Source: a virus (Duplodnaviria; Heunggongvirae; Uroviricota; Caudoviricetes). Taken from it: a DNA stretch of 8,043 bases. Shown here in pieces: positions 1-8,043 of this stretch. The notes below the pieces were generated by a model that was not told the origin of the DNA, ran no database searches, and saw only the letters and a program-made list of their open reading frames with translations. The translations under genes were made by a program, and so were the position numbers. The stretch lies in the IMG/VR virus record IMGVR_UViG_2617270947_000017; one strand, written 5' to 3'. Within the stretch, counting starts at the first letter, position 1; every line of letters starts with the position of its first letter.

Positions 1-1254
1 ATGCCAAAACTCACAGATATGCAGATCCGCGCATGGATAAAGGCGGGAAACAGATTTGATGGCAAGGCAGACGGCAACGGCCTTTATATTTGCTACCCCA
101 AAAACTACACAGTCCCGTTCTGGCGATTCCGCTATAAGCTCGCAGGAAAGCAGCGGGCTATGGTTATAGGCTCTTACTCCGAACTGTCACTATCAAAAGC
201 CAGAGAAACAGCAAAAGAGCTGTCAGCCAGAGTTGCTCTTGGCTATGACGTAGCAGCAGAGAAACAGGAACGAAAAGCTGAAGCACTGGCAAAAATGGAG
301 GCTGAGAAAAACGCCATGCGTGTTTCAGATCTGGCCTCCGAATACTTCGAGCGCCAGATACTTCCGAGATGGAAACATCCCGATATCCTTCGCCGGAGAA
401 TTGATAAGGATATTAACCCCTGCATTGGGCATATGAAGGTAGAGGACGTTAAGCCACGCCACATTGACGACATGTTGAAAGGTATCGTTGACCGAGGAGC
501 ACCAACGATAGCAACAGATGTATTACGCTGGACACGCCGTATCTTTGACTATGGGATAAAACGCCACGCTCTGGAGATAAACCCTTGTTCAGCGTTTGAA
601 GTATCTGATGCTGGTGGTAAAGAGGTTTCCCGCGACCGTTGGCTAACTCGCGATGAGCTTATCAGGCTATTCGAGGCTATGCGCACCGCAAAAGGATTCA
701 GCCGCCAAAACGAACTGACATTTAAACTATTGCTGGCACTATGCGTTCGTAAGATGGAGTTATGCGCCGCACGATGGGAAGAGTTTGATTTAGATGGTGC
801 GGTATGGCATTTGCCGGAAGAACGCAGCAAAAACGGAGACCCTATTGATATACCTCTACCTTCCCCAGCCGTTGAATGGTTGAGAGAGCTACACACCTTT
901 TCATGTAATAGCGCATGGGTGCTTCCGGCCAGGAAGATGCAAAACAGAATGATCCCACATATTCAGGAAAGCACTTTACCCGTAGCACTGGCTAAGGTTC
1001 GCGCCGAAATGCCGGATGTGCCTAATTTCACGATTCACGACTTCCGACGCACCGCACGTACTCATTTAGCAGCATTGGGTGTTGATCCTGTCGTGGCGGA
1101 ACGATGCCTCAATCATCGCATTAAGGGCGTAGAGGGGATTTATAACCGTCATCAGTATTTTGATGAGCGTAAAGCAGCACTGGCACAGTGGGCAGATCTG
1201 CTGGTGGCACTGGAAAGCGGAAAAGACTACAACGTAACGCCAATCAGAGCATGA
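1..1254 (+). CDS. Tyrosine site-specific integrase, P4-type phage integrase family (417 aa, appears complete)
   Basis: C-terminal catalytic region has the box II-like HDFRRTARTHL motif and the tyrosine region GIYNRHQYFDERKAALAQWADLL, which I recall as closely resembling the ...YNRSDYLEQRR...WADL tail of E. coli IntA-type P4 integrases. N-terminus (LTDMQIRAWIKAG...GLYICY...WRFRYK) fits the arm-binding domain of this family. ATG is at window position 1, so upstream context (att/tRNA) is not visible. Confidence 0.9.
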   Translation: MPKLTDMQIRAWIKAGNRFDGKADGNGLYICYPKNYTVPFWRFRYKLAGKQRAMVIGSYSELSLSKARETAKELSARVALGYDVAAEKQERKAEALAKMEAEKNAMRVSDLASEYFERQILPRWKHPDILRRRIDKDINPCIGHMKVEDVKPRHIDDMLKGIVDRGAPTIATDVLRWTRRIFDYGIKRHALEINPCSAFEVSDAGGKEVSRDRWLTRDELIRLFEAMRTAKGFSRQNELTFKLLLALCVRKMELCAARWEEFDLDGAVWHLPEERSKNGDPIDIPLPSPAVEWLRELHTFSCNSAWVLPARKMQNRMIPHIQESTLPVALAKVRAEMPDVPNFTIHDFRRTARTHLAALGVDPVVAERCLNHRIKGVEGIYNRHQYFDERKAALAQWADLLVALESGKDYNVTPIRA

Positions 1255-1272
1255 TGAGAGGAAATATTCATA

Positions 1273-2223
1273 ATGAAATTACCTGCGCATAAATATTATT
1301 CTTTGGATAAAGCAGCCAAACTGGCCGGATGTGAAGTATCCGATTTAATACACTATGCAGCAATTGGGGTTTTAGAAATATGTATAAAAATTCCACCTAT
1401 TGAATTGTTTTACCATTACCCAAAAAATGAAGATGCCGAGCCAGAATTACTTAAAGTTGAAACAGATAGTATTTTTCATATAGATACAAAAGCAGCACAT
1501 GAGAATTATCTCCTTGATCTGAGCAATAAGGCAGATAATCTCGAATCATATGGCTTATCATCACCTGATTATAAAAATAGCGATAACTATATGTATTTTA
1601 TGAGGTTTTCATACAAATCAGAACATTTCTCAGTTATAGAGCGATACAATGTTGGGAAGGATGAAAGAGATATCGAAAGATGGAGCGGTCTATTAGCAAT
1701 TCCGCCTGCGTTCATAGATAACGATGAGCGGGAGCTATCAGAATGGGATGATTGGGAGATCTCTGTATGCGAACTGATGCCTCCGAGATGTGACGAGTTT
1801 AGCAAATCGAATAATTATGAAATCGGAGCTTTTTATATTGACGGCTGGTATGAAATAAGCCGAAACAAAATGTATATAACTGACTATGAATACAATCTTC
1901 TTATAAATGGAGGAAAATATATTTATGACAGACCCATGCACAAACCATCCGCAAACAAGTTATCCAATGATATAAATACGCTAAAAGTTAATAAACGTGC
2001 CGAACGGTACGCAGTCAATAGGGAGAAACTATTAAAATCTGCAATTTATATACTTAGTAAGTATCCAAATGAATGCAGGGGAGAAAGGAAAGAAATAAGC
2101 CCTGAGAAGTGGCGTGACTGTCTTGTTCGTCATTTAGACGAAGTTCCACCACTTATGATAACTAATGAAGATGTAATTCTTAAACATCTACGATCTGCGG
2201 CAAATGGCAAAGTGGATAGTTAA
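1273..2223 (+). CDS. Hypothetical protein, AT-rich horizontally acquired cargo ORF (316 aa); possible N-terminal helix-turn-helix; function unknown
   Basis: Single uninterrupted 316-codon ORF; GAGG-containing RBS about 12 nt upstream of the ATG. GC by hand count on sampled 60-nt lines is about 25-33 percent, against about 45-50 percent in the integrase. Residues about 10-35 (YSLDKAAKLAGCEVSDLIHYAAIGVL) look like an HTH; the rest is rich in Tyr/Asp/Glu/Asn/Lys with no catalytic motif I recognise. Followed by a hairpin terminator. Size and position between int and alpA are reminiscent of yfjH in E. coli K-12 CP4-57 (recalled, not verified). Confidence 0.75.
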   Translation: MKLPAHKYYSLDKAAKLAGCEVSDLIHYAAIGVLEICIKIPPIELFYHYPKNEDAEPELLKVETDSIFHIDTKAAHENYLLDLSNKADNLESYGLSSPDYKNSDNYMYFMRFSYKSEHFSVIERYNVGKDERDIERWSGLLAIPPAFIDNDERELSEWDDWEISVCELMPPRCDEFSKSNNYEIGAFYIDGWYEISRNKMYITDYEYNLLINGGKYIYDRPMHKPSANKLSNDINTLKVNKRAERYAVNREKLLKSAIYILSKYPNECRGERKEISPEKWRDCLVRHLDEVPPLMITNEDVILKHLRSAANGKVDS

Positions 2224-2233
2224 CTTACTATAG

Positions 2234-2260
2234 AGGTACTGCAAAATTACAGTACCTTTT
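2234..2260 (+). terminator. Candidate Rho-independent terminator after the cargo ORF
   Basis: Stem AGGTACTG (2234-2241) pairs with CAGTACCT (2250-2257) around an 8-nt loop CAAAATTA, followed by a TTTT run ending at 2260; starts 11 nt after the cargo stop codon. The T tract is short, so strength is moderate. Confidence 0.5.
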
Positions 2261-2262
2261 CA

Positions 2263-2278
2263 TTGTATATCTATACAG
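2263..2278. promoter_or_regulatory. Palindromic operator-like site in the alpA upstream region (TGTATA-TC-TATACA; resembles an SOS/LexA box)
   Basis: 2264-2277 is a perfect 6+6 inverted repeat with a 2-bp centre. The 16-mer TTGTATATCTATACAG (2263-2278) matches the recalled LexA consensus CTGT-(AT)4-ACAG at 14 of 16 positions, but position 1 is T rather than the conserved C. Lies between the cargo terminator and the alpA start, overlapping weak candidate promoter hexamers (TTTTCA...TAGATT). Confidence 0.3.
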
Positions 2279-2329
2279 CTAGATTTCTCGTAACGAAGCA
2301 ACAACTATCGCTAAGAGGTTACGGGAATC

Positions 2330-2533
2330 ATGAACATCGACACTATCCCTACAAAAGGCTATATCAGACGCTTTCGCCTGGCTGAATTGCTGGGCGTTAG
2401 TGTATCCACCATCGACCGTAAAGTAAGAAACGGTTCACTACCACGTCCGGTAAAGCTGGGAGAAAAAATAACTGCGTTTGATGCGGTTGAGATTCACAAC
2501 TGGCTGGCAGAACGCCGCGGGAAGGTGGCCTGA
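2330..2533 (+). CDS. alpA: AlpA-family phage transcriptional regulator / excisionase-like HTH protein (67 aa)
   Basis: RFRLAELLGVSVSTIDRKVRNGSLPRPVKLGEKITAFDAVEIHNWL matches the AlpA/HTH_17 pattern (HTH, then G.FP.P.KLG, then a tryptophan-containing tail). Typical size and position downstream of a P4-type integrase. Confidence 0.85.
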   Translation: MNIDTIPTKGYIRRFRLAELLGVSVSTIDRKVRNGSLPRPVKLGEKITAFDAVEIHNWLAERRGKVA

Positions 2534-2964
2534 TGGAAAAGAAAAACCGCCCATTACAGGCGGCTAATTCAGATATTCGCGTATCTGATATTACGCCCCT
2601 TACAAAATCACTTCAAGCACCAAAGCGCACACCGAAAAAGCATCGTGCCCGAGTCTATATGCTGCGTACTGGTATAGAGGGATGGACAGAAAATGACATT
2701 CTTCGCTACTGCCGTCTGTCTTCTGGTCGTAACTATGCAACAGAGTTAGAACGCCAGCTTGGAATCACTCTGGAGCGTATCGACGAAAAGAATCCTGATG
2801 GTATCGGAACACACCTTCGCTACCGTTTCTCCTGCCGTGGTGATGTTCTGAAAGTGATCACTCATGTTAACCATCTTGCGAACATAAATGATCACAACGG
2901 ACTTTCTCAGCAGGAAATTGCCGACATTCTGAAACTCTACCCGGACGCGTTTAACGCCGCCTAA
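2533..2964 (+). CDS. Hypothetical protein (143 aa), translationally coupled to alpA
   Basis: ATG overlaps the alpA TGA stop (ATGA at 2531-2535). Basic N-terminus (PKRTPKKHRAR) suggests nucleic-acid binding. No motif I can assign. Confidence 0.65.
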   Translation: MEKKNRPLQAANSDIRVSDITPLTKSLQAPKRTPKKHRARVYMLRTGIEGWTENDILRYCRLSSGRNYATELERQLGITLERIDEKNPDGIGTHLRYRFSCRGDVLKVITHVNHLANINDHNGLSQQEIADILKLYPDAFNAA

Positions 2965-2976
2965 CGGAGACTGAAA

Positions 2977-3810
2977 ATGAACATCGAAAAAAGCAGATTA
3001 ATTTCTGAGGCCGCCCCTCATCTGAACGCCTCTCTGGGCACAATTAACGGTAATGAATTTGCCGCAATTGTCCCGGTTATTCCTGGTCATATCGGTGGGC
3101 GTGAAACCAATATTGTTAGCGCAAAAGCGTTACACAAAGCGTTGGGCGTGGGAAAAGACTTCTCTACATGGATCACTGATCGCATCTCTGAATATGACTT
3201 CACCATTGGGCACGATTACTCAGTCCATAAAACTATTTCCCCAAATTTGGGGAAAAGCCCGAATAGCGCGGCTTACAGCAAGATTAAGCACTCTGGCAGA
3301 CCCGGTAAAGACTATCTGTTAAGTGTCGGAATGGCGAAAGAACTGGCAATGATCGAACGCACCGAACAGGGCCGCGCTATCCGCCGTTATTTCATCCAGT
3401 GCGAGGAAGAATTACAGCGTAGCGTGCCTGAAATCGCCGCCCGCTATCGTCGCCAGCTAAAAGCCCGTATCAGTGCCGCAAACAACTTTAAGCCGATGTG
3501 TGATGCGCTGAATATGGCCCGTGCCGAGCTGGGTAAAACGACGCAGCAGCGCCACTACAGCAACGAGAGCAACATGATCGCCCGTATCGTGCTGGGTGGC
3601 ATGACGGCGAAGCAGTGGGCGCAGGCAAATGGCATTACTGGCGAACCACGGGACAGCATGAACGCAGCACAGCTTGAACACCTCGCCTATCTCGAAAGCA
3701 CCAATATCACGTTAATTGATATGGGCATGGAATATGAGCAGCGCAAAGGAGAACTCACCCGCCTGTCGCAACGCTGGCTCGCCAAGCGTCTGGAGGCGGT
3801 CAATGTCTAA
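2977..3810 (+). CDS. Phage antirepressor-like protein (277 aa; Ant/KilAC-type motif)
   Basis: GGAG RBS 9 nt upstream of the ATG. Central motif DYLLSVGMAKELAMIERTEQGRAIRRYFIQCEEEL is one I recall from phage antirepressor (Ant/KilA-C-type) proteins. Exact domain assignment needs an HMM search. Confidence 0.7.
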   Translation: MNIEKSRLISEAAPHLNASLGTINGNEFAAIVPVIPGHIGGRETNIVSAKALHKALGVGKDFSTWITDRISEYDFTIGHDYSVHKTISPNLGKSPNSAAYSKIKHSGRPGKDYLLSVGMAKELAMIERTEQGRAIRRYFIQCEEELQRSVPEIAARYRRQLKARISAANNFKPMCDALNMARAELGKTTQQRHYSNESNMIARIVLGGMTAKQWAQANGITGEPRDSMNAAQLEHLAYLESTNITLIDMGMEYEQRKGELTRLSQRWLAKRLEAVNV

Positions 3811-3985
3811 GCCAACAGGAACACCACAACCTCAAAAACGCTACAAAGATGCCCACGGAGCACTCGTTACTGTCGAAAGCGTGTCTCACAACCGAGTGAC
3901 GTTTTATCGCGACGGGTATCAATCGCCATGCGTACAACCGCTGGCGCGTTTCATGAAGGAGTTCGCGGAGGTTAACAAATGCTAA
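3803..3985 (+). CDS. Small hypothetical protein (60 aa), coupled to the antirepressor gene; possibly DUF4222-like
   Basis: GGAGG (3792-3796) 6 nt upstream of ATG 3803; the ATG overlaps the antirepressor stop (3808-3810). Sequence MSKPTGTPQPQKRYKDAHGALVTVESVSHNRVTFYRDGYQSPCVQPLARFMKEFAEV. The longer reading from 3716 in the ORF track overlaps the upstream gene and is less likely. Confidence 0.6.
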   Translation: MSKPTGTPQPQKRYKDAHGALVTVESVSHNRVTFYRDGYQSPCVQPLARFMKEFAEVNKC

Positions 3986-5046
3986 CCGTCCAGAAGAACA
4001 CATTTTCACTGGCTGGTATGTCGCCAAAATCCAGCAATATGACAGCAAAGTCAGGTATTAATACAGCAGATACAAGCAAAATTTATCATTTGCTGGTGGT
4101 AGGAGCGGATGCCTTAACTATGTCAGAAATTACGGGCGATGAAGTTAGCGTTGAGAAGGTCAGCGGCTGCGCCAGAGAATTTCTGGTCGTAGATGACTTT
4201 CTCTGCTCGCGTAGTGACTCCACAAAAACCTTCGTCCACACGCGCGACGTTAACGAAATGAGCGCGATGTATTGTGCATCTGGTGCTTCCAATAGTGAGT
4301 TTTCGGAGTCCATAAAAAAGAGCTTGCCGTTATGCGGCAACACGGTTTATGGTTATAAGGCACCTCATAAAACGGGTGCCGGGATTGGCGTCCTGGTAAA
4401 TCGAATGGCGACATATGACGCGCCGAGCGTCTTTTTTTATGTCGTAGGTCTGACTCACCCATTTTTTGGGCGTTGGTGTATAATCCAGCGCCTTTGTCAA
4501 TCAATGGTGGCTCAGGCAGGGGCTTCTTCGGAAGCGCCGGTATCCATTCGAGCCGGTTACGCCAACCCTGTCTGGGCTACCACCAGCGAAATTGGCGTTT
4601 CCGGTGGTAGCGTTACATGCTATCGAATGGAGGCTGCCACATGCTGGCTACTACCCCTACCCAAAAACCGCAATTTATCTGGATTATCGCCGCAGTTCGC
4701 CGCGATTGCCCGACAATTACCGCCAAAATTCATCATATTGCTGCCGAGTCTGAACGCGATGCTCGCCGTTCTCTGGTGCGCGATCACGTCTGCTTTTTTG
4801 CTGGTCGTATCCGCATGGAGGTGGCTCATGATTAAAACCTACGATGTGCATATGGATCCCCTCGAACGCACAAGCCAGATCATCACACTGACAGAAGTGA
4901 TTAACGACATTCTGGTGAGCAACTCTCCCTCACGAGACGAAAGACTGAAGGCGTTACTCGCGATATTGGATCTCGCCGTTCGTGACGTTCATTTCCTGCT
5001 GGAAGGTGGCGAAATGCCAGGAAAAACGGGGGCAACCAATGAATAA
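3979..5046 (+). CDS. Uncertain: long frame-1 ORF (355 codons), probably not one protein; 5-prime part about 3979-4430 looks coding, remainder ambiguous
   Basis: GGAGG (3966-3970) 8 nt upstream of ATG 3979, which overlaps the previous stop. Codon pattern in about 4060-4420 looks coding (G-rich first positions, common codons). The same frame then passes through a hairpin plus T7 (4417-4438) and a TGTATAAT element (4477-4484), and over 4641-4828 is rich in rare codons (CTA, AGG, ATA, CGA, TTA) while frame 3 looks coding. Frames 2 and 3 carry stops at 4313, 4293/4296/4356 and 4445. Confidence 0.3.
4417..4438 (+). terminator. Candidate intrinsic terminator (5-bp GC-rich stem plus T7) inside the long frame-1 ORF
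   Basis: GACGC (4417-4421), loop GCCGA, GCGTC (4427-4431), then TTTTTTT (4432-4438). Orientation fits the + strand only. Confidence 0.4.
4479..4484 (+). promoter_or_regulatory. Candidate -10 hexamer TATAAT (with upstream GTG) for the small-ORF/primase operon
   Basis: Perfect TATAAT at 4479-4484 preceded by GTG; no good -35 at 16-18 bp spacing, which would fit an activator-dependent promoter (possibly AlpA-dependent; inference). About 155 nt upstream of the ORF starting at 4641. Confidence 0.25.
4641..4835 (+). CDS. Small hypothetical protein (64 aa), first of the coupled small-ORF chain
   Basis: GGAGG (4629-4633) 7 nt upstream of ATG 4641. Frame-3 codons are typical enterobacterial (CTG, GCC, CGC, ACC, GAT) whereas the overlapping frame 1 is rare-codon rich. 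Sequence [64 protein letters not shown]. An alternative start at 4617 is possible. Confidence 0.55.
   Translation: MLATTPTQKPQFIWIIAAVRRDCPTITAKIHHIAAESERDARRSLVRDHVCFFAGRIRMEVAHD
4828..5046 (+). CDS. Small hypothetical protein (72 aa), coupled to the upstream ORF
   Basis: GGAGG (4817-4821) 6 nt upstream of ATG 4828; the ATG overlaps the upstream TAA by 8 nt (ATGATTAA). Shares frame and stop with the long frame-1 ORF, so it could instead be the C-terminus of a longer product. Confidence 0.5.
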   Translation: MIKTYDVHMDPLERTSQIITLTEVINDILVSNSPSRDERLKALLAILDLAVRDVHFLLEGGEMPGKTGATNE

Positions 5047-5233
5047 CTCAATTAATACCCCTCGCCTTACGTCCGCACTTCAATTAATCGAGCAAGCAGC
5101 GGCTGTCCTGGTTGCTGTCAGTCTTTCGGCTGAAGAAATGGACGCTGCTGATGTCGTGGATGCGATTAAAGCGTGCTCATCTTTGGTTAACGATGCCCGT
5201 GCCGAGCTGGTAATTCTTGGGGGTGAAAAATGA
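5039..5233 (+). CDS. Small hypothetical protein (64 aa)
   Basis: GGGGG (5028-5032) 6 nt upstream of ATG 5039; overlaps the previous stop by 8 nt. The ORF track's longer start at 4982 would overlap the upstream gene by about 65 nt and lacks an RBS. Sequence [40 protein letters not shown]... Confidence 0.55.
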   Translation: MNNSINTPRLTSALQLIEQAAAVLVAVSLSAEEMDAADVVDAIKACSSLVNDARAELVILGGEK

Positions 5234-5493
5234 ATATCAACTTAATTTATCGTCATCCGTGTGAGCTGGAAATTGAATCATTGCTGGGGCGCGAAGAGCC
5301 ATATCCAGACACATTCACTCCCGCAGATTGCGCGACTGAACGGCTTACCAGAGCGCGCACAGGTCTGGTTCATGTGATGAATGAGATTGTTCCCTCGGTG
5401 GGAGGGGAACAGGCGACAGTAATCAATAGCTGGCTACAAAAAGTTACCTCCCTGATAGATATCGGTTTAATCGATGTGGAGAGTGCGAAATGA
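5230..5493 (+). CDS. Small hypothetical protein (87 aa)
   Basis: ATGA start/stop overlap with the upstream ORF (5230-5233); GGGGG 6-10 nt upstream; coding-like codon usage. Confidence 0.65.
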   Translation: MNINLIYRHPCELEIESLLGREEPYPDTFTPADCATERLTRARTGLVHVMNEIVPSVGGEQATVINSWLQKVTSLIDIGLIDVESAK

Positions 5494-5711
5494 CCAACAT
5501 CCAGCTCATTGAAGCGCAATGTCGCATCGAACAGGTTCAGACTGTTTTAGGGTTCTGGCTTGAAAGGGCCAGCCCCAGCAACAGAGACAAGTTAATGATT
5601 GGCGCGGTTATGTCACTGCTCAATGGCGTACCAGAAGCTATTCAGGAAGCGGACGAATTGTTGGGCAAATATGAGTTACAGAATCATTCAGGCGAGGCGA
5701 AACATGAATAA
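5490..5711 (+). CDS. Small hypothetical protein (73 aa)
   Basis: ATGA overlap with the upstream ORF (5490-5493); GGAGAG upstream. Confidence 0.65.
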   Translation: MTNIQLIEAQCRIEQVQTVLGFWLERASPSNRDKLMIGAVMSLLNGVPEAIQEADELLGKYELQNHSGEAKHE

Positions 5712-6306
5712 TTTCTTAACTTTCCATGCAGAAGCAACGCCTGACGGCGTAAACATCATGCACCGCAGCAACGATGGCATGACAGAACGCGTTGAGACCG
5801 TCTCATATATTGATGCCGTAAATCGTCTGGATGCCGGGGATTATGACGATAAACCAGATGAAGGCATGTTTATACATCTCGCTATTGCCAGTGGCGGCAA
5901 CCAGGGATATTTCGATTACACATCACAGCATCACGTGATTATGTGGCGCTGGCTGATAGCAACAGCATTCATCAATGAAATGAGAAAGGAAAACGGCACC
6001 GTCAGCATTATTGATGACAGTGGCAATCATTCCGTGGTTTCTGTTTATTCCAATGGCATCGTCGCCATGCCGCTGTATCCAGTAGCAGAGCGCCTCGCTA
6101 TGGCAAACAACATTGAGGGCGCAATGATCGAGAAATATGGTGTTGATGTCGGAACAAAGAATGCCATCATTTTTTACAGCAACATGTTCGATGTCGAACA
6201 GGGAACACTCACTTCGTTTGGGCGAGAAGTGCTTGCCGATCTTCACAACAGCTTTATTGCCGAACTAAACGAAAACGGCATCCCAGAAGCACCAGTGACG
6301 CACTAA
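5704..6306 (+). CDS. Hypothetical protein (200 aa) immediately upstream of the primase
   Basis: GAGG (5693-5696) 7 nt upstream of ATG 5704; 8-nt overlap with the upstream stop. The ORF track's start at 5599 would overlap the previous gene by more than 100 nt. Stop at 6304-6306 is 12 nt before the primase start. Confidence 0.7.
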   Translation: MNNFLTFHAEATPDGVNIMHRSNDGMTERVETVSYIDAVNRLDAGDYDDKPDEGMFIHLAIASGGNQGYFDYTSQHHVIMWRWLIATAFINEMRKENGTVSIIDDSGNHSVVSVYSNGIVAMPLYPVAERLAMANNIEGAMIEKYGVDVGTKNAIIFYSNMFDVEQGTLTSFGREVLADLHNSFIAELNENGIPEAPVTH

Positions 6307-6318
6307 ACGGGGGCCAGA

Positions 6319-6882
6319 ATGCGAAACATTGATCTTATCCGTCAGGTTATCAGTGCGTCTGAAAACAACTGGCCTCATGTGCTGGGCTGCCTGAACATAA
6401 ATGTCCCTGACTCTCCGCGCCGTCATGCTCCCTGCCCTGCATGTGGGGGTAAAGATCGATTCCGGTTCGATGACAACGGGCGCGGTAGCTTCATCTGTAA
6501 TCAGTGCGGCGCTGGTGATGGGCTGGATTTAATTAAACGCGTAAATAACTGCGACACAACAGAGGCGGCGCTTCTTGCCGCTGATGTTCTGGGTATTGAT
6601 TACCGGACAACGGAAACACCAGAAGCCACCAGCCAGAAACGGGAACAACTGGAAACCGAGCGCCAGCGACGCGAACAGGAGCGCCTGAAAAGGGCAGAGA
6701 AGGACGAACAACAAAGACGGGCTACGTTTTCCCGTCAGTTTGATGACATGCGCAGAAAGGCCGTAAATGGCAAATCTGATTATCTGGTTGCGAAAGGGGT
6801 AGGTGATTTTACATTCCCCGTGTTGCCAGATGGATCTCTGTTGCTGGCGCTGGTGAACCGCCCCGGGAATCCTGGAGACTAA
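6319..6882 (+). pseudogene. Primase N-terminal fragment (P4 alpha-like zinc ribbon plus start of TOPRIM), interrupted by an IS element at about 6853/6854
   Basis: CPACGGKDRFRFDDNGRGSFICNQCG is a CxxC...CxxC primase zinc-ribbon motif; SDYLVAKGV...[15 protein letters not shown] resembles the start of a TOPRIM domain. The reading frame runs into the IS terminal repeat, so the last codons (NRPGNPGD-stop) come from IS sequence. Primases of this type are normally several hundred residues longer. Confidence 0.7.
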
Positions 6883-6907
6883 ACTCCCTGAGAAAGAGGT
6901 AAACAGG

Positions 6908-7234
6908 ATGACTAAAAATACACGTTTTTCCCCCGAGGTCCGTCAACGGGCAGTTCGTATGGTTCTGGAAAGTCAGGGCGAATATGACTCACAATGGGCG
7001 GCAATTTGTTCCATTGCCCCAAAGATTGGCTGTACGCCAGAGACTCTGCGTGTGTGGGTTCGTCAGCATGAGCGGGATACCGGGAGTGGTGATGGTGGAT
7101 TCACCACCGCTGAACGTCAGCGTCTGAAAGAGCTGGAACGTGAAAATCGTGAACTGCGCCGCAGTAACGATATCCTTCGCCAGGCTTCCGCTTATTTTGC
7201 GAAGGCGGAGTTCGACCGCCTCTGGAAAAAATAA
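6908..7234 (+). CDS. IS3-family transposase OrfA (HTH/leucine-zipper subunit), IS629-like (108 aa)
   Basis: [57 protein letters not shown]... matches my recollection of IS629/IS1203 OrfA almost residue for residue; ends [36 protein letters not shown]. Confidence 0.9.
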
Positions 7235-8043
7235 TGCCACTGCTGGATAAGCTGCGTGAGCAGTACGGGGTCGGACCGGTATGCAGTGAACTGCATATTG
7301 CCCCGTCAACGTATTACCACTGTCAGCAACAGCGACATCATCCTGATAAACGCAGTGCCCGTGCGCAGCGCGATGACTGGCTGAAGAGAGAGATACAGCG
7401 CGTATACGATGAAAATCATCAGGTGTACGGTGTGCGTAAAGTCTGGCGCCAGTTGTTACGCGAAGGTATCAGGGTGGCCAGATGTACAGTGGCGCGCCTC
7501 ATGGCGGTTATGGGACTTGCCGGTGTTCTCCGGGGTAAAAAGGTCCGTACTACCGTCAGCCGGAAAGCCGTTTCCGCAGGCGACCGCGTAAACCGTCAGT
7601 TCGTGGCAGAACGACCTGACCAGCTGTGGGTGGCTGATTTTACTTACGTCAGCACATGGCGGGGCTTCGTCTATGTGGCGTTCATCATTGATGTGTTTGC
7701 CGGATACATTGTGGGGTGGCGGGTCTCATCGTCCATGGAGACGACATTCGTGCTGGATGCACTGGAGCAGGCGTTATGGGCCCGTCGACCGTCCGGCACG
7801 GTCCATCACAGTGATAAAGGTTCTCAGTATGTATCGCTGGCCTACACACAGCGGCTTAAGGAAGCCGGATTACTGGCATCAACAGGAAGTACAGGCGACT
7901 CGTATGACAACGCGATGGCGGAGAGCATCAATGGTCTTTACAAAGCTGAGGTAATACACCGTAAGAGCTGGAAAAACCGTGCAGAAGTGGAACTGGCCAC
8001 ACTCACGTGGGTGGACTGGTATAACAATCGACGATTGCTGGAA
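7234..8043 (+). CDS. IS3-family transposase OrfB (DDE/rve catalytic subunit), IS629-like; partial, runs off the window end
   Basis: Frame-1 reading from ATG 7234 (overlapping the orfA TAA) is open to the window end (270 codons). Hand translation gives [21 protein letters not shown]...DQLWVADFTYVSTWRGFVYVAFIIDVFAGYIVGW...HSDKGSQYVSLAYTQRLKEAGLLASTGSTGDSYDNAMAESINGLYKAEVIH..., with the DDE-integrase hallmarks. Not in the ORF track because no stop lies within the window. Confidence 0.9.
   Translation, partial: MPLLDKLREQYGVGPVCSELHIAPSTYYHCQQQRHHPDKRSARAQRDDWLKREIQRVYDENHQVYGVRKVWRQLLREGIRVARCTVARLMAVMGLAGVLRGKKVRTTVSRKAVSAGDRVNRQFVAERPDQLWVADFTYVSTWRGFVYVAFIIDVFAGYIVGWRVSSSMETTFVLDALEQALWARRPSGTVHHSDKGSQYVSLAYTQRLKEAGLLASTGSTGDSYDNAMAESINGLYKAEVIHRKSWKNRAEVELATLTWVDWYNNRRLLE

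Follow-up and report, generated by a model that had tools for sequence, protein, structure and literature searches.

What is the function of a gene that lies between the integrase and the alpA regulator of a phage satellite, and how did it come to occupy that position? The question is raised by ORF316, an AT-rich gene in the 8,043-nucleotide stretch of viral DNA analysed here (the window), which is labelled "hypothetical protein" in every database searched and which an initial annotation had singled out as possible accessory or anti-phage cargo. The reading that we prefer, with a probability of roughly 0.45, is that ORF316 encodes a phage-conflict protein in which a variable recognition module is joined to a conserved output module. 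Phage satellites rank among the major carriers of anti-phage genes, and hotspots within them have yielded new immune mechanisms time and again; the present analysis defines such a hotspot where int meets alpA in PICI-type islands, together with the protein family that dominates it.

There is little doubt that the 316-aa reading frame is a genuine gene. It starts with an ATG 18 nt beyond the int stop codon (1252-1254), is preceded by a Shine-Dalgarno sequence, and far exceeds chance expectation: the probability of 316 open codons at the local base composition is ~9e-12, and none of 2,000 shuffles gave an open run of more than 196 codons, versus 321 observed. A compositional contrast with the neighbouring genes is also real (integrase 49.2% GC, alpA-antA 50.0%), but the earlier figure of about 30% GC was overstated, since the gene itself has 35.9% and the interval 1255-2260 has 35.6%, the lowest local value being 31% at 1351-1650. 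The features discussed below are collected in Table 1.

Table 1. Coordinates in the window of ORF316, of its predicted protein segments and of the flanking elements.
Feature	Position	Strand	Evidence or remark
P4-type tyrosine integrase, 417 aa, first island gene	1..1254	+	Pfam; site adjoins yicC
Recently exchanged tract: last ~55 nt of int, ORF316, intergenic DNA, first ~75 nt of alpA	1199..2403	+	Comparison with island L019
Shine-Dalgarno GAGAGG of ORF316	1256..1261	+	11 nt upstream of ATG; read from sequence
ORF316	1273..2223	+	ATG start, 316 aa, 35.9% GC; occupies int-alpA slot
Residues 8-40, putative first half of Xis/MerR-type winged helix (beta-alpha-alpha-beta)	1294..1392	+	Semi-conserved motif Y.L..AA..L.C...DL.H.A..G
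Residues ~45-197, hypervariable acidic alpha/beta region, pI ~4.5	1405..1863	+	Alignment A1; modelled as insertion in wing
Residues 198-212 (MYITDYEYNLLINGG), conserved strand and helix, appears to close the winged helix	1864..1908	+	AF2; motif in all classes
Residues 223-239, predicted disordered linker	1939..1989	+	pLDDT <50 at 224-238
Residues 240-313, basic C-terminal domain, modelled as four helices, pI 9.3	1990..2211	+	AF2 helices H241-263, H265-268, H277-286, H299-310
Hairpin and T-rich tail, probable intrinsic terminator	2232..2266	+	10-bp stem, 8-nt loop
alpA leader stem-loop	2282..2329	+	3' arm between SD (2314-2318) and AUG; adjoins cassette
alpA, 67 aa, AlpA-family regulator, right flank of slot	2330..2533	+	Pfam Phage_AlpA 2.2e-08

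Judged by its gene content, the carrier element is an EcCIMP1-like PICI satellite inserted adjacent to yicC. The flanks of ORF316 are the P4-type integrase and alpA that had been named, both with Pfam matches (for the integrase, Arm-DNA-bind_3 at 1.3e-19, Phage_int_M at 1e-16 and Phage_integrase at 6.8e-17). As in Gram-negative PICIs generally, the integrase stands at the 5' end with the genes pointing away from it (all major ORFs are on the + strand), a Phage_AlpA regulator follows downstream of int, and a primase is encoded in the middle of the element. The primase is represented by a Zn_Ribbon_Prim match (4.2e-16) at 6319-6879; homology between the window and a related island, L001, in which the intact homologue is a 2.76-kb TOPRIM/DUF927 gene, stops at 6855, where an IS3-family element starts. 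P4-type C4 and isrK immunity RNAs are found at 4360-4587. Like EcCIMP1 and other Gram-negative PICIs, the island combines int, alpA, an AntA antirepressor, DUF4222, Ash with the C4/isrK RNAs and a TOPRIM/DUF927 primase, all in one direction (PMC11773190), and strain MP1 itself matches the hyp143-antA segment (H73). EcCIMP1 differs in its integrase, in its att site (the thrW/proA region) and in having no ORF316 gene. In the EcCIMP1-type island of strain TOK-001, which was used in place of strain MP1 for the comparison at that site, a 129-aa ORF, annotated on the opposite strand, is all that the int-alpA interval holds. Helper dependence of induction, excision and packaging has been demonstrated experimentally for the related EcCIMP1 only (PMC11773190). 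Of 5,426 E. coli genomes, 335 carry the integrase of the window, which adjoins yicC in the related genomes examined; there is no mention of yicC among the E. coli defence-island hotspots of PMC10121019. The description of a four-zone PICI organisation (PMC10111431) differs from what is seen here, in that a gene family inside the integration zone is not mentioned.

Comparison of related islands, the check that the initial annotation had proposed, establishes that ORF316 is an accessory rather than a core gene and that the slot it occupies is polymorphic. Where this integrase is present (~335 E. coli genomes), the slot is occupied by the 316-aa allele in 41, a 321-aa allele in 77, a 281-aa distant relative in 38 and an unrelated 216-aa gene in 112. 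The last of these was considered as a relative in disguise and rejected, with BLASTP and hhalign negative against both the main and the alternative C-terminal domains. The gene has also been swapped between diverged backbones: when the window is aligned with L019, another E. coli island, the tract at ~1199-2403 is 98% identical overall and 97-100% identical in each 60-nt block, whereas both flanks fall to 65-87%, and dS drops from 1.28 in int to 0.032 in ORF316 before rising again to 0.87 in alpA. A cassette therefore passes from one diverged island to another, its breakpoints falling within the 3' end of int on one side and the 5' end of alpA on the other. Two properties of satellite hotspot cargo are thus seen, namely a choice of four occupants flanked by the same integrase and alpA, and a cargo history unlinked from that of the core genes, by dS as well as by the rank correlations given below. 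A third is missing, in that no slot occupant examined matches PADLOC, Pfam or NCBIfam (~26 loci inspected), nor was a known defence gene seen in the slot of any locus examined; the Lamassu system of the Aeromonas element sits downstream of alpA, outside the slot. ORF316 is no one-off, being a member of a family of 118 clusters. About half of the E. coli slots are filled by some allele of this family, which is therefore, at family level, less an arbitrary cargo than a semi-resident of the integration zone; this leaves room for a regulatory role.

The 118 clusters (at 50% identity) come from Enterobacterales and Aeromonas and include full-length homologues of 45-62% identity in Serratia, Pantoea, Yersinia, Klebsiella and Enterobacter. 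In 26 of 26 loci examined the family gene lies directly 3' of a P4-type integrase, usually ahead of alpA, and no other location was found in these loci, those of Klebsiella and Aeromonas included; phmmer searches with the N-terminal and C-terminal regions returned only family genes across all loci. The order int, X, alpA is kept from E. coli to Klebsiella and Aeromonas despite differing att sites and cargo. No homologue of known function was found in Pfam, NCBIfam, PADLOC, PHROGs or PDB sequences and no match in the PDB and viral fold libraries. PADLOC-DB v2 contains no family that matches ORF316 at E <= 1 and none that matches the Klebsiella and Aeromonas relatives, Pfam detects no Bro-N, KilA-N, AntA, Rha or related module in ORF316 or 107 relatives, and a literature search by protein accession found nothing. 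Two PHROG profiles do match the family: phrog_7144, of 313 positions, aligns over the full length of some members (22 of 107 match, best E = 1.7e-22), and phrog_13283 matches the N-terminal ~44 residues, the window protein falling below significance (E = 0.019). As neither profile has been given a function, the matches contribute no annotation. The newly named P4 systems Crouga, Bandua, Aernus, Toga, Reve and Hailong were set aside as identities for their differing domain content, and Tai for its place downstream of pri rather than in the int-alpA slot.

Structure predictions suggest that the protein is an Xis/MerR-like winged helix with an acidic insertion of ~155 residues in its wing, followed by a flexible linker and a basic C-terminal domain. 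The N-terminal helix-turn-helix of the initial annotation is modestly supported: residues 11-40 are modelled by AF2 in a beta-alpha-alpha-beta pattern with pLDDT ~95, hhalign places the region in register with the AlpA HTH (P ~0.002, probability 8-16%), and residues 8-40 superpose weakly on MerR-family regulators and Xis, but there was no HTH_17, Phage_AlpA or excisionase Pfam match for full-length ORF316, for 107 family members or for eight spliced constructs. These constructs, which joined residues ~1-42 to residues ~196-222, also lacked a MerR match; since they were negative and hhalign weakly supports the N-terminal half only, it is the AF2 models that carry the idea of a split winged helix. 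The likeness to AlpA, HTH_17 and excisionase proteins concerns residues 8-40, and ORF316 differs from them in being about five times larger, in the insertion that would break the wing, in its additional C-terminal domain and in a predicted recognition helix that has no basic residues. The second, closing part of the winged helix is modelled as E200-203/H204-211 in ORF316 and as E202-205/H206-214 in a 318-aa class of the family, in which the low-confidence stretch equivalent to the linker is 226-250.

Between these parts, the middle regions of the three allele classes have no detectable homology to one another (hhalign probabilities <2%), and the order of secondary-structure elements is similar in the two independent AF2 models (316- and 318-aa classes). 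The remainder of the protein had been described as acidic and rich in Tyr and Asn; this is correct for residues 46-222 (pI 4.5, 17 Tyr, 13 Asn; the family median pI for the middle domain is 4.8) and incorrect for the last 77 residues, which are basic and hold the strongest motif of the family, ER.A.NRE.L.K.AI.LLSKYP.ECRG..KEISPEKW...PPL.ITNE.VILKHLR.A.NGK. The C-terminal domain carries 21 of the 22 invariant columns of alignment A1, with R13, E14 and C31 invariant also in the broader alignment A3 of this domain, and among Enterobacterales loci it is 58-78% identical as compared to 17-46% for the N-terminal regions. Its invariant residues include R250, E251, C268 and W280. A profile search for the domain in other architectures gave only fragments of the same family, and its best sequence match in the PDB has E = 0.49.

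The C-terminal domain is probably under strong purifying selection. Its identity between alleles is 76% at the DNA and 78% at the protein level, which argues that its conservation is selective rather than the trace of a recently shared segment; a recombination footprint was rejected on the same DNA identity and on the position of the true breakpoints in int and alpA. In one diverged locus (L011) the domain is still ~73% identical beside an integrase of 29% and an AlpA of 24% identity and beside unrelated downstream DNA, so that an island-specific operator or partner, be it the integrase, AlpA or DNA of the island, is an unlikely target for it. Across 16 loci, identities in Int and AlpA are tightly correlated (Spearman rho 0.85), whereas the N-terminal region follows neither (Int, -0.15; AlpA, -0.06) nor the C-terminal domain (-0.04), and the C-terminal domain shows weak coupling with Int (0.34) and AlpA (0.37). 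In their evolution the two halves of ORF316 are independent of one another as well as of Int and AlpA, and the type of N-terminal region present in the window is also joined to two other, unrelated C-terminal segments. These observations bear on the suggestion that ORF316 is an integrase accessory or recombination-directionality factor, i.e., an enlarged Xis-like protein that shapes attP, attL and attR or the directionality of the integrase. The gene does always adjoin a P4-type integrase, but, unlike AlpA, the known RDF-type partner, its N-terminal region does not vary in step with Int; identical integrases function beside four different occupants, one of them unrelated; and excision of EcCIMP1 needs int and alpA only (PMC11773190). 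We consider such a role most improbable.

If ORF316 is instead a phage-conflict protein, as we prefer to think, its hypervariable insertion would recognise a phage-encoded protein, from either a competitor or a helper phage, and its conserved basic C-terminal domain would bind nucleic acid or a conserved machine of the host or phage and thereby provide a common output. The outcome would be hindered phage development, to the advantage of both island and host. The island would seem to have no need of ORF316 as a repressor, because it has the C4/isrK RNAs and because EcCIMP1, a functional helper-induced PICI (PMC11773190), lacks the gene. The position of the gene fits cargo as well, PMC11364771 (citing Fillol-Salom 2022) placing the immune systems of PICIs at their 5' or 3' ends, which agrees with the earlier proposal that the integrase-proximal junction is a cargo site. 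In P4 hotspots, six of eight randomly picked loci of unknown function gave protection from phages, and hotspot cargo swaps among elements with near-identical cores (PMC13586616). The int-alpA slot resembles the hotspots of P4 and PICIs (Rousset 2022, PMC9122126; PMC13586616; PMC11364771) in its fixed position relative to core genes, in the differing genes of near-identical elements and the near-identical cargo of diverged ones, in AT-rich cargo with mixed protein modules, and in contents that defence databases leave without annotation. It differs from them in that a single family takes up roughly half of the slots, in a position that does not change between Enterobacterales and Aeromonas, and in that no known defence system was seen in the slot of the loci examined. 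If it acts in defence, the protein would add a single-gene mechanism of a new type, one that lacks a standard effector domain.

Several considerations weigh against the phage-conflict reading. ORF316 matches no PADLOC model, effector chemistry of the nuclease, NADase, protease or pore type is not recognisable in it, no known defence gene was seen in the slot of any locus examined, and its predicted recognition helix lacks basic residues and differs between alleles beside identical alpA leaders. Its only fold signal, a modelled winged helix of the DNA-binding type, would fit a regulator at least equally well, and the restriction of the family to the integrase-proximal slot in 26 loci may reflect a tie to Int or AlpA. 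Defence genes typically move between contexts, so that a slot-confined family is unusual for defence. ORF316 might instead regulate the life cycle of the island or sense its helper phage in the manner of SaPI Stl, holding alpA, int or excision quiescent through DNA or through Int/AlpA until a helper-phage protein, bound by the hypervariable insertion, releases control; the diversity of alleles would then record an arms race in which helper phages evolve so as not to induce their parasite. In the organisation of SaPIs, stl adjoins int, and ORF316 occupies the same place. The synteny from E. coli to Klebsiella and Aeromonas, the modelled Xis/MerR/AlpA-like N-terminus with its basic C-terminal partner, and the weak coupling of the C-terminal domain to Int and AlpA all favour this possibility. 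The switch-on of alpA in Gram-negative PICIs has been described only as helper-dependent induction (PMC11773190), and some satellite regulators double as immunity factors, as PMC11846896 reports for Stl2. ORF316 further resembles Stl in an N-terminal HTH-type domain combined with a highly divergent, possible sensor region, and in alleles that vary among similar islands.

Several features of ORF316 are nevertheless difficult to reconcile with an Stl-type repressor. Being required for quiescence, such a repressor would be expected in all functional relatives, yet the gene is missing from EcCIMP1-type islands, of which EcCIMP1 itself is helper-inducible, and from the 112 genomes, about one third of those with the same integrase, that have the 216-aa gene instead; it is thus dispensable in related functional PICIs, and the island already has RNA immunity of the P4 type. 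The gene is co-directional with the alpA operon, whereas stl is divergent, and there is no sequence or fold match to Stl, in addition to which the best conserved part of ORF316 is the basic C-terminal domain rather than the HTH. The predicted recognition helix differs between alleles that lie beside identical or near-identical alpA leaders, the C-terminal domain of L011 keeps its identity next to highly diverged Int and AlpA, and the Aeromonas element, which has no primase, resembles a defence island rather than a satellite. We regard a regulator or sensor of this kind as the main rival explanation, though on the unlikely side.

A broader and more doubtful proposal would combine the two functions. 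The family would then supply the helper-phage sensor that a large group of Gram-negative satellites and integrase islands has so far been missing, in the form of a split winged helix in which the insertion captures a phage protein and the C-terminal domain both switches quiescence or alpA induction and interferes with the phage. If true, this would add a layer of protein-based, allele-specific recognition to P4-type RNA immunity, by means of a fold that has no known relative. A regulatory ORF316 of any kind would bear on how Gram-negative PICIs recognise their helpers. The natural series of alleles beside near-identical backbones offers a compact experimental system, in which the genes of 316, 321 and 281 aa and the unrelated one of 216 aa can be swapped within one island.

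The expression signals around the gene touch on one further possibility. The gap after int is too short for a separate promoter, and no sigma-70-like site was found on the + strand at 900-2600. From this anatomy, ORF316 would be translated from the integrase transcript during quiescence of the island. As int must be expressed at entry, a likely co-transcription with int would suit an establishment or anti-defence factor, co-expressed with the integrase when the element enters, whose acidic domain blocks host restriction or defence (for example, as a DNA mimic) and whose allele diversity would follow that of host defences. The acidity of the middle domain and the rapid modular evolution, uncoupled from the backbone, would agree with this. 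In the PDB and viral fold libraries, however, neither Ocr nor ArdA nor any other known anti-defence fold resembles the protein. The models give its acidic region the form of a compact alpha/beta domain, unlike an elongated DNA mimic, this reading leaves the conserved basic C-terminal domain without an obvious role, and the cargo of satellite hotspots is mostly defence and less often counter-defence (PMC13586616). An anti-defence function is accordingly very improbable.

Downstream of the gene, the terminator predicted in the initial annotation is plausible, with a hairpin at 2232-2259 (-15.6 kcal/mol, z = -3.2) that is followed by a T-rich tail, although a consensus terminator scan made no call there. 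Related hairpins are present downstream of the family gene in other loci, with a poor T-run in several relatives. The same hairpin was considered as a LexA box and rejected, because the spacing is CTG-N8-CAG and not N10, and because the orientation of the half-sites differs among loci. The hairpin probably insulates the int-ORF316 transcript from alpA, and together with the structured alpA leader it would set ORF316 apart from the inducible alpA operon. The leader stem-loop (fold z = -2.0) is probably a translational control element. RNAalifold gave no pairs for the alpA leaders, the 5' arm being misaligned by MAFFT; single-sequence folds, used in its place, predict the stem in 13 of 15 alpA leaders, with compensatory variants in its arms.

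ORF316, the 316-aa open reading frame that separates the integrase gene (int) from alpA in the window, is a hotspot-type accessory gene that belongs to an orphan protein family of unusual modular design and occupies one slot across two bacterial orders. It is a real gene under selection; the chance of 316 open codons at the local DNA composition is ~9e-12, and the open run observed is 321 codons, as compared to 196 codons for the longest run among 2,000 shuffles. Matches to Arm-DNA-bind_3, Phage_int_M and Phage_integrase upstream and to the AlpA family of regulators downstream bear out the P4-type integrase and alpA that the initial annotation had placed on either side. The ORF had also been described as having ~30% GC, and a contrast with the flanking genes does exist (35.9%, with a local minimum of 31%, versus 49.2% in the integrase and 50.0% in alpA-antA), but it is smaller than was noted. 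The proposal that the gene has its own terminator is plausible, in that the hairpin beyond its stop codon (a 10-bp stem with a T-rich tail) folds well, at -15.6 kcal/mol and z = -3.2, but is not among the calls of a consensus terminator scan. Since ORF316 starts 18 nt after the int stop codon, has a Shine-Dalgarno sequence of its own and is preceded by no promoter-like site on the + strand in the same scan, its anatomy suggests that, while the island is quiescent, it would be translated from the transcript of int, and that the hairpin and the structured alpA leader would insulate it from the alpA operon.

Features of the window and predicted segments of the ORF316 protein
Feature	Position	Strand	Details
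Shine-Dalgarno sequence of ORF316	1256-1261		GAGAGG
ORF316	1273..2223	+	ATG start, 316 aa
Hairpin after ORF316	2232-2266
Stem-loop of alpA leader	2282-2329		Shine-Dalgarno sequence at 2314-2318
143-aa gene	2533-2964
AntA-family protein	2977-3810
355-aa 'ash family' ORF	3979-5046
isrK	4360-4437		Rfam, 67 bits
C4 antisense RNA	4500-4587		Rfam, 79.5 bits
IS3-family element	from ~6856		begins where intact-island homology stops (6855); orfA 6908-7234
ALIL frameshift pseudoknot of IS3-family element	7189-7305		120.9 bits
Beta-alpha-alpha-beta	residues 8-39		AlphaFold2, pLDDT ~95
Alpha/beta region	residues ~45-197		AlphaFold2
Strand and helix	residues 200-211		AlphaFold2
Disordered linker	residues 224-238		AlphaFold2
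Four helices	residues 241-310		AlphaFold2

The gene moves between islands as a cassette, and the slot that it occupies is polymorphic. Among 5,426 complete E. coli genomes, 41 carry the exact ORF316 allele, annotated everywhere as "hypothetical protein", versus 335 with the window integrase, which agrees with an accessory rather than a core gene. The expectation that the slot would vary among homologous islands was also borne out, as at least four alternative occupants lie beside the window-type integrase: the 316-aa allele, a 321-aa allele (77 genomes) whose N-terminal region cannot be aligned and whose C-terminal domain shares 78% identity, a 281-aa distant relative (38 genomes, including E. 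coli 042), and an unrelated gene of 216 aa with a 470-nt spacer after it (112 genomes). None of the four is present in the island of strain TOK-001 (L007), which has a different integrase and is of the type of EcCIMP1, a phage-inducible chromosomal island (PICI). Between strain XJ5.2 and the window, dS is 1.28 for int and 0.87 for alpA versus 0.032 for the ORF (98.1% identical), and the tract of high identity runs from ~1199 to ~2403, breaking off inside the 3' end of int on one side and the 5' end of alpA on the other. In this respect the slot is similar to satellite defence hotspots, where the history of the cargo is unlinked from that of the core genes (PMC13586616).

The family is rare, with matches in only 5 species-representative genomes. 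In a large protein database it forms 61 clusters, all from Enterobacterales, of 260-340 aa, unnamed and without Pfam domains, and HMMER, run exhaustively over 1.84 billion representatives, yielded 118 clusters at 50% identity; members assigned to genera belong to Klebsiella, Enterobacter, Cronobacter, Salmonella, Brenneria, Pluralibacter and Aeromonas, each of them labelled "hypothetical". Pfam gave no family name for ORF316 or 107 diverse members, nor did NCBIfam, PADLOC or the PDB sequences provide a naming match, and HMM-based tests placed ORF316 in no known defence, regulator or Bro-network family. Two PHROGs without an assigned function match subsets of the family, one of which, phrog_7144, is a full-length relative.

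AlphaFold2, supplied with an alignment of 25 family members, returned a model with a mean pLDDT of 80.8. Its N-terminal beta-alpha-alpha-beta segment, which superposes weakly on Xis and on MerR-family regulators, may be a domain of the Xis/MerR type. In the same alignment, 21 of the 22 invariant columns fall within the last ~75 residues (ER.A.NRE.L..AI.LLSKYP.ECRG..KEISPEKW...), the N-terminal ~40 residues are semi-conserved, and the middle is essentially unalignable among its three classes. The N-terminal region and the C-terminal domain evolve independently of each other. Across 16 loci (120 pairs), the identities of Int and AlpA are tightly coupled (Spearman 0.85), the C-terminal domain is weakly coupled to both (0.34 and 0.37, respectively), and the N-terminal region is uncoupled from Int (-0.15), AlpA (-0.06) and its own C-terminal domain (-0.04). 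The window-type N-terminal region is also found joined to C-terminal segments of two further, unrelated kinds. When the 316-aa allele is compared with the 321-aa one, identity over the C-terminal region is only 76% in DNA versus 78% in protein, which indicates selection on the protein and rules out a recently shared segment. In three Enterobacter loci (L011-L013) this domain is 73% identical to that of the window beside an Int of 29% and an AlpA of 24% identity, so that whatever it contacts is unlikely to be island-specific.

We consider it possible, at a probability of roughly 0.45, that ORF316 is a phage-conflict protein in which a variable recognition insertion is combined with a conserved output domain. 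The hypervariable acidic insertion would recognise a phage protein, and the conserved basic C-terminal domain would interfere with phage development through an output common to all alleles, acting on nucleic acid or on some conserved machinery of the host or the phage. Support comes from the hotspot behaviour, from the variable-input, conserved-output design, from the separate RNA immunity system of the island, and from the fact that EcCIMP1 works without the gene. Immune systems are on record at the 5' ends of PICIs (PMC11364771), and most unknown genes of satellite hotspots protect against phages, as did 6 of 8 such loci picked at random from P4 hotspots (PMC13586616); both favor the same reading.

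The main rival, which we regard as unlikely but worth weighing, is that ORF316 might regulate the island or sense the helper phage in the manner of SaPI Stl, which it resembles in position and in having a variable region. Strict int-ORF-alpA synteny and the DNA-binding-type folds of the model argue for such a role. In 26 of 26 loci the family gene lies directly 3' of a P4-type integrase and shares its strand, and it lies directly before alpA in all except L011-L013 (int, an 80-aa AlpA-like ORF, the family gene, Bro-N); this order reaches the most distant members, those of Aeromonas and those in Klebsiella islands with a different att site and Toprim and DUF927 genes downstream. Confinement to one slot is the main argument for a functional tie to the integration/regulation module as opposed to free cargo, but exchange of the cassette by way of homologous flanks, as in the XJ5.2 tract, could account for it too. 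Against the regulator reading, the gene is dispensable in related PICIs, an unrelated gene takes the slot in a third of the islands, and the C-terminal domain is conserved beside unrelated Int, AlpA and DNA; divergent transcription and indispensability, both defining features of Stl, are lacking. That ORF316 serves as an anti-defence or establishment factor is improbable, as it resembles neither Ocr, ArdA nor other anti-defence folds in the PDB and viral fold libraries; a role as an accessory to the integrase is improbable too, given that the N-terminal region is uncoupled from Int and that the integrase occurs beside four different slot occupants.

L011-L013 carry the window class of the gene in a PICI that has integrated among the late genes of a prophage (terminase, portal, Mu_F-like), an arrangement similar to the helper-embedded PICIs of PMC10111431. 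In Aeromonas, the int-ORF-alpA module (L027 9991-12873, and L028) stands at the start of an island without a primase, which carries Lamassu LmuA (9.2e-37), LmuC (4.6e-16) and an SMC-type gene downstream, so the module is not restricted to satellites.

On the architectural criteria tested, the element belongs among the Gram-negative PICIs. Its backbone matches that of EcCIMP1, for which induction and transfer by helper phage Kapi1, with a need for int and alpA, have been demonstrated experimentally (PMC11773190) and whose strain MP1 was among the homologous genomes found (H73). Up to 6855 the window is colinear, at 97% identity, with the yicC-adjacent island of E. coli SFE8, in the order int, ORF316, alpA, 143-aa protein, AntA antirepressor, DUF4222, 'ash' region, small ORFs, TOPRIM/DUF927 primase and further genes. 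With C4 and isrK, the island has RNA immunity of the P4 type, a CI/seqA module on a PICI backbone. Both RNAs fall within the 'ash family' ORF, which may be partly or wholly non-coding. The IS3-family element interrupts the primase, of which 187 aa remain, and this has probably left the present copy of the island incapable of replication; its ORF316 is nevertheless intact. The AntA-family protein has a standard AntA/anti-repressor domain at its N-terminus, and for its residues 165-266 PADLOC gives a match to PDC-S22, a candidate defence model, at E = 1.8e-11. The 143-aa gene, which overlaps the alpA stop codon (ATGA) and has been conserved in such islands from one genus to the next, is a "PM1773 family protein" in RefSeq for some genomes and has no match in NCBIfam or Pfam.

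Of 15 alpA leaders, 13 are predicted to form a stem, the EcCIMP1-type leader not among them. In the window the Shine-Dalgarno sequence lies at the 3' edge of the loop and the 3' arm between it and the AUG; the arms vary compensatorily among loci (CCCGTAAC/GTTACGGG, CCCATAAC/GTTATGGG, CCCCTAAC/GTTAGGGG, AGTAAC/GTTACT), and L018 and L026 have stems unrelated in sequence at the equivalent position. The stem-loop is probably a translational control element of alpA, and might conceivably be a palindromic protein-binding site instead. A conserved spacer of ~95 nt between int and the slot gene (2761-2855 in L004/L005, 6908-7000 in L009, with equivalents in L015 and L016) accompanies the 321, 281 and 318-aa alleles; the window, L014, L017, L019 and L022 lack it and have a gap of 7-21 nt. 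Within it is a long inverted repeat (GATTGAGCC...GGCTCAATC), after which some loci have a T-run; the spacer could act in termination or attenuation, or be a scar of recombination.

What the first reader, a model, noticed from the sequence alone, without database searches (positions are those of the whole stretch)
1273..1400. Cargo protein begins with an excisionase/AlpA-like helix-turn-helix
YSLDKAAKLAGCEVSDLIHYAAIGVL has a helix / short turn (G-C-E-V-S) / helix layout. A DNA-binding N-terminus fused to an unknown C-terminal domain would suit a sensor-effector or a regulator. It may be a distant duplicate of the Xis/AlpA-type fold encoded one gene downstream.
Basis: inference. Interest (0 to 1): 0.4.

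Follow-up and report, generated by a model that had tools for sequence, protein, structure and literature searches.

The report
Divergent excisionase-type fold heading satellite cargo protein
The first ~40 residues of an unannotated 316-residue protein, carried in the variable slot between the integrase and alpA genes of an E. coli phage satellite, do fold like a MerR/excisionase helix-turn-helix, but the helix that would normally read DNA is acidic and greasy, so it probably does not bind DNA in the usual way.

Summary

This module is the best-conserved part of a large unannotated Enterobacterales family (647 clusters at 50% identity). In every locus examined the gene lies directly 3' of a satellite (PICI) integrase, usually about 110 bp before alpA.

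The proteins have three parts: an HTH-like N-module, a hypervariable acidic beta-rich centre, and a small basic helical C-module. At the E. coli yicC site, N-module plus centre swap as a cassette between near-identical backbones, and unrelated genes can occupy the slot. So this is accessory cargo, not a core regulator.

Across 192 members the would-be recognition helix has net charge -2.3 (AlpA +1.8) and a broad hydrophobic face, and the whole protein averages about -11. The fold claim is supported. Canonical DNA binding is doubtful. A duplication of alpA is unsupported. Function is unknown; a phage-facing sensor or adaptor is my best guess.

The parts
1273..2223 (+). ORF of 316 aa. It is an unannotated three-module protein in the integrase-alpA accessory slot of a PICI-type satellite.
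   Evidence: ORF list. RefSeq annotates it as hypothetical protein WP_016231264.1. No Pfam, PADLOC or NCBIfam hit. GC is 31-40% against 48-50% in the flanks.
1294..1392 (+). N-terminal MerR/excisionase-class helix-turn-helix module, residues 8-40. Strand 8-10; helix 1 residues 11-18 (1303-1326); turn 19-21 (1327-1335); helix 2 residues 22-30 (1336-1362); strand 37-39.
1408..1917 (+). Hypervariable, acidic central region, residues 46-215. It holds a long helix (72-92) and a confidently modelled beta-rich domain (about 105-212) with family motifs GLW/GLL (about residue 139) and DLxIT (about residue 200).
1918..1992 (+). Low-confidence linker, residues 216-240.
   Evidence: pLDDT below 50 for residues 216-242.
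1993..2220 (+). Small basic helical C-terminal module, residues 241-316, with motif ERHAxNRE...YPxEC...ISPEKW. It belongs to the conserved island backbone, not to the swapped cassette.
   Evidence: 73% mean identity within the close subfamily. Invariant R250, E251 and C268. Net charge +4 to +5. DNA identity to the alternative allele resumes at window 2017. No PDB sequence relative and no similarity to AlpA.
1..1254 (+). Tyrosine integrase of the satellite. The cargo ORF starts 19 bp after its stop codon.
   Evidence: Pfam Arm-DNA-bind_3, Phage_int_M and Phage_integrase. An integrase lies directly upstream in 36 of 36 loci and in further distant members.
1256..1264 (+). Shine-Dalgarno-like GAGAGGAAA, 8 nt before the ATG at 1273.
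   Evidence: Read from the sequence.
2232..2259 (+). Conserved hairpin just after the cargo stop codon (stem 2234-2241 / 2250-2257, then TTTTCATT). Probably the 3' end of the int-cargo transcript.
   Evidence: Alignment of 9-11 islands shows compensatory and G-U changes. Helices 1 and 2 are 82-85% paired (82% over all three helices), against 32-46% when partners are slid. The RNA fold z-score is -3.55. The simple terminator scan did not report it.
2330..2533 (+). alpA, the AlpA-family regulator/excisionase-type HTH and known master activator of Gram-negative PICIs.
   Evidence: Pfam Phage_AlpA E 2.2e-8 and HTH_17 E 5.7e-6. Its role is taken from PMC6092414.

Best explanation
Residues 8-40 of the 316-aa protein are a real but highly divergent helix-turn-helix of the MerR/excisionase (Xis, AlpA, HTH_17) structural class.

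This module heads a three-part accessory protein: a conserved HTH-like N-module, a hypervariable acidic beta-rich centre, and a small basic helical C-module. The gene is probably expressed together with the integrase of an enterobacterial phage-inducible chromosomal island (PICI). It occupies the island's accessory slot between int and alpA.

The N-module plus centre is exchanged as a cassette between islands.

My inferred reading, not shown by any test:
- The variable centre is a specificity determinant facing something fast-evolving, most likely a phage protein.
- The N-module is a conserved docking module. Its 'recognition' helix is used as a hydrophobic/acidic protein interface, within the protein or with a partner, rather than for canonical major-groove DNA reading.
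- If the protein touches nucleic acid, the basic C-module is the likelier site.
For: Fold:
- AF2 gives beta-alpha-turn-alpha-beta with pLDDT about 95. The helices persist when residues 1-62 are modelled alone.
- The full-length model aligns 50 of the 54 residues of Pukovnik Xis at 2.0 A.
- hhalign to the AlpA family is in register, P 1.8e-4, about 7 sd above shuffled templates.

Module status:
- The N-module is the most conserved part across 126 distant members: 42% identity, against 8% for the centre and 20% for the C-module.

Non-canonical surface:
- Helix-2 region charge is -2.26 (range -4 to 0) in 192 members, against +1.76 in AlpA.
- HTH core charge is -0.9, against +5.5 in AlpA.
- Positions 25, 26, 28 and 29 are about 90-100% hydrophobic or small, and D24 is 98% conserved.
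- The whole protein averages -11 and the C-module +3.

Accessory cassette:
- The gene lies directly 3' of int in every locus examined.
- The same yicC-site backbone (int 99% identical, alpA side 93%) carries three divergent alleles or two unrelated genes.
- Break points fall at window 1248 and 2017.
- GC is low.
- The PICI literature places accessory genes between the integrase and the regulator (PMC10085698).
Against: - No Pfam HTH model matches the query at E <= 1. Only 2 of 126 relatives give sub-threshold HTH_17 hits, and I could not locate where in the protein those hits fall.
- The argument against DNA binding rests on sequence composition alone. Acidic residues can contact bases (Glu19 of lambda Xis, from memory).
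- I could not inspect model coordinates or PAE, so burial of helix 2 is inferred, not seen.
- No functional data exist for any member.
- No partner, phage target or phenotype is known.
- PADLOC finds no known defence system.
Confidence: 0.55

Rival explanations
1. Canonical DNA-binding regulator. The N-terminal HTH binds an operator, the variable centre senses a ligand or phage protein, and the protein controls alpA or int. This would make it an Stl-like or MerR-like switch for satellite induction.
For: The fold belongs to a class that is almost always DNA-binding. The gene sits about 110 bp upstream of alpA, and the factor that induces alpA on helper infection is unknown (PMC6092414). R/K at position 13 is 84% conserved. 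A long helix at 72-92 follows the HTH, as in MerR proteins.
Against: The recognition-helix region is acidic in all 192 members and the protein averages -11. Islands with 99% identical int and 93% identical alpA regions carry N-modules only about 23% identical, unrelated proteins, or (at thrW) nothing comparable. So it is not a required regulator, and its target is not in the shared backbone. The 72-92 helix lies in the hypervariable region.
Confidence: 0.2
2. Single-gene anti-phage defence or interference protein. The variable centre senses a phage component and the conserved C-module acts as, or recruits, the effector. The HTH-like N-module is only a scaffold.
For: The gene sits in an accessory slot of a satellite, where satellites are known to carry defence genes (PMC10085698). 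Alleles swap as cassettes and the centre is extremely variable. GC is low. A related PICI gives superinfection immunity from an unmapped determinant (PMC11773190).
Against: No PADLOC or Pfam match for this protein or for the other slot occupants. The 75-aa C-module has no recognisable catalytic motif or structural relative. There is no phenotype data. This rival overlaps the best explanation rather than excluding it.
Confidence: 0.25
3. Not an independent HTH domain. The two helices are part of one globular non-DNA-binding fold, or the similarity is the generic look of any two short helices.
Confidence: 0.12
4. Recent tandem duplicate of the neighbouring alpA gene that became fused to a new C-terminal part.
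For: Same structural class, one gene apart, with hhalign P 1.8e-4.
Against: BLASTP finds nothing even at E <= 100. Identity over the aligned columns is about 23%. GC content differs from alpA. The closest structure is MerR-like. The N-module travels with the swapped cassette while alpA stays with the backbone.
Confidence: 0.03

Closest known systems
Excisionase / AlpA / HTH_17 winged-helix proteins (Pfam PF12728, PF05930), e.g. Pukovnik Xis 4j2n, RdfS 8dgl, P2 Cox 4lhf
   Same: Same beta-alpha-turn-alpha-beta core. The sequence profile aligns in register with the AlpA family (P..Y..L..AA.LLG[CV]...D/T-L...G.L). Both are encoded next to an integrase on a mobile element.
   Different: No Pfam hit. 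The basic recognition helix and wing residues are replaced by acidic and hydrophobic ones. The module is fused to about 270 further residues, whereas Xis and AlpA are proteins of roughly 50-90 aa. It is not needed in all islands.
MerR-family regulators (N-terminal domains such as 3qao, SoxR 2zhh, BmrR 3d6y, TnrA 4r22, BldC 6amk)
   Different: No MerR Pfam match. The long helix is not conserved in the family. The protein is acidic overall. No conserved effector-binding domain. No evidence of a promoter with a long spacer as target.
SaPI Stl / Gram-positive PICI master repressors
   Same: A satellite protein encoded beside int, with an N-terminal HTH and a highly variable remainder. In Stl that variable part recognises different helper-phage proteins.
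   Different: Stl has a different HTH class (Xre/CI-like, from memory). It is divergently transcribed from the operon it represses and is essential for control of the island. This gene is co-oriented with int and alpA, is optional, and has a non-basic HTH.
Accessory/defence hotspots of phage satellites (P4-like hotspot next to int; accessory genes of PICIs)
   Same: Variable slot adjacent to the integrase. Cassette-like replacement between near-identical backbones. Low GC.
   Different: None of the five occupant types seen here matches a known defence system (PADLOC, Pfam). Three of the five belong to this one family.

Membership tests
HTH_17 / Phage_AlpA excisionase-type HTH (Pfam PF12728 / PF05930) | Match to the family HMM above its gathering score | tested here: not met
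   No Pfam family at E <= 1 for the query. Only 2 of 126 relatives give HTH_17 at best E 0.005, below threshold and at an unknown position. The neighbouring AlpA passes.
HTH_17 / Phage_AlpA excisionase-type HTH (Pfam PF12728 / PF05930) | beta-alpha-turn-alpha-beta winged-helix fold of the MerR/Xis class | tested here: met
   [not shown]
HTH_17 / Phage_AlpA excisionase-type HTH (Pfam PF12728 / PF05930) | Detectable sequence-profile homology to bona fide members | tested here: inconclusive
   hhalign against an AlpA alignment gives probability 49% and P 1.8e-4, in register, about 7 sd above shuffled templates. BLASTP finds nothing and PDB profile searches find nothing.
HTH_17 / Phage_AlpA excisionase-type HTH (Pfam PF12728 / PF05930) | Basic recognition helix and wing suited to DNA contact | tested here: not met
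   Helix-2 region net charge is -2.26 (maximum 0) against +1.76 in AlpA. The core is -0.9 against +5.5. AlpA's invariant T27, D29 and R30 align with D, L/I and H.
HTH_17 / Phage_AlpA excisionase-type HTH (Pfam PF12728 / PF05930) | Sequence-specific DNA binding / recombination directionality | not testable with these tools
   Needs EMSA, footprinting or excision assays.
MerR-family transcription regulators | N-terminal wHTH, then a conserved long coiled-coil dimerisation helix, then a C-terminal effector domain | tested here: not met
   The HTH fold matches and a helix at 72-92 exists in the query. But that region is hypervariable and gapped across the family, and no MerR Pfam hit exists.
PICI accessory (cargo) gene | Lies in the slot between integrase and regulator of an int-alpA-primase island, with variable occupancy between related islands | tested here: met
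   Island layout is int, this gene, alpA, AntA-like, ash, primase and PerC, at yicC. There are five occupant types on near-identical backbones. The literature defines this slot (PMC10085698).
Known anti-phage defence systems (PADLOC-DB v2) | Match to a defence-protein HMM | tested here: not met
   No family at E <= 1 for the query or at E <= 0.1 for a third allele and two other slot occupants.
Stl-type satellite master repressor | Essential repressor, divergent from the regulated operon, derepressed by binding a helper-phage protein | tested here: not met
   The gene is co-oriented with alpA and absent or replaced in related islands. Binding of a phage protein cannot be tested here.

The most novel reading that the evidence does not exclude
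The family is a new class of integrase-coupled, cassette-swappable phage sensors of Gram-negative satellites. The hypervariable centre would recognise a helper or competitor phage protein. The conserved N- and C-modules would transmit this either to alpA induction (the still unknown trigger of Gram-negative PICI induction) or to an abortive or defensive response. A repurposed, non-DNA-binding excisionase fold would serve as the interaction module, and the central domain would have no structural relative.
Probability: 0.17. Interest if true: 0.75.

Novelty: new variant of a known kind. Interest (0 to 1): 0.4.

Why it matters
The fold itself is ordinary. What is less ordinary is where it sits and what it heads.

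- **An unannotated family.** It has at least 647 clusters at 50% identity and no Pfam, NCBIfam or PADLOC model. In every one of the 40-odd loci I looked at, the gene follows a satellite integrase.
- **Arms-race behaviour.** The family behaves like an arms-race cassette, with a non-basic version of a classic DNA-binding fold as its most conserved element.
- **If it is a phage sensor.** It could bear on how Gram-negative PICIs recognise helper phages, which the PICI papers I read leave unresolved. Alternatively it could add a defence gene family.
- **If not.** It is still a useful caution that an HTH-like N-terminus does not by itself mean a regulator.

Tried and rejected
- **Family and sequence libraries.** Pfam, NCBIfam, PHROGs and PADLOC on the query gave nothing. 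The one exception was PHROG 13283 (unknown function) at E 0.019 on residues 1-44.
- **Pfam on relatives.** Scans of 59 close and 126 distant relatives gave only noise. Two follow-up scans failed to locate the two weak HTH_17 hits.
- **PDB sequence searches.** Profiles of the full length, the N-module and the C-module, and the single N-terminal sequence, gave nothing or chance hits such as NDUFS7 and a His-tag artefact.
- **Phage genomes.** tblastn found no match.
- **Locus retrieval.** The search for related loci with the distant alignments failed for lack of conserved stretches. The genome-contig scan with the close alignment gave only 4 loci.
- **alpA duplication.** Rejected.
- **Required alpA regulator.** Made unlikely by the optional, swappable occupancy of the slot.
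- **Zn site from C9/C20/H27/C37.** Considered and dropped: the query has Y9, and the positions are only 61-80% conserved.
- **Rfam.** Nothing credible in 1200-2600.

Full report
**1. The observation**

The window encodes, all on the + strand:
- a tyrosine integrase (1-1254);
- a 316-aa ORF (1273-2223);
- an AlpA-family protein (2330-2533);
- a 143-aa protein and an AntA-like protein;
- further downstream, the N-terminal part of a primase cut by an insertion sequence.

The quoted peptide is residues 9-34 of the 316-aa ORF. The range 1273-1400 covers residues 1-42. A GAGAGGAAA ribosome-binding site lies 8 nt upstream of the ATG.

AlphaFold2 with 59 homologues predicts strand 8-10, helix 11-18, a three-residue turn (G19-C20-E21), helix 22-30 and strand 37-39, at pLDDT about 95. 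So the helix / short turn / helix layout is there.

**2. Is it an excisionase/AlpA-type HTH?**

Sequence libraries are silent:
- Pfam, NCBIfam and PADLOC give no hit at E <= 1.
- PDB sequence and profile searches give nothing meaningful.
- BLASTP against the neighbouring AlpA finds no alignment even at E <= 100.

(a) *Profile against profile.* The N-terminal alignment against an alignment of 25 AlpA proteins gives an in-register match covering strand, helix 1, turn and helix 2 (probability 49%, P 1.8e-4). With a 192-sequence N-terminal alignment the score is 22.1. Two hundred column-shuffled AlpA templates give mean 8.7, sd 1.9 and maximum 14.2; the reversed template gives 8.6. The protein's own C-terminal domain against AlpA scores 9.4, probability 0.1%.

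- Pukovnik Xis 4j2n;
- TnrA, BldC, CvkR, P2 Cox, SoxR and RdfS;
- lower down the list, Tn916 Xis and a small terminase.

In the full-length search Pukovnik Xis aligns over 50 of its 54 residues at 2.0 A.

**3. Is it DNA-binding?**

Here the evidence goes the other way.

- *Family consensus.* Across 192 non-identical members the consensus is LPPLEYCxLxRAAxLLGCEvDDLLHWAxIGAIxLC.
- *Recognition-helix equivalents.* In the hhalign register, AlpA's invariant T27, D29 and R30 correspond to D24 (98% D), L/I26 and H27. AlpA's K/R31 and R/K33 correspond to W/L/F and A/S/E.
- *Charge.* The helix-2 region averages -2.26 (range -4 to 0), against +1.76 in AlpA. The whole HTH core averages -0.9, against +5.5.
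- *Hydrophobic face.* Positions 25, 26, 28 and 29 are almost always hydrophobic or small. That is more of the helix circumference than a solvent- or DNA-facing helix would bury. This last step is inference from sequence.
- *Whole protein.* It is acidic: mean -11 in the family and -12 in the query. The centre carries about -13, and only the C-terminal module is basic, at +3 to +5.

This is not proof, and I could not view the model's coordinates. It makes canonical major-groove recognition by this helix unlikely. I put DNA binding by the N-module at roughly 0.3.

**4. What the protein is part of**

*Family size.* A word-index search found 61 homologues, all labelled 'hypothetical' and all from Enterobacterales. 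An exhaustive HMMER search with their alignment found 647 cluster representatives at E <= 1e-3, 166 of them at E <= 1e-10.

*Three-part build*:
- An N-module with 42% mean pairwise identity among 126 distant members.
- A centre with 8% identity, although it is modelled confidently (pLDDT 89-96 for residues 111-210). It has family motifs GLW and DLxIT.
- A disordered linker (216-242).
- A C-terminal helical module of about 75 aa (ERHAxNRE...YPxEC...ISPEKW). It is 73% identical within the close subfamily and 20% in the wide family.

**5. Context**

The island is integrated next to yicC. It carries int, this gene, alpA, AntA-like, ash, a DUF5906 primase, a phage ejection-protein homologue, an Abi protein and PerC. 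That is the int-alpA-pri layout of Gram-negative PICIs (PMC6092414; PMC10111431). It resembles EcCIMP1 in carrying AlpA, PerC and a DNA primase (PMC11773190).

In 36 of 36 loci collected by homology the gene lies 8-331 bp downstream of a co-oriented integrase. In most of them it lies 102-125 bp upstream of alpA. The same holds for very distant members, some overlapping the int stop codon by 4 bp. The loci span Escherichia, Salmonella, Pantoea, Pectobacterium, Xenorhabdus and others, at different integration sites, including islands embedded in prophage late genes.

The gene is nevertheless not a fixed component. E. coli islands at yicC with int 99% identical and the alpA side 93% identical carry one of the following:
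- this allele;
- a 321-aa allele;
- a 281-aa allele, all three from this family;
- an unrelated 216-aa protein;
- an unrelated 208-aa protein.

A related island at tRNA-Thr has none of these. EcCIMP1 carries yet another small gene in the slot.

Against the 321-aa allele, DNA identity stops at window 1248 and resumes at 2017, which is the start of the C-module. So the N-module plus centre moves as a cassette, while the C-module stays with the backbone.

The gene's GC content is 31-40%, against 48-50% around it. [quoted passage not shown] 'Cargo' is therefore a fair label.

**6. Mechanism**

*Shown:*
- the fold class;
- the three-module build;
- linkage to int;
- cassette exchange;
- optional occupancy;
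- the acidic, hydrophobic 'recognition' helix.

*Inferred:*
- The gene is co-expressed with int. The spacer is short, a Shine-Dalgarno site is present, and a conserved hairpin follows the stop codon.
- The hypervariable centre tracks a fast-evolving partner, most plausibly a phage protein.
- The N-module serves as a conserved protein-interaction or intramolecular docking surface.
- The basic C-module is the likelier nucleic-acid or backbone-specific contact.

Whether the output is defence or interference, modulation of satellite induction, or something at establishment (for example anti-restriction, given expression with int and the acidity) cannot be decided here.

A required regulator of alpA is unlikely, because the same backbone works with very different N-modules or without the gene. 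PADLOC recognises none of the slot occupants.

**7. Comparison and novelty**

The module works like, and probably descends from, the MerR/Xis/AlpA winged-helix superfamily. It fails the HMM membership test and the basic-surface criterion.

The overall design, an N-terminal HTH plus a variable sensor next to int on a satellite, recalls SaPI Stl. Orientation, HTH class and dispensability all differ.

I rate it a new variant of a known kind, of moderate interest (0.4).

Noticed in passing
window 2232-2259: A conserved hairpin sits immediately after the cargo stop codon (AGGTACTG-N8-CAGTACCT, then TTTTCATT). Other islands keep the pairing through compensatory and G-U changes, which points to an RNA 3'-end or terminator element closing an int-cargo transcript rather than a DNA operator. 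The simple terminator scan missed it.
   Followed up: partly
window 2287-2325 (just before the alpA ATG at 2330): An inverted repeat CTCGTAAC-N23-GTTACGGG has a 3' arm that abuts the alpA Shine-Dalgarno (AAGAGG, 2313-2318). Other islands show compensatory variants: CCCCTAAC/GTTAGGGG, TCCTCCTGT/ACAGGAGGA and CTGCCGTGTT/AACACGGCAG. This could be a translational control hairpin in the alpA leader, or a co-evolving operator. The region folds with z -3.55, and 82% of cells are paired against 32-46% for slid controls.
   Followed up: partly
window 6856-8043: Identity to the otherwise 99.7% identical island in NZ_OZ040950 ends at 6855, inside the DUF5906/D5 primase gene. An IS3-family transposase ORF starts at 6908; IS629/IS1203-like is my recollection, not tested. 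This copy of the satellite therefore has a truncated primase (187 aa instead of 783) and is probably replication-defective.
   Followed up: partly
[not shown]
   Followed up: partly
L015 1766-2416; L045 1457-2083; L044 1556-2401; L016 1856-2821 (E. coli yicC-site islands): The int-alpA slot of near-identical islands holds at least five occupant types: three divergent alleles of this family, plus unrelated 216-aa and 208-aa proteins. None has a Pfam or PADLOC match. The two unrelated genes overlap the integrase stop codon by 4 bp, as some distant members of this family do.
   Followed up: partly
P0192, P0193, P0199, P0236; L047-L050: Some family members replace the ERHAxNRE C-module with other short helical C-termini ending in motifs such as 'TLxxWLK/R' or 'NIRNWIG'. 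These look like small HTH-type modules. So the C-terminus is itself modular.
   Followed up: no
L006-L008 (Enterobacter cloacae complex): Here the island carrying a family member sits directly after phage terminase, portal and Mu-F-like genes. This matches the published 'helper-embedded PICI' configuration (PMC10111431). A Bro-N protein follows the gene in place of alpA.
   Followed up: no
window 2533-2964: The 143-aa gene after alpA overlaps the alpA stop codon by one base (TGATG, with the ATG at 2533). In some RefSeq records the identical protein is named 'PM1773 family protein'. It has only a weak winged-helix hint (HTH_91, E 0.018).
   Followed up: no

Follow-up and report, generated by a model that had tools for sequence, protein, structure and literature searches.

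The LexA-like 16-mer TTGTATATCTATACAG upstream of alpA (positions 2263 to 2278, no strand assigned) is tentatively read here as the form that a conserved promoter-spacer element takes in one lineage, in which case its resemblance to a LexA binding site would be incidental. Unless another locus is named, positions refer to the window, i.e. the whole stretch of 8,043 nucleotides that was analysed. The 16-mer would form the spacer of a predicted sigma-70-type alpA promoter, and the spacer of the window would be the E. coli-lineage version of an element found in related Enterobacterales islands. This element is shared as TGT...ATACAG, and the dyad and the SOS likeness of the window differ from the shared version, which argues for a conserved role other than LexA binding. 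The likeliest function would be that of a core-promoter or operator segment by which alpA transcription stays low until a helper-phage signal arrives. Weak LexA binding in the E. coli lineage would be a side effect at most, and that the 16-mer binds LexA weakly is doubtful in itself. Since it covers about -29 to -14 of the predicted promoter, any protein bound to it would be expected to exclude RNA polymerase.

The TGT...ATACAG element could be the docking site of a factor by which helper phages switch on alpA in Gram-negative PICIs (phage-inducible chromosomal islands). Should the site bind LexA, DNA damage would be sensed directly by this island lineage, in contrast to both islands tested to date. 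Should the spacer element instead bind another factor, it would show where that factor is to be sought. If neither applies, a good heterology index (HI) and promoter placement would be insufficient to call an SOS box, because the features critical for LexA fail the conservation test: judged from the sequences compared, the CTG trimer and the 10-bp spacing, which define a LexA operator, are not conserved in relatives.

The island and the alpA promoter region

The window covers the left portion of a genomic island of E. coli encoding int, ORF316, alpA, a 143-aa ORF, antA, an Ash-like protein and a primase. A P4-type tyrosine integrase (int, 1 to 1254, + strand) marks the left end of the island and is followed by ORF316 (1273 to 2223, + strand), which encodes an unannotated protein and lies between int and alpA. 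The alpA gene (2330 to 2533, + strand) encodes a 67-aa protein of the AlpA/HTH_17 family (PF05930, 34.3 bits versus a cut-off of 21). It is the first gene of an operon, with ORF143 (the 143-aa ORF, 2533 to 2964) as the second and antA, encoding an AntA-type antirepressor (2977 to 3810), as the third. Gram-negative PICIs were recognized by a size of about 10 to 20 kb, the absence of structural and lysis genes and an AlpA of family PF05930. The order int, alpA, pri-rep was read in the window, AlpA belongs to PF05930, and intact relatives of the island are approximately 18 kb large and inserted between yicC and the SOS gene dinD. Moreover, the gene content 3' of alpA matches that of the experimentally verified satellite EcCIMP1. 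By its gene content, the island is a PICI-type phage satellite and alpA its putative master activator gene. In the segment from 6319 to 7234, the primase gene is truncated to 187 aa compared to approximately 780 aa in relatives, owing to the insertion of an IS3-family element (orfA at 6908 to 7234). Homology to intact islands stops at 6855, and the island copy in the window is probably replication-defective.

The intergenic region between ORF316 and alpA (2224 to 2329) contains a terminator-like hairpin directly 3' of ORF316 (2232 to 2259, + strand; -12.8 kcal/mol, z -5.2), with the core GGTACTG-CAAAATTA-CAGTACC followed by TTTT. Homologous hairpins were found in relatives. The hairpin arms correspond to LexA half-site cores at the wrong spacing (TACTG-N8-CAGTA), and nearly all relatives have them in exchanged order (GGTACAGTA...TACTGTGCC). 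Together, 28 upstream regions contain 39 occurrences of ACAGT and ACTGT, most of them contributed by this homologous hairpin, compared to 7.8 expected.

A putative -35-like hexamer read from the sequence (TTTTCA, 2257 to 2262, + strand, 4 of 6 consensus positions) overlaps the T-tract of the hairpin and has only weak counterparts or none in relatives (TTATGC, TTATCC). The putative -10-like hexamer TAGATT (2280 to 2285, + strand), also matching at 4 of 6 positions and including T-12, A-11 and T-7, was assigned by comparison with relatives. The two hexamers are 17 bp apart, and the 16-mer comprises the first 16 bases of this spacer. A TAnnnT hexamer is found at the -10 position in nearly all related islands (TAAATT, TAACTT, TAATAT, GATACT, TAGTTT) and is conserved there across approximately 15 promoter versions. 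With a generic consensus scan at a threshold of 9/12, no promoter was called at this place on the + strand, the alpA candidate scoring 8/12. The original prediction that the palindrome sits where the alpA promoter should be is therefore backed by the TAnnnT hexamer at the same place in relatives, while the consensus score stays below the threshold and the transcription start, near 2292 for the predicted promoter TTTTCA/TAGATT, is a prediction only. In the FP4 variant (L315), two SNPs change CAGCTAGATT to CAGTTAGTTT; they weaken TAGATT (to TAGTTT) and improve the overlapping TACAGC (to TACAGT), which hints at two alternative overlapping -10 hexamers.

Between the -10 hexamer and the alpA start codon, a conserved inverted repeat was found (2285 to 2327, + strand; -13.1 kcal/mol, z -3.25), the arms of which are TTCTCGTAAC (2285 to 2294) and GTTACGGGAA (2318 to 2327). 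The Shine-Dalgarno sequence AAGAGG (2313 to 2318) is located in the loop end of this stem, and the 3' arm is separated from the alpA ATG by 2 nt (10-nt arm) or 4 nt (conserved 8-bp core). Written as CTCGTAAC-N23-GTTACGGG, the stem is conserved in approximately 25 loci from several genera, with the 8-bp core ending at a distance of 3 to 4 nt from the ATG in those loci that were scored. Compensatory changes (GC to CG, CG to TA, TA to GC) were observed as well as G.U-type wobbles. The repeat could be a 5'-UTR hairpin or a binding site of AlpA; with TAGATT as -10, its 5' arm would be left out of the transcript. The lambda PR' promoter with its Q binding element (TAAATT as -10, AACGA after the start) was considered as a possible relative and rejected, as the spacers are dissimilar and no terminator follows.

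The palindrome and its LexA score

The inverted repeat in the 16-mer consists of the arms TGTATA (2264 to 2269) and TATACA (2272 to 2277), which are complementary at all six positions and separated by 2 nt. The site was originally described as a perfect 14-bp inverted repeat. This is accurate for the arms and loose in wording for the whole, since the central TC is not self-complementary and TGTATA-TC-TATACA (2264 to 2277) is an interrupted palindrome of the form 6+2+6. Likewise, the reported match to the LexA consensus at 14 of 16 positions holds for the full consensus CTGTATATATATACAG, whereas CTGT-N8-ACAG alone is matched at 7 of 8 positions. The T in place of the conserved C at position 1 was correctly noted, the mismatches to CTGTATATATATACAG being positions 1 and 9.

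As a palindrome, the 16-mer is near chance level and not remarkable. The pattern with up to two mismatches is expected 0.20 times per window and was found at least once in 33 of 200 shuffles; a perfect 6+6 dyad with a spacer of 0 to 4 nt occurs in 2.4% of random 31-mers of the same composition. Dyads of comparable quality are present in approximately 4% of random 31-mers and in 3 of the 18 spacer versions scanned. A role of the palindrome as an RNA hairpin was rejected (fold of -2.1 kcal/mol, z -0.8). The 16-mer is present in a single copy in the island, where its nearest matches, in or beside the island, are the LexA-like sites of the island and the dinD box. To our knowledge, its spacing, as judged by inspection, fits none of the consensus sites of CRP, FNR, TyrR, PhoP and IHF, nor the 434 operator. 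Nothing similar to the alpA promoter region was found in 50,697 phage records, in which mimicry of a helper operator or promoter was likewise not detected.

For scoring, a Lewis-type heterology matrix was recovered by regression on 140 published sequence/HI pairs (PSOSP supplement, PMC12527982), the residual staying below 1e-4. It is a symmetric matrix based on 38 half-sites. T replacing the C of CTG is not represented in the source pairs, and its penalty was bracketed at 3.2 to 4.3. With this bracket, the 20-mer CATTGTATATCTATACAGCT (2261 to 2280) has an HI of 9.53 to 10.65, below the empirical binding limit of approximately 12.6 to 15 (approximately 13.6 in PSOSP) and close to the values of ruvAB (9.19), recN2 (9.38) and polB (12.09). 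The score called for by the original prediction is consequently not poor. It is the sole site in the window with an HI below 17, and a site this good was obtained in 29 of 3000 dinucleotide shuffles of the window (approximately 1%). A change of position 1 to C would lower the computed HI from 10.65 to 6.31. The trimers read TTG-N10-CAG, with five of six bases matching CTG and CAG. The site fills the spacer of the predicted promoter, of which the -10 hexamer is backed by comparison and the consensus scan is negative.

For TTG in place of CTG, one precedent was found, the dinG operator TATTGGCTGTTTATACAGTA, which is described as experimentally characterised in PMC8265657, citing Lewis and Mount 1992. 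The dinG operator and the window site both form an AT-rich dyad of 20 bp, in which one half-site is canonical (ATACAG) and the other has TTG, and the window site likewise overlaps a predicted promoter; with the reconstructed matrix, dinG has an HI of approximately 9 to 10. Unlike SOS boxes such as dinG, the candidate site of the window is not conserved in orthologous promoters.

Among 28 alpA upstream regions, four have a 20-mer with an HI of 12.5 or lower, all located in the promoter spacer, compared to an expectation of 0.03 by shuffling. One element accounts, in different versions, for three of the four, while the fourth (TACTGTATGGGCAACCACTA, L044 type) is independent. The latter site is found in a different E. 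coli alpA promoter type (L044, 2409 to 2428; also L332 and L333), has an HI of 12.46 with CTG...CAC and is located at the same place, directly before the -10-like hexamer TAAACT. Two direct repeats TTTCAATAGATT are present upstream of it, and its three copies are all identical.

Spacer versions in related islands and possible binding proteins

A scan of 5426 complete E. coli genomes identified a homologous intergenic region in 116 of them, with version A1, that of the window, in approximately 40 genomes and version A2 in 76. A2 is the closest E. coli variant and reads TTGT(C/T)CATATATGTACAG, i.e. TTG-N12-CAG. It is 2 bp longer, with a best HI of 21.5, and its dyad is imperfect (7 of 8 pairs over 16 bp) and unlike A1 in half-site and spacing. 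In other E. coli islands, homology is found only from approximately 2289 onward and the spacers are unrelated. Full-length ORF316 orthologues (37 to 61% identical) led to islands of Serratia, Pantoea, Klebsiella and Yersinia. At the corresponding position, ATGTTCATCCATACAG recurs without any change in Serratia (L318), Pantoea (L323) and Klebsiella (L321), with differing flanks; this version is non-palindromic (3 of 6 dyad pairs, HI 15.2). Intermediates have 4 of 6 pairs in L016 (HI 14.1) and L319 (HI 11.3) and 5 of 6 pairs in Tatumella (L008, HI 10.5), compared to 6 of 6 in the window. The element is absent from the orthologue-linked promoters L324 and L325, and many relatives have nothing similar.

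Common to all versions of the element is TGT...ATACAG beside the -10 hexamer. The C of CTGT was found in no lineage compared, position 1 being T or A. The absence of the palindrome in related islands, named beforehand as evidence against an SOS box, was largely observed, with HI values of 21.5 in A2 and 15.2 in the three genera, while those of Tatumella and L319 stay low. Compared with the three-genus version, the 14-mer of the window has three deviating positions, every one of which completes a dyad pair, for which the chance is approximately 8e-4 under random substitution and with the three-genus version assumed to be ancestral. In the FP4 variant, all five SNPs miss the 16-mer, which is not significant (p approximately 0.46). 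The spacer appears to be under constraint; the identical 16-mer across three genera could also reflect recent horizontal transfer rather than selection. Pattern scans of viral contigs with the motif and the downstream stem returned almost only chance matches, of which an AlpA-context filter left two loci, and a scan of species-representative genomes with AlpA yielded six loci only.

The two E. coli PICI alpA promoters tested so far (EcCICFT073 and EcCIMP1) are not SOS-inducible without a helper phage, and alpA of both islands encodes a self-activating, helper-phage-induced master activator (PMC6092414, PMC11773190). According to the 2018 paper describing Gram-negative PICIs, it is unclear whether a repressor exists, and the inducer is given as unknown (PMC6092414). 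EcCICFT073 was not located in two 45-kb fragments of CFT073, and the promoter comparison covers EcCIMP1. The latter is of the same island type, with a largely identical operon 3' of alpA (143-aa ORF, antA, DUF4222, ash, primase and ejection-protein module), but unlike the window it has no ORF316 gene upstream of alpA. Its alpA promoter is unrelated in sequence and contains no LexA-like site (best HI 15.1), so that the SOS-negative result is no direct test of the window promoter.

A weak, asymmetric LexA operator of the dinG type across the spacer would block the alpA promoter until DNA damage removes LexA and AlpA and AntA are made; satellite activation, and perhaps the awakening of a helper prophage, would then be coupled directly to SOS in the E. 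coli lineage. This explanation is rather unlikely. In favor of the link to DNA damage suggested in the original prediction are an HI in the range of weak boxes, reached by few shuffles and by no other site in the window, dinG as a precedent for TTG and the location in the predicted core promoter. The low-scoring Tatumella version at the same place and the enrichment of LexA-like 20-mers in alpA promoter spacers are also in favor of it, as is a canonical SOS box at an accessory operon of the intact island, and the EcCIMP1 promoter, being without such a site, does not bear on the window promoter. For a satellite module, LexA control has a precedent in SaPI operon I (PMC5052747). Against a LexA operator speak the failed conservation, i.e. 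the missing C of CTG in every lineage, the wrong spacing in A2 as the commonest E. coli relative and the high HI of the three-genus version, as well as the SOS independence of alpA in both tested PICIs. Furthermore, the HI is additive and pseudocount-capped and probably understates the loss of an invariant base, and a weak operator would be a poor sole brake on a self-activating gene. The more far-reaching version, in which direct LexA control of alpA by a dinG-like operator is combined with the accessory SOS box and DNA damage alone primes AlpA, AntA and the interference genes before or without a helper signal, is unlikely. LexA-repressed antirepressors are known from Gifsy phages, 186 (Tum) and N15, and antirepressors of the AntA type belong to a class of genes under LexA control in several prophages. 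In these systems and in SaPI operon I, a site for host LexA lies at a mobile-element promoter that drives interference or antirepressor genes. The window resembles them in that the candidate site is located at a predicted promoter of a mobile element and the alpA operon includes an AntA-type antirepressor. Whereas the boxes of SaPI operon I, Gifsy, 186 Tum and N15 are canonical, with demonstrated binding, the site next to alpA is a non-canonical candidate.

A dimeric regulator other than LexA might instead use the dyad in the promoter spacer as its operator, be it ORF316, whose HTH N-terminus and variable sensor region would make it an Stl-like repressor, AlpA at its own promoter, or a helper-phage protein. 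Such an operator is quite improbable. In its favor, PMC6092414 leaves open by what means alpA is silenced in Gram-negative PICIs, the differently designed dyad of A2 comes with a different ORF316-family protein that is only 35% identical, and the homology between island types breaks near 2289, so that the spacer travels with the upstream ORF. Precedents of spacer-located elements that recruit a regulator are the binding element of Pseudomonas aeruginosa AlpA (PMC7969949) and, as cited in the same paper, that of lambda Q. The candidate element is similarly placed between -35 and -10; unlike these elements, it is not followed by a terminator after the promoter and does not co-vary with AlpA. A sequence search of solved structures detected no relation between the AlpA proteins of P. 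aeruginosa and of the window. AlpA was rejected as binder of the 16-mer, as an identical protein (WP_001090781.1) occurs beside the A1 spacer (FP4), the A2 spacer (L002, STEC383) and an unrelated spacer (L003), which makes it unlikely that AlpA reads the 16-mer. The N-terminus of ORF316 is HTH_17-like, its middle part is highly variable and its C-terminus is conserved over 75 aa; ORF316 gave no match in Pfam, PHROGs, PADLOC, NCBIfam or PDB sequences. Many islands of Enterobacterales encode members of its family between int and alpA. Hardly any difference in the HTH of ORF316 was seen among the window (with the palindrome), L318 (with the non-palindromic version) and both L324 and L325 (without the motif), while Tatumella combines a palindrome-like site with a different HTH type common to islands without the motif. 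ORF316 is linked to the promoter segment and does not co-vary with the 16-mer. For an Stl-like operator, co-variation of site and protein would be expected and a promoter dyad usually in more than one copy; co-variation was found for neither AlpA nor ORF316, and the dyad is present in one copy only. The suggestion of an island repressor operator is thus left without support. The chance-level frequency of such dyads and the lack of anything similar in the phage records also argue against an operator of this kind.

It is improbable as well that the 16-mer is a neutral AT-rich spacer without sequence-specific function, palindromic by chance and for that reason similar to the (TA)n-rich LexA consensus. 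Palindromes with arms of 6 bp are about as frequent as expected by chance, the surrounding 1 kb has a G+C content of only 36%, and the three-genus version already contains TGT, AT and ATACAG, from which a few A/T changes give a LexA-like string; the five FP4 SNPs outside the 16-mer are compatible with neutrality too. This is opposed by the identical 16-mer in three genera with diverged flanks, by the completion of a dyad pair at all three differing positions (if the three-genus version is ancestral) and by the enrichment of LexA-like scores in alpA promoters. Compared with these alternatives, a conserved promoter-spacer element with an incidental LexA resemblance remains the tentatively preferred reading.

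SOS boxes elsewhere in the island family

A canonical SOS box of the form CTGT-N8-ACAG was found at another promoter of the island family (GACTGTTGTTTTATACAGTT, HI 9.53; AACTGT... in other copies). It is located at 17219 to 17244 of L001 (NZ_CM129861.1), equivalent to approximately 10,370 on the scale of the window and beyond the window end. The box directly follows a terminator and a perfect -10 hexamer (TATAAT), which it abuts, and lies upstream of a 57-aa ORF, followed by genes for DNA-ejection proteins. In EcCIMP1 and NC101, a DUF2824 gene precedes the latter genes. The box and its -10 hexamer are invariant in copies that are 91 to 95% identical; where LexA control is selected in this island family, the canonical form is present. 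The module was found in approximately 500 of the 5426 complete E. coli genomes, including EcCIMP1, and, by analogy, looks like a Gram-negative counterpart of the LexA-controlled SaPI operon I. Members of the island family integrate within or next to a 220-bp yicC-dinD region containing the dinD promoter (L001/L313, L314), and the dinD promoter region near the integration site holds a strong SOS box with an HI of 3.34.

Follow-up and report, generated by a model that had tools for sequence, protein, structure and literature searches.

An eta-like open reading frame spans the probable P4-type immunity region of an E. coli phage satellite

The C4 RNAs form a family of stable small RNAs, which arise when a longer precursor is processed (RNase P / PNPase). 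In the immI region of phages P1 and P7, the a2/b2 targets of C4 cover the ribosome-binding site of icd, the antirepressor gene is translationally coupled downstream of icd, and variation in the loops leads to heteroimmunity. To our knowledge, an eta-like ORF over c4 has not been described for P1. In P4, nonsense mutations in eta reportedly lead to termination (Forti 1999). The model of P4 eta given in PMC10111431, which cites Forti 1999, has CI, seqA and a constitutive promoter that lies internally, Kil is a truncated form of Eta, and translation of eta from an upstream promoter prevents termination. Both Rho-dependent termination and its suppression by translation are known for P4 only (PMC10111431). 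Furthermore, P4 eta is coupled to an upstream alpA homologue (PMC10111431). In Gifsy-1 of Salmonella, which carries isrK, orf45 and anrP, IsrK has been described as a homologue of seqA, and read-through of isrK yields a longer transcript with a processed RNA (STnc1160) and a short ORF (PMC4825925). The paper on EcCIMP1, an experimentally studied PICI of E. coli MP1 with Kapi1 as helper phage, contains 'Ash family' once and neither 'Icd' nor 'pac site'.

In the window analysed here, that is, the whole stretch of 8,043 nucleotides from the IMG/VR record IMGVR_UViG_2617270947_000017, the content of the long frame-1 ORF is a known system, the P4-type immunity region of an E. coli phage satellite. 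The window probably carries the module for regulation and replication of an EcCIMP1-like PICI, in which 3979-5046 would be the P4-type immunity region with its eta-like ORF (Table 1). The two elements are 93% identical over window positions 2523-6304 and share the gene order HTH, 143-aa gene, AntA, DUF4222, ash, icd, small ORFs and primase; the open frame of 355 codons recurs in EcCIMP1, as does, without any difference, the pac-like 22-mer. They differ in integrase and in attachment site, EcCIMP1 being at tRNA-Thr at proA whereas a relative of the window adjoins yicC. Unlike in EcCIMP1, the primase gene of the window is cut by an IS3-family element.

Table 1. Features of the long frame-1 ORF and of its start (window coordinates)
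Feature	Position	Strand	Details
Start context	3967-3985	+	Shine-Dalgarno (SD) GGAGG 3967-3971; ATG 3979-3981
eta-like long ORF	3979-5046	+	ATG 3979, stop 5044-5046, 355 aa; stop-free through all internal elements
P22 gene 3 (small terminase) fragment	4127-4233	-	~90% identity to central part, DNA level
Putative PLE-like constitutive promoter inside the ORF	4324-4353	+	-35 TTGCCG 4324-4329, -10 TATGGT 4348-4353
isrK / P4 seqA-like leader RNA	4360-4438	+	Rfam RF01394
Leader target a1	4385-4391	+	TTGGCGT
Leader target b1	4401-4408	+	TCGAATGG
Leader intrinsic terminator	stem 4417-4431, T7 4432-4438	+	terminator scan, fold
9-bp hairpin	4468-4493	+	loop TGTATAAT including TATAAT 4479-4484; preceded by T6 4462-4467
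C4 / P4 CI-type antisense immunity RNA	4500-4587	+	Rfam RF01695
C4 element b'	4543-4551	+	TCCATTCGA, hairpin loop
C4 element a'	4559-4565	+	ACGCCAA
seqC-like downstream targets	4592-4633	+	a2 and b2
Downstream target a2	4592-4598	+	TTGGCGT
Downstream target b2	4623-4631	+	TCGAATGGA; overlaps icd Shine-Dalgarno GGAGG 4629-4633
Icd/Kil-like gene, 64 aa	4641-4835	+	frame 3; NF033153, 71.3 bits (cut-off 25)
Independent 72-aa gene	4828-5046	+	SD GGAGG 4817-4821, ATG 4828; annotated separately, WP_000598361.1

The initial annotation had pointed to about 1 kb open in frame 1 only, with a mosaic coding signal, and offered as possible readings a frameshift within a gene, gene overlap or non-coding DNA. 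Frame 1 is indeed open over this span except for the terminal stop, while frames 2 and 3 contain 17 and 18 stops, respectively. The openness exceeds chance: when the window was shuffled 300 times, the longest open run averaged 147 codons with a maximum of 262, and since none of the 300 reached 356 codons, the long ORF is no chance product. The mosaic signal was likewise recovered. Among 13 close relatives, coding-like substitution in frame 1 is limited to 3979-4323 (omega 0.45) and 4836-5043 (omega 0.27), with values of 0.75-2.5 over 4360-4640; over 4641-4827, omega is 1.97 for frame 1 versus 0.22 for frame 3, in which the expected ORF (4617/4641-4835) is present. Judged from these substitutions, amino-acid constraint is absent over the RNAs and, in frame 1, over icd. 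Two of the three proposals hold side by side, the non-coding one for the RNA locus (4360-4640) and that of overlapping genes for icd; the frameshift is not supported. What had been overlooked is that the entire ORF is itself known and conserved, being the frame called eta or 'Ash' in immunity regions of the P4 type. Because this frame passes over a putative promoter, a pair of genes for small regulatory RNAs and, in another frame, the cell-division-inhibitor gene icd, it is mosaic rather than broken.

Family matches and alignments establish, at the level of sequence, that the ORF contains a leader RNA with its terminator, a C4 RNA, two target pairs, icd and the 72-aa gene. The leader matches RF01394 over 4360-4437 with 67.1 bits (gathering threshold 50, E 4.5e-13) and ends in an intrinsic terminator, which a terminator scan recovered at the hairpin with T7 singled out in the initial annotation; the related c4-a1b1 Rfam model reached only 17.9 bits against a threshold of 46.7. 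The T6 run, the TATAAT element and a frame-2 TAG at 4445-4447 are also present as it described them. From sequence and from a position just before the start of the isrK model, at a suitable distance from it, we infer an internal promoter, whose transcription start would lie near 4360. Its hexamers (TTGnnn/TAnnnT) occupy the same alignment columns across diverse loci, and 4324-4359 is without variation in 13 relatives; a sigma-70 consensus scan listed neither the isrK promoter nor the TATAAT at 4479. The hairpin around this TATAAT is limited, in the alignment, to the long-spacer class of loci, and the fold of 4440-4500 has a z of -2.4.

The C4 RNA matches the full model (1-87) of RF01695 with 79.5 bits (gathering threshold 45, E 7.7e-15) and folds with a minimum free energy of -47.2 kcal/mol (z -5.8). 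None of the 22 pairs in its outer stem and first hairpin is broken in any of 31 distinct sequences, and 14 of the 22 show compensatory changes. As in P1 and P7, the RNA has elements a' and b' and the targets a1/b1 and a2/b2: a' is complementary to both a1 and a2, and b' to b1 and b2. The b' loop and both its targets co-vary over 23 distinct loop types, for which the perfect duplex with the cognate site averages 7.4 nt at the upstream target and 7.9 nt at the downstream one. With both cognate sites, most b' loops form a duplex of 8-10 nt, as compared with about 1% of non-cognate pairs. Immunity specificity differs between the window and EcCIMP1, and also L003, by joint exchange of a/a' and b/b', the flanks being near-identical and free of indels.

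The Icd/Kil-like gene is the first translated gene past the putative internal promoter and is out of frame with the long ORF. In relatives it is annotated as WP_001304881.1, and its variable sites are distributed 13/8/37 over the three codon positions. The 72-aa gene, by contrast, shares the frame of the long ORF, of which it constitutes the C-terminal 73 codons; Pfam and PHROGs gave no match for it or for the N-terminal 123 aa of the ORF. In P1 and P7, ant comes after icd; no Ant family match was found for the genes 3' of icd in the window (ORFs of 72, 64, 87 and 73 aa), and an AntA-family gene lies upstream, at 2977-3810. The isrK-family RNA with its own terminator is common to the window and Gifsy-1, but in Gifsy-1 IsrK activates orf45/anrP translation in trans, with the AntQ antiterminator as output, and the downstream region of the window has neither anrP nor antQ. 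In P4 the downstream gene is epsilon, whereas the gene downstream of icd in the window has no PF25738 match and so is not epsilon.

The element order of the P4 immunity region (PLE, seqA, CI RNA, seqC, kil nested in eta) is that of the window, with a putative promoter in the place of PLE, and P4 gives the same family matches (isrK, C4, Icd-like and Phage_ASH). In P4, the isrK match at 8692-8615 is followed by C4, as in the window, and a 214-aa ORF (8812-8168), taken here to be eta, contains isrK, C4 and a Kil-like end in one frame, with the 'cI' ORF inside. In both elements the long ORF begins upstream of the internal promoter, a putative one in the window, spans all elements and overlaps the next gene by 8 nt. 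The distance from leader start to icd ATG is 282 nt in the window and 327 nt in P4, with a shorter leader-C4 spacer in the window. A feature that defines P4, the nesting of kil within eta as its 3' portion in one frame, is absent from the window: icd is in frame 3 and the eta frame enters the next gene. In the clade of the window, the icd ATG lies at +105 from the C4 anchor, versus +106. This 1-nt difference before the ATG would be what puts icd out of the eta frame; as a consequence, eta crosses icd in +1 and enters the next gene, resulting in an ORF of 355 codons.

The N-terminal parts of the long ORF are unalignable between lineages, and that of the window, unrelated to its P4 equivalent, carries the antisense P22 gene 3 fragment. 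Within this fragment, 4212-4233 matches the annotated P22 pac site at 16 of 22 positions. The likeness is one of DNA on the antisense strand: a minus-strand ORF at 4086-4343, considered as a terminase remnant, encodes a protein without TerS similarity. Kapi1 was considered as the source of the pac-like fragment and discarded, because the window and this helper have no DNA similarity.

By analogy with P4, P1 and Gifsy-1, the putative internal promoter (~4324-4353) would constitutively produce the leader, and read-through followed by processing would give the stable C4 RNA. Pairing of C4 with a1/b1 and a2/b2 would then block icd translation and cause premature termination, which would silence the replication genes located downstream (primase from 6319). 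In this scheme the long ORF of frame 1 would be the counterpart of P4 eta. In the sequence ATGCTAA, its ATG overlaps with the TAA (3983-3985) that ends the DUF4222 gene upstream (3809-3985), which suggests translational coupling to the upstream operon. Lying before the putative internal promoter and presumably coupled to DUF4222, the start of the ORF could be used only on transcripts that come from the upstream operon. Ribosomes moving through terminator, C4 gene and target sites would thereby make these transcripts insensitive to immunity, and the selected trait would be the open frame rather than the peptide. For a termination that translation of the eta frame would prevent, a stop-free frame free of peptide constraint is indirect support. 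It is possible, although we propose it with some reserve, that the eta/'Ash' ORF is a pure 'ribosome track', stop-free and in register but unconstrained as a peptide, which in the EcCIMP1-like clade runs in the +1 frame of icd and is fused to the next gene.

Alternatively, the open frame could be a mere by-product, conserved GC-rich RNA genes and icd happening to lack stops without ever being translated through. The RNA cores are conserved, so that being stop-free is inherited with them, and stops occur in the Ash frame in six of seven divergent non-enteric C4 loci, which makes the ORF dispensable for C4 function as such. Yet from the 5' end of isrK to the icd ATG this frame is stop-free in all 72 unique loci of the enteric type, although the spacer, the loops and the post-C4 sequence differ by ~20-30% between immunity types; the other two frames of these loci contain means of 1.7 and 3.7 stops, and shuffled isrK-to-icd segments are open 3% of the time. 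In addition, the five length classes of the segment (240, 243, 282, 288 and 327 nt) are all multiples of 3. The strong Shine-Dalgarno sequence and the coupled start codon also argue for translation, as does the termination reported for nonsense mutations in P4 eta (PMC10111431, in the part summarising Forti 1999). Over icd the argument is less sharp. Synonymous resampling gave a probability of 0.09-0.15 for an open +1 frame, but this frame is open in 6 of 12 Icd-like clusters in which eta is in the icd frame and does not use it, as compared with 7 of 7 clusters of the window clade, which represent a single lineage. With a base rate of about 50% in other Icd-like genes, stop avoidance over icd carries reduced weight, and the evidence that selection keeps the +1 frame open across icd is no more than suggestive. 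On balance, a by-product seems unlikely.

Another explanation is that the 355 aa of the ORF make up a genuine protein of the 'Ash family' (Bro-network) with a functional amino-acid sequence, its RNA-like features being incidental or secondary. Proteins of this label with 320-375 aa number in the hundreds in E. coli, Klebsiella and Pluralibacter, and PF10554 (Phage_ASH) is a curated Pfam family, matched with 105.2 bits (gathering threshold 26) by aa 124-232; PGAP itself names the ORF 'ash family protein' (WP_032150410.1). The frame is uninterrupted in 12 of the 13 other distinct relatives, in 11 at 1068 nt and in one with an in-frame 39-nt deletion, and besides the good start signals there is weak purifying selection on the first 115 codons, so that a portion of the product may have importance as a peptide. 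However, the DNA under the Phage_ASH match (4348-4674) is the isrK and C4 region, that is, two Rfam RNAs, and in P4 it is the historical 'cI' ORF, rather than epsilon, that the family matches. Synonymous bias is absent over 4360-4640, and over icd the constrained frame is 3. The N-terminal parts, as noted above, are unalignable between lineages, that of the window including the antisense terminase fragment. An AF2 model has a mean pLDDT of 32.6 and no fold for residues 1-237, the region of the 72-aa gene alone having helices and a pLDDT above 50, but the low confidence of this model stems from a shallow alignment and makes it weak evidence. Finally, PGAP splits the same sequence in other genomes into a pseudogene, icd and the 72-aa gene. 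Taken as a whole, a functional Ash protein is distinctly unlikely.

It is highly improbable that slippage or a sequencing error at T7 or T6 fused separate genes, or that the ORF is a decaying pseudogene: homopolymer runs exist, and some genomes have the ash ORF called a pseudogene by PGAP, but these calls sit on sequences in which the frame is actually open, the T7 run, explained as the U-tail of the isrK terminator, is exactly seven T in 14 of 14 distinct relatives, a 1-nt shift there would meet the stop at 4445-4447 and restore no longer ORF, no relative has a conserved stop near 4440, the frame is intact in EcCIMP1 as well, and the sole frame-breaking lesion among the aligned relatives is a 10-nt duplication at 4686, away from any T run.

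In thousands of enterobacterial genomes, annotations give this region as a single 'ash family protein', a pseudogene or a 'transcriptional repressor'. Such labels hide two regulatory RNA genes, a putative internal promoter with a terminator, and the small icd gene, and the mislabelling feeds a Pfam family that is used as a marker for another P4 protein, epsilon. If the ORF is indeed a ribosome track, PF10554 would largely represent two RNA genes in translated form and not a protein domain. For EcCIMP1-like satellites, the comparison provides a concrete and testable mechanism of immunity, the specificity types of which can be read from the C4 loops, 23 types having been found. The out-of-frame icd of this clade offers a natural experiment that asks if translation by itself accounts for the action of eta. 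Should this be the case, it would be the act of translation, and not the sequence of the Eta/Kil protein, that lets satellites override RNA-based immunity.

The locus is of a known kind: a P4-type immunity switch nested in the eta/'Ash' ORF, carried here by an EcCIMP1-like satellite. The 355-aa frame-1 ORF contains both an isrK RNA, the seqA-like leader, and a C4 antisense RNA, the CI-type RNA of such regions, and the hairpin with T7 first seen as terminator-like is the intrinsic terminator of isrK. The predicted fold of C4 has an energy of −47.2 kcal/mol (z −5.8). Across 31 distinct homologues none of the 22 informative stem pairs is ever lost, and 14 of them show compensatory double changes. 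The frame-3 ORF has an Icd-like product, which scores 71.3 bits with NF033153 (cut-off 25). Pfam Phage_ASH (PF10554) matches residues 124–232 of the long ORF (nt 4348–4674), a region that is isrK, spacer and C4 in translation.

Features of the window, with scores where available
Feature	Coordinates	Remarks
Integrase	1–1254	
316-aa gene, AT-rich	1273–2223	between integrase and AlpA-like gene
AlpA-like HTH gene	2330–2533	
AntA antirepressor	2977–3810	
DUF4222 gene	3809–3985	
Long frame-1 ORF	3979–5046	
isrK RNA	4360–4437	Rfam 67.1 bits (gathering 50)
C4 antisense RNA	4500–4587	Rfam 79.5 bits (gathering 45)
Small overlapping genes in chain		between long ORF and primase
Primase	from 6319	
IS3-family transposase orfA	from 6908	
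ALIL frameshift pseudoknot of IS3-family element	7189–7305	Rfam 120.9 bits

The initial annotation had described frame 1 as open beyond chance and had named the T runs as plausible slippage sites. The openness was borne out: frames 2 and 3 carry 17 and 18 stops over the same stretch, and shuffling the window never yielded 356 open codons. The T7 terminator, T6 run, TATAAT element, frame-2 TAG and frame-3 ORF were also all found in place. Slippage or sequencing error is not supported: the T7 run has the same length in 14/14 relatives, and the frame is unbroken in 11 of them at equal length and in one more with a 39-nt deletion. Nor do frame-breaking indels fall at the T runs, the sole disruptive lesion being a 10-nt tandem duplication (TCGCCGCAGT) within icd at window-equivalent 4686; it disrupts icd as well as the eta frame in one relative (L138), the only disrupted copy among the 14.

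Two further hairpins were observed. One, of 9 bp (4468–4493), is preceded by the T6 run and holds TGTATAAT in its loop; only loci with the long spacer have it, and among relatives its stem appears to co-vary. A second C4 promoter, a processing signal or some other role are candidates. The other, terminator-like and on the minus strand (4340–4324, then a T run; 4314–4340), overlaps the −35 of the putative internal promoter and might keep antisense transcription out of the operon.

The C4 recognition element b' (4543–4551) is complementary to b1 in the leader (4401–4408) and to b2 (4623–4631), which overlaps the icd GGAGG (4629–4633), while a' (4559–4565) is complementary to a1 (4385–4391) and a2 (4592–4598). 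Among viral-contig loci with the C4 core pattern, 23 distinct b' loops form perfect cognate duplexes averaging 7.4 nt at the upstream and 7.9 nt at the downstream site; most loops attain 8–10 nt at each of their two cognate sites, against about 1% of non-cognate pairs. Differences between the window and the loci of E. coli 83972 and EcCIMP1 are concentrated in 4386–4640 (about 30% divergence, no indels), spanning the 3' half of the leader, the spacer, C4 and the downstream targets between near-identical flanks. The a/a' pair TTGGCGT/ACGCCAA of the window becomes TTCGCAG/CTGCGAA in both, and b/b' change in concert with it. Judged from these alignments, the pattern looks like an immunity-cassette swap.

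In P4, isrK matches at 8692–8615 and C4 at 8507–8420, the latter taken to be the CI RNA; IsrK is described as a structural homologue of the P4 seqA RNA (PMC4825925). In P4, too, a long ORF spans both RNAs (8812–8168, 214 codons); there it ends with Kil/Icd-like sequence in the same frame. According to PMC10111431, this ORF is eta (citing Forti et al. 1999) and Kil is a truncated Eta; a constitutive promoter within eta yields a transcript ended early via CI and seqA interactions, full-length Eta is made only from a late promoter lying upstream, its translation being coupled to the alpA homologue, and this translation prevents termination. At the P4 locus 7888–8584, Phage_ASH matches the historical 'cI' (eta) ORF over the CI RNA; P4 epsilon gave no Phage_ASH match and is matched by PF25738 instead. 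Accordingly, the 'epsilon' marker PF10554 of a survey of P4-like satellites (bioRxiv 10.1101/2021.03.30.437493) probably detects the immunity region instead.

The window's locus shows one notable variation: its kil/icd and eta occupy different frames. The icd start codon of P4 and of most loci falls in the Ash frame, whereas in the window's clade it lies one base nearer C4 (CTGCCA-CAT) and is thus out of frame. The icd stop and the following gene, which is in the +1 frame, share an 8-nt overlap, so that eta reads across icd in +1 and joins that gene; clade members differ in the gene joined, four unrelated downstream genes being fused likewise. Over icd the constraint lies on frame 3, with an omega of 0.22 and 13/8/37 variable sites at the three codon positions; frame 1 has an omega of 1.97, yet lacks stops in all 14 diverged members. 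By synonymous resampling, the chance of an open +1 frame is 9–15% per sequence. The +1 frame is open in 6 of 12 Icd-like clusters that do not use it as compared with 7/7 window-clade clusters, which form one lineage, so that selection for openness over icd is only suggestive.

The window is an integrated element. Positions 1–6855 are 99.65% identical to the yicC-adjoining island of E. coli SW070919, in which the primase gene is intact; in the window it is cut by an IS3-family element (about 6856–8043). Positions 2523–6304 are 93% identical to EcCIMP1, a phage-inducible chromosomal island (PICI) that has been studied by experiment in E. coli MP1 and whose packaging mechanism is described as unknown (PMC11773190). 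The 316-aa gene (GC 31–40% against about 49% in the flanks), which had no match in Pfam or PHROG, is possibly cargo. Within the 5' part of the long ORF, 4127–4233 (~107 nt) shares about 90% identity with the antisense strand of the P22 small-terminase gene (gene 3, PF16677). Its minus strand carries a pac-like 22-mer (4212–4233, GAAGGTTTTTGTGGAGTCACTA) agreeing at 16/22 positions with the annotated P22 pac site (GAAGATTTATCTGAAGTCGTTA) and identical in EcCIMP1. The stretch showed no similarity to Kapi1, the known EcCIMP1 helper; from its sequence, it may mimic a pac site for helpers whose terminases are of the P22 gene-3 type.

The long frame starts with a good SD (3967–3971) and an ATG overlapping the DUF4222 stop, and its 5' part shows weakly coding-like substitution, with no family match and no alignment possible between lineages. 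Between the 5' end of isrK and the icd ATG, 72 of 72 unique enteric-type loci lack stops in the Ash frame, as against averages of 1.7 and 3.7 in the other two frames; shuffled segments are open in 3%. All five length classes (240, 243, 282, 288 and 327 nt) are multiples of three, and the 39-nt deletion, in the spacer of one close relative, leaves the frame open. Stops do occur in this frame in most of seven divergent C4 loci that are apparently non-enteric, which implies that the long ORF belongs to the enteric P4/PICI group and not to C4 as such. In frame 1, omega across 13 close relatives is 0.45 over 3979–4323 and 0.27 over 4836–5043, but 0.75–2.5 over 4360–4640, where peptide-level constraint is absent. 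AF2 modelling with 57 homologues gave a mean pLDDT of 32.6, with secondary structure appearing only from residue 238 onwards. The omega values, together with the RNA genes embedded in the frame and its variable ends, make a conventional protein of 355 aa unlikely. The pattern fits the idea developed for P4 eta, in which it is the act of translating the region that counts; by analogy, the same would hold for this element.

Follow-up and report, generated by a model that had tools for sequence, protein, structure and literature searches.

A clade-specific TATAAT in a spacer hairpin within a probable P4/P1-type antisense-RNA immunity module of a satellite element

A terminator-like hairpin followed closely by an isolated TATAAT raises the question of whether one transcription unit ends and another begins at this point of a satellite genome. 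In the 8,043-nt stretch of viral DNA analysed here (the window; IMG/VR record IMGVR_UViG_2617270947_000017), both elements lie within 4417-4484 on the + strand, which also carries all features described below, and their sequences are exactly as the original prediction gave them: the hairpin GACGC/GCCGA/GCGTC occupies 4417-4431, its T7 tract 4432-4438, and TATAAT 4479-4484 (with the preceding GTG, 4476-4484). That prediction took the hairpin for the end of the alpA/antirepressor unit and TATAAT for an activator-dependent promoter of the small-ORF/primase unit, forming a helper-sensing switch. The present analysis instead places 4417-4484, with high confidence, at the centre of a P4/P1-type antisense-RNA immunity module in an integrated P4-like/PICI-like satellite. 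Neither element is significant by itself, with eight terminator-like sites in the window versus 7.3 +/- 3.7 in shuffled sequences and two TATAAT hexamers versus 4.4 +/- 2.0 expected; it is the comparison across relatives that indicates that both are non-random.

The hairpin is very probably a genuine Rho-independent terminator, as the original prediction had supposed. At 4417-4438, a G+C-rich 5-bp stem (four G-C pairs) with a 5-nt loop is directly followed by the U-tract, the arrangement typical of intrinsic terminators, and the whole coincides with the 3' hairpin of a match to the Rfam isrK family. In 105 of 115 distinct related viral loci, a C4-like RNA is preceded by a hairpin with a T-run; the motif occurs widely in Enterobacterales, and the stem is 100% paired across 25 aligned loci, three of which share one compensatory G-C to C-G change. 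The terminator of the Salmonella homologue, IsrK, was found experimentally to be leaky, with read-through, and it is for this homologue only that RNA 3' ends at the U-tract have been shown in vivo (PMC4825925). A further clamp helix, in which 4409-4414 would pair with 4439-4444 on either side of the terminator, was considered and discarded: it is 85% paired, but it covaries weakly and RNAalifold favours another register.

What the hairpin terminates is an IsrK/seqA-type leader RNA and not the alpA/antirepressor unit. This leader, 78-79 nt in length (4360-4438), begins 57 nt upstream of the hairpin, and its match to the isrK model is full-length (RF01394; 4360-4437, model positions 1-77, 67.1 bits versus a gathering score of 50, E 4.5e-13); the same model also matches P4, SfV, and the P1-like phage RCS47. 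A P4-PLE-like sigma-70 promoter is predicted at 4324-4353, with a -35 element TTGCCG (4324-4329), an 18-nt spacer, a -10 element TATGGT (4348-4353), and a start at approximately G4360. Both of its elements are kept in 25 of 25 aligned loci, positions T38, A39, G42, and T43 of the -10 being invariant, and the segment aligns with the P4 promoter TTGCCT-17-TATAGT, the -10 of which is annotated in X02534 (at 542-547 of our P4 locus, L002). P1c4/P51b occupies the same place in P1. Judging from these homologous systems, the promoter at 4324-4353 is presumably active. The leader consists of hairpin 1 (4360-4379), hairpin 2 (4380-4395), a single-stranded target stretch, and the terminator; across the 25 loci, hairpin 1 is 97.7% and hairpin 2 89.6% paired, and four pairs of hairpin 1 are altered on both sides. 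The RNAfold centroid returns the same three hairpins.

A CI/C4-type antisense RNA gene follows at 4500-4587. It matches the Rfam C4 model (RF01695) at 79.5 bits versus a gathering score of 45 (E 7.7e-15, model positions 1-87), with the long closing stem and two internal hairpins that characterize the family, and P4 cI and P1 c4 match the same model. The order and spacing of the isrK and C4 matches are as in P4, SfV, and RCS47, in line with the published equivalence of IsrK with seqA and of C4 with CI (PMC3632133). When aligned with the annotated ends of the P1 C4 RNA (344-420 in locus L245), the mature CI-like RNA is predicted to extend from approximately 4506 to 4584, with its 5' end at G4506; PMC5499578 cites both P4 CI and P1 C4 as RNase P substrates.

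The CI-like RNA carries two recognition sites, each with one target upstream and one downstream. Its seqB (a') loop, TCCATTCGA (4543-4551), can pair with 4401-4408 and 4623-4631, and its b' site is ACGCCAA (4559-4565). The upstream targets lie in the leader: b1, ATTGGCGT (4384-4391), in the loop of hairpin 2 and complementary to ACGCCAA, and a1/seqA, TCGAATGG (4401-4408), complementary to the a' loop and located 8 nt before the terminator stem. Downstream, b2, again ATTGGCGT (4592-4599), is complementary to b', and a2/seqC, TCGAATGGA (4623-4631), overlaps the Shine-Dalgarno sequence GGAGG (4629-4633), an arrangement that matches P4 and the a2/b2 sites of P1. In the window, the complement of the a site measures 8 nt upstream and 9 nt downstream, and that of the b site 7 nt on each side. 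Across more than 100 related loci, loops and targets covary. The locus's own a-loop complement is present upstream (8-10 nt) in 97 of 115 loci and downstream (9-10 nt) in 106 of 115, compared with approximately 5 nt for mismatched a loops (31 distinct loops), and its own 7-nt b complement is found upstream in 100 and downstream in 110 of the 115 loci, compared with approximately 4.7 nt for mismatched partners (22 distinct b regions). These 31 a and 22 b interchangeable specificities constitute a natural library of orthogonal antisense pairs. A near-identical locus, L017, carries the variant TCTGAAGG of seqB/seqA/seqC.

Covariation also extends to the module as a whole. The whole-structure covariation score is 0.322 versus 0.134 in shuffled alignments, none of 500 of which reached it, and registers slid out of place scored at most 0.085; RNAalifold recovers the same helices as the covariation analysis. 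Two features tell against the leader and its terminator: the stem of the latter, at 5 bp, is short, and the 79-nt leader alone folds no better than shuffled sequences (z = -0.63). A 301-nt fold has z = -5.8, with seqA and b1 paired in cis with the seqB and b' sites. Homology, structures, and pairing covariation are direct observations on the aligned loci.

The RNA module does not occupy an intergenic boundary, as had been proposed for this site. An eta-like ORF (3979-5046; 'ash family protein' in PGAP) contains the whole module, running through the hairpin, TATAAT, and the RNA gene, and its ATG overlaps the stop of a DUF4222 ORF (3806-3985). The Pfam Phage_ASH domain (PF10554; 105 bits, aa 124-232, nt 4348-4674) maps exactly onto the RNA module. 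The possibility that the 'ash' ORF is a spurious holdover from the former P4 cI/ash ORF was ruled out, given that the eta frame is open from the -35 to the C4 start in 70 of 70 distinct loci of the 61-nt spacer class and that P4 has an equivalent eta ORF (L002 434-1078) with kil nested in it; the role of P4 eta is treated in PMC10111431. Within the long ORF, an Icd/Kil-like cell-division inhibitor is encoded at 4641-4835 (ATG at 4641; NCBIfam NF033153, 71.7 bits), with 44% identity to P4 Kil (E 4e-11) and 28% to P1 Icd. It is the first translated gene of the controlled operon, and the primase gene lies downstream of it. By analogy, 4641-4835 may represent the site equivalent to the P4 Rho-dependent terminator timm, reported at X51522 8365-8209 (PMC3177188), a range that maps to L002 881-1037, from the kil ATG to approximately 40 nt before the stop codon. 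Elsewhere in the window, a PADLOC search with the low-GC ORF 1273-2223 and ORF 2533-2964 gave no matches.

Promoter activity, termination, processing, and Rho involvement are extrapolated here from P4, P1, and IsrK, and on this basis the module would operate as follows. An untranslated leader would start at approximately 4360 from the PLE-like promoter, display b1 and a1/seqA, and then reach the hairpin and U7, which would act as a leaky intrinsic terminator and yield the 78-79-nt IsrK/seqA-type small RNA. Read-through RNA would carry a spacer hairpin (4469-4492) and the CI/C4-type RNA, which, by analogy, RNase P would excise. The loops of the CI-like RNA would pair with b2 and a2/seqC (4592-4631), cover the ribosome-binding site of the Icd/Kil-like ORF, and keep the downstream replication (primase) operon silent. 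In P4, according to secondary citations, CI pairing leads to a translation block and to Rho-dependent termination inside kil. The short seqA RNA carries the same targets and could therefore compete for the CI-like RNA; for IsrK in Salmonella, such competition by the short RNA, acting in trans on the read-through transcript, has been shown (PMC4825925). Transcripts arriving from the upstream alpA operon would be translated across the entire region as the eta-like ORF, and in P4 such translation of eta overrides termination (PMC10111431). The region would be the control point gating the small-ORF/primase operon; this part of the proposed boundary stands, whereas the assignment of the hairpin to the end of the alpA/antirepressor unit does not.

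Comparison with characterized systems supports this identity and delimits what is particular to the window. P4 has homologous components in the same order, namely promoter, seqA leader, a hairpin (GACGCGCC..GCGTC plus T7), CI RNA, seqC over the Shine-Dalgarno sequence, and a Kil-like ORF, together with a long eta ORF across the module and a replication (primase) operon downstream, the promoter of which lies upstream of the equivalent hairpin. The two differ in the spacer between terminator and CI RNA (61 nt in the window versus approximately 106 nt in P4, without sequence similarity), in the specificity sequence (TCGAATGG versus TTCACAGG), and in reading frame, kil being in frame within eta in P4 whereas in the window the Icd-like ORF and the long ORF use different frames. 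The window moreover has TATAAT in a spacer loop, whereas P4 is without a comparable conserved -10. A 'consensus -10' annotated for P4 in X02534 (L002 728-733, TATGCC, with CATTAT just before it) was rejected as an equivalent: its distance from cI is different, and P4-class loci do not conserve it.

The Salmonella Gifsy-1 IsrK/STnc1160 locus shares with the window the short RNA, the leaky terminator, and a C4-like RNA and small ORF that are reached by read-through (PMC4825925), and the lambdoid relatives sampled show the same isrK-terminator-C4 arrangement. The lambdoid spacer, however, is approximately 24 nt long, leaving no room for a hairpin or promoter, and the lambdoid IsrK type controls an antirepressor, whereas the window's module would control a replication operon. 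The immI region of P1/P7 resembles the window in its two-site antisense RNA (a', b'), in the duplication of the targets upstream and downstream, in a downstream target covering the icd start, and in RNase P processing of the RNA. Its order is Oc4, P2c4/P51a, P1c4/P51b, a1 b1, c4, a2 b2, icd, ant, and a hairpin with T5 can be read in the P1 sequence after b1. P1 differs in having a C1 operator and a second promoter as well, and its annotation shows no promoter in the interval from the leader terminator to c4, where TATAAT lies in the window. The constitutive P1 promoter P51b was considered as a precedent on the assumption that it lies between a1/b1 and c4; the P1 annotation places both promoters upstream of a1/b1, and P1 therefore offers no precedent for TATAAT. 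A further counterpart is provided by the 'Bro zone' RNAs of Gram-negative PICIs, elements that have in common with the window int, AlpA, an AntA/Bro-type gene, and primase; isrK and C4 matches again fall between the Bro-type and replication genes. Within the accessible portion of that survey (Mageeney et al. 2023, PMC10111431), Rfam matches alone are reported, with no description of either the spacer hairpin or the clade-specific TATAAT.

Between the terminator and the CI-like RNA, a CACCC-A-TTTTTT motif (4456-4467) hardly varies in either clade of the 61-nt spacer class. It is followed by the spacer hairpin (4469-4492), composed of GGCGTTGG (4469-4476), the loop TGTATAAT (4477-4484), and CCAGCGCC (4485-4492). 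This hairpin is 82.5% paired over 25 loci, with seven of eight pairs altered on both sides, was found independently by RNAalifold, and is retained in the 301-nt fold. TATAAT lies in its loop and, as a candidate -10, would direct a start at approximately 4490-4492. The hexamer has both key bases of a -10 element (A at -11, T at -7). The absence of a -35, already recognized in the original prediction, was confirmed: the best candidates at 17-18 bp, CACCCA or TCACCC, match the consensus at two of six positions. No extended -10 (TGn) is present in the window, where positions -15/-14 are G and T, and most clade-A members have G at -14 without T at -15. A promoter consensus scan of the window does not call TATAAT.

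In clade A, to which the window belongs, TATAAT occurs in 26 of 31 distinct spacers and TATGAT in one. Like the other counts across related loci, these overstate the number of evolutionary events, since the loci share ancestry and horizontal transfer and are not independent. Three lineages read GTCATT, GTCATA, or TAAAAA at this place, having lost the hexamer, and TATAGC stands in a fourth. The carriers span Escherichia, Klebsiella, Raoultella, Scandinavium, Erwinia, and Symbiopectobacterium, and within the clade the hexamer forms an information island (1.45-1.79 bits per position) between variable stem columns. TATAAT is absent from the P4-type sister clade of the same spacer class, from P4, and from the 24-nt lambdoid type. 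The sister clade keeps the spacer hairpin without any -10, its loops being A/U-rich (TTCTGTAT, TGCTTATA, TTTCTTTA), and because its loops differ, TATAAT is not a feature of the family as a whole. In the eta frame, the hexamer is read xxT-ATA-ATy, encoding Ile-Ile. The codon preceding ATA may specify Cys, Gly, Asp, Tyr, or Val, yet it ends in T in 29 of 31 clade-A spacers; the rare Ile codon ATA has A as its third base in 30 of 31, ATT and ATC never occurring; and the Ile codon that follows ends, immediately beyond the hexamer, in C in 26 and in T in 5. The codon third positions show what appears, from the pattern of substitution, to be selection on nucleotides and not on protein in clade A.

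Such nucleotide-level selection makes a promoter a reasonable reading, and this part of the original prediction stands, whereas the missing -35 and TGn and the absence from the sister clade tell against it. The reading preferred here, albeit tentatively, is that TATAAT acts as a weak, -10-only promoter from which the CI-like RNA would be made independently of read-through from the leader. If so, the element would have a constitutive source of its own for CI-type RNA and would no longer depend on read-through of the seqA/IsrK terminator. An internal promoter for a CI-like RNA is not known from P4 or P1, though it is plausible here. Against it, P4, P1, and Salmonella process their CI, C4, and STnc1160 RNAs from transcripts of upstream promoters, and STnc1160 depends on the isrK promoter (PMC4825925). 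A literature search for mapped transcript starts in members of clade A yielded none.

A rather less likely explanation is that the hexamer acts in the RNA or during elongation, with UAUAAU serving as a signal for RNase E or another processing factor, as a protein-binding loop that releases the CI precursor, or, during synthesis of the leader transcript, as a sigma-70 pause site resembling a -10. The hexamer's position exactly in the loop of a compensatorily maintained hairpin, with the predicted RNase P site 22 nt further downstream, would suit such a role, as would the A/U-rich loops of the sister clade. However, a general need for A/U-rich loops does not explain an exact TATAAT in most clade-A spacers (the 26 of 31 above), the surviving variants include TATGAT with both key -10 bases retained, no partner sequence or factor is known, and no conserved AUUAUA complement was apparent by eye in the leader.

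That TATAAT has no function, being an accident of the lineage or merely the Ile-Ile coding of an eta-like protein, seems improbable. One such hexamer is expected by chance, its Ile-Ile codons lie in an ORF with a conserved frame, and the loci are phylogenetically related; on the other hand, the flanking stem columns vary and covary while the hexamer stays constant, two codon third positions and a rare Ile codon are among the bases conserved, and the adjacent synonymous site outside the hexamer varies. Equally hard to sustain is the original model of an activator-dependent primase promoter behind the end of the alpA/antirepressor unit, which does account for a real hairpin with T7, for a perfect -10 without a -35 that is conserved in its clade, and for a region separating the alpA/antA genes from the replication genes, but which conflicts with the conserved promoter 57 nt upstream, of whose leader the hairpin is part, with upstream genes that run gaplessly into an ORF reading through the hairpin, and with a sister clade, P4, and P1 that run the same operon without a -10 at this place. 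The site gives no sign of activator dependence, AlpA control, or helper sensing: the clade comparison reveals no conserved operator-like sequence beside TATAAT, the flanking inverted repeat covaries instead of being conserved, which points to RNA and not to a protein site, and, in the accessible portion of PMC10111431, AlpA acts at its own promoter and the P4 override comes from an upstream late promoter. The module very probably represents the element's own RNA-based immunity.

Should the preferred reading of TATAAT as a weak promoter hold, the repressor RNA and its seqA/IsrK decoy would each be transcribed from a promoter of its own, and the balance between the two could be tuned independently. 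This would change the logic of the switch and bear on the satellite's choice between silence and replication. Six bases would then, in one satellite clade and with the same tentativeness, carry three codes as a hairpin loop, the eta Ile-Ile codons, and a -10-only sigma-70 promoter, a compact case of superimposed DNA, RNA, and protein codes. Taken by itself, the module belongs to textbook P4/P1 biology; its recognition explains how a widespread satellite family would silence its replication genes, and it corrects the annotation. Matches to the region occur in 1346 of 5426 complete E. coli genomes, and in the RefSeq feature table of E. coli 042 the only CDS listed here is the 'ash family protein', both RNA genes and the Icd-like ORF being absent.

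The hairpin GACGC-GCCGA-GCGTC (4417-4431) with its T7 run (4432-4438) and the GTG-TATAAT motif at 4476-4484, which lacks a -35, are both present as first described when the sequence is read directly. No acceptable -35 was found 16-18 bp upstream of TATAAT (4479-4484), where CACCCA and TCACCC each match 2/6 positions, and an extended -10 is likewise absent, the bases at -15/-14 being G and T. A pattern scan of the window returned 8 terminator-like sites against 7.3 expected, and TATAAT occurs twice against 4.4 expected. Neither motif is unusual by itself, so their meaning must be drawn from context and comparison.

An Rfam scan places an isrK match (RF01394; 67.1 bits, gathering score 50) at 4360-4437, of which the hairpin is the 3' hairpin, and a C4 antisense RNA match (RF01695; 79.5 bits, gathering score 45) at 4500-4587. 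In P4 terms, IsrK corresponds to seqA and C4 to the CI immunity RNA (PMC3632133, PMC4825925). The same order is found in satellite P4 (Rfam matches: isrK 554-631, C4 739-826), phage SfV and the P1-like phage RCS47, and PMC10111431 reports isrK/C4 matches for Gram-negative PICIs. The window is a PICI-type element of this sort, with a P4-type integrase (1-1254), AlpA (2330-2533), an AntA-type protein (2977-3810), a DUF4222 ORF (3806-3985) and a primase gene from 6319. The P4 hairpin is nearly identical (GACGCGCCACGCGTC plus T7) and lies 57 nt 3' of the start of the P4 isrK match, which itself begins 6 nt past TATAGT, annotated as the -10 of early promoter PLE. In Salmonella, the IsrK hairpin is a leaky intrinsic terminator that yields a short seqA-bearing RNA; the read-through species, on which the short RNA is capable of acting in trans, gives rise to a C4-like RNA and the mRNA (PMC4825925). 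By analogy, the hairpin in the window is best understood as a leaky intrinsic terminator of this type. The stretch belongs to a described system with this hairpin as its known leader terminator, and the controlled unit has its true promoter 5' of the hairpin. The immunity-controlled, Rho-dependent terminator timm of P4 (X51522 8365-8209; PMC3177188) lies 3' of seqC and extends from the kil ATG over nearly all of kil, away from the leader hairpin. Phage P1 has, between b1 and c4 (L245 283-316), a hairpin ACCGCA...TGCGGT with ATTTTTG after it, which from its sequence looks like a leader terminator; it is absent from the annotation of the P1 record.

The predicted leader promoter consists of a -35 TTGCCG (4324-4329), 18 nt and a -10 TATGGT (4348-4353), aligned with TTGCCT-17-TATAGT of P4; the T, A, G and T positions of the -10 are invariant in 25 aligned relatives, and the leader is predicted to start at G4360. 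An inverted repeat TTGCCG-ttatg-CGGCAA (4314-4340, preceded by A6) overlaps this -35 and, on the minus strand, resembles a terminator hairpin with a T-run; it is not kept in the relatives, some of which have their -35 within another hairpin. The leader carries hairpin 1 (4360-4379), hairpin 2 (4380-4395, with ATTGGCGT in its loop) and, between hairpin 2 and the terminator, the upstream a-site TCGAATGG (4401-4408). A 61-nt spacer separates the terminator from the CI-like RNA, which bears TCCATTCGA in its second loop (4543-4551) and ACGCCAA in an internal loop (4559-4565). Further downstream, the b-site ATTGGCGT is repeated at 4592-4599, and the a-site TCGAATGGA (4623-4631) overlaps a Shine-Dalgarno GGAGG. 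The ORF that follows (ATG 4641; 4641-4835), absent from the E. coli 042 annotation, is an Icd/Kil homologue (NF033153, 71.7 bits; 44% identity to P4 Kil, 28% to P1 Icd). In loci of clade A, the window's own clade within the 61-nt spacer class, the gap between Shine-Dalgarno and ATG is one base shorter (gccacATG versus gccatcATG). The 301-nt leader folds well beyond shuffled sequences (z = -5.8), and the fold keeps the terminator as well as a spacer hairpin while the complementary sites pair in cis. On either side of the terminator, CGACAT (4409-4414) and ATGTCG (4439-4444) could act as a clamp when transcripts read through. Pairing in this helix reaches 85% over 25 loci, and one pair shows T-A to C-G exchanges; its register is ambiguous, RNAalifold favouring 4407-4410 with 4440-4443.

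A search pattern built solely around the C4 core yielded 120 viral loci comprising 115 distinct sequences, 105 of which carry a hairpin and T-run 5' of the C4-like RNA; by spacer length they group at ~24 nt (lambdoid), 61 nt (that of the window) and ~106 nt (P4). The a-loop of the CI-like RNA (seqB) occurs in 31 variants and matches its own upstream site (seqA) over 8-10 nt in 97/115 loci and its own downstream site (seqC) over 9-10 nt in 106/115, whereas loops taken from other loci match over only ~5 nt. For the b-site the picture is alike: it occurs in 22 variants, and a 7-nt own match is present upstream in 100/115 and downstream in 110/115. A viral contig near-identical to the window across 4395-4635 (L017) nevertheless carries a different self-matching seqA/seqB/seqC triple (TCTGAAGG/CCTTCAGA), indicating that specificity is modular; judging from these sequences, it appears to be swapped as small cassettes. 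All helices hold in a gapless alignment of 25 loci of the 61-nt class, where terminator pairing is 100% and includes one G-C to C-G exchange; the covariation score of 0.322 compares with 0.134 for shuffled alignments (0/500 reach it) and at most 0.085 for slid registers, and unguided RNAalifold recovered the same helices. In a scan of one genome per species, the terminator motif was widespread in Enterobacterales, including Escherichia, Klebsiella, Pantoea, Erwinia, Pectobacterium, Brenneria, Xenorhabdus, Proteus, Morganella and Edwardsiella.

The original prediction holds as observation and partly as interpretation: the hairpin is very probably a terminator, but it does not mark a boundary between the alpA and replication operons, since the ORFs run through it. 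From alpA onward they abut or overlap, and a 355-codon ORF (3979-5046), whose ATG overlaps the stop of the DUF4222 gene, spans promoter, leader, terminator, TATAAT and RNA gene. That this ORF is an annotation artefact was considered and rejected, as 70/70 distinct loci keep the frame open over this stretch and P4 has an equivalent, eta, with kil inside; P4 kil is nested in frame, whereas the Icd/Kil-like ORF is out of frame with the eta-like ORF. The Pfam Phage_ASH profile (aa 124-232) falls exactly on nt 4348-4674, covering promoter, isrK, spacer, C4 and seqC, which implies that for the most part the protein family merely reflects conserved RNA elements in translated form. The sole RefSeq/PGAP annotation of the E. 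coli 042 counterpart (L001 5080-6147) is a 355-aa 'ash family protein', and the features listed for that stretch include no RNA gene. According to PMC10111431, which summarises work of the Deho and Ghisotti laboratories, P4 eta is translated solely from the upstream late promoter, its translation preventing termination, and RNA started at the constitutive internal promoter is not translated and ends early.

Throughout the 61-nt class, the segment corresponding to TATAAT lies in a hairpin loop closed by pairing of 4469-4476 with 4485-4492, and 7/8 pairs have changed on both sides. In the sister P4-type clade (leaders starting GCTGYCGC; leader -10 TATAGT or TACAGT), the loops are variable and T-rich (TTCTGTAT, TGCTTATA, TTTCTTTA and others) and none is a -10, so a promoter at this position is not a family feature. 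In clade A (leaders starting GCACC; leader -10 mostly TATGGT), a second scan brought the sample to 31 distinct spacers from several genera, 26 of which carry TATAAT; TATGAT, TATAGC, TAAAAA, GTCATT and GTCATA occur once each. Clade-A stems vary and compensate (e.g., GCGTTGG/CCAGCGC, GCGATGCGG/CCGCGCCGC, GGCAATCGG/CCGGTGCC); over the 31 spacers, hexamer columns hold 1.45-1.79 bits each and the stem columns either side mostly 0.3-1.0. Translated in the eta frame, the hexamer gives xxT-ATA-ATy: the codon before ATA specifies Cys, Gly, Asp, Tyr or Val and has a final T in 29/31, the rare Ile codon ATA is never ATT or ATC, and the third base of the next Ile codon, one position beyond the hexamer, is C in 26 and T in 5. 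This third-base pattern indicates selection on DNA or RNA sequence rather than on protein. What is new here is that, specifically in this clade, a perfect -10 hexamer is conserved at the nucleotide level although it lies both within a coding frame and in a hairpin loop whose stem covaries. Separately, CACCC-N-TTTTTT (4456-4467) is almost invariant in both clades and occupies -35 to -24 relative to TATAAT, although it is unlike a -35.

The simplest function for an invariant hexamer is that of a -10 element for the CI-like RNA, a reading that is quite possible and is preferred here tentatively. Starting at ~4490-4492, the CI precursor would carry a 14-16-nt leader ahead of the RNase P site, which alignment to the annotated C4 RNA of P1 predicts at G4506. 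Against such a promoter stand the lack of a -35 and TGn, the sister clade without the hexamer, and the experimentally studied relatives, which make the RNA from an upstream promoter: STnc1160 is lost on deletion of the isrK promoter (PMC4825925), and both annotated P1 promoters lie upstream of a1/b1. Less probable, though still to be reckoned with, is that the UAUAAU loop acts at the RNA level or that the hexamer is a sigma-dependent pause during elongation; its position in the loop of a covarying hairpin favours this reading. That TATAAT has no function is improbable, and the activator-dependent promoter originally proposed is a poor candidate, its helper-sensing role being without support. 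The conservation of the hexamer suggests a departure from the P4/P1 layout, the repressor RNA having a promoter to itself.

Elsewhere in the window, an IS3-family element (6856-8043; transposase orfA 6908-7234; ALIL frameshift pseudoknot 7189-7305, 120.9 bits) interrupts the primase gene, and the match to the E. coli 042 TOPRIM/DUF927 gene of 918 codons runs no further than 6855; this satellite copy is probably replication-defective. Relative to E. coli 042 (L001 7405-8110), ~700 bp containing two small ORFs is missing just 5' of the primase (6304-6319). Between int and alpA, the ORF at 1273-2223 (316 aa) has a low GC content (36% versus ~50% elsewhere) and no Pfam or PADLOC match; E. coli 042 carries non-matching sequence with a different ORF at the same position, which marks 1273-2223 as a variable cargo slot.

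Follow-up and report, generated by a model that had tools for sequence, protein, structure and literature searches.

The stretch of DNA that was analyzed, hereafter the window, comprises 8,043 nucleotides from the virus IMGVR_UViG_2617270947_000017. It contains co-oriented genes for an integrase, an AlpA-family regulator, and a primase in the order found in PICIs, and ends inside an insertion sequence, so that it does not include the late region. The features at its two ends are as follows.

1–1254: integrase.
6319–6882, plus strand: N-terminal fragment (187 aa) of a primase-helicase of the TOPRIM/DUF927 type, with a zinc ribbon (Pfam PF08273, E = 4e-16).
6908–7234: orfA of the IS.
7189–7305: ALIL frameshift pseudoknot.

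The primase is cut off by the IS3-family insertion, intact relatives having 783 to 918 aa. Synteny was found with EcCIMP1, a PICI that resides in E. coli MP1 and is mobilized by Kapi1, a P22-like phage (Pick et al., 2025, PMC11773190). The earlier note had taken the element for a phage satellite; this identity was upheld by the occurrence of the same module in EcCIMP1, whose PICI nature has been verified by experiment. The element is an EcCIMP1-like PICI with a primase cut by an IS. The two islands agree in the succession of genes from AlpA through the primase, including the Icd-like gene and ORF3 to ORF6 described below, and the accessions of the EcCIMP1 ORF3 to ORF5 proteins are identical to those of a close relative of the window (locus L006). 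EcCIMP1 differs from the window by its integrase, by its insertion at tRNA-Thr/proA in MP1 rather than beside yicC, as in the closest relative of the window, and by an intact primase, ahead of which it carries two additional small genes. A circular relative of 12,152 bp also exists. Helper-induced excision, replication, and packaging have been shown experimentally only for EcCIMP1 with Kapi1 (PMC11773190). In that system, AlpA is the master regulator, no role of RNA immunity was reported, and the RNA module and small ORFs were not discussed (PMC11773190). Since the primase is disrupted by the IS, the module may no longer matter to this particular copy of the island.

Upstream from the primase, the window carries an array of overlapping ORFs.

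4641–4835, plus strand: ORF1, 64 aa, Icd/Kil-family cell-division inhibitor or killer, first cistron of the putative immunity-controlled operon.
4828–5046, plus strand: ORF2, 72 aa, its ATG overlapping the icd stop by 8 nt, with its own Shine-Dalgarno sequence GGAGGTGG.
5039–5233, plus strand: ORF3, 64 aa.
5230–5493, plus strand: ORF4, 87 aa, predicted to form a short helix and a long helical hairpin.
5490–5711, plus strand: ORF5, 73 aa, predicted three-helix protein.
5704–6306, plus strand: ORF6, 200 aa, last coupled gene ahead of the primase (phrog_1515, E = 1e-47).

The earlier note had described five translationally coupled small ORFs (64, 72, 64, 87, and 73 aa) leading through a 200-aa ORF into a primase operon. 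The positions of the five ORFs were confirmed, as were the overlaps of 8, 8, 4, 4, and 8 nt from ORF1 down to ORF6, and the chain up to the primase operon proved to be real and conserved. Inspection of the sequence revealed a purine-rich Shine-Dalgarno-like motif 5 to 9 nt upstream from every start in the chain, including GGAGG at positions 4629–4633 ahead of the ORF1 ATG (4641). The primase starts at position 6319, after a gap of 12 nt following ORF6, and has its own Shine-Dalgarno sequence. Exactly these genes were called in one PGAP annotation (NZ_CP123593). All six proteins are present in public collections, four of the exact sequences being each found on at least 1000 contigs. In 93 related loci, the region from icd to the primase contained 270 distinct junctions of neighboring genes, comprising 121 overlaps of 4 nt, 76 overlaps of 8 nt, and 61 gaps. 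The order of the genes was fixed across related islands, and the 4- and 8-nt overlaps were kept in very divergent loci. Loss of coding conservation in homologous elements, which the earlier note had named as evidence against the array, was not observed, since dN/dS was 0.2 to 0.3 for ORF2 to ORF6. The NG86 medians were 0.30 for ORF2, 0.20 for ORF3, 0.31 for ORF4, 0.22 for ORF5, and 0.25 for ORF6 (dS of ca. 1.5), and pN/pS was 0.31 in the icd frame (ORF1). As judged from these substitution ratios, all tested families of the array are under purifying selection. The five overlapping small genes are real genes located at the front of the satellite replication operon.

Two RNA genes missed by the earlier note were detected 50 to 280 nt upstream from ORF1, together with the following elements.

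4324–4329 and 4348–4353, plus strand: −35 (TTGCCG) and −10 (TATGGT) boxes of a putative sigma-70 promoter for isrK and the operon.
4360–4437, plus strand: isrK/SeqA-like RNA (Rfam RF01394, 67.1 bits, E = 4.5e-13).
4385–4391 and 4401–4408, plus strand: upstream C4 targets b1 and a1 within isrK, which co-vary with C4.
4417–4431, plus strand: isrK terminator hairpin and T-run, detected by a terminator scan.
4478–4485, plus strand: putative extended −10 box TGTATAAT located between isrK and C4, which may form a second promoter.
4500–4587, plus strand: C4/CI-type antisense immunity RNA (Rfam RF01695, 79.5 bits for a gathering score of 45, E = 7.7e-15).
4543–4551 and 4559–4565, plus strand: recognition loop a′ and single-stranded segment b′ of C4.
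4592–4633, plus strand: leader with the downstream targets b2 (4592–4598) and a2 (4623–4631), identified by reading of the sequence.

The putative sigma-70 promoter at 4324–4353 was not picked up by a simple promoter scan; its position and sequence were conserved in almost all of ca. 55 distinct upstream sequences. We liken the TGTATAAT box to P51b of phage P1. A TATAAT-type box was found in most, not all, of the isrK-C4 spacers of relatives of the window, in contrast to phage P4, which has no such box between the two RNAs.

C4 was found in 92 of 92 loci, and the isrK and C4 pair in all eight relatives scanned. The consensus structure of C4, based on 39 sequences, contains 28 pairs, 16 of which display compensatory changes. 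In the window, a′ is complementary to both a2 and a1, and b′ to both b2 and b1, the match with the two leader sites a2 and b2 being exact; a third complementarity involves positions 4603–4611 and the 3′ strand of the C4 stem (4576–4584). The a2 target covers the first three bases of the icd Shine-Dalgarno sequence GGAGG, which is located 7 nt before the ATG, and a2 ends in the Shine-Dalgarno GGA in most alleles. Twenty-eight distinct C4 recognition cores were present in the 92 related loci, nearly every one being matched by exact complements in the leader and upstream sequences of the same locus. The predicted energy of the duplex formed by C4 and its target had a median of −36.2 kcal/mol for cognate pairs versus −24.9 kcal/mol for non-cognate pairs. 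Eight E. coli loci harbored three immunity alleles, which differed by coordinated changes at three sites in otherwise near-identical DNA. Since the co-varying antisense target is the ribosome binding site of the first cistron, we argue that coupling is used for control. The two RNA genes are likely to give the coupling its regulatory meaning.

These observations bear on the reading proposed in the earlier note, according to which the array encodes independent helper-interference, derepression, or anti-defence factors and the overlaps reflect genome compaction only. The presence of a Shine-Dalgarno-like motif at every ORF is in agreement with this reading, which nonetheless fits poorly with the strict colinearity of the genes, the preservation of the 4- and 8-nt overlaps in very divergent loci, and the targeting of the ribosome binding site of the first cistron by a co-varying antisense RNA. 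We regard it as doubtful on the whole. It is compatible with the explanation that we prefer, control of a coupled operon by RNA immunity, as far as the function of the proteins is concerned, and differs from it only with respect to the meaning of the coupling.

The earlier note had also stated that none of the small proteins matched a family that could be named. This did not hold for ORF1, which matched the Icd/Kil family (NCBIfam NF033153, E = 3.7e-20) and was 44% identical to Kil of P4 in a BLASTP comparison (E = 4e-11). ORF5 and ORF6 also matched PHROG families, both of unknown function. For ORF2, no family match was obtained in Pfam, PHROG, or NCBIfam. By sequence similarity, ORF1 is a homologue of the Icd/Kil cell-division inhibitors, and its product should be toxic because it would block cell division. 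The start at position 4641, giving a 64-aa protein, is better than the 72-aa version starting at 4617 that is frequently called by PGAP, since the former has a Shine-Dalgarno sequence, matches the 65-aa Kil protein of P4, and is conserved in relatives.

The head of the chain was placed by the earlier note at position 4641. This was not borne out, as the chain extends further upstream, via a long ORF, to DUF4222, AntA/B, and AlpA.

2330–2533, plus strand: AlpA-family regulator at the head of the upstream operon (homologues annotated by PGAP as helix-turn-helix regulators, and as AlpA family in Klebsiella relatives).
2533–2964, plus strand: hypothetical protein of 143 aa, its start sharing one base with the AlpA stop.
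2977–3810, plus strand: antirepressor of the AntA/AntB family (PGAP annotation of near-identical relatives).
3803–3985, plus strand: DUF4222 protein (Pfam PF13973, E = 6e-25; pN/pS of 0.06).
3979–5046, plus strand: Eta/"Ash"-like read-through ORF of 355 codons, coupled to DUF4222 and ending as ORF2.

The 143-aa protein did not match any family in Pfam, PHROG, or NCBIfam. The DUF4222 ORF overlaps the AntA/B ORF by 8 nt, and its stop codon (3983–3985) overlaps the start of the long ORF. Overlap of the long-ORF start with the upstream stop was observed in 49 of 54 distinct loci. The long ORF spans the promoter, both RNA genes, and, in the +1 frame, all of icd. It is usually labeled "ash family protein" by PGAP, and many annotations lack ORF1 and ORF2. 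The match with Pfam PF10554 involves residues 124 to 232, corresponding approximately to nucleotides 4348–4674, from isrK to the start of icd, and includes both RNA genes.

Two opposite interpretations of the long ORF had to be considered. The first is that the 355-aa "Ash family protein" is a real gene, ORF1 and ORF2 not being separate genes. Indeed, the frame 3979–5046 is open in relatives, coupled to DUF4222, and matched by PF10554, and PGAP annotates "Ash" in most genomes. However, the Eta/Ash frame displayed no amino-acid constraint, pN/pS being 1.06 over the RNA genes and 1.7 over icd (4641–4835), where selection operates in the icd frame. In addition, E. coli and Klebsiella have unrelated 5′ parts of the long ORF, the Pfam domain falls on two Rfam RNA genes, ORF1 matches both the Icd family and Kil of P4, and ORF2 is free-standing where the long ORF stops at icd. 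The existence of a genuine Ash gene replacing ORF1 and ORF2 is therefore very unlikely, and Ash as a conventional protein was rejected on the basis of pN/pS. The second interpretation, a merely spurious translation of the RNA genes, was also dropped, since the frame over the RNA genes was free of stop codons in 91 of 92 loci in spite of indels and unrelated 5′ parts, and since its start is coupled. As for eta in P4, we favor the view that what matters is the act of translating the long ORF, not a folded 355-aa protein. The Pfam and PGAP "Ash family protein" domain, as the translation of two RNA genes, represents a systematic annotation problem, owing to which the Icd/Kil gene and ORF2 are often left unannotated.

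The arrangement of the window, with an Eta-like ORF in the +1 frame of icd, was present in 58 of the 92 loci. The +1 frame inside icd was stop-free in 39 of 39 sequences of the window type versus 8 of 26 sequences of the P4 type, in which this frame is not used (p = 3e-10). ORF2 also forms the C-terminal end of the 355-codon ORF, with which it is in frame, and is a separate cistron in loci in which the long ORF ends at icd (e.g. L028 and L065). A possible reading, which we put forward tentatively and hold at somewhat below even chances, is that the Eta-like ORF has moved to the +1 frame of icd/kil, is selected for its translation rather than for its product, and fuses in frame either to ORF2 or to a 59-aa family (f5), ORF2 being made in two forms. 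If this is true, a free 72-aa ORF2 would be produced under C4 control, versus the C-terminal domain of a read-through product of ca. 355 aa that would be made only when AlpA-driven transcription arrives, and the two forms could switch between the quiescent and induced states. This +1-frame variant of the "nested genes" of P4 was not found in the literature examined.

The module is closely related to previously described control systems. In the immI region of P1, a C4 antisense RNA acts via its a′ and b′ segments on targets located upstream (a1b1) and at the icd ribosome binding site (a2b2). In P1, icd serves as the leader cistron to which the downstream genes are coupled, and co-variation of the RNA and its targets accounts for heteroimmunity. 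The features of the C4 module of P1/P7 immI (c4 RNA, icd, ant1/ant2) are common to the window. Like the P1 c4/P4 CI type, the window has a same-strand leader C4 RNA, co-varying target sets, and an a2 target at the Icd/Kil ribosome binding site. The downstream gene is an antirepressor in P1, whereas in the window AntA/B is encoded upstream from the RNA module, which is followed by small genes and the primase. P1 is not known to have an Eta-like read-through ORF.

The immunity region and left operon of P4 comprise, in this order, PLE, seqA, the cI RNA, seqC, kil/eta, epsilon, orf151, orf106, and alpha, with seqA and seqC corresponding to the upstream (a1b1) and downstream (a2b2) targets. P4 harbors the same two Rfam RNAs, at the cI and seqA positions and in the same order and on the same strand as in the window. 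Its eta ORF crosses the RNA genes and matches PF10554, its Kil protein is homologous to ORF1, and its kil and eta genes overlap the next genes by 8 nt (8 and 8 nt at the kil-epsilon-orf151 junctions), the primase gene ending the operon. A promoter-like TTGCCT/TATAGT pair, which we take to be PLE, is located upstream from seqA at the position of the putative promoter of the window. The P4-type nested ORF is present in the window as a variant that nests ORF2 instead of Kil: eta of P4 ends as Kil, whereas the long ORF of the window reads through icd in the +1 frame and is fused to ORF2. The TOPRIM/DUF927 primase of the window, with its T7-like zinc ribbon, also differs from that of P4, and epsilon, orf151, and orf106 of P4 are not related to ORF2 to ORF6. 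By strict criteria, the element is not a P4-like satellite, as no epsilon protein was found among its ORFs and as sid, delta, and psu were not found in the PGAP annotations of the intact relatives inspected, whose late regions encode DUF2824 and P22-type ejection proteins. The immunity and eta mechanism of P4 has been summarized, and matches of Gram-negative PICIs with the Rfam C4 and isrK models have been reported (PMC10111431). Translational coupling downstream of isrK has also been described for the isrK-orf45-anrP locus of Gifsy-1 in Salmonella, IsrK being equated with SeqA of P4 (Hershko-Shalev et al., 2016, PMC4825925). In Gifsy-1, as is proposed for the window, an isrK RNA with a leaky terminator precedes a processed RNA and a small leader ORF, the translation of which is required for the coupled downstream gene, but in Gifsy-1 the short IsrK activates orf45 translation in trans and the downstream gene encodes an antirepressor, with no primase operon (PMC4825925).

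Together, these data make it probable that the small ORFs make up the promoter-proximal part of the early/replication operon in a P4-related satellite of the EcCIMP1 type, an operon most likely gated by an RNA immunity of the P1 c4/P4 CI type. By analogy with P1 immI and the left operon of P4, the C4 RNA would be processed from the leader transcript in the quiescent island and would pair with the ribosome binding site of ORF1, which would not be translated. Since ribosomes would reach ORF2 to ORF6, and probably also the primase, by termination-reinitiation, the whole chain would remain untranslated and the naked RNA would then be terminated by Rho. A single RNA duplex would hold off replication and all accessory proteins. 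The primase may be partly independent of the coupling, in view of the gapped junctions and of the 12-nt gap and own Shine-Dalgarno sequence at the ORF6-primase junction, and some independent initiation is possible along the array since each small ORF has its own Shine-Dalgarno-like motif. Published data on eta of P4 and the conservation measured here suggest a second entry into the operon, following induction of AlpA-driven transcription from upstream by a helper phage. Ribosomes coupled from DUF4222 would translate the Eta/Ash-like ORF across the promoter, the isrK terminator, C4, and icd into ORF2, and would be delivered to ORF3 and the following cistrons, bypassing the C4-blocked site in an immunity-insensitive manner. 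The control design itself is not new, being known from phages P1 and P4.

Concerning the proteins encoded downstream from icd, ORF2 was 53% identical to its Klebsiella counterpart, which is unannotated. ORF3, for which no credible family was identified (weak TY-Chap1 and CARF matches below cut-offs), was present in 29 of ca. 93 loci, its position being held by the f5 family in many relatives. Among the small genes of the array, ORF4 is the most widespread, ORF6 was found in 60 loci, and ORF4, ORF5, and ORF6 were each found in 60 to 76 of ca. 93 loci, whatever the primase type. The small-gene families behave as cassettes that are present or absent across satellites in a strictly colinear order. 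Residues C11, Q15, Q17, W23, and P48 of ORF5 are invariant across genera. Structure prediction provided confident helical models for ORF4 and ORF5, for which fold searches returned only generic matches. Searches with the ORF5 profile and the ORF6 sequence did not reveal any significant match to solved structures. The ORF2 to ORF5 proteins look alike by eye (helix, S/P-rich turn, helix); tandem paralogy was rejected on the basis of Smith-Waterman comparison with shuffled sequences (z < 2). Homology of ORF2 to ORF6 to epsilon, orf151, or orf106 of P4 was also rejected, in the absence of clustering at E < 1e-4 and of a match to the Derepression family. No match to ORF2 to ORF5 was obtained by tblastn (E ≤ 0.01) in 50,697 phage genomes. 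The modeling and sequence searches indicate that ORF2 to ORF5 are predicted small helical proteins, present in satellites but not in the phage genomes searched.

The satellite restriction of ORF2 to ORF5 and the presence/absence cassettes, which are common among accessory or counter-defence genes, are compatible with the independent helper-interaction factors of the earlier note, as is the fact that P4 encodes its helper derepressor, epsilon (PF25738), at the corresponding position. The epsilon gene makes the guess of a helper interaction reasonable. In contrast, no ORF of the window matched the Derepression family PF25738 (recovered with P4 epsilon at E = 9e-51) or any anti-defence model, and PADLOC did not identify any credible candidate among the window ORFs. 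The anti-defence role proposed for these proteins is thus unsupported for ORF2 to ORF5, since structure and fold searches also gave no match or generic matches. ORF2 to ORF5 occupy the place taken in P4 by epsilon and orf151. Within an operon probably controlled by RNA immunity, our best guess, made with low confidence, is that they bind proteins and act on the helper phage or the host when the satellite is induced. ORF4 and ORF5 stand out as the foremost candidates for proteins by which satellites deal with P22-like helpers.

Alternatively, ORF2 to ORF6 could be accessories of primase-helicase replication, involved in origin recognition, helicase loading, or copy control. They invariably lie just upstream from the primase, in the same orientation and coupled to it, ORF4 to ORF6 are widespread regardless of the primase type, and P4 keeps orf151 and orf106 between the immunity region and alpha. 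This proposal appears unlikely, as the proteins have no DNA-binding or ATPase signatures, the predicted folds being plain helical hairpins or bundles. The existence of minimal architectures with one small gene between icd and the primase (f13 in locus L084) further indicates that none of ORF2 to ORF6 is universally needed for replication. It could finally be envisioned that the small ORFs are mere ribosome relays, translation being important to counteract polarity and the products being dispensable. This seems to be true for most of the Eta-like ORF, indicating that the element does use translation-only frames. For ORF2 to ORF6, this possibility is already disfavored and highly improbable in view of dN/dS ratios of 0.2 to 0.3 at a dS of ca. 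1.5, of the invariant residues of ORF5, and of the confident models of ORF4 and ORF5. A coupled operon, probably under the control of an RNA, remains our preferred explanation, and the analysis defines a small set of conserved, satellite-restricted proteins.

A concatenated ORF2 to ORF5 query returned almost only long "Ash" ORFs, a word-indexed search recovered only close relatives of ORF4, and a search of genome contigs with ORF6 returned a single locus; the ORF5 profile query worked well. If the proposed control is correct, an island that is very common in E. coli comes under a well-understood logic of RNA immunity, which was not considered in the sole experimental paper on this island type (PMC11773190). 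The small-ORF array was present in ca. 480 of 5,426 complete genomes, and the RNA module in many more.

The array described in the earlier note, five small overlapping ORFs leading toward a primase gene, was recovered at exactly the positions and sizes claimed, with overlaps of 8, 8, 4, and 4 nt and a further 8-nt overlap into the 200-aa ORF6. The junction between ORF6 and the primase gene is a 12-nt gap, not an overlap. A purine-rich Shine-Dalgarno-like motif precedes the start of each small ORF. Of 5,426 complete E. coli genomes, about 480 carry the array (92-100% identity), and precisely these genes are called in one PGAP annotation. All of its proteins were found in public collections, four of them as exact sequences on at least 1000 contigs.

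Coordinates of the small ORFs and of ORF6, their occurrence among about 93 loci, and median dN/dS (at dS of about 1.5).
4641-4835, ORF1 (icd), 64 aa
4828-5046, ORF2, 72 aa; 36 loci; dN/dS 0.30
5039-5233, ORF3, 64 aa; 29 loci; dN/dS 0.20
5230-5493, ORF4, 87 aa; 76 loci; dN/dS 0.31
5490-5711, ORF5, 73 aa; 71 loci; dN/dS 0.22
5704-6306, ORF6, 200 aa; 60 loci; dN/dS 0.25

Conservation was assessed in 93 related loci, collected from eight E. coli genome loci, five records filed as plasmids (from E. coli, Klebsiella, Raoultella, and Salmonella), P4, and 80 IMG/VR contigs retrieved with the ORF1 protein. At each locus, the chain was walked 3' of ORF1 and its products were clustered into families. The families were colinear, in the order ORF2, ORF3 or a 59-aa protein (f5), a 105-aa protein (f7), ORF4, f10, ORF5, ORF6, a protein of about 116 aa (f4), and the primase. 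Individual families come and go between loci in this nearly constant order, L065 being one exception. Between ORF1 and the primase gene, 270 distinct junctions were counted, of which 121 are overlaps of 4 nt and 76 overlaps of 8 nt. The low dN/dS values and the recurrent overlaps thus indicate that coding conservation, whose loss the earlier note had named as a refuting outcome, is retained in homologous elements.

No product of the array had initially been assigned to a nameable family. This does not hold for ORF1, which matched the NCBIfam model for host cell division inhibitor Icd-like proteins (E = 3.7e-20) and is 44% identical to the 65-aa Kil protein of P4 (E = 4e-11). The start codon originally proposed for ORF1, at 4641, is a better fit to the Shine-Dalgarno motif, to P4 Kil, and to the relatives than position 4617, frequently chosen by PGAP. 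The assessment stands for ORF2, ORF3, and ORF4, which had no match in Pfam, PHROGs, NCBIfam, or PADLOC; ORF5 and ORF6 match PHROG families without known function, ORF5 matching two families of phage proteins. A tblastn search of 50,697 phage genomes gave no match for ORF2 to ORF5 at E ≤ 0.01, and P4 epsilon, orf151, and orf106 are unrelated to any of these ORFs. Among 1.84 billion representative proteins, ORF4 accounts for only 24 clusters, and its AlphaFold model consists of a helix and a long hairpin (pLDDT 84). The ORF5 profile retrieved 305 'hypothetical' proteins across the Enterobacteriaceae; its invariant residues are C11, Q15, Q17, W23, and P48, and three helices are predicted (pLDDT 76). 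The position, size, and cassette-like spread of ORF2 to ORF5 are compatible with the earlier note's idea of factors directed at the helper or the host, and just as well with accessory roles for the primase.

An ORF5-family gene (44% identical) is also present at 3998-4183 of L013, a locus of the Salmonella plasmid NZ_CP045061, in an array of small genes that follows an XRE repressor within an integrative element on a conjugative plasmid. C4 and isrK were looked for at this locus and gave no match; thus, ORF5 also travels outside the RNA-immunity context. ORF4 and ORF5, unrelated in sequence, share one 90%-identity cluster of the protein collection, an artefact that may arise from fused read-through gene calls and that affects member counts. 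The name 'nicotinic acetylcholine receptor subunit beta' is in wide circulation for ORF4 in databases, and was supported by neither the family nor the fold searches; a neighbouring Klebsiella family carries the name 'ubiquinol-cytochrome C reductase'.

An Rfam scan revealed an RNA module upstream from the array that was absent from the earlier account.

RNA module and promoter-like motifs upstream from ORF1.
4324-4329 and 4348-4353, promoter-like pair (-35 TTGCCG, -10 TATGGT) just 5' of isrK
4360-4437, + strand, isrK RNA (67 bits, well over the gathering score)
4478-4485, TATAAT-type box TGTATAAT in the isrK-C4 spacer
4500-4587, + strand, C4 antisense RNA (79.5 bits, well over the gathering score)

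The same pair of RNAs occupies the seqA and cI positions of P4 according to Rfam and was detected in all eight other relatives scanned; C4 was present in 92 of 92 loci. The consensus structure of C4, derived from 39 sequences, comprises 28 base pairs, 16 of which display compensatory double changes. In the window, the unpaired segment a' (hairpin-2 loop, 4543-4551) is complementary to TCGAATGGA at 4623-4631, a target that extends into the GGAGG motif (4629-4633) located 7 nt 5' of the ORF1 ATG. The single-stranded segment beside it, b' (4559-4565), has its complement, TTGGCGT, at 4592-4598. Both target motifs are repeated within isrK, at 4401-4408 and 4385-4391. The promoter-like pair is found in nearly all loci, and P4 has a similar pair (TTGCCT/TATAGT), taken to be PLE, at an equal distance from seqA. 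The TATAAT-type spacer box is present in most other loci but not in P4.

Comparison of eight E. coli loci showed that 35% of the positions differ between 4380 and 4630, without codon periodicity, whereas the flanks are near-identical. These differences are coordinated at the C4 segments, the leader targets, and the isrK targets. The large locus set contained 28 different C4 recognition cores, nearly all of which had an exact complement both in their own leader, mostly ending in the Shine-Dalgarno GGA, and upstream. Median duplex energies were -36.2 kcal/mol for cognate and -24.9 kcal/mol for non-cognate combinations. Judged from the sequences, cores and targets co-vary in the manner characteristic of the heteroimmune c4 systems known from P1/P7 and of P4 CI with seqA and seqC. 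The leader additionally contains GGTGGTAGC (4603-4611), which is exactly complementary to the 3' strand of the basal stem of C4 (4576-4584). This complementarity co-varies in relatives (at least 8 nt in 30 of 44 distinct pairs), suggesting that an alternative hairpin forms in the transcript before processing, perhaps linked to processing or termination.

The region from 3979 to 5046 is usually called by PGAP as a 355-aa 'ash family protein', which absorbs ORF2 and suppresses ORF1. Residues 124-232 match Pfam Phage_ASH (PF10554); the matching span (about nt 4348-4674) starts just 5' of isrK and extends over the two RNA genes and the leader into the first codons of ORF1, where it ends. The possibility that this long ORF is spurious was dropped, as it is contradicted by the openness of the frame, by its endings, and by its coupled start. 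In 91 of 92 loci, one frame was stop-free over the 270 nt 5' of ORF1, even though alleles diverge, indels occur, and the 5' parts are unrelated. The open frame coincides with that of ORF1 and ends at the ORF1 stop codon in 33 loci, P4 among them; in 58, among them the window, the open frame is +1, which runs through the whole of ORF1 and nearly always ends at the stop codon of the next small gene. Within ORF1, the +1 frame was stop-free in all 39 distinct sequences of the window type versus 8 of 26 from the P4 type (Fisher p = 3e-10). In 49 of 54 distinct loci, the long ORF has a first ATG that overlaps the stop codon of a preceding ORF at least 50 codons in length; in the window, the ATG at 3979 stands against the DUF4222 stop codon (3983-3985).

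pN/pS values by region and frame.
ORF1, own frame: 0.31
ORF1 region, long-ORF (+1) frame: 1.7
RNA genes, long-ORF frame: 1.06
5' part of the long ORF: 0.49 (ambiguous, as the +1 frame gives 0.50)
DUF4222 (control): 0.06

Together, the open frame and the pN/pS values indicate that the long ORF is kept open but mostly not kept as a protein. An open but unconstrained ORF likewise fits published P4 eta, which also matches PF10554. In P4, eta contains a constitutive promoter, transcripts end early owing to CI and seqA, and Kil is a truncated Eta (PMC10111431). We found no description of the out-of-frame Eta variant, which overlaps the toxin gene and nests ORF2 and which we propose with low to moderate confidence. 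PF10554 (4348-4674 in the window, 8330-8704 in P4) corresponds to the isrK/SeqA and C4/CI RNA genes, together with the leader, translated in silico. Its use by PGAP leads to inconsistent calls, either a 355-aa 'ash' gene or a pseudo 'ash' with an Icd-like gene, and ORF2 is often unannotated (L002, L007, L009, L010, and EcCIMP1).

The sequences thus contain the RNA genes, co-varying targets on the ribosome-binding site of an Icd/Kil gene, overlapping starts, and an Eta-like frame that is conserved as open and coupled to the operon upstream from it. By analogy with P1 and P4, C4 RNA processed out of the leader would block translation of ORF1. Since the following cistrons would be reached by termination-reinitiation, the chain would remain untranslated up to the primase gene, and the transcript would be terminated by Rho. 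After helper-induced expression of AlpA, ribosomes translating the Eta-like ORF would pass through the immunity region and supply the chain, bypassing the blocked ORF1 site. We consider it likely that this RNA-gated coupled chain is functional in intact relatives. This mode of control is the one known from P4 and P1, and Rfam matches to C4 and isrK in Gram-negative PICIs have been noted (PMC10111431); the design is therefore not new.

Other features of the window.
1-1254, P4-type integrase
1273-2223, low-GC cargo ORF of 316 aa, between integrase and AlpA
2330-2533, AlpA regulator
between the AlpA and AntA/B genes, ORF of 143 aa
2977-3810, AntA/B antirepressor gene
3803-3985, DUF4222 gene
6883-8043, IS3-family element, cutting the primase gene after 187 codons
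6908-7234, IS orfA
7189-7305, ALIL frameshift pseudoknot of the IS (120.9 bits)
to the window end, IS orfB

The satellite copy in the window is probably replication-defective owing to the interruption of the primase gene by the IS, and its small-ORF and RNA module may therefore be a relic. The 316-aa ORF has a GC content of 35-37%, versus about 50% in adjoining genes, and no family match. The slot between integrase and AlpA looks like a cargo position because different genes fill it in relatives (L002 and EcCIMP1). EcCIMP1, a PICI of E. coli MP1 for which induction and transduction by the P22-like phage Kapi1 have been demonstrated experimentally, has an 'Ash family protein' listed among its conserved genes, without discussion of the RNAs and small ORFs (PMC11773190). 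It shares with the window the module AlpA, Icd-like, ORF3 to ORF6, and primase. In intact relatives, genes for P22-type DNA ejection/injection proteins, a DUF2824 gene, and a lytic transglycosylase gene lie 3' of the primase gene (L001, 12786-14521; L002, 12039-14521; L095, 12598-17766). This gene set fits a P22-like helper and suggests that ejection proteins are provided by the satellite itself. A complete circular copy of such an island, 12,152 bp, is filed as a non-mobilizable 12-kb 'plasmid' (L009, NZ_CP148430) and is probably an excised satellite caught in the assembly.

Follow-up and report, generated by a model that had tools for sequence, protein, structure and literature searches.

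Truncation of the primase-helicase gene of an EcCIMP1-like PICI by an IS629/IS1203-type element in Escherichia coli 1-110-08_S3_C1

Background

EcCIMP1, a PICI of Escherichia coli MP1 (Pick, Stadel & Raivio, ISME J 2025; PMC11773190; CP139039), is the one island of its type for which mobilisation by a helper phage has been demonstrated. Its excision, circularisation, and transduction by Kapi1, a P22-like phage, depend on int and on the int-proximal alpA gene (PMC11773190). AlpA is the master activator in Gram-negative PICIs, a role that has been shown for EcCIMP1 and for EcCICFT073 (PMC11773190, PMC6092414). The replication genes of these islands have been studied in EcCICFT073, where the pri-rep gene drives the replication of a plasmid; the origin of Gram-negative PICIs lies immediately 3' of pri-rep and consists of two sets of iterons around an AT-rich spacer (PMC6092414). 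Deletion of pri-rep lowers the transfer of EcCICFT073 by 3-4 logs, from about 1-3.6 × 10^5 to 37-87 per ml, without abolishing it, while deletion of int or alpA brings it to <1 (PMC6092414). The mutations made in the EcCIMP1 study were in int and alpA only (PMC11773190). IS629 has a documented preference for prophage-like DNA, in which 62% of its copies in O157 genomes lie (PMC3271280).

Here we describe a locus at which these two kinds of element meet. The window, that is, the whole stretch of 8,043 nt that was analysed, begins with the integrase gene of a PICI and ends inside an insertion sequence. With high though not complete confidence, we infer that it represents an EcCIMP1-like PICI whose primase-helicase gene was cut by an IS629/IS1203-type element, with the probable loss of autonomous replication. 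All features below are given on the plus strand of the window.

Results and discussion

An EcCIMP1-like island beside yicC

The closest relative of the island occupies the same yicC site in NZ_OZ040950. It is 99.7% identical over positions 1-6853 of the window (100% over the first 5.86 kb) and carries an uninterrupted primase-helicase gene encoding 783 aa. The left end of the island is formed by an intact integrase gene (1-1254, 417 aa; Pfam Arm-DNA-bind_3, Phage_int_M, and Phage_integrase) that is identical to its counterpart in this relative. The int ATG is located 189 bp from the last base of yicC (188 bp between them), and the flank reads dut-slmA-pyrE-rph-yicC. Downstream of int follow a low-GC ORF of 316 aa, alpA, a 143-aa ORF, AntA, DUF4222, the "ash" region, four small ORFs, and the primase, with all of the major ORFs on the plus strand. 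The AlpA-family regulator or excisionase (2330-2533, 67 aa; Pfam Phage_AlpA) is intact. The PICI middle module (2977-6306), recognized with Pfam, PHROGs, and Rfam and by its nucleotide identity to EcCIMP1, comprises the AntA antirepressor, DUF4222, the "ash" region with isrK and C4 RNAs, and the four small ORFs. The int-proximal 316-aa ORF had no match in PADLOC, Pfam, or PHROGs.

EcCIMP1 shares this gene order (int, alpA, 143-aa ORF, AntA, DUF4222, ash/Icd region, four small ORFs, and primase), with 93.4% nucleotide identity over positions 2523-6304 of the window (3.8 kb) and a primase N-terminus that is identical at 178 of 179 residues. The two islands differ in their integrases and integration sites, which are yicC here and tRNA-Thr (thrW) in EcCIMP1. 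The present island has the additional low-GC 316-aa ORF between int and alpA, and EcCIMP1 two further small ORFs ahead of the primase. The EcCIMP1 primase is intact (918 aa, TOPRIM and DUF927), whereas that of the present island is cut at codon 179. Judged by gene order, site, and nucleotide identity, the island portion of the window corresponds to the left 6.85 kb of a PICI of the EcCIMP1 type that is integrated beside yicC in E. coli 1-110-08_S3_C1. The preliminary description had taken the island for a satellite whose integrase-proximal cargo is intact; a phage satellite-type element with an intact int/alpA end is supported here.

No phage structural or lysis genes were detected with Pfam and PHROGs in the 6.85 kb seen; the distal part of the island lies beyond the contig end. 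In relatives, the distal part carries P22-type ejection-protein genes, and the distal island proteins of the closest relative occur on 374 to >1000 contigs. P4-like satellites resemble the island only in int, alpA, an alpha-type primase, and a C4/CI-type RNA. Classification as a strict P4-like satellite was rejected, as none of the ORFs in the window has homology to psu, delta, or sid in Pfam or PHROGs.

Truncation of the primase-helicase gene

The primase ORF (6319-6882), read directly and present in the program-made ORF list, extends from an ATG at 6319 through 187 codons to a TAA at 6880-6882. To locate the end of its native part, we aligned it with two uninterrupted orthologues, one of 783 aa from NZ_OZ040950 (L005:20319-22670) and one of 918 aa from strain AMSCJX02 (L001:9120-11876). 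Frame and sequence agree with both through the GTG of codon 179 (6853-6855), and the collinear remnant, native codons 1-179, thus occupies positions 6319-6855. Past this codon, both orthologues run on with DKSGAVTAAQ..., while the window reads NRPGNPGD and a stop; by alignment and translation, these eight codons and the TAA (6856-6882) are an ORF tail encoded by the insertion sequence. The gene therefore does not end here naturally in its relatives. About 178 intact codons had initially been counted. The frame is indeed intact up to the insertion sequence, and the native part has 179 codons because the T and G at 6854-6855, which are common to the target and the insertion sequence, fit both alike.

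The remnant retains a primase zinc ribbon of the CxxC...CxxC type (aa 34-69, 6418-6525; Pfam PF08273 Zn_Ribbon_Prim, E = 4e-16), which is the sole Pfam domain of the 187-aa product. Besides this domain, a highly charged linker (approximately aa 100-147) and about 30 further native residues are left. Both intact proteins share the zinc ribbon at residues 34-69 and a Toprim_3 domain at residues 221-322 (Pfam), and the conserved TOPRIM motifs, IAEG (approximately aa 222-226) and DNDH (approximately aa 275-278), are all located downstream of the break. Since the break is at codon 179 and Toprim_3 begins at aa 221, the whole of TOPRIM is lost. The proposal that the zinc ribbon and the beginning of TOPRIM remain is thus correct for the former and mistaken for the latter, and Pfam detects no TOPRIM in the 187-aa product. 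The helicase-type half of the intact proteins exists in two alternative forms, DUF5906 (residues 515-614 of the 783-aa protein) or DUF927 (residues 365-643 of the 918-aa protein). In the DUF5906 form, a GTGKGT motif lies in the helicase part (aa 475-654), which matches the "Primase" chains of PDB 6k9c/6k9e, and PHROGs places the primase family with "DNA primase" families. A P-loop helicase domain is absent from the window. Because the 187-aa product lacks TOPRIM, the window contains only a fragment of a zinc-ribbon/TOPRIM/SF3-helicase primase-helicase rather than a functional member of the family.

Iterons are present 3' of the intact genes, and they differ with the C-terminal variant. The DUF5906-type gene of NZ_OZ040950 is followed by ACCTRTACCA in 2+3 copies around an AT-rich spacer, and the DUF927-type gene of AMSCJX02 by three copies of GTTGGTTCA facing three copies of TTGAACCAAC. 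A pattern search of the window found iterons of neither type. The intact orthologue resembles EcCICFT073 Pri-Rep and the alpha protein of phage P4 in its layout, in which a zinc ribbon at the N-terminus is combined with a TOPRIM primase and an SF3-type helicase and followed by a 3' iteron origin. The present family occurs with two alternative C-terminal halves, each with its own iterons, and only the first 179 residues are present in the window.

The remnant carries no other inactivating change. It has five private substitutions, of which four are synonymous, and these show it to be a distinct allele. Pseudogene decay was considered as a source of the excess substitutions and rejected, given that only one of the five is non-synonymous. 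The 23 differences from the NZ_OZ040950 island all fall within a single block (5865-6828), a clustering that points to a putative recombination patch.

The inserted element

The sequence that follows the remnant (6854-8043) is, by nucleotide identity, the left 1190 of approximately 1310 bp of an IS629/IS1203-type element of the IS3 family, in the same orientation as the primase. Its TG-initiated terminal repeat starts with TGAACCGCCCCGGG at 6854, as previously described. The complete left terminal inverted repeat, TGAACCGCCCCGGGAATCCTGGAGAC (6854-6879), is the reverse complement, bar 2-3 positions, of the right end of the best-matching E. coli copy (L006), and the right end expected for the element reads ...CAGGAAACCCGGGGCGGTTCA. 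The same first 14 bases are found at the left end of 11 other copies, as well as at the primase-adjoining end of the element in L020, a related truncated allele discussed below. The window includes an intact orfA (6908-7234, 108 aa; Pfam HTH_Tnp_1, translation) and the orfB frame for a DDE integrase-type transposase (7168-8043; Pfam rve, HTH_21, and rve_3), which has no stop and whose C-terminus lies beyond the window. A full-length ALIL pseudoknot was also identified (7189-7305; Rfam RF01497, 120.9 bits); in IS3411/IS629-type elements, this structure stimulates the -1 frameshift by which orfA and orfB are joined.

The 1190 bases match thousands of E. coli copies at 95% to 99% identity. The best copy (99.0%; 1310 bp with a 3-bp duplication) differs at 12 positions and is labelled in RefSeq only as "IS3 family transposase"; identity is 95.3% to a copy annotated in RefSeq as IS1203 and 95.8% to a copy annotated as IS629-family. 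The earlier label "IS629-like" is a fair one, because published IS629 subtypes differ by 4-5% (PMC3271280), although the present copy is neither of the canonical isoforms, IS629 or IS1203. With the IS629/IS1203/IS3411 group it shares the TGAACCGCCCCGGG repeat, orfA and orfB with the ALIL frameshift, 1310-bp copies, 3-bp duplications, and 95-96% identity; the resemblance on which membership in this isoform group of the IS3 family is assigned is judged to be far beyond chance. Related sequence was detected in 4242 of the 5426 complete E. coli genomes, and the exact orfA protein in 77 blocks of a public collection, with no contig of the present strain among those listed. Full copies of the subtype are 1310 bp long, and six of eight distinct insertions inspected have a 3-bp duplication (none in the other two).

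Reality and rarity of the junction

The junction between primase and insertion sequence is present in NCBI contig JHDM01000077.1 (GCA_000601175.1), to which the window is identical throughout and which stops 1 nt past it, inside the element; the sister contigs likewise end in the element. Contig ends of this kind are typical of repeat-limited draft assemblies and are what a chimera of an island contig and a repeated insertion sequence could look like. We consider such a chimera very remote, since the junction recurs in an independent Logan assembly, that of SRR1186483, on a contig, common to three samples, that ends 28 nt inside the element, and the exact 187-aa product is found on three NCBI contigs of the clone (the names listed are E. 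coli 1-110-08_S3_C1 and _C3). The NCBI contig also extends 1190 nt into a copy that differs at 12 positions from the closest known one. A practically negligible probability attaches to the reading that the gene is naturally this short, or that the mobile island naturally ends here, with the insertion sequence merely adjoining it. Nothing speaks for it except the presence of a stop-terminated 187-aa ORF that is annotated as a protein, under the GenBank label "zinc-binding domain of primase-helicase family protein". Its last eight codons and stop are insertion sequence, and the near-identical NZ_OZ040950 island continues for 604 codons more. A 400-nt probe over the break (gene nt 337-736) recovered 465 complete-genome records, of which 462 are uninterrupted and three broken, and full-length genes of the two variants (>=80% coverage) were found in 119 and 363 records. 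The orthologue alignments, the continuation in NZ_OZ040950, and the 462 uninterrupted copies refute a naturally short gene. The primase-helicase gene is genuinely disrupted by an IS629-type element after codon 179, as the preliminary description had proposed; such an event is nothing unusual, and this one is restricted to a single clone.

None of 5426 complete E. coli genomes contains the junction. Exact-pattern scans of GTDB species genomes and JGI metagenomes had no match to the left or the predicted right junction, a negative that is uninformative because the left junction is missing from those collections as well. Truncation of the PICI primase gene by insertion sequences recurs and is rare in complete genomes. 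The view that such an insertion is a "common route to domestication" does not hold against the proportion of uninterrupted copies. The insertion looks recent and private to one clone, because the remnant is otherwise free of inactivating changes and the event is restricted to that clone.

The far side of the element

Two arrangements of the DNA behind the insertion sequence were weighed. If the remainder of the primase gene follows directly, as in a simple insertion, the derived right junction would read ...CCCGGGGCGGTTCA-TGG-TGGATAAATCCGGCGCAG..., that is, TGG followed by TGGATAAATCCGGCGCAGTCAC..., and we hold this arrangement to be possible at somewhat under even chances. Alternatively, the element may mark the end of a deletion or rearrangement that removed or displaced the remaining primase sequence and the origin, and perhaps also the packaging/ejection module of the distal part, so that the island is a stump; to this arrangement we give a modestly better than even probability. 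All three of the resolved related alleles that are truncated by an insertion sequence (two of which possibly go back to one event) lack the primase behind the element. In the L020 lineage, the element stands after gene nt 490, and the right flank picks up again approximately 6.0 kb further on in EcCIMP1, immediately before a P22 gp16-like gene, with about 6 kb missing; this 163-aa allele is listed in 277 collection blocks. In UTME-6, a truncated autotransporter gene and then hemB lie behind an IS1203 inserted after nt 603, and in O111:NM 14614, IS1203 in the opposite orientation after approximately nt 600 is followed by a cytosine methyltransferase gene. Base rates also speak for a deletion end, given that only 21 of 47 IS629 copies in O157 genomes retained a target duplication (PMC3271280) and that two of the eight inspected copies of the subtype are without one. 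However, the other six of these eight are simple insertions with a 3-bp duplication, and the comparison cases, all taken from IS-rich STEC genomes, were detected via N-terminal fragments, which biases them toward deletions. Searches for the C-terminal fragments that a TGG duplication would be predicted to generate in both variants (MVDKSG... and MDKSG...) in a collection of 15 billion proteins found none, a result of little weight given the private substitutions of the allele; a search with the C-terminal 604 aa returned cluster representatives only, behind which strain-specific fragments are hidden.

The three other truncated alleles concern the same gene and the same group of insertion sequences, with cuts 16 codons upstream (L020) or about 21-22 codons downstream (UTME-6 and 14614) of the one described here. 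Their positions and orientations differ from those in the window, which makes them independent of the insertion there, and UTME-6 and 14614 may represent one event that was later inverted. Their far side is known to be the end of a deletion or rearrangement, unlike that of the window, where the contig ends inside the element. Elements of the IS629 group have thus cut the PICI primase on at least three or four separate occasions, all inside a 114-bp stretch (following gene nt 490, 535, approximately 600, and 603). In each of these alleles, the zinc-ribbon N-terminus and the whole int-alpA-regulatory module are intact. It is conceivable, but in our estimation quite doubtful, that the repeated cuts are non-random and reflect either a hot spot of insertion or selection in favour of islands that shed costly replication while retaining their regulatory, immunity, or cargo functions; a free zinc-ribbon fragment might in that case also hinder the replication of a helper or rival island. 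A hot spot is not claimed, as the truncated alleles were found with N-terminal probes and their ascertainment is biased.

Consequences for replication and transfer

In the reading favoured here, an IS629/IS1203-type element has landed between codons 179 and 180 of the island primase-helicase, and the remnant is no longer joined to the catalytic TOPRIM domain, to the SF3-type helicase domain, or to the C-terminal region. Going by the intact relatives, the iteron origin would be at best 1.3 kb away, behind the element. After induction by a helper phage, the island can probably still excise, an expectation based on int and alpA being identical to those of an intact relative. It would not replicate on its own, and its packaging and transfer would be predicted to fall by orders of magnitude, but not to zero. 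Autonomous replication is very probably lost, which is a sound deduction because TOPRIM and helicase are missing and the iteron origin of relatives lies beyond the position of the insertion. The expectation in the preliminary description that the island is probably replication-defective is therefore a reasonable one, with both TOPRIM and helicase gone. Its further proposal that the insertion immobilises the satellite is too strong, since int and alpA are intact and the pri-rep deletion of EcCICFT073 leaves residual transfer (PMC6092414), and strongly reduced rather than necessarily abolished transfer would be predicted.

That the gene is broken and the island nonetheless mobile, through replication provided in trans by a second island or the helper, a restarted C-terminal TOPRIM-helicase fragment, or sufficient residual replication-independent packaging, is in our view unlikely. 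Residual packaging has a precedent in EcCICFT073, which without pri-rep is still transferred at a level above that seen when int or alpA is deleted (PMC6092414). Two to three copies of the primase N-terminus are present in some E. coli genomes, which is compatible with complementation; no second primase copy is known in this strain, however, and the pairing of the two C-terminal variants with different iterons suggests an origin specificity that would limit cross-complementation. A restart is conceivable if the target duplication is TGG, since the derived right junction would then read ...GGTTCA TGG TGGAT..., with an in-frame ATG directly before the GTG of codon 179. The T7 primase-helicase form gp4B, without the zinc ribbon, has lost template-directed priming, and a C-terminal fragment of the present protein without its zinc ribbon would be expected to do the same.

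Conclusions

The disrupted gene has direct implications for annotation, outside of which its significance is small. The 187-aa product should be annotated as a pseudogene fragment, and the appropriate entry for the island is that of an EcCIMP1-like PICI deficient in replication. The locus also adds one more case of IS629-type elements eroding prophage-like DNA. For the biology of the family, the clone provides a natural primase-null allele in a group of PICIs whose primase has had no prior genetic tests, and the intact island of NZ_OZ040950 would be a ready-made control for the truncated one.

IS elements in the primase gene

Elements of the IS629/IS1203 group interrupt the primase gene in several islands. 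In addition to the insertion at position 6854 of the window, such elements are present in the lineage of a 163-aa truncated allele (L020:5490-6799) and in the truncated alleles of UTME-6 and O111:NM 14614 (L002:9168-10477 and L022:~6210-7520). The cuts follow nt 490, 535 (window), about 600, and 603 of the gene; the elements lie in either orientation, and the host islands occupy differing sites. The primase gene is possibly an insertion hot spot for this group, with the caveat of ascertainment bias, because the cut alleles were found with N-terminal probes. UTME-6 and O111:NM 14614 have island alleles in common, and their cuts may represent a single event that was inverted afterwards.

Other copies of the IS subtype in the window are found in ENA assembly ERZ28757217 (L010:5462-7441 and L011:4783-9329): one interrupts a SEC-C/UPF0149 gene and another a lambda-type tape-measure gene, and both have 3-bp duplications. 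A third copy (L012) lies in a Rac-like prophage, with the RecT gene on one side and the exonuclease VIII gene on the other. The split genes with their duplications and the Rac-like prophage copy show that this subtype is active now or has been recently, and that prophage DNA is a frequent target.

Primase variants and the interrupted allele

The DUF927 and DUF5906 variants of the primase have the N-terminal ~835 nt in common, at about 93% identity. The DUF927 half in strain AMSCJX02 is followed by the iterons GTTGGTTCA/TTGAACCAAC (L001:11902-12014) and the DUF5906 half in the NZ_OZ040950 island by ACCTRTACCA (L005:22700-22803), each set consisting of two blocks with a spacer between them. The association of different iterons with each C-terminal half, downstream of a common N-terminal region, suggests that the origin-recognition half of the primase is swapped as a module together with its own origin.

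Bases 1-5864 of the window are 100% identical to the NZ_OZ040950 island, and all 23 differences between the two fall within 5865-6828 (compared with L005:19865-20828), 16 of them concentrated in 5865-5986. With this distribution, the block resembles a patch acquired by recombination from a different island lineage, and it extends as far as the IS junction. The C-terminal half of the primase, whether lost or simply not in view, is therefore not necessarily of the DUF5906 type found in the closest relative.

The right IS junction lies outside the window and was predicted from window positions 6851-6855 and a full-length copy of the subtype (L006:1697-1710). If the element made its usual 3-bp duplication (TGG), the junction would read ...GGTTCA-TGG-TGGAT..., creating an ATG in frame immediately before codon 179. 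Such a start, if real, could permit translation of a TOPRIM-helicase fragment without the zinc ribbon.

Distal and int-proximal genes, and a possible immunity RNA locus

Intact relatives of the island carry gp16-like, "DNA transfer protein", and DUF2824 genes downstream of the primase (L001:12638-16092, L005:27125-30696, and L008:12598-17766, the last on the minus strand). These P22-type DNA ejection/injection genes are unusual satellite cargo, for which the authors of the EcCIMP1 study suspect a role in packaging (PMC11773190).

Between int and alpA, a 316-aa ORF (1273-2223, plus strand) has a GC content of 35-37%, compared with about 48-50% in its surroundings, and has no match in Pfam, PHROG, or PADLOC. 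EcCIMP1 has no gene in this position, and UTME-6 has a DUF6387 protein there. The interval looks like a slot for variable cargo, and the ORF may be a defence or accessory gene that has gone unrecognised.

Rfam identified two plus-strand RNAs within a 355-aa "ash family" ORF (3979-5046): one is a full-length isrK Hfq-binding RNA (67 bits, 4360-4437), the other a C4 antisense RNA (79.5 bits, 4500-4587). Both lie entirely within the stretch of the ORF that matches Pfam Phage_ASH (aa 124-232, nt 4348-4674) and PHROG "repressor" families. The "ash protein" annotation may largely reflect a translated conserved immunity RNA locus of the P1/P4 type. If so, the primase would belong to an RNA-controlled operon, as does the primase of satellite phage P4.
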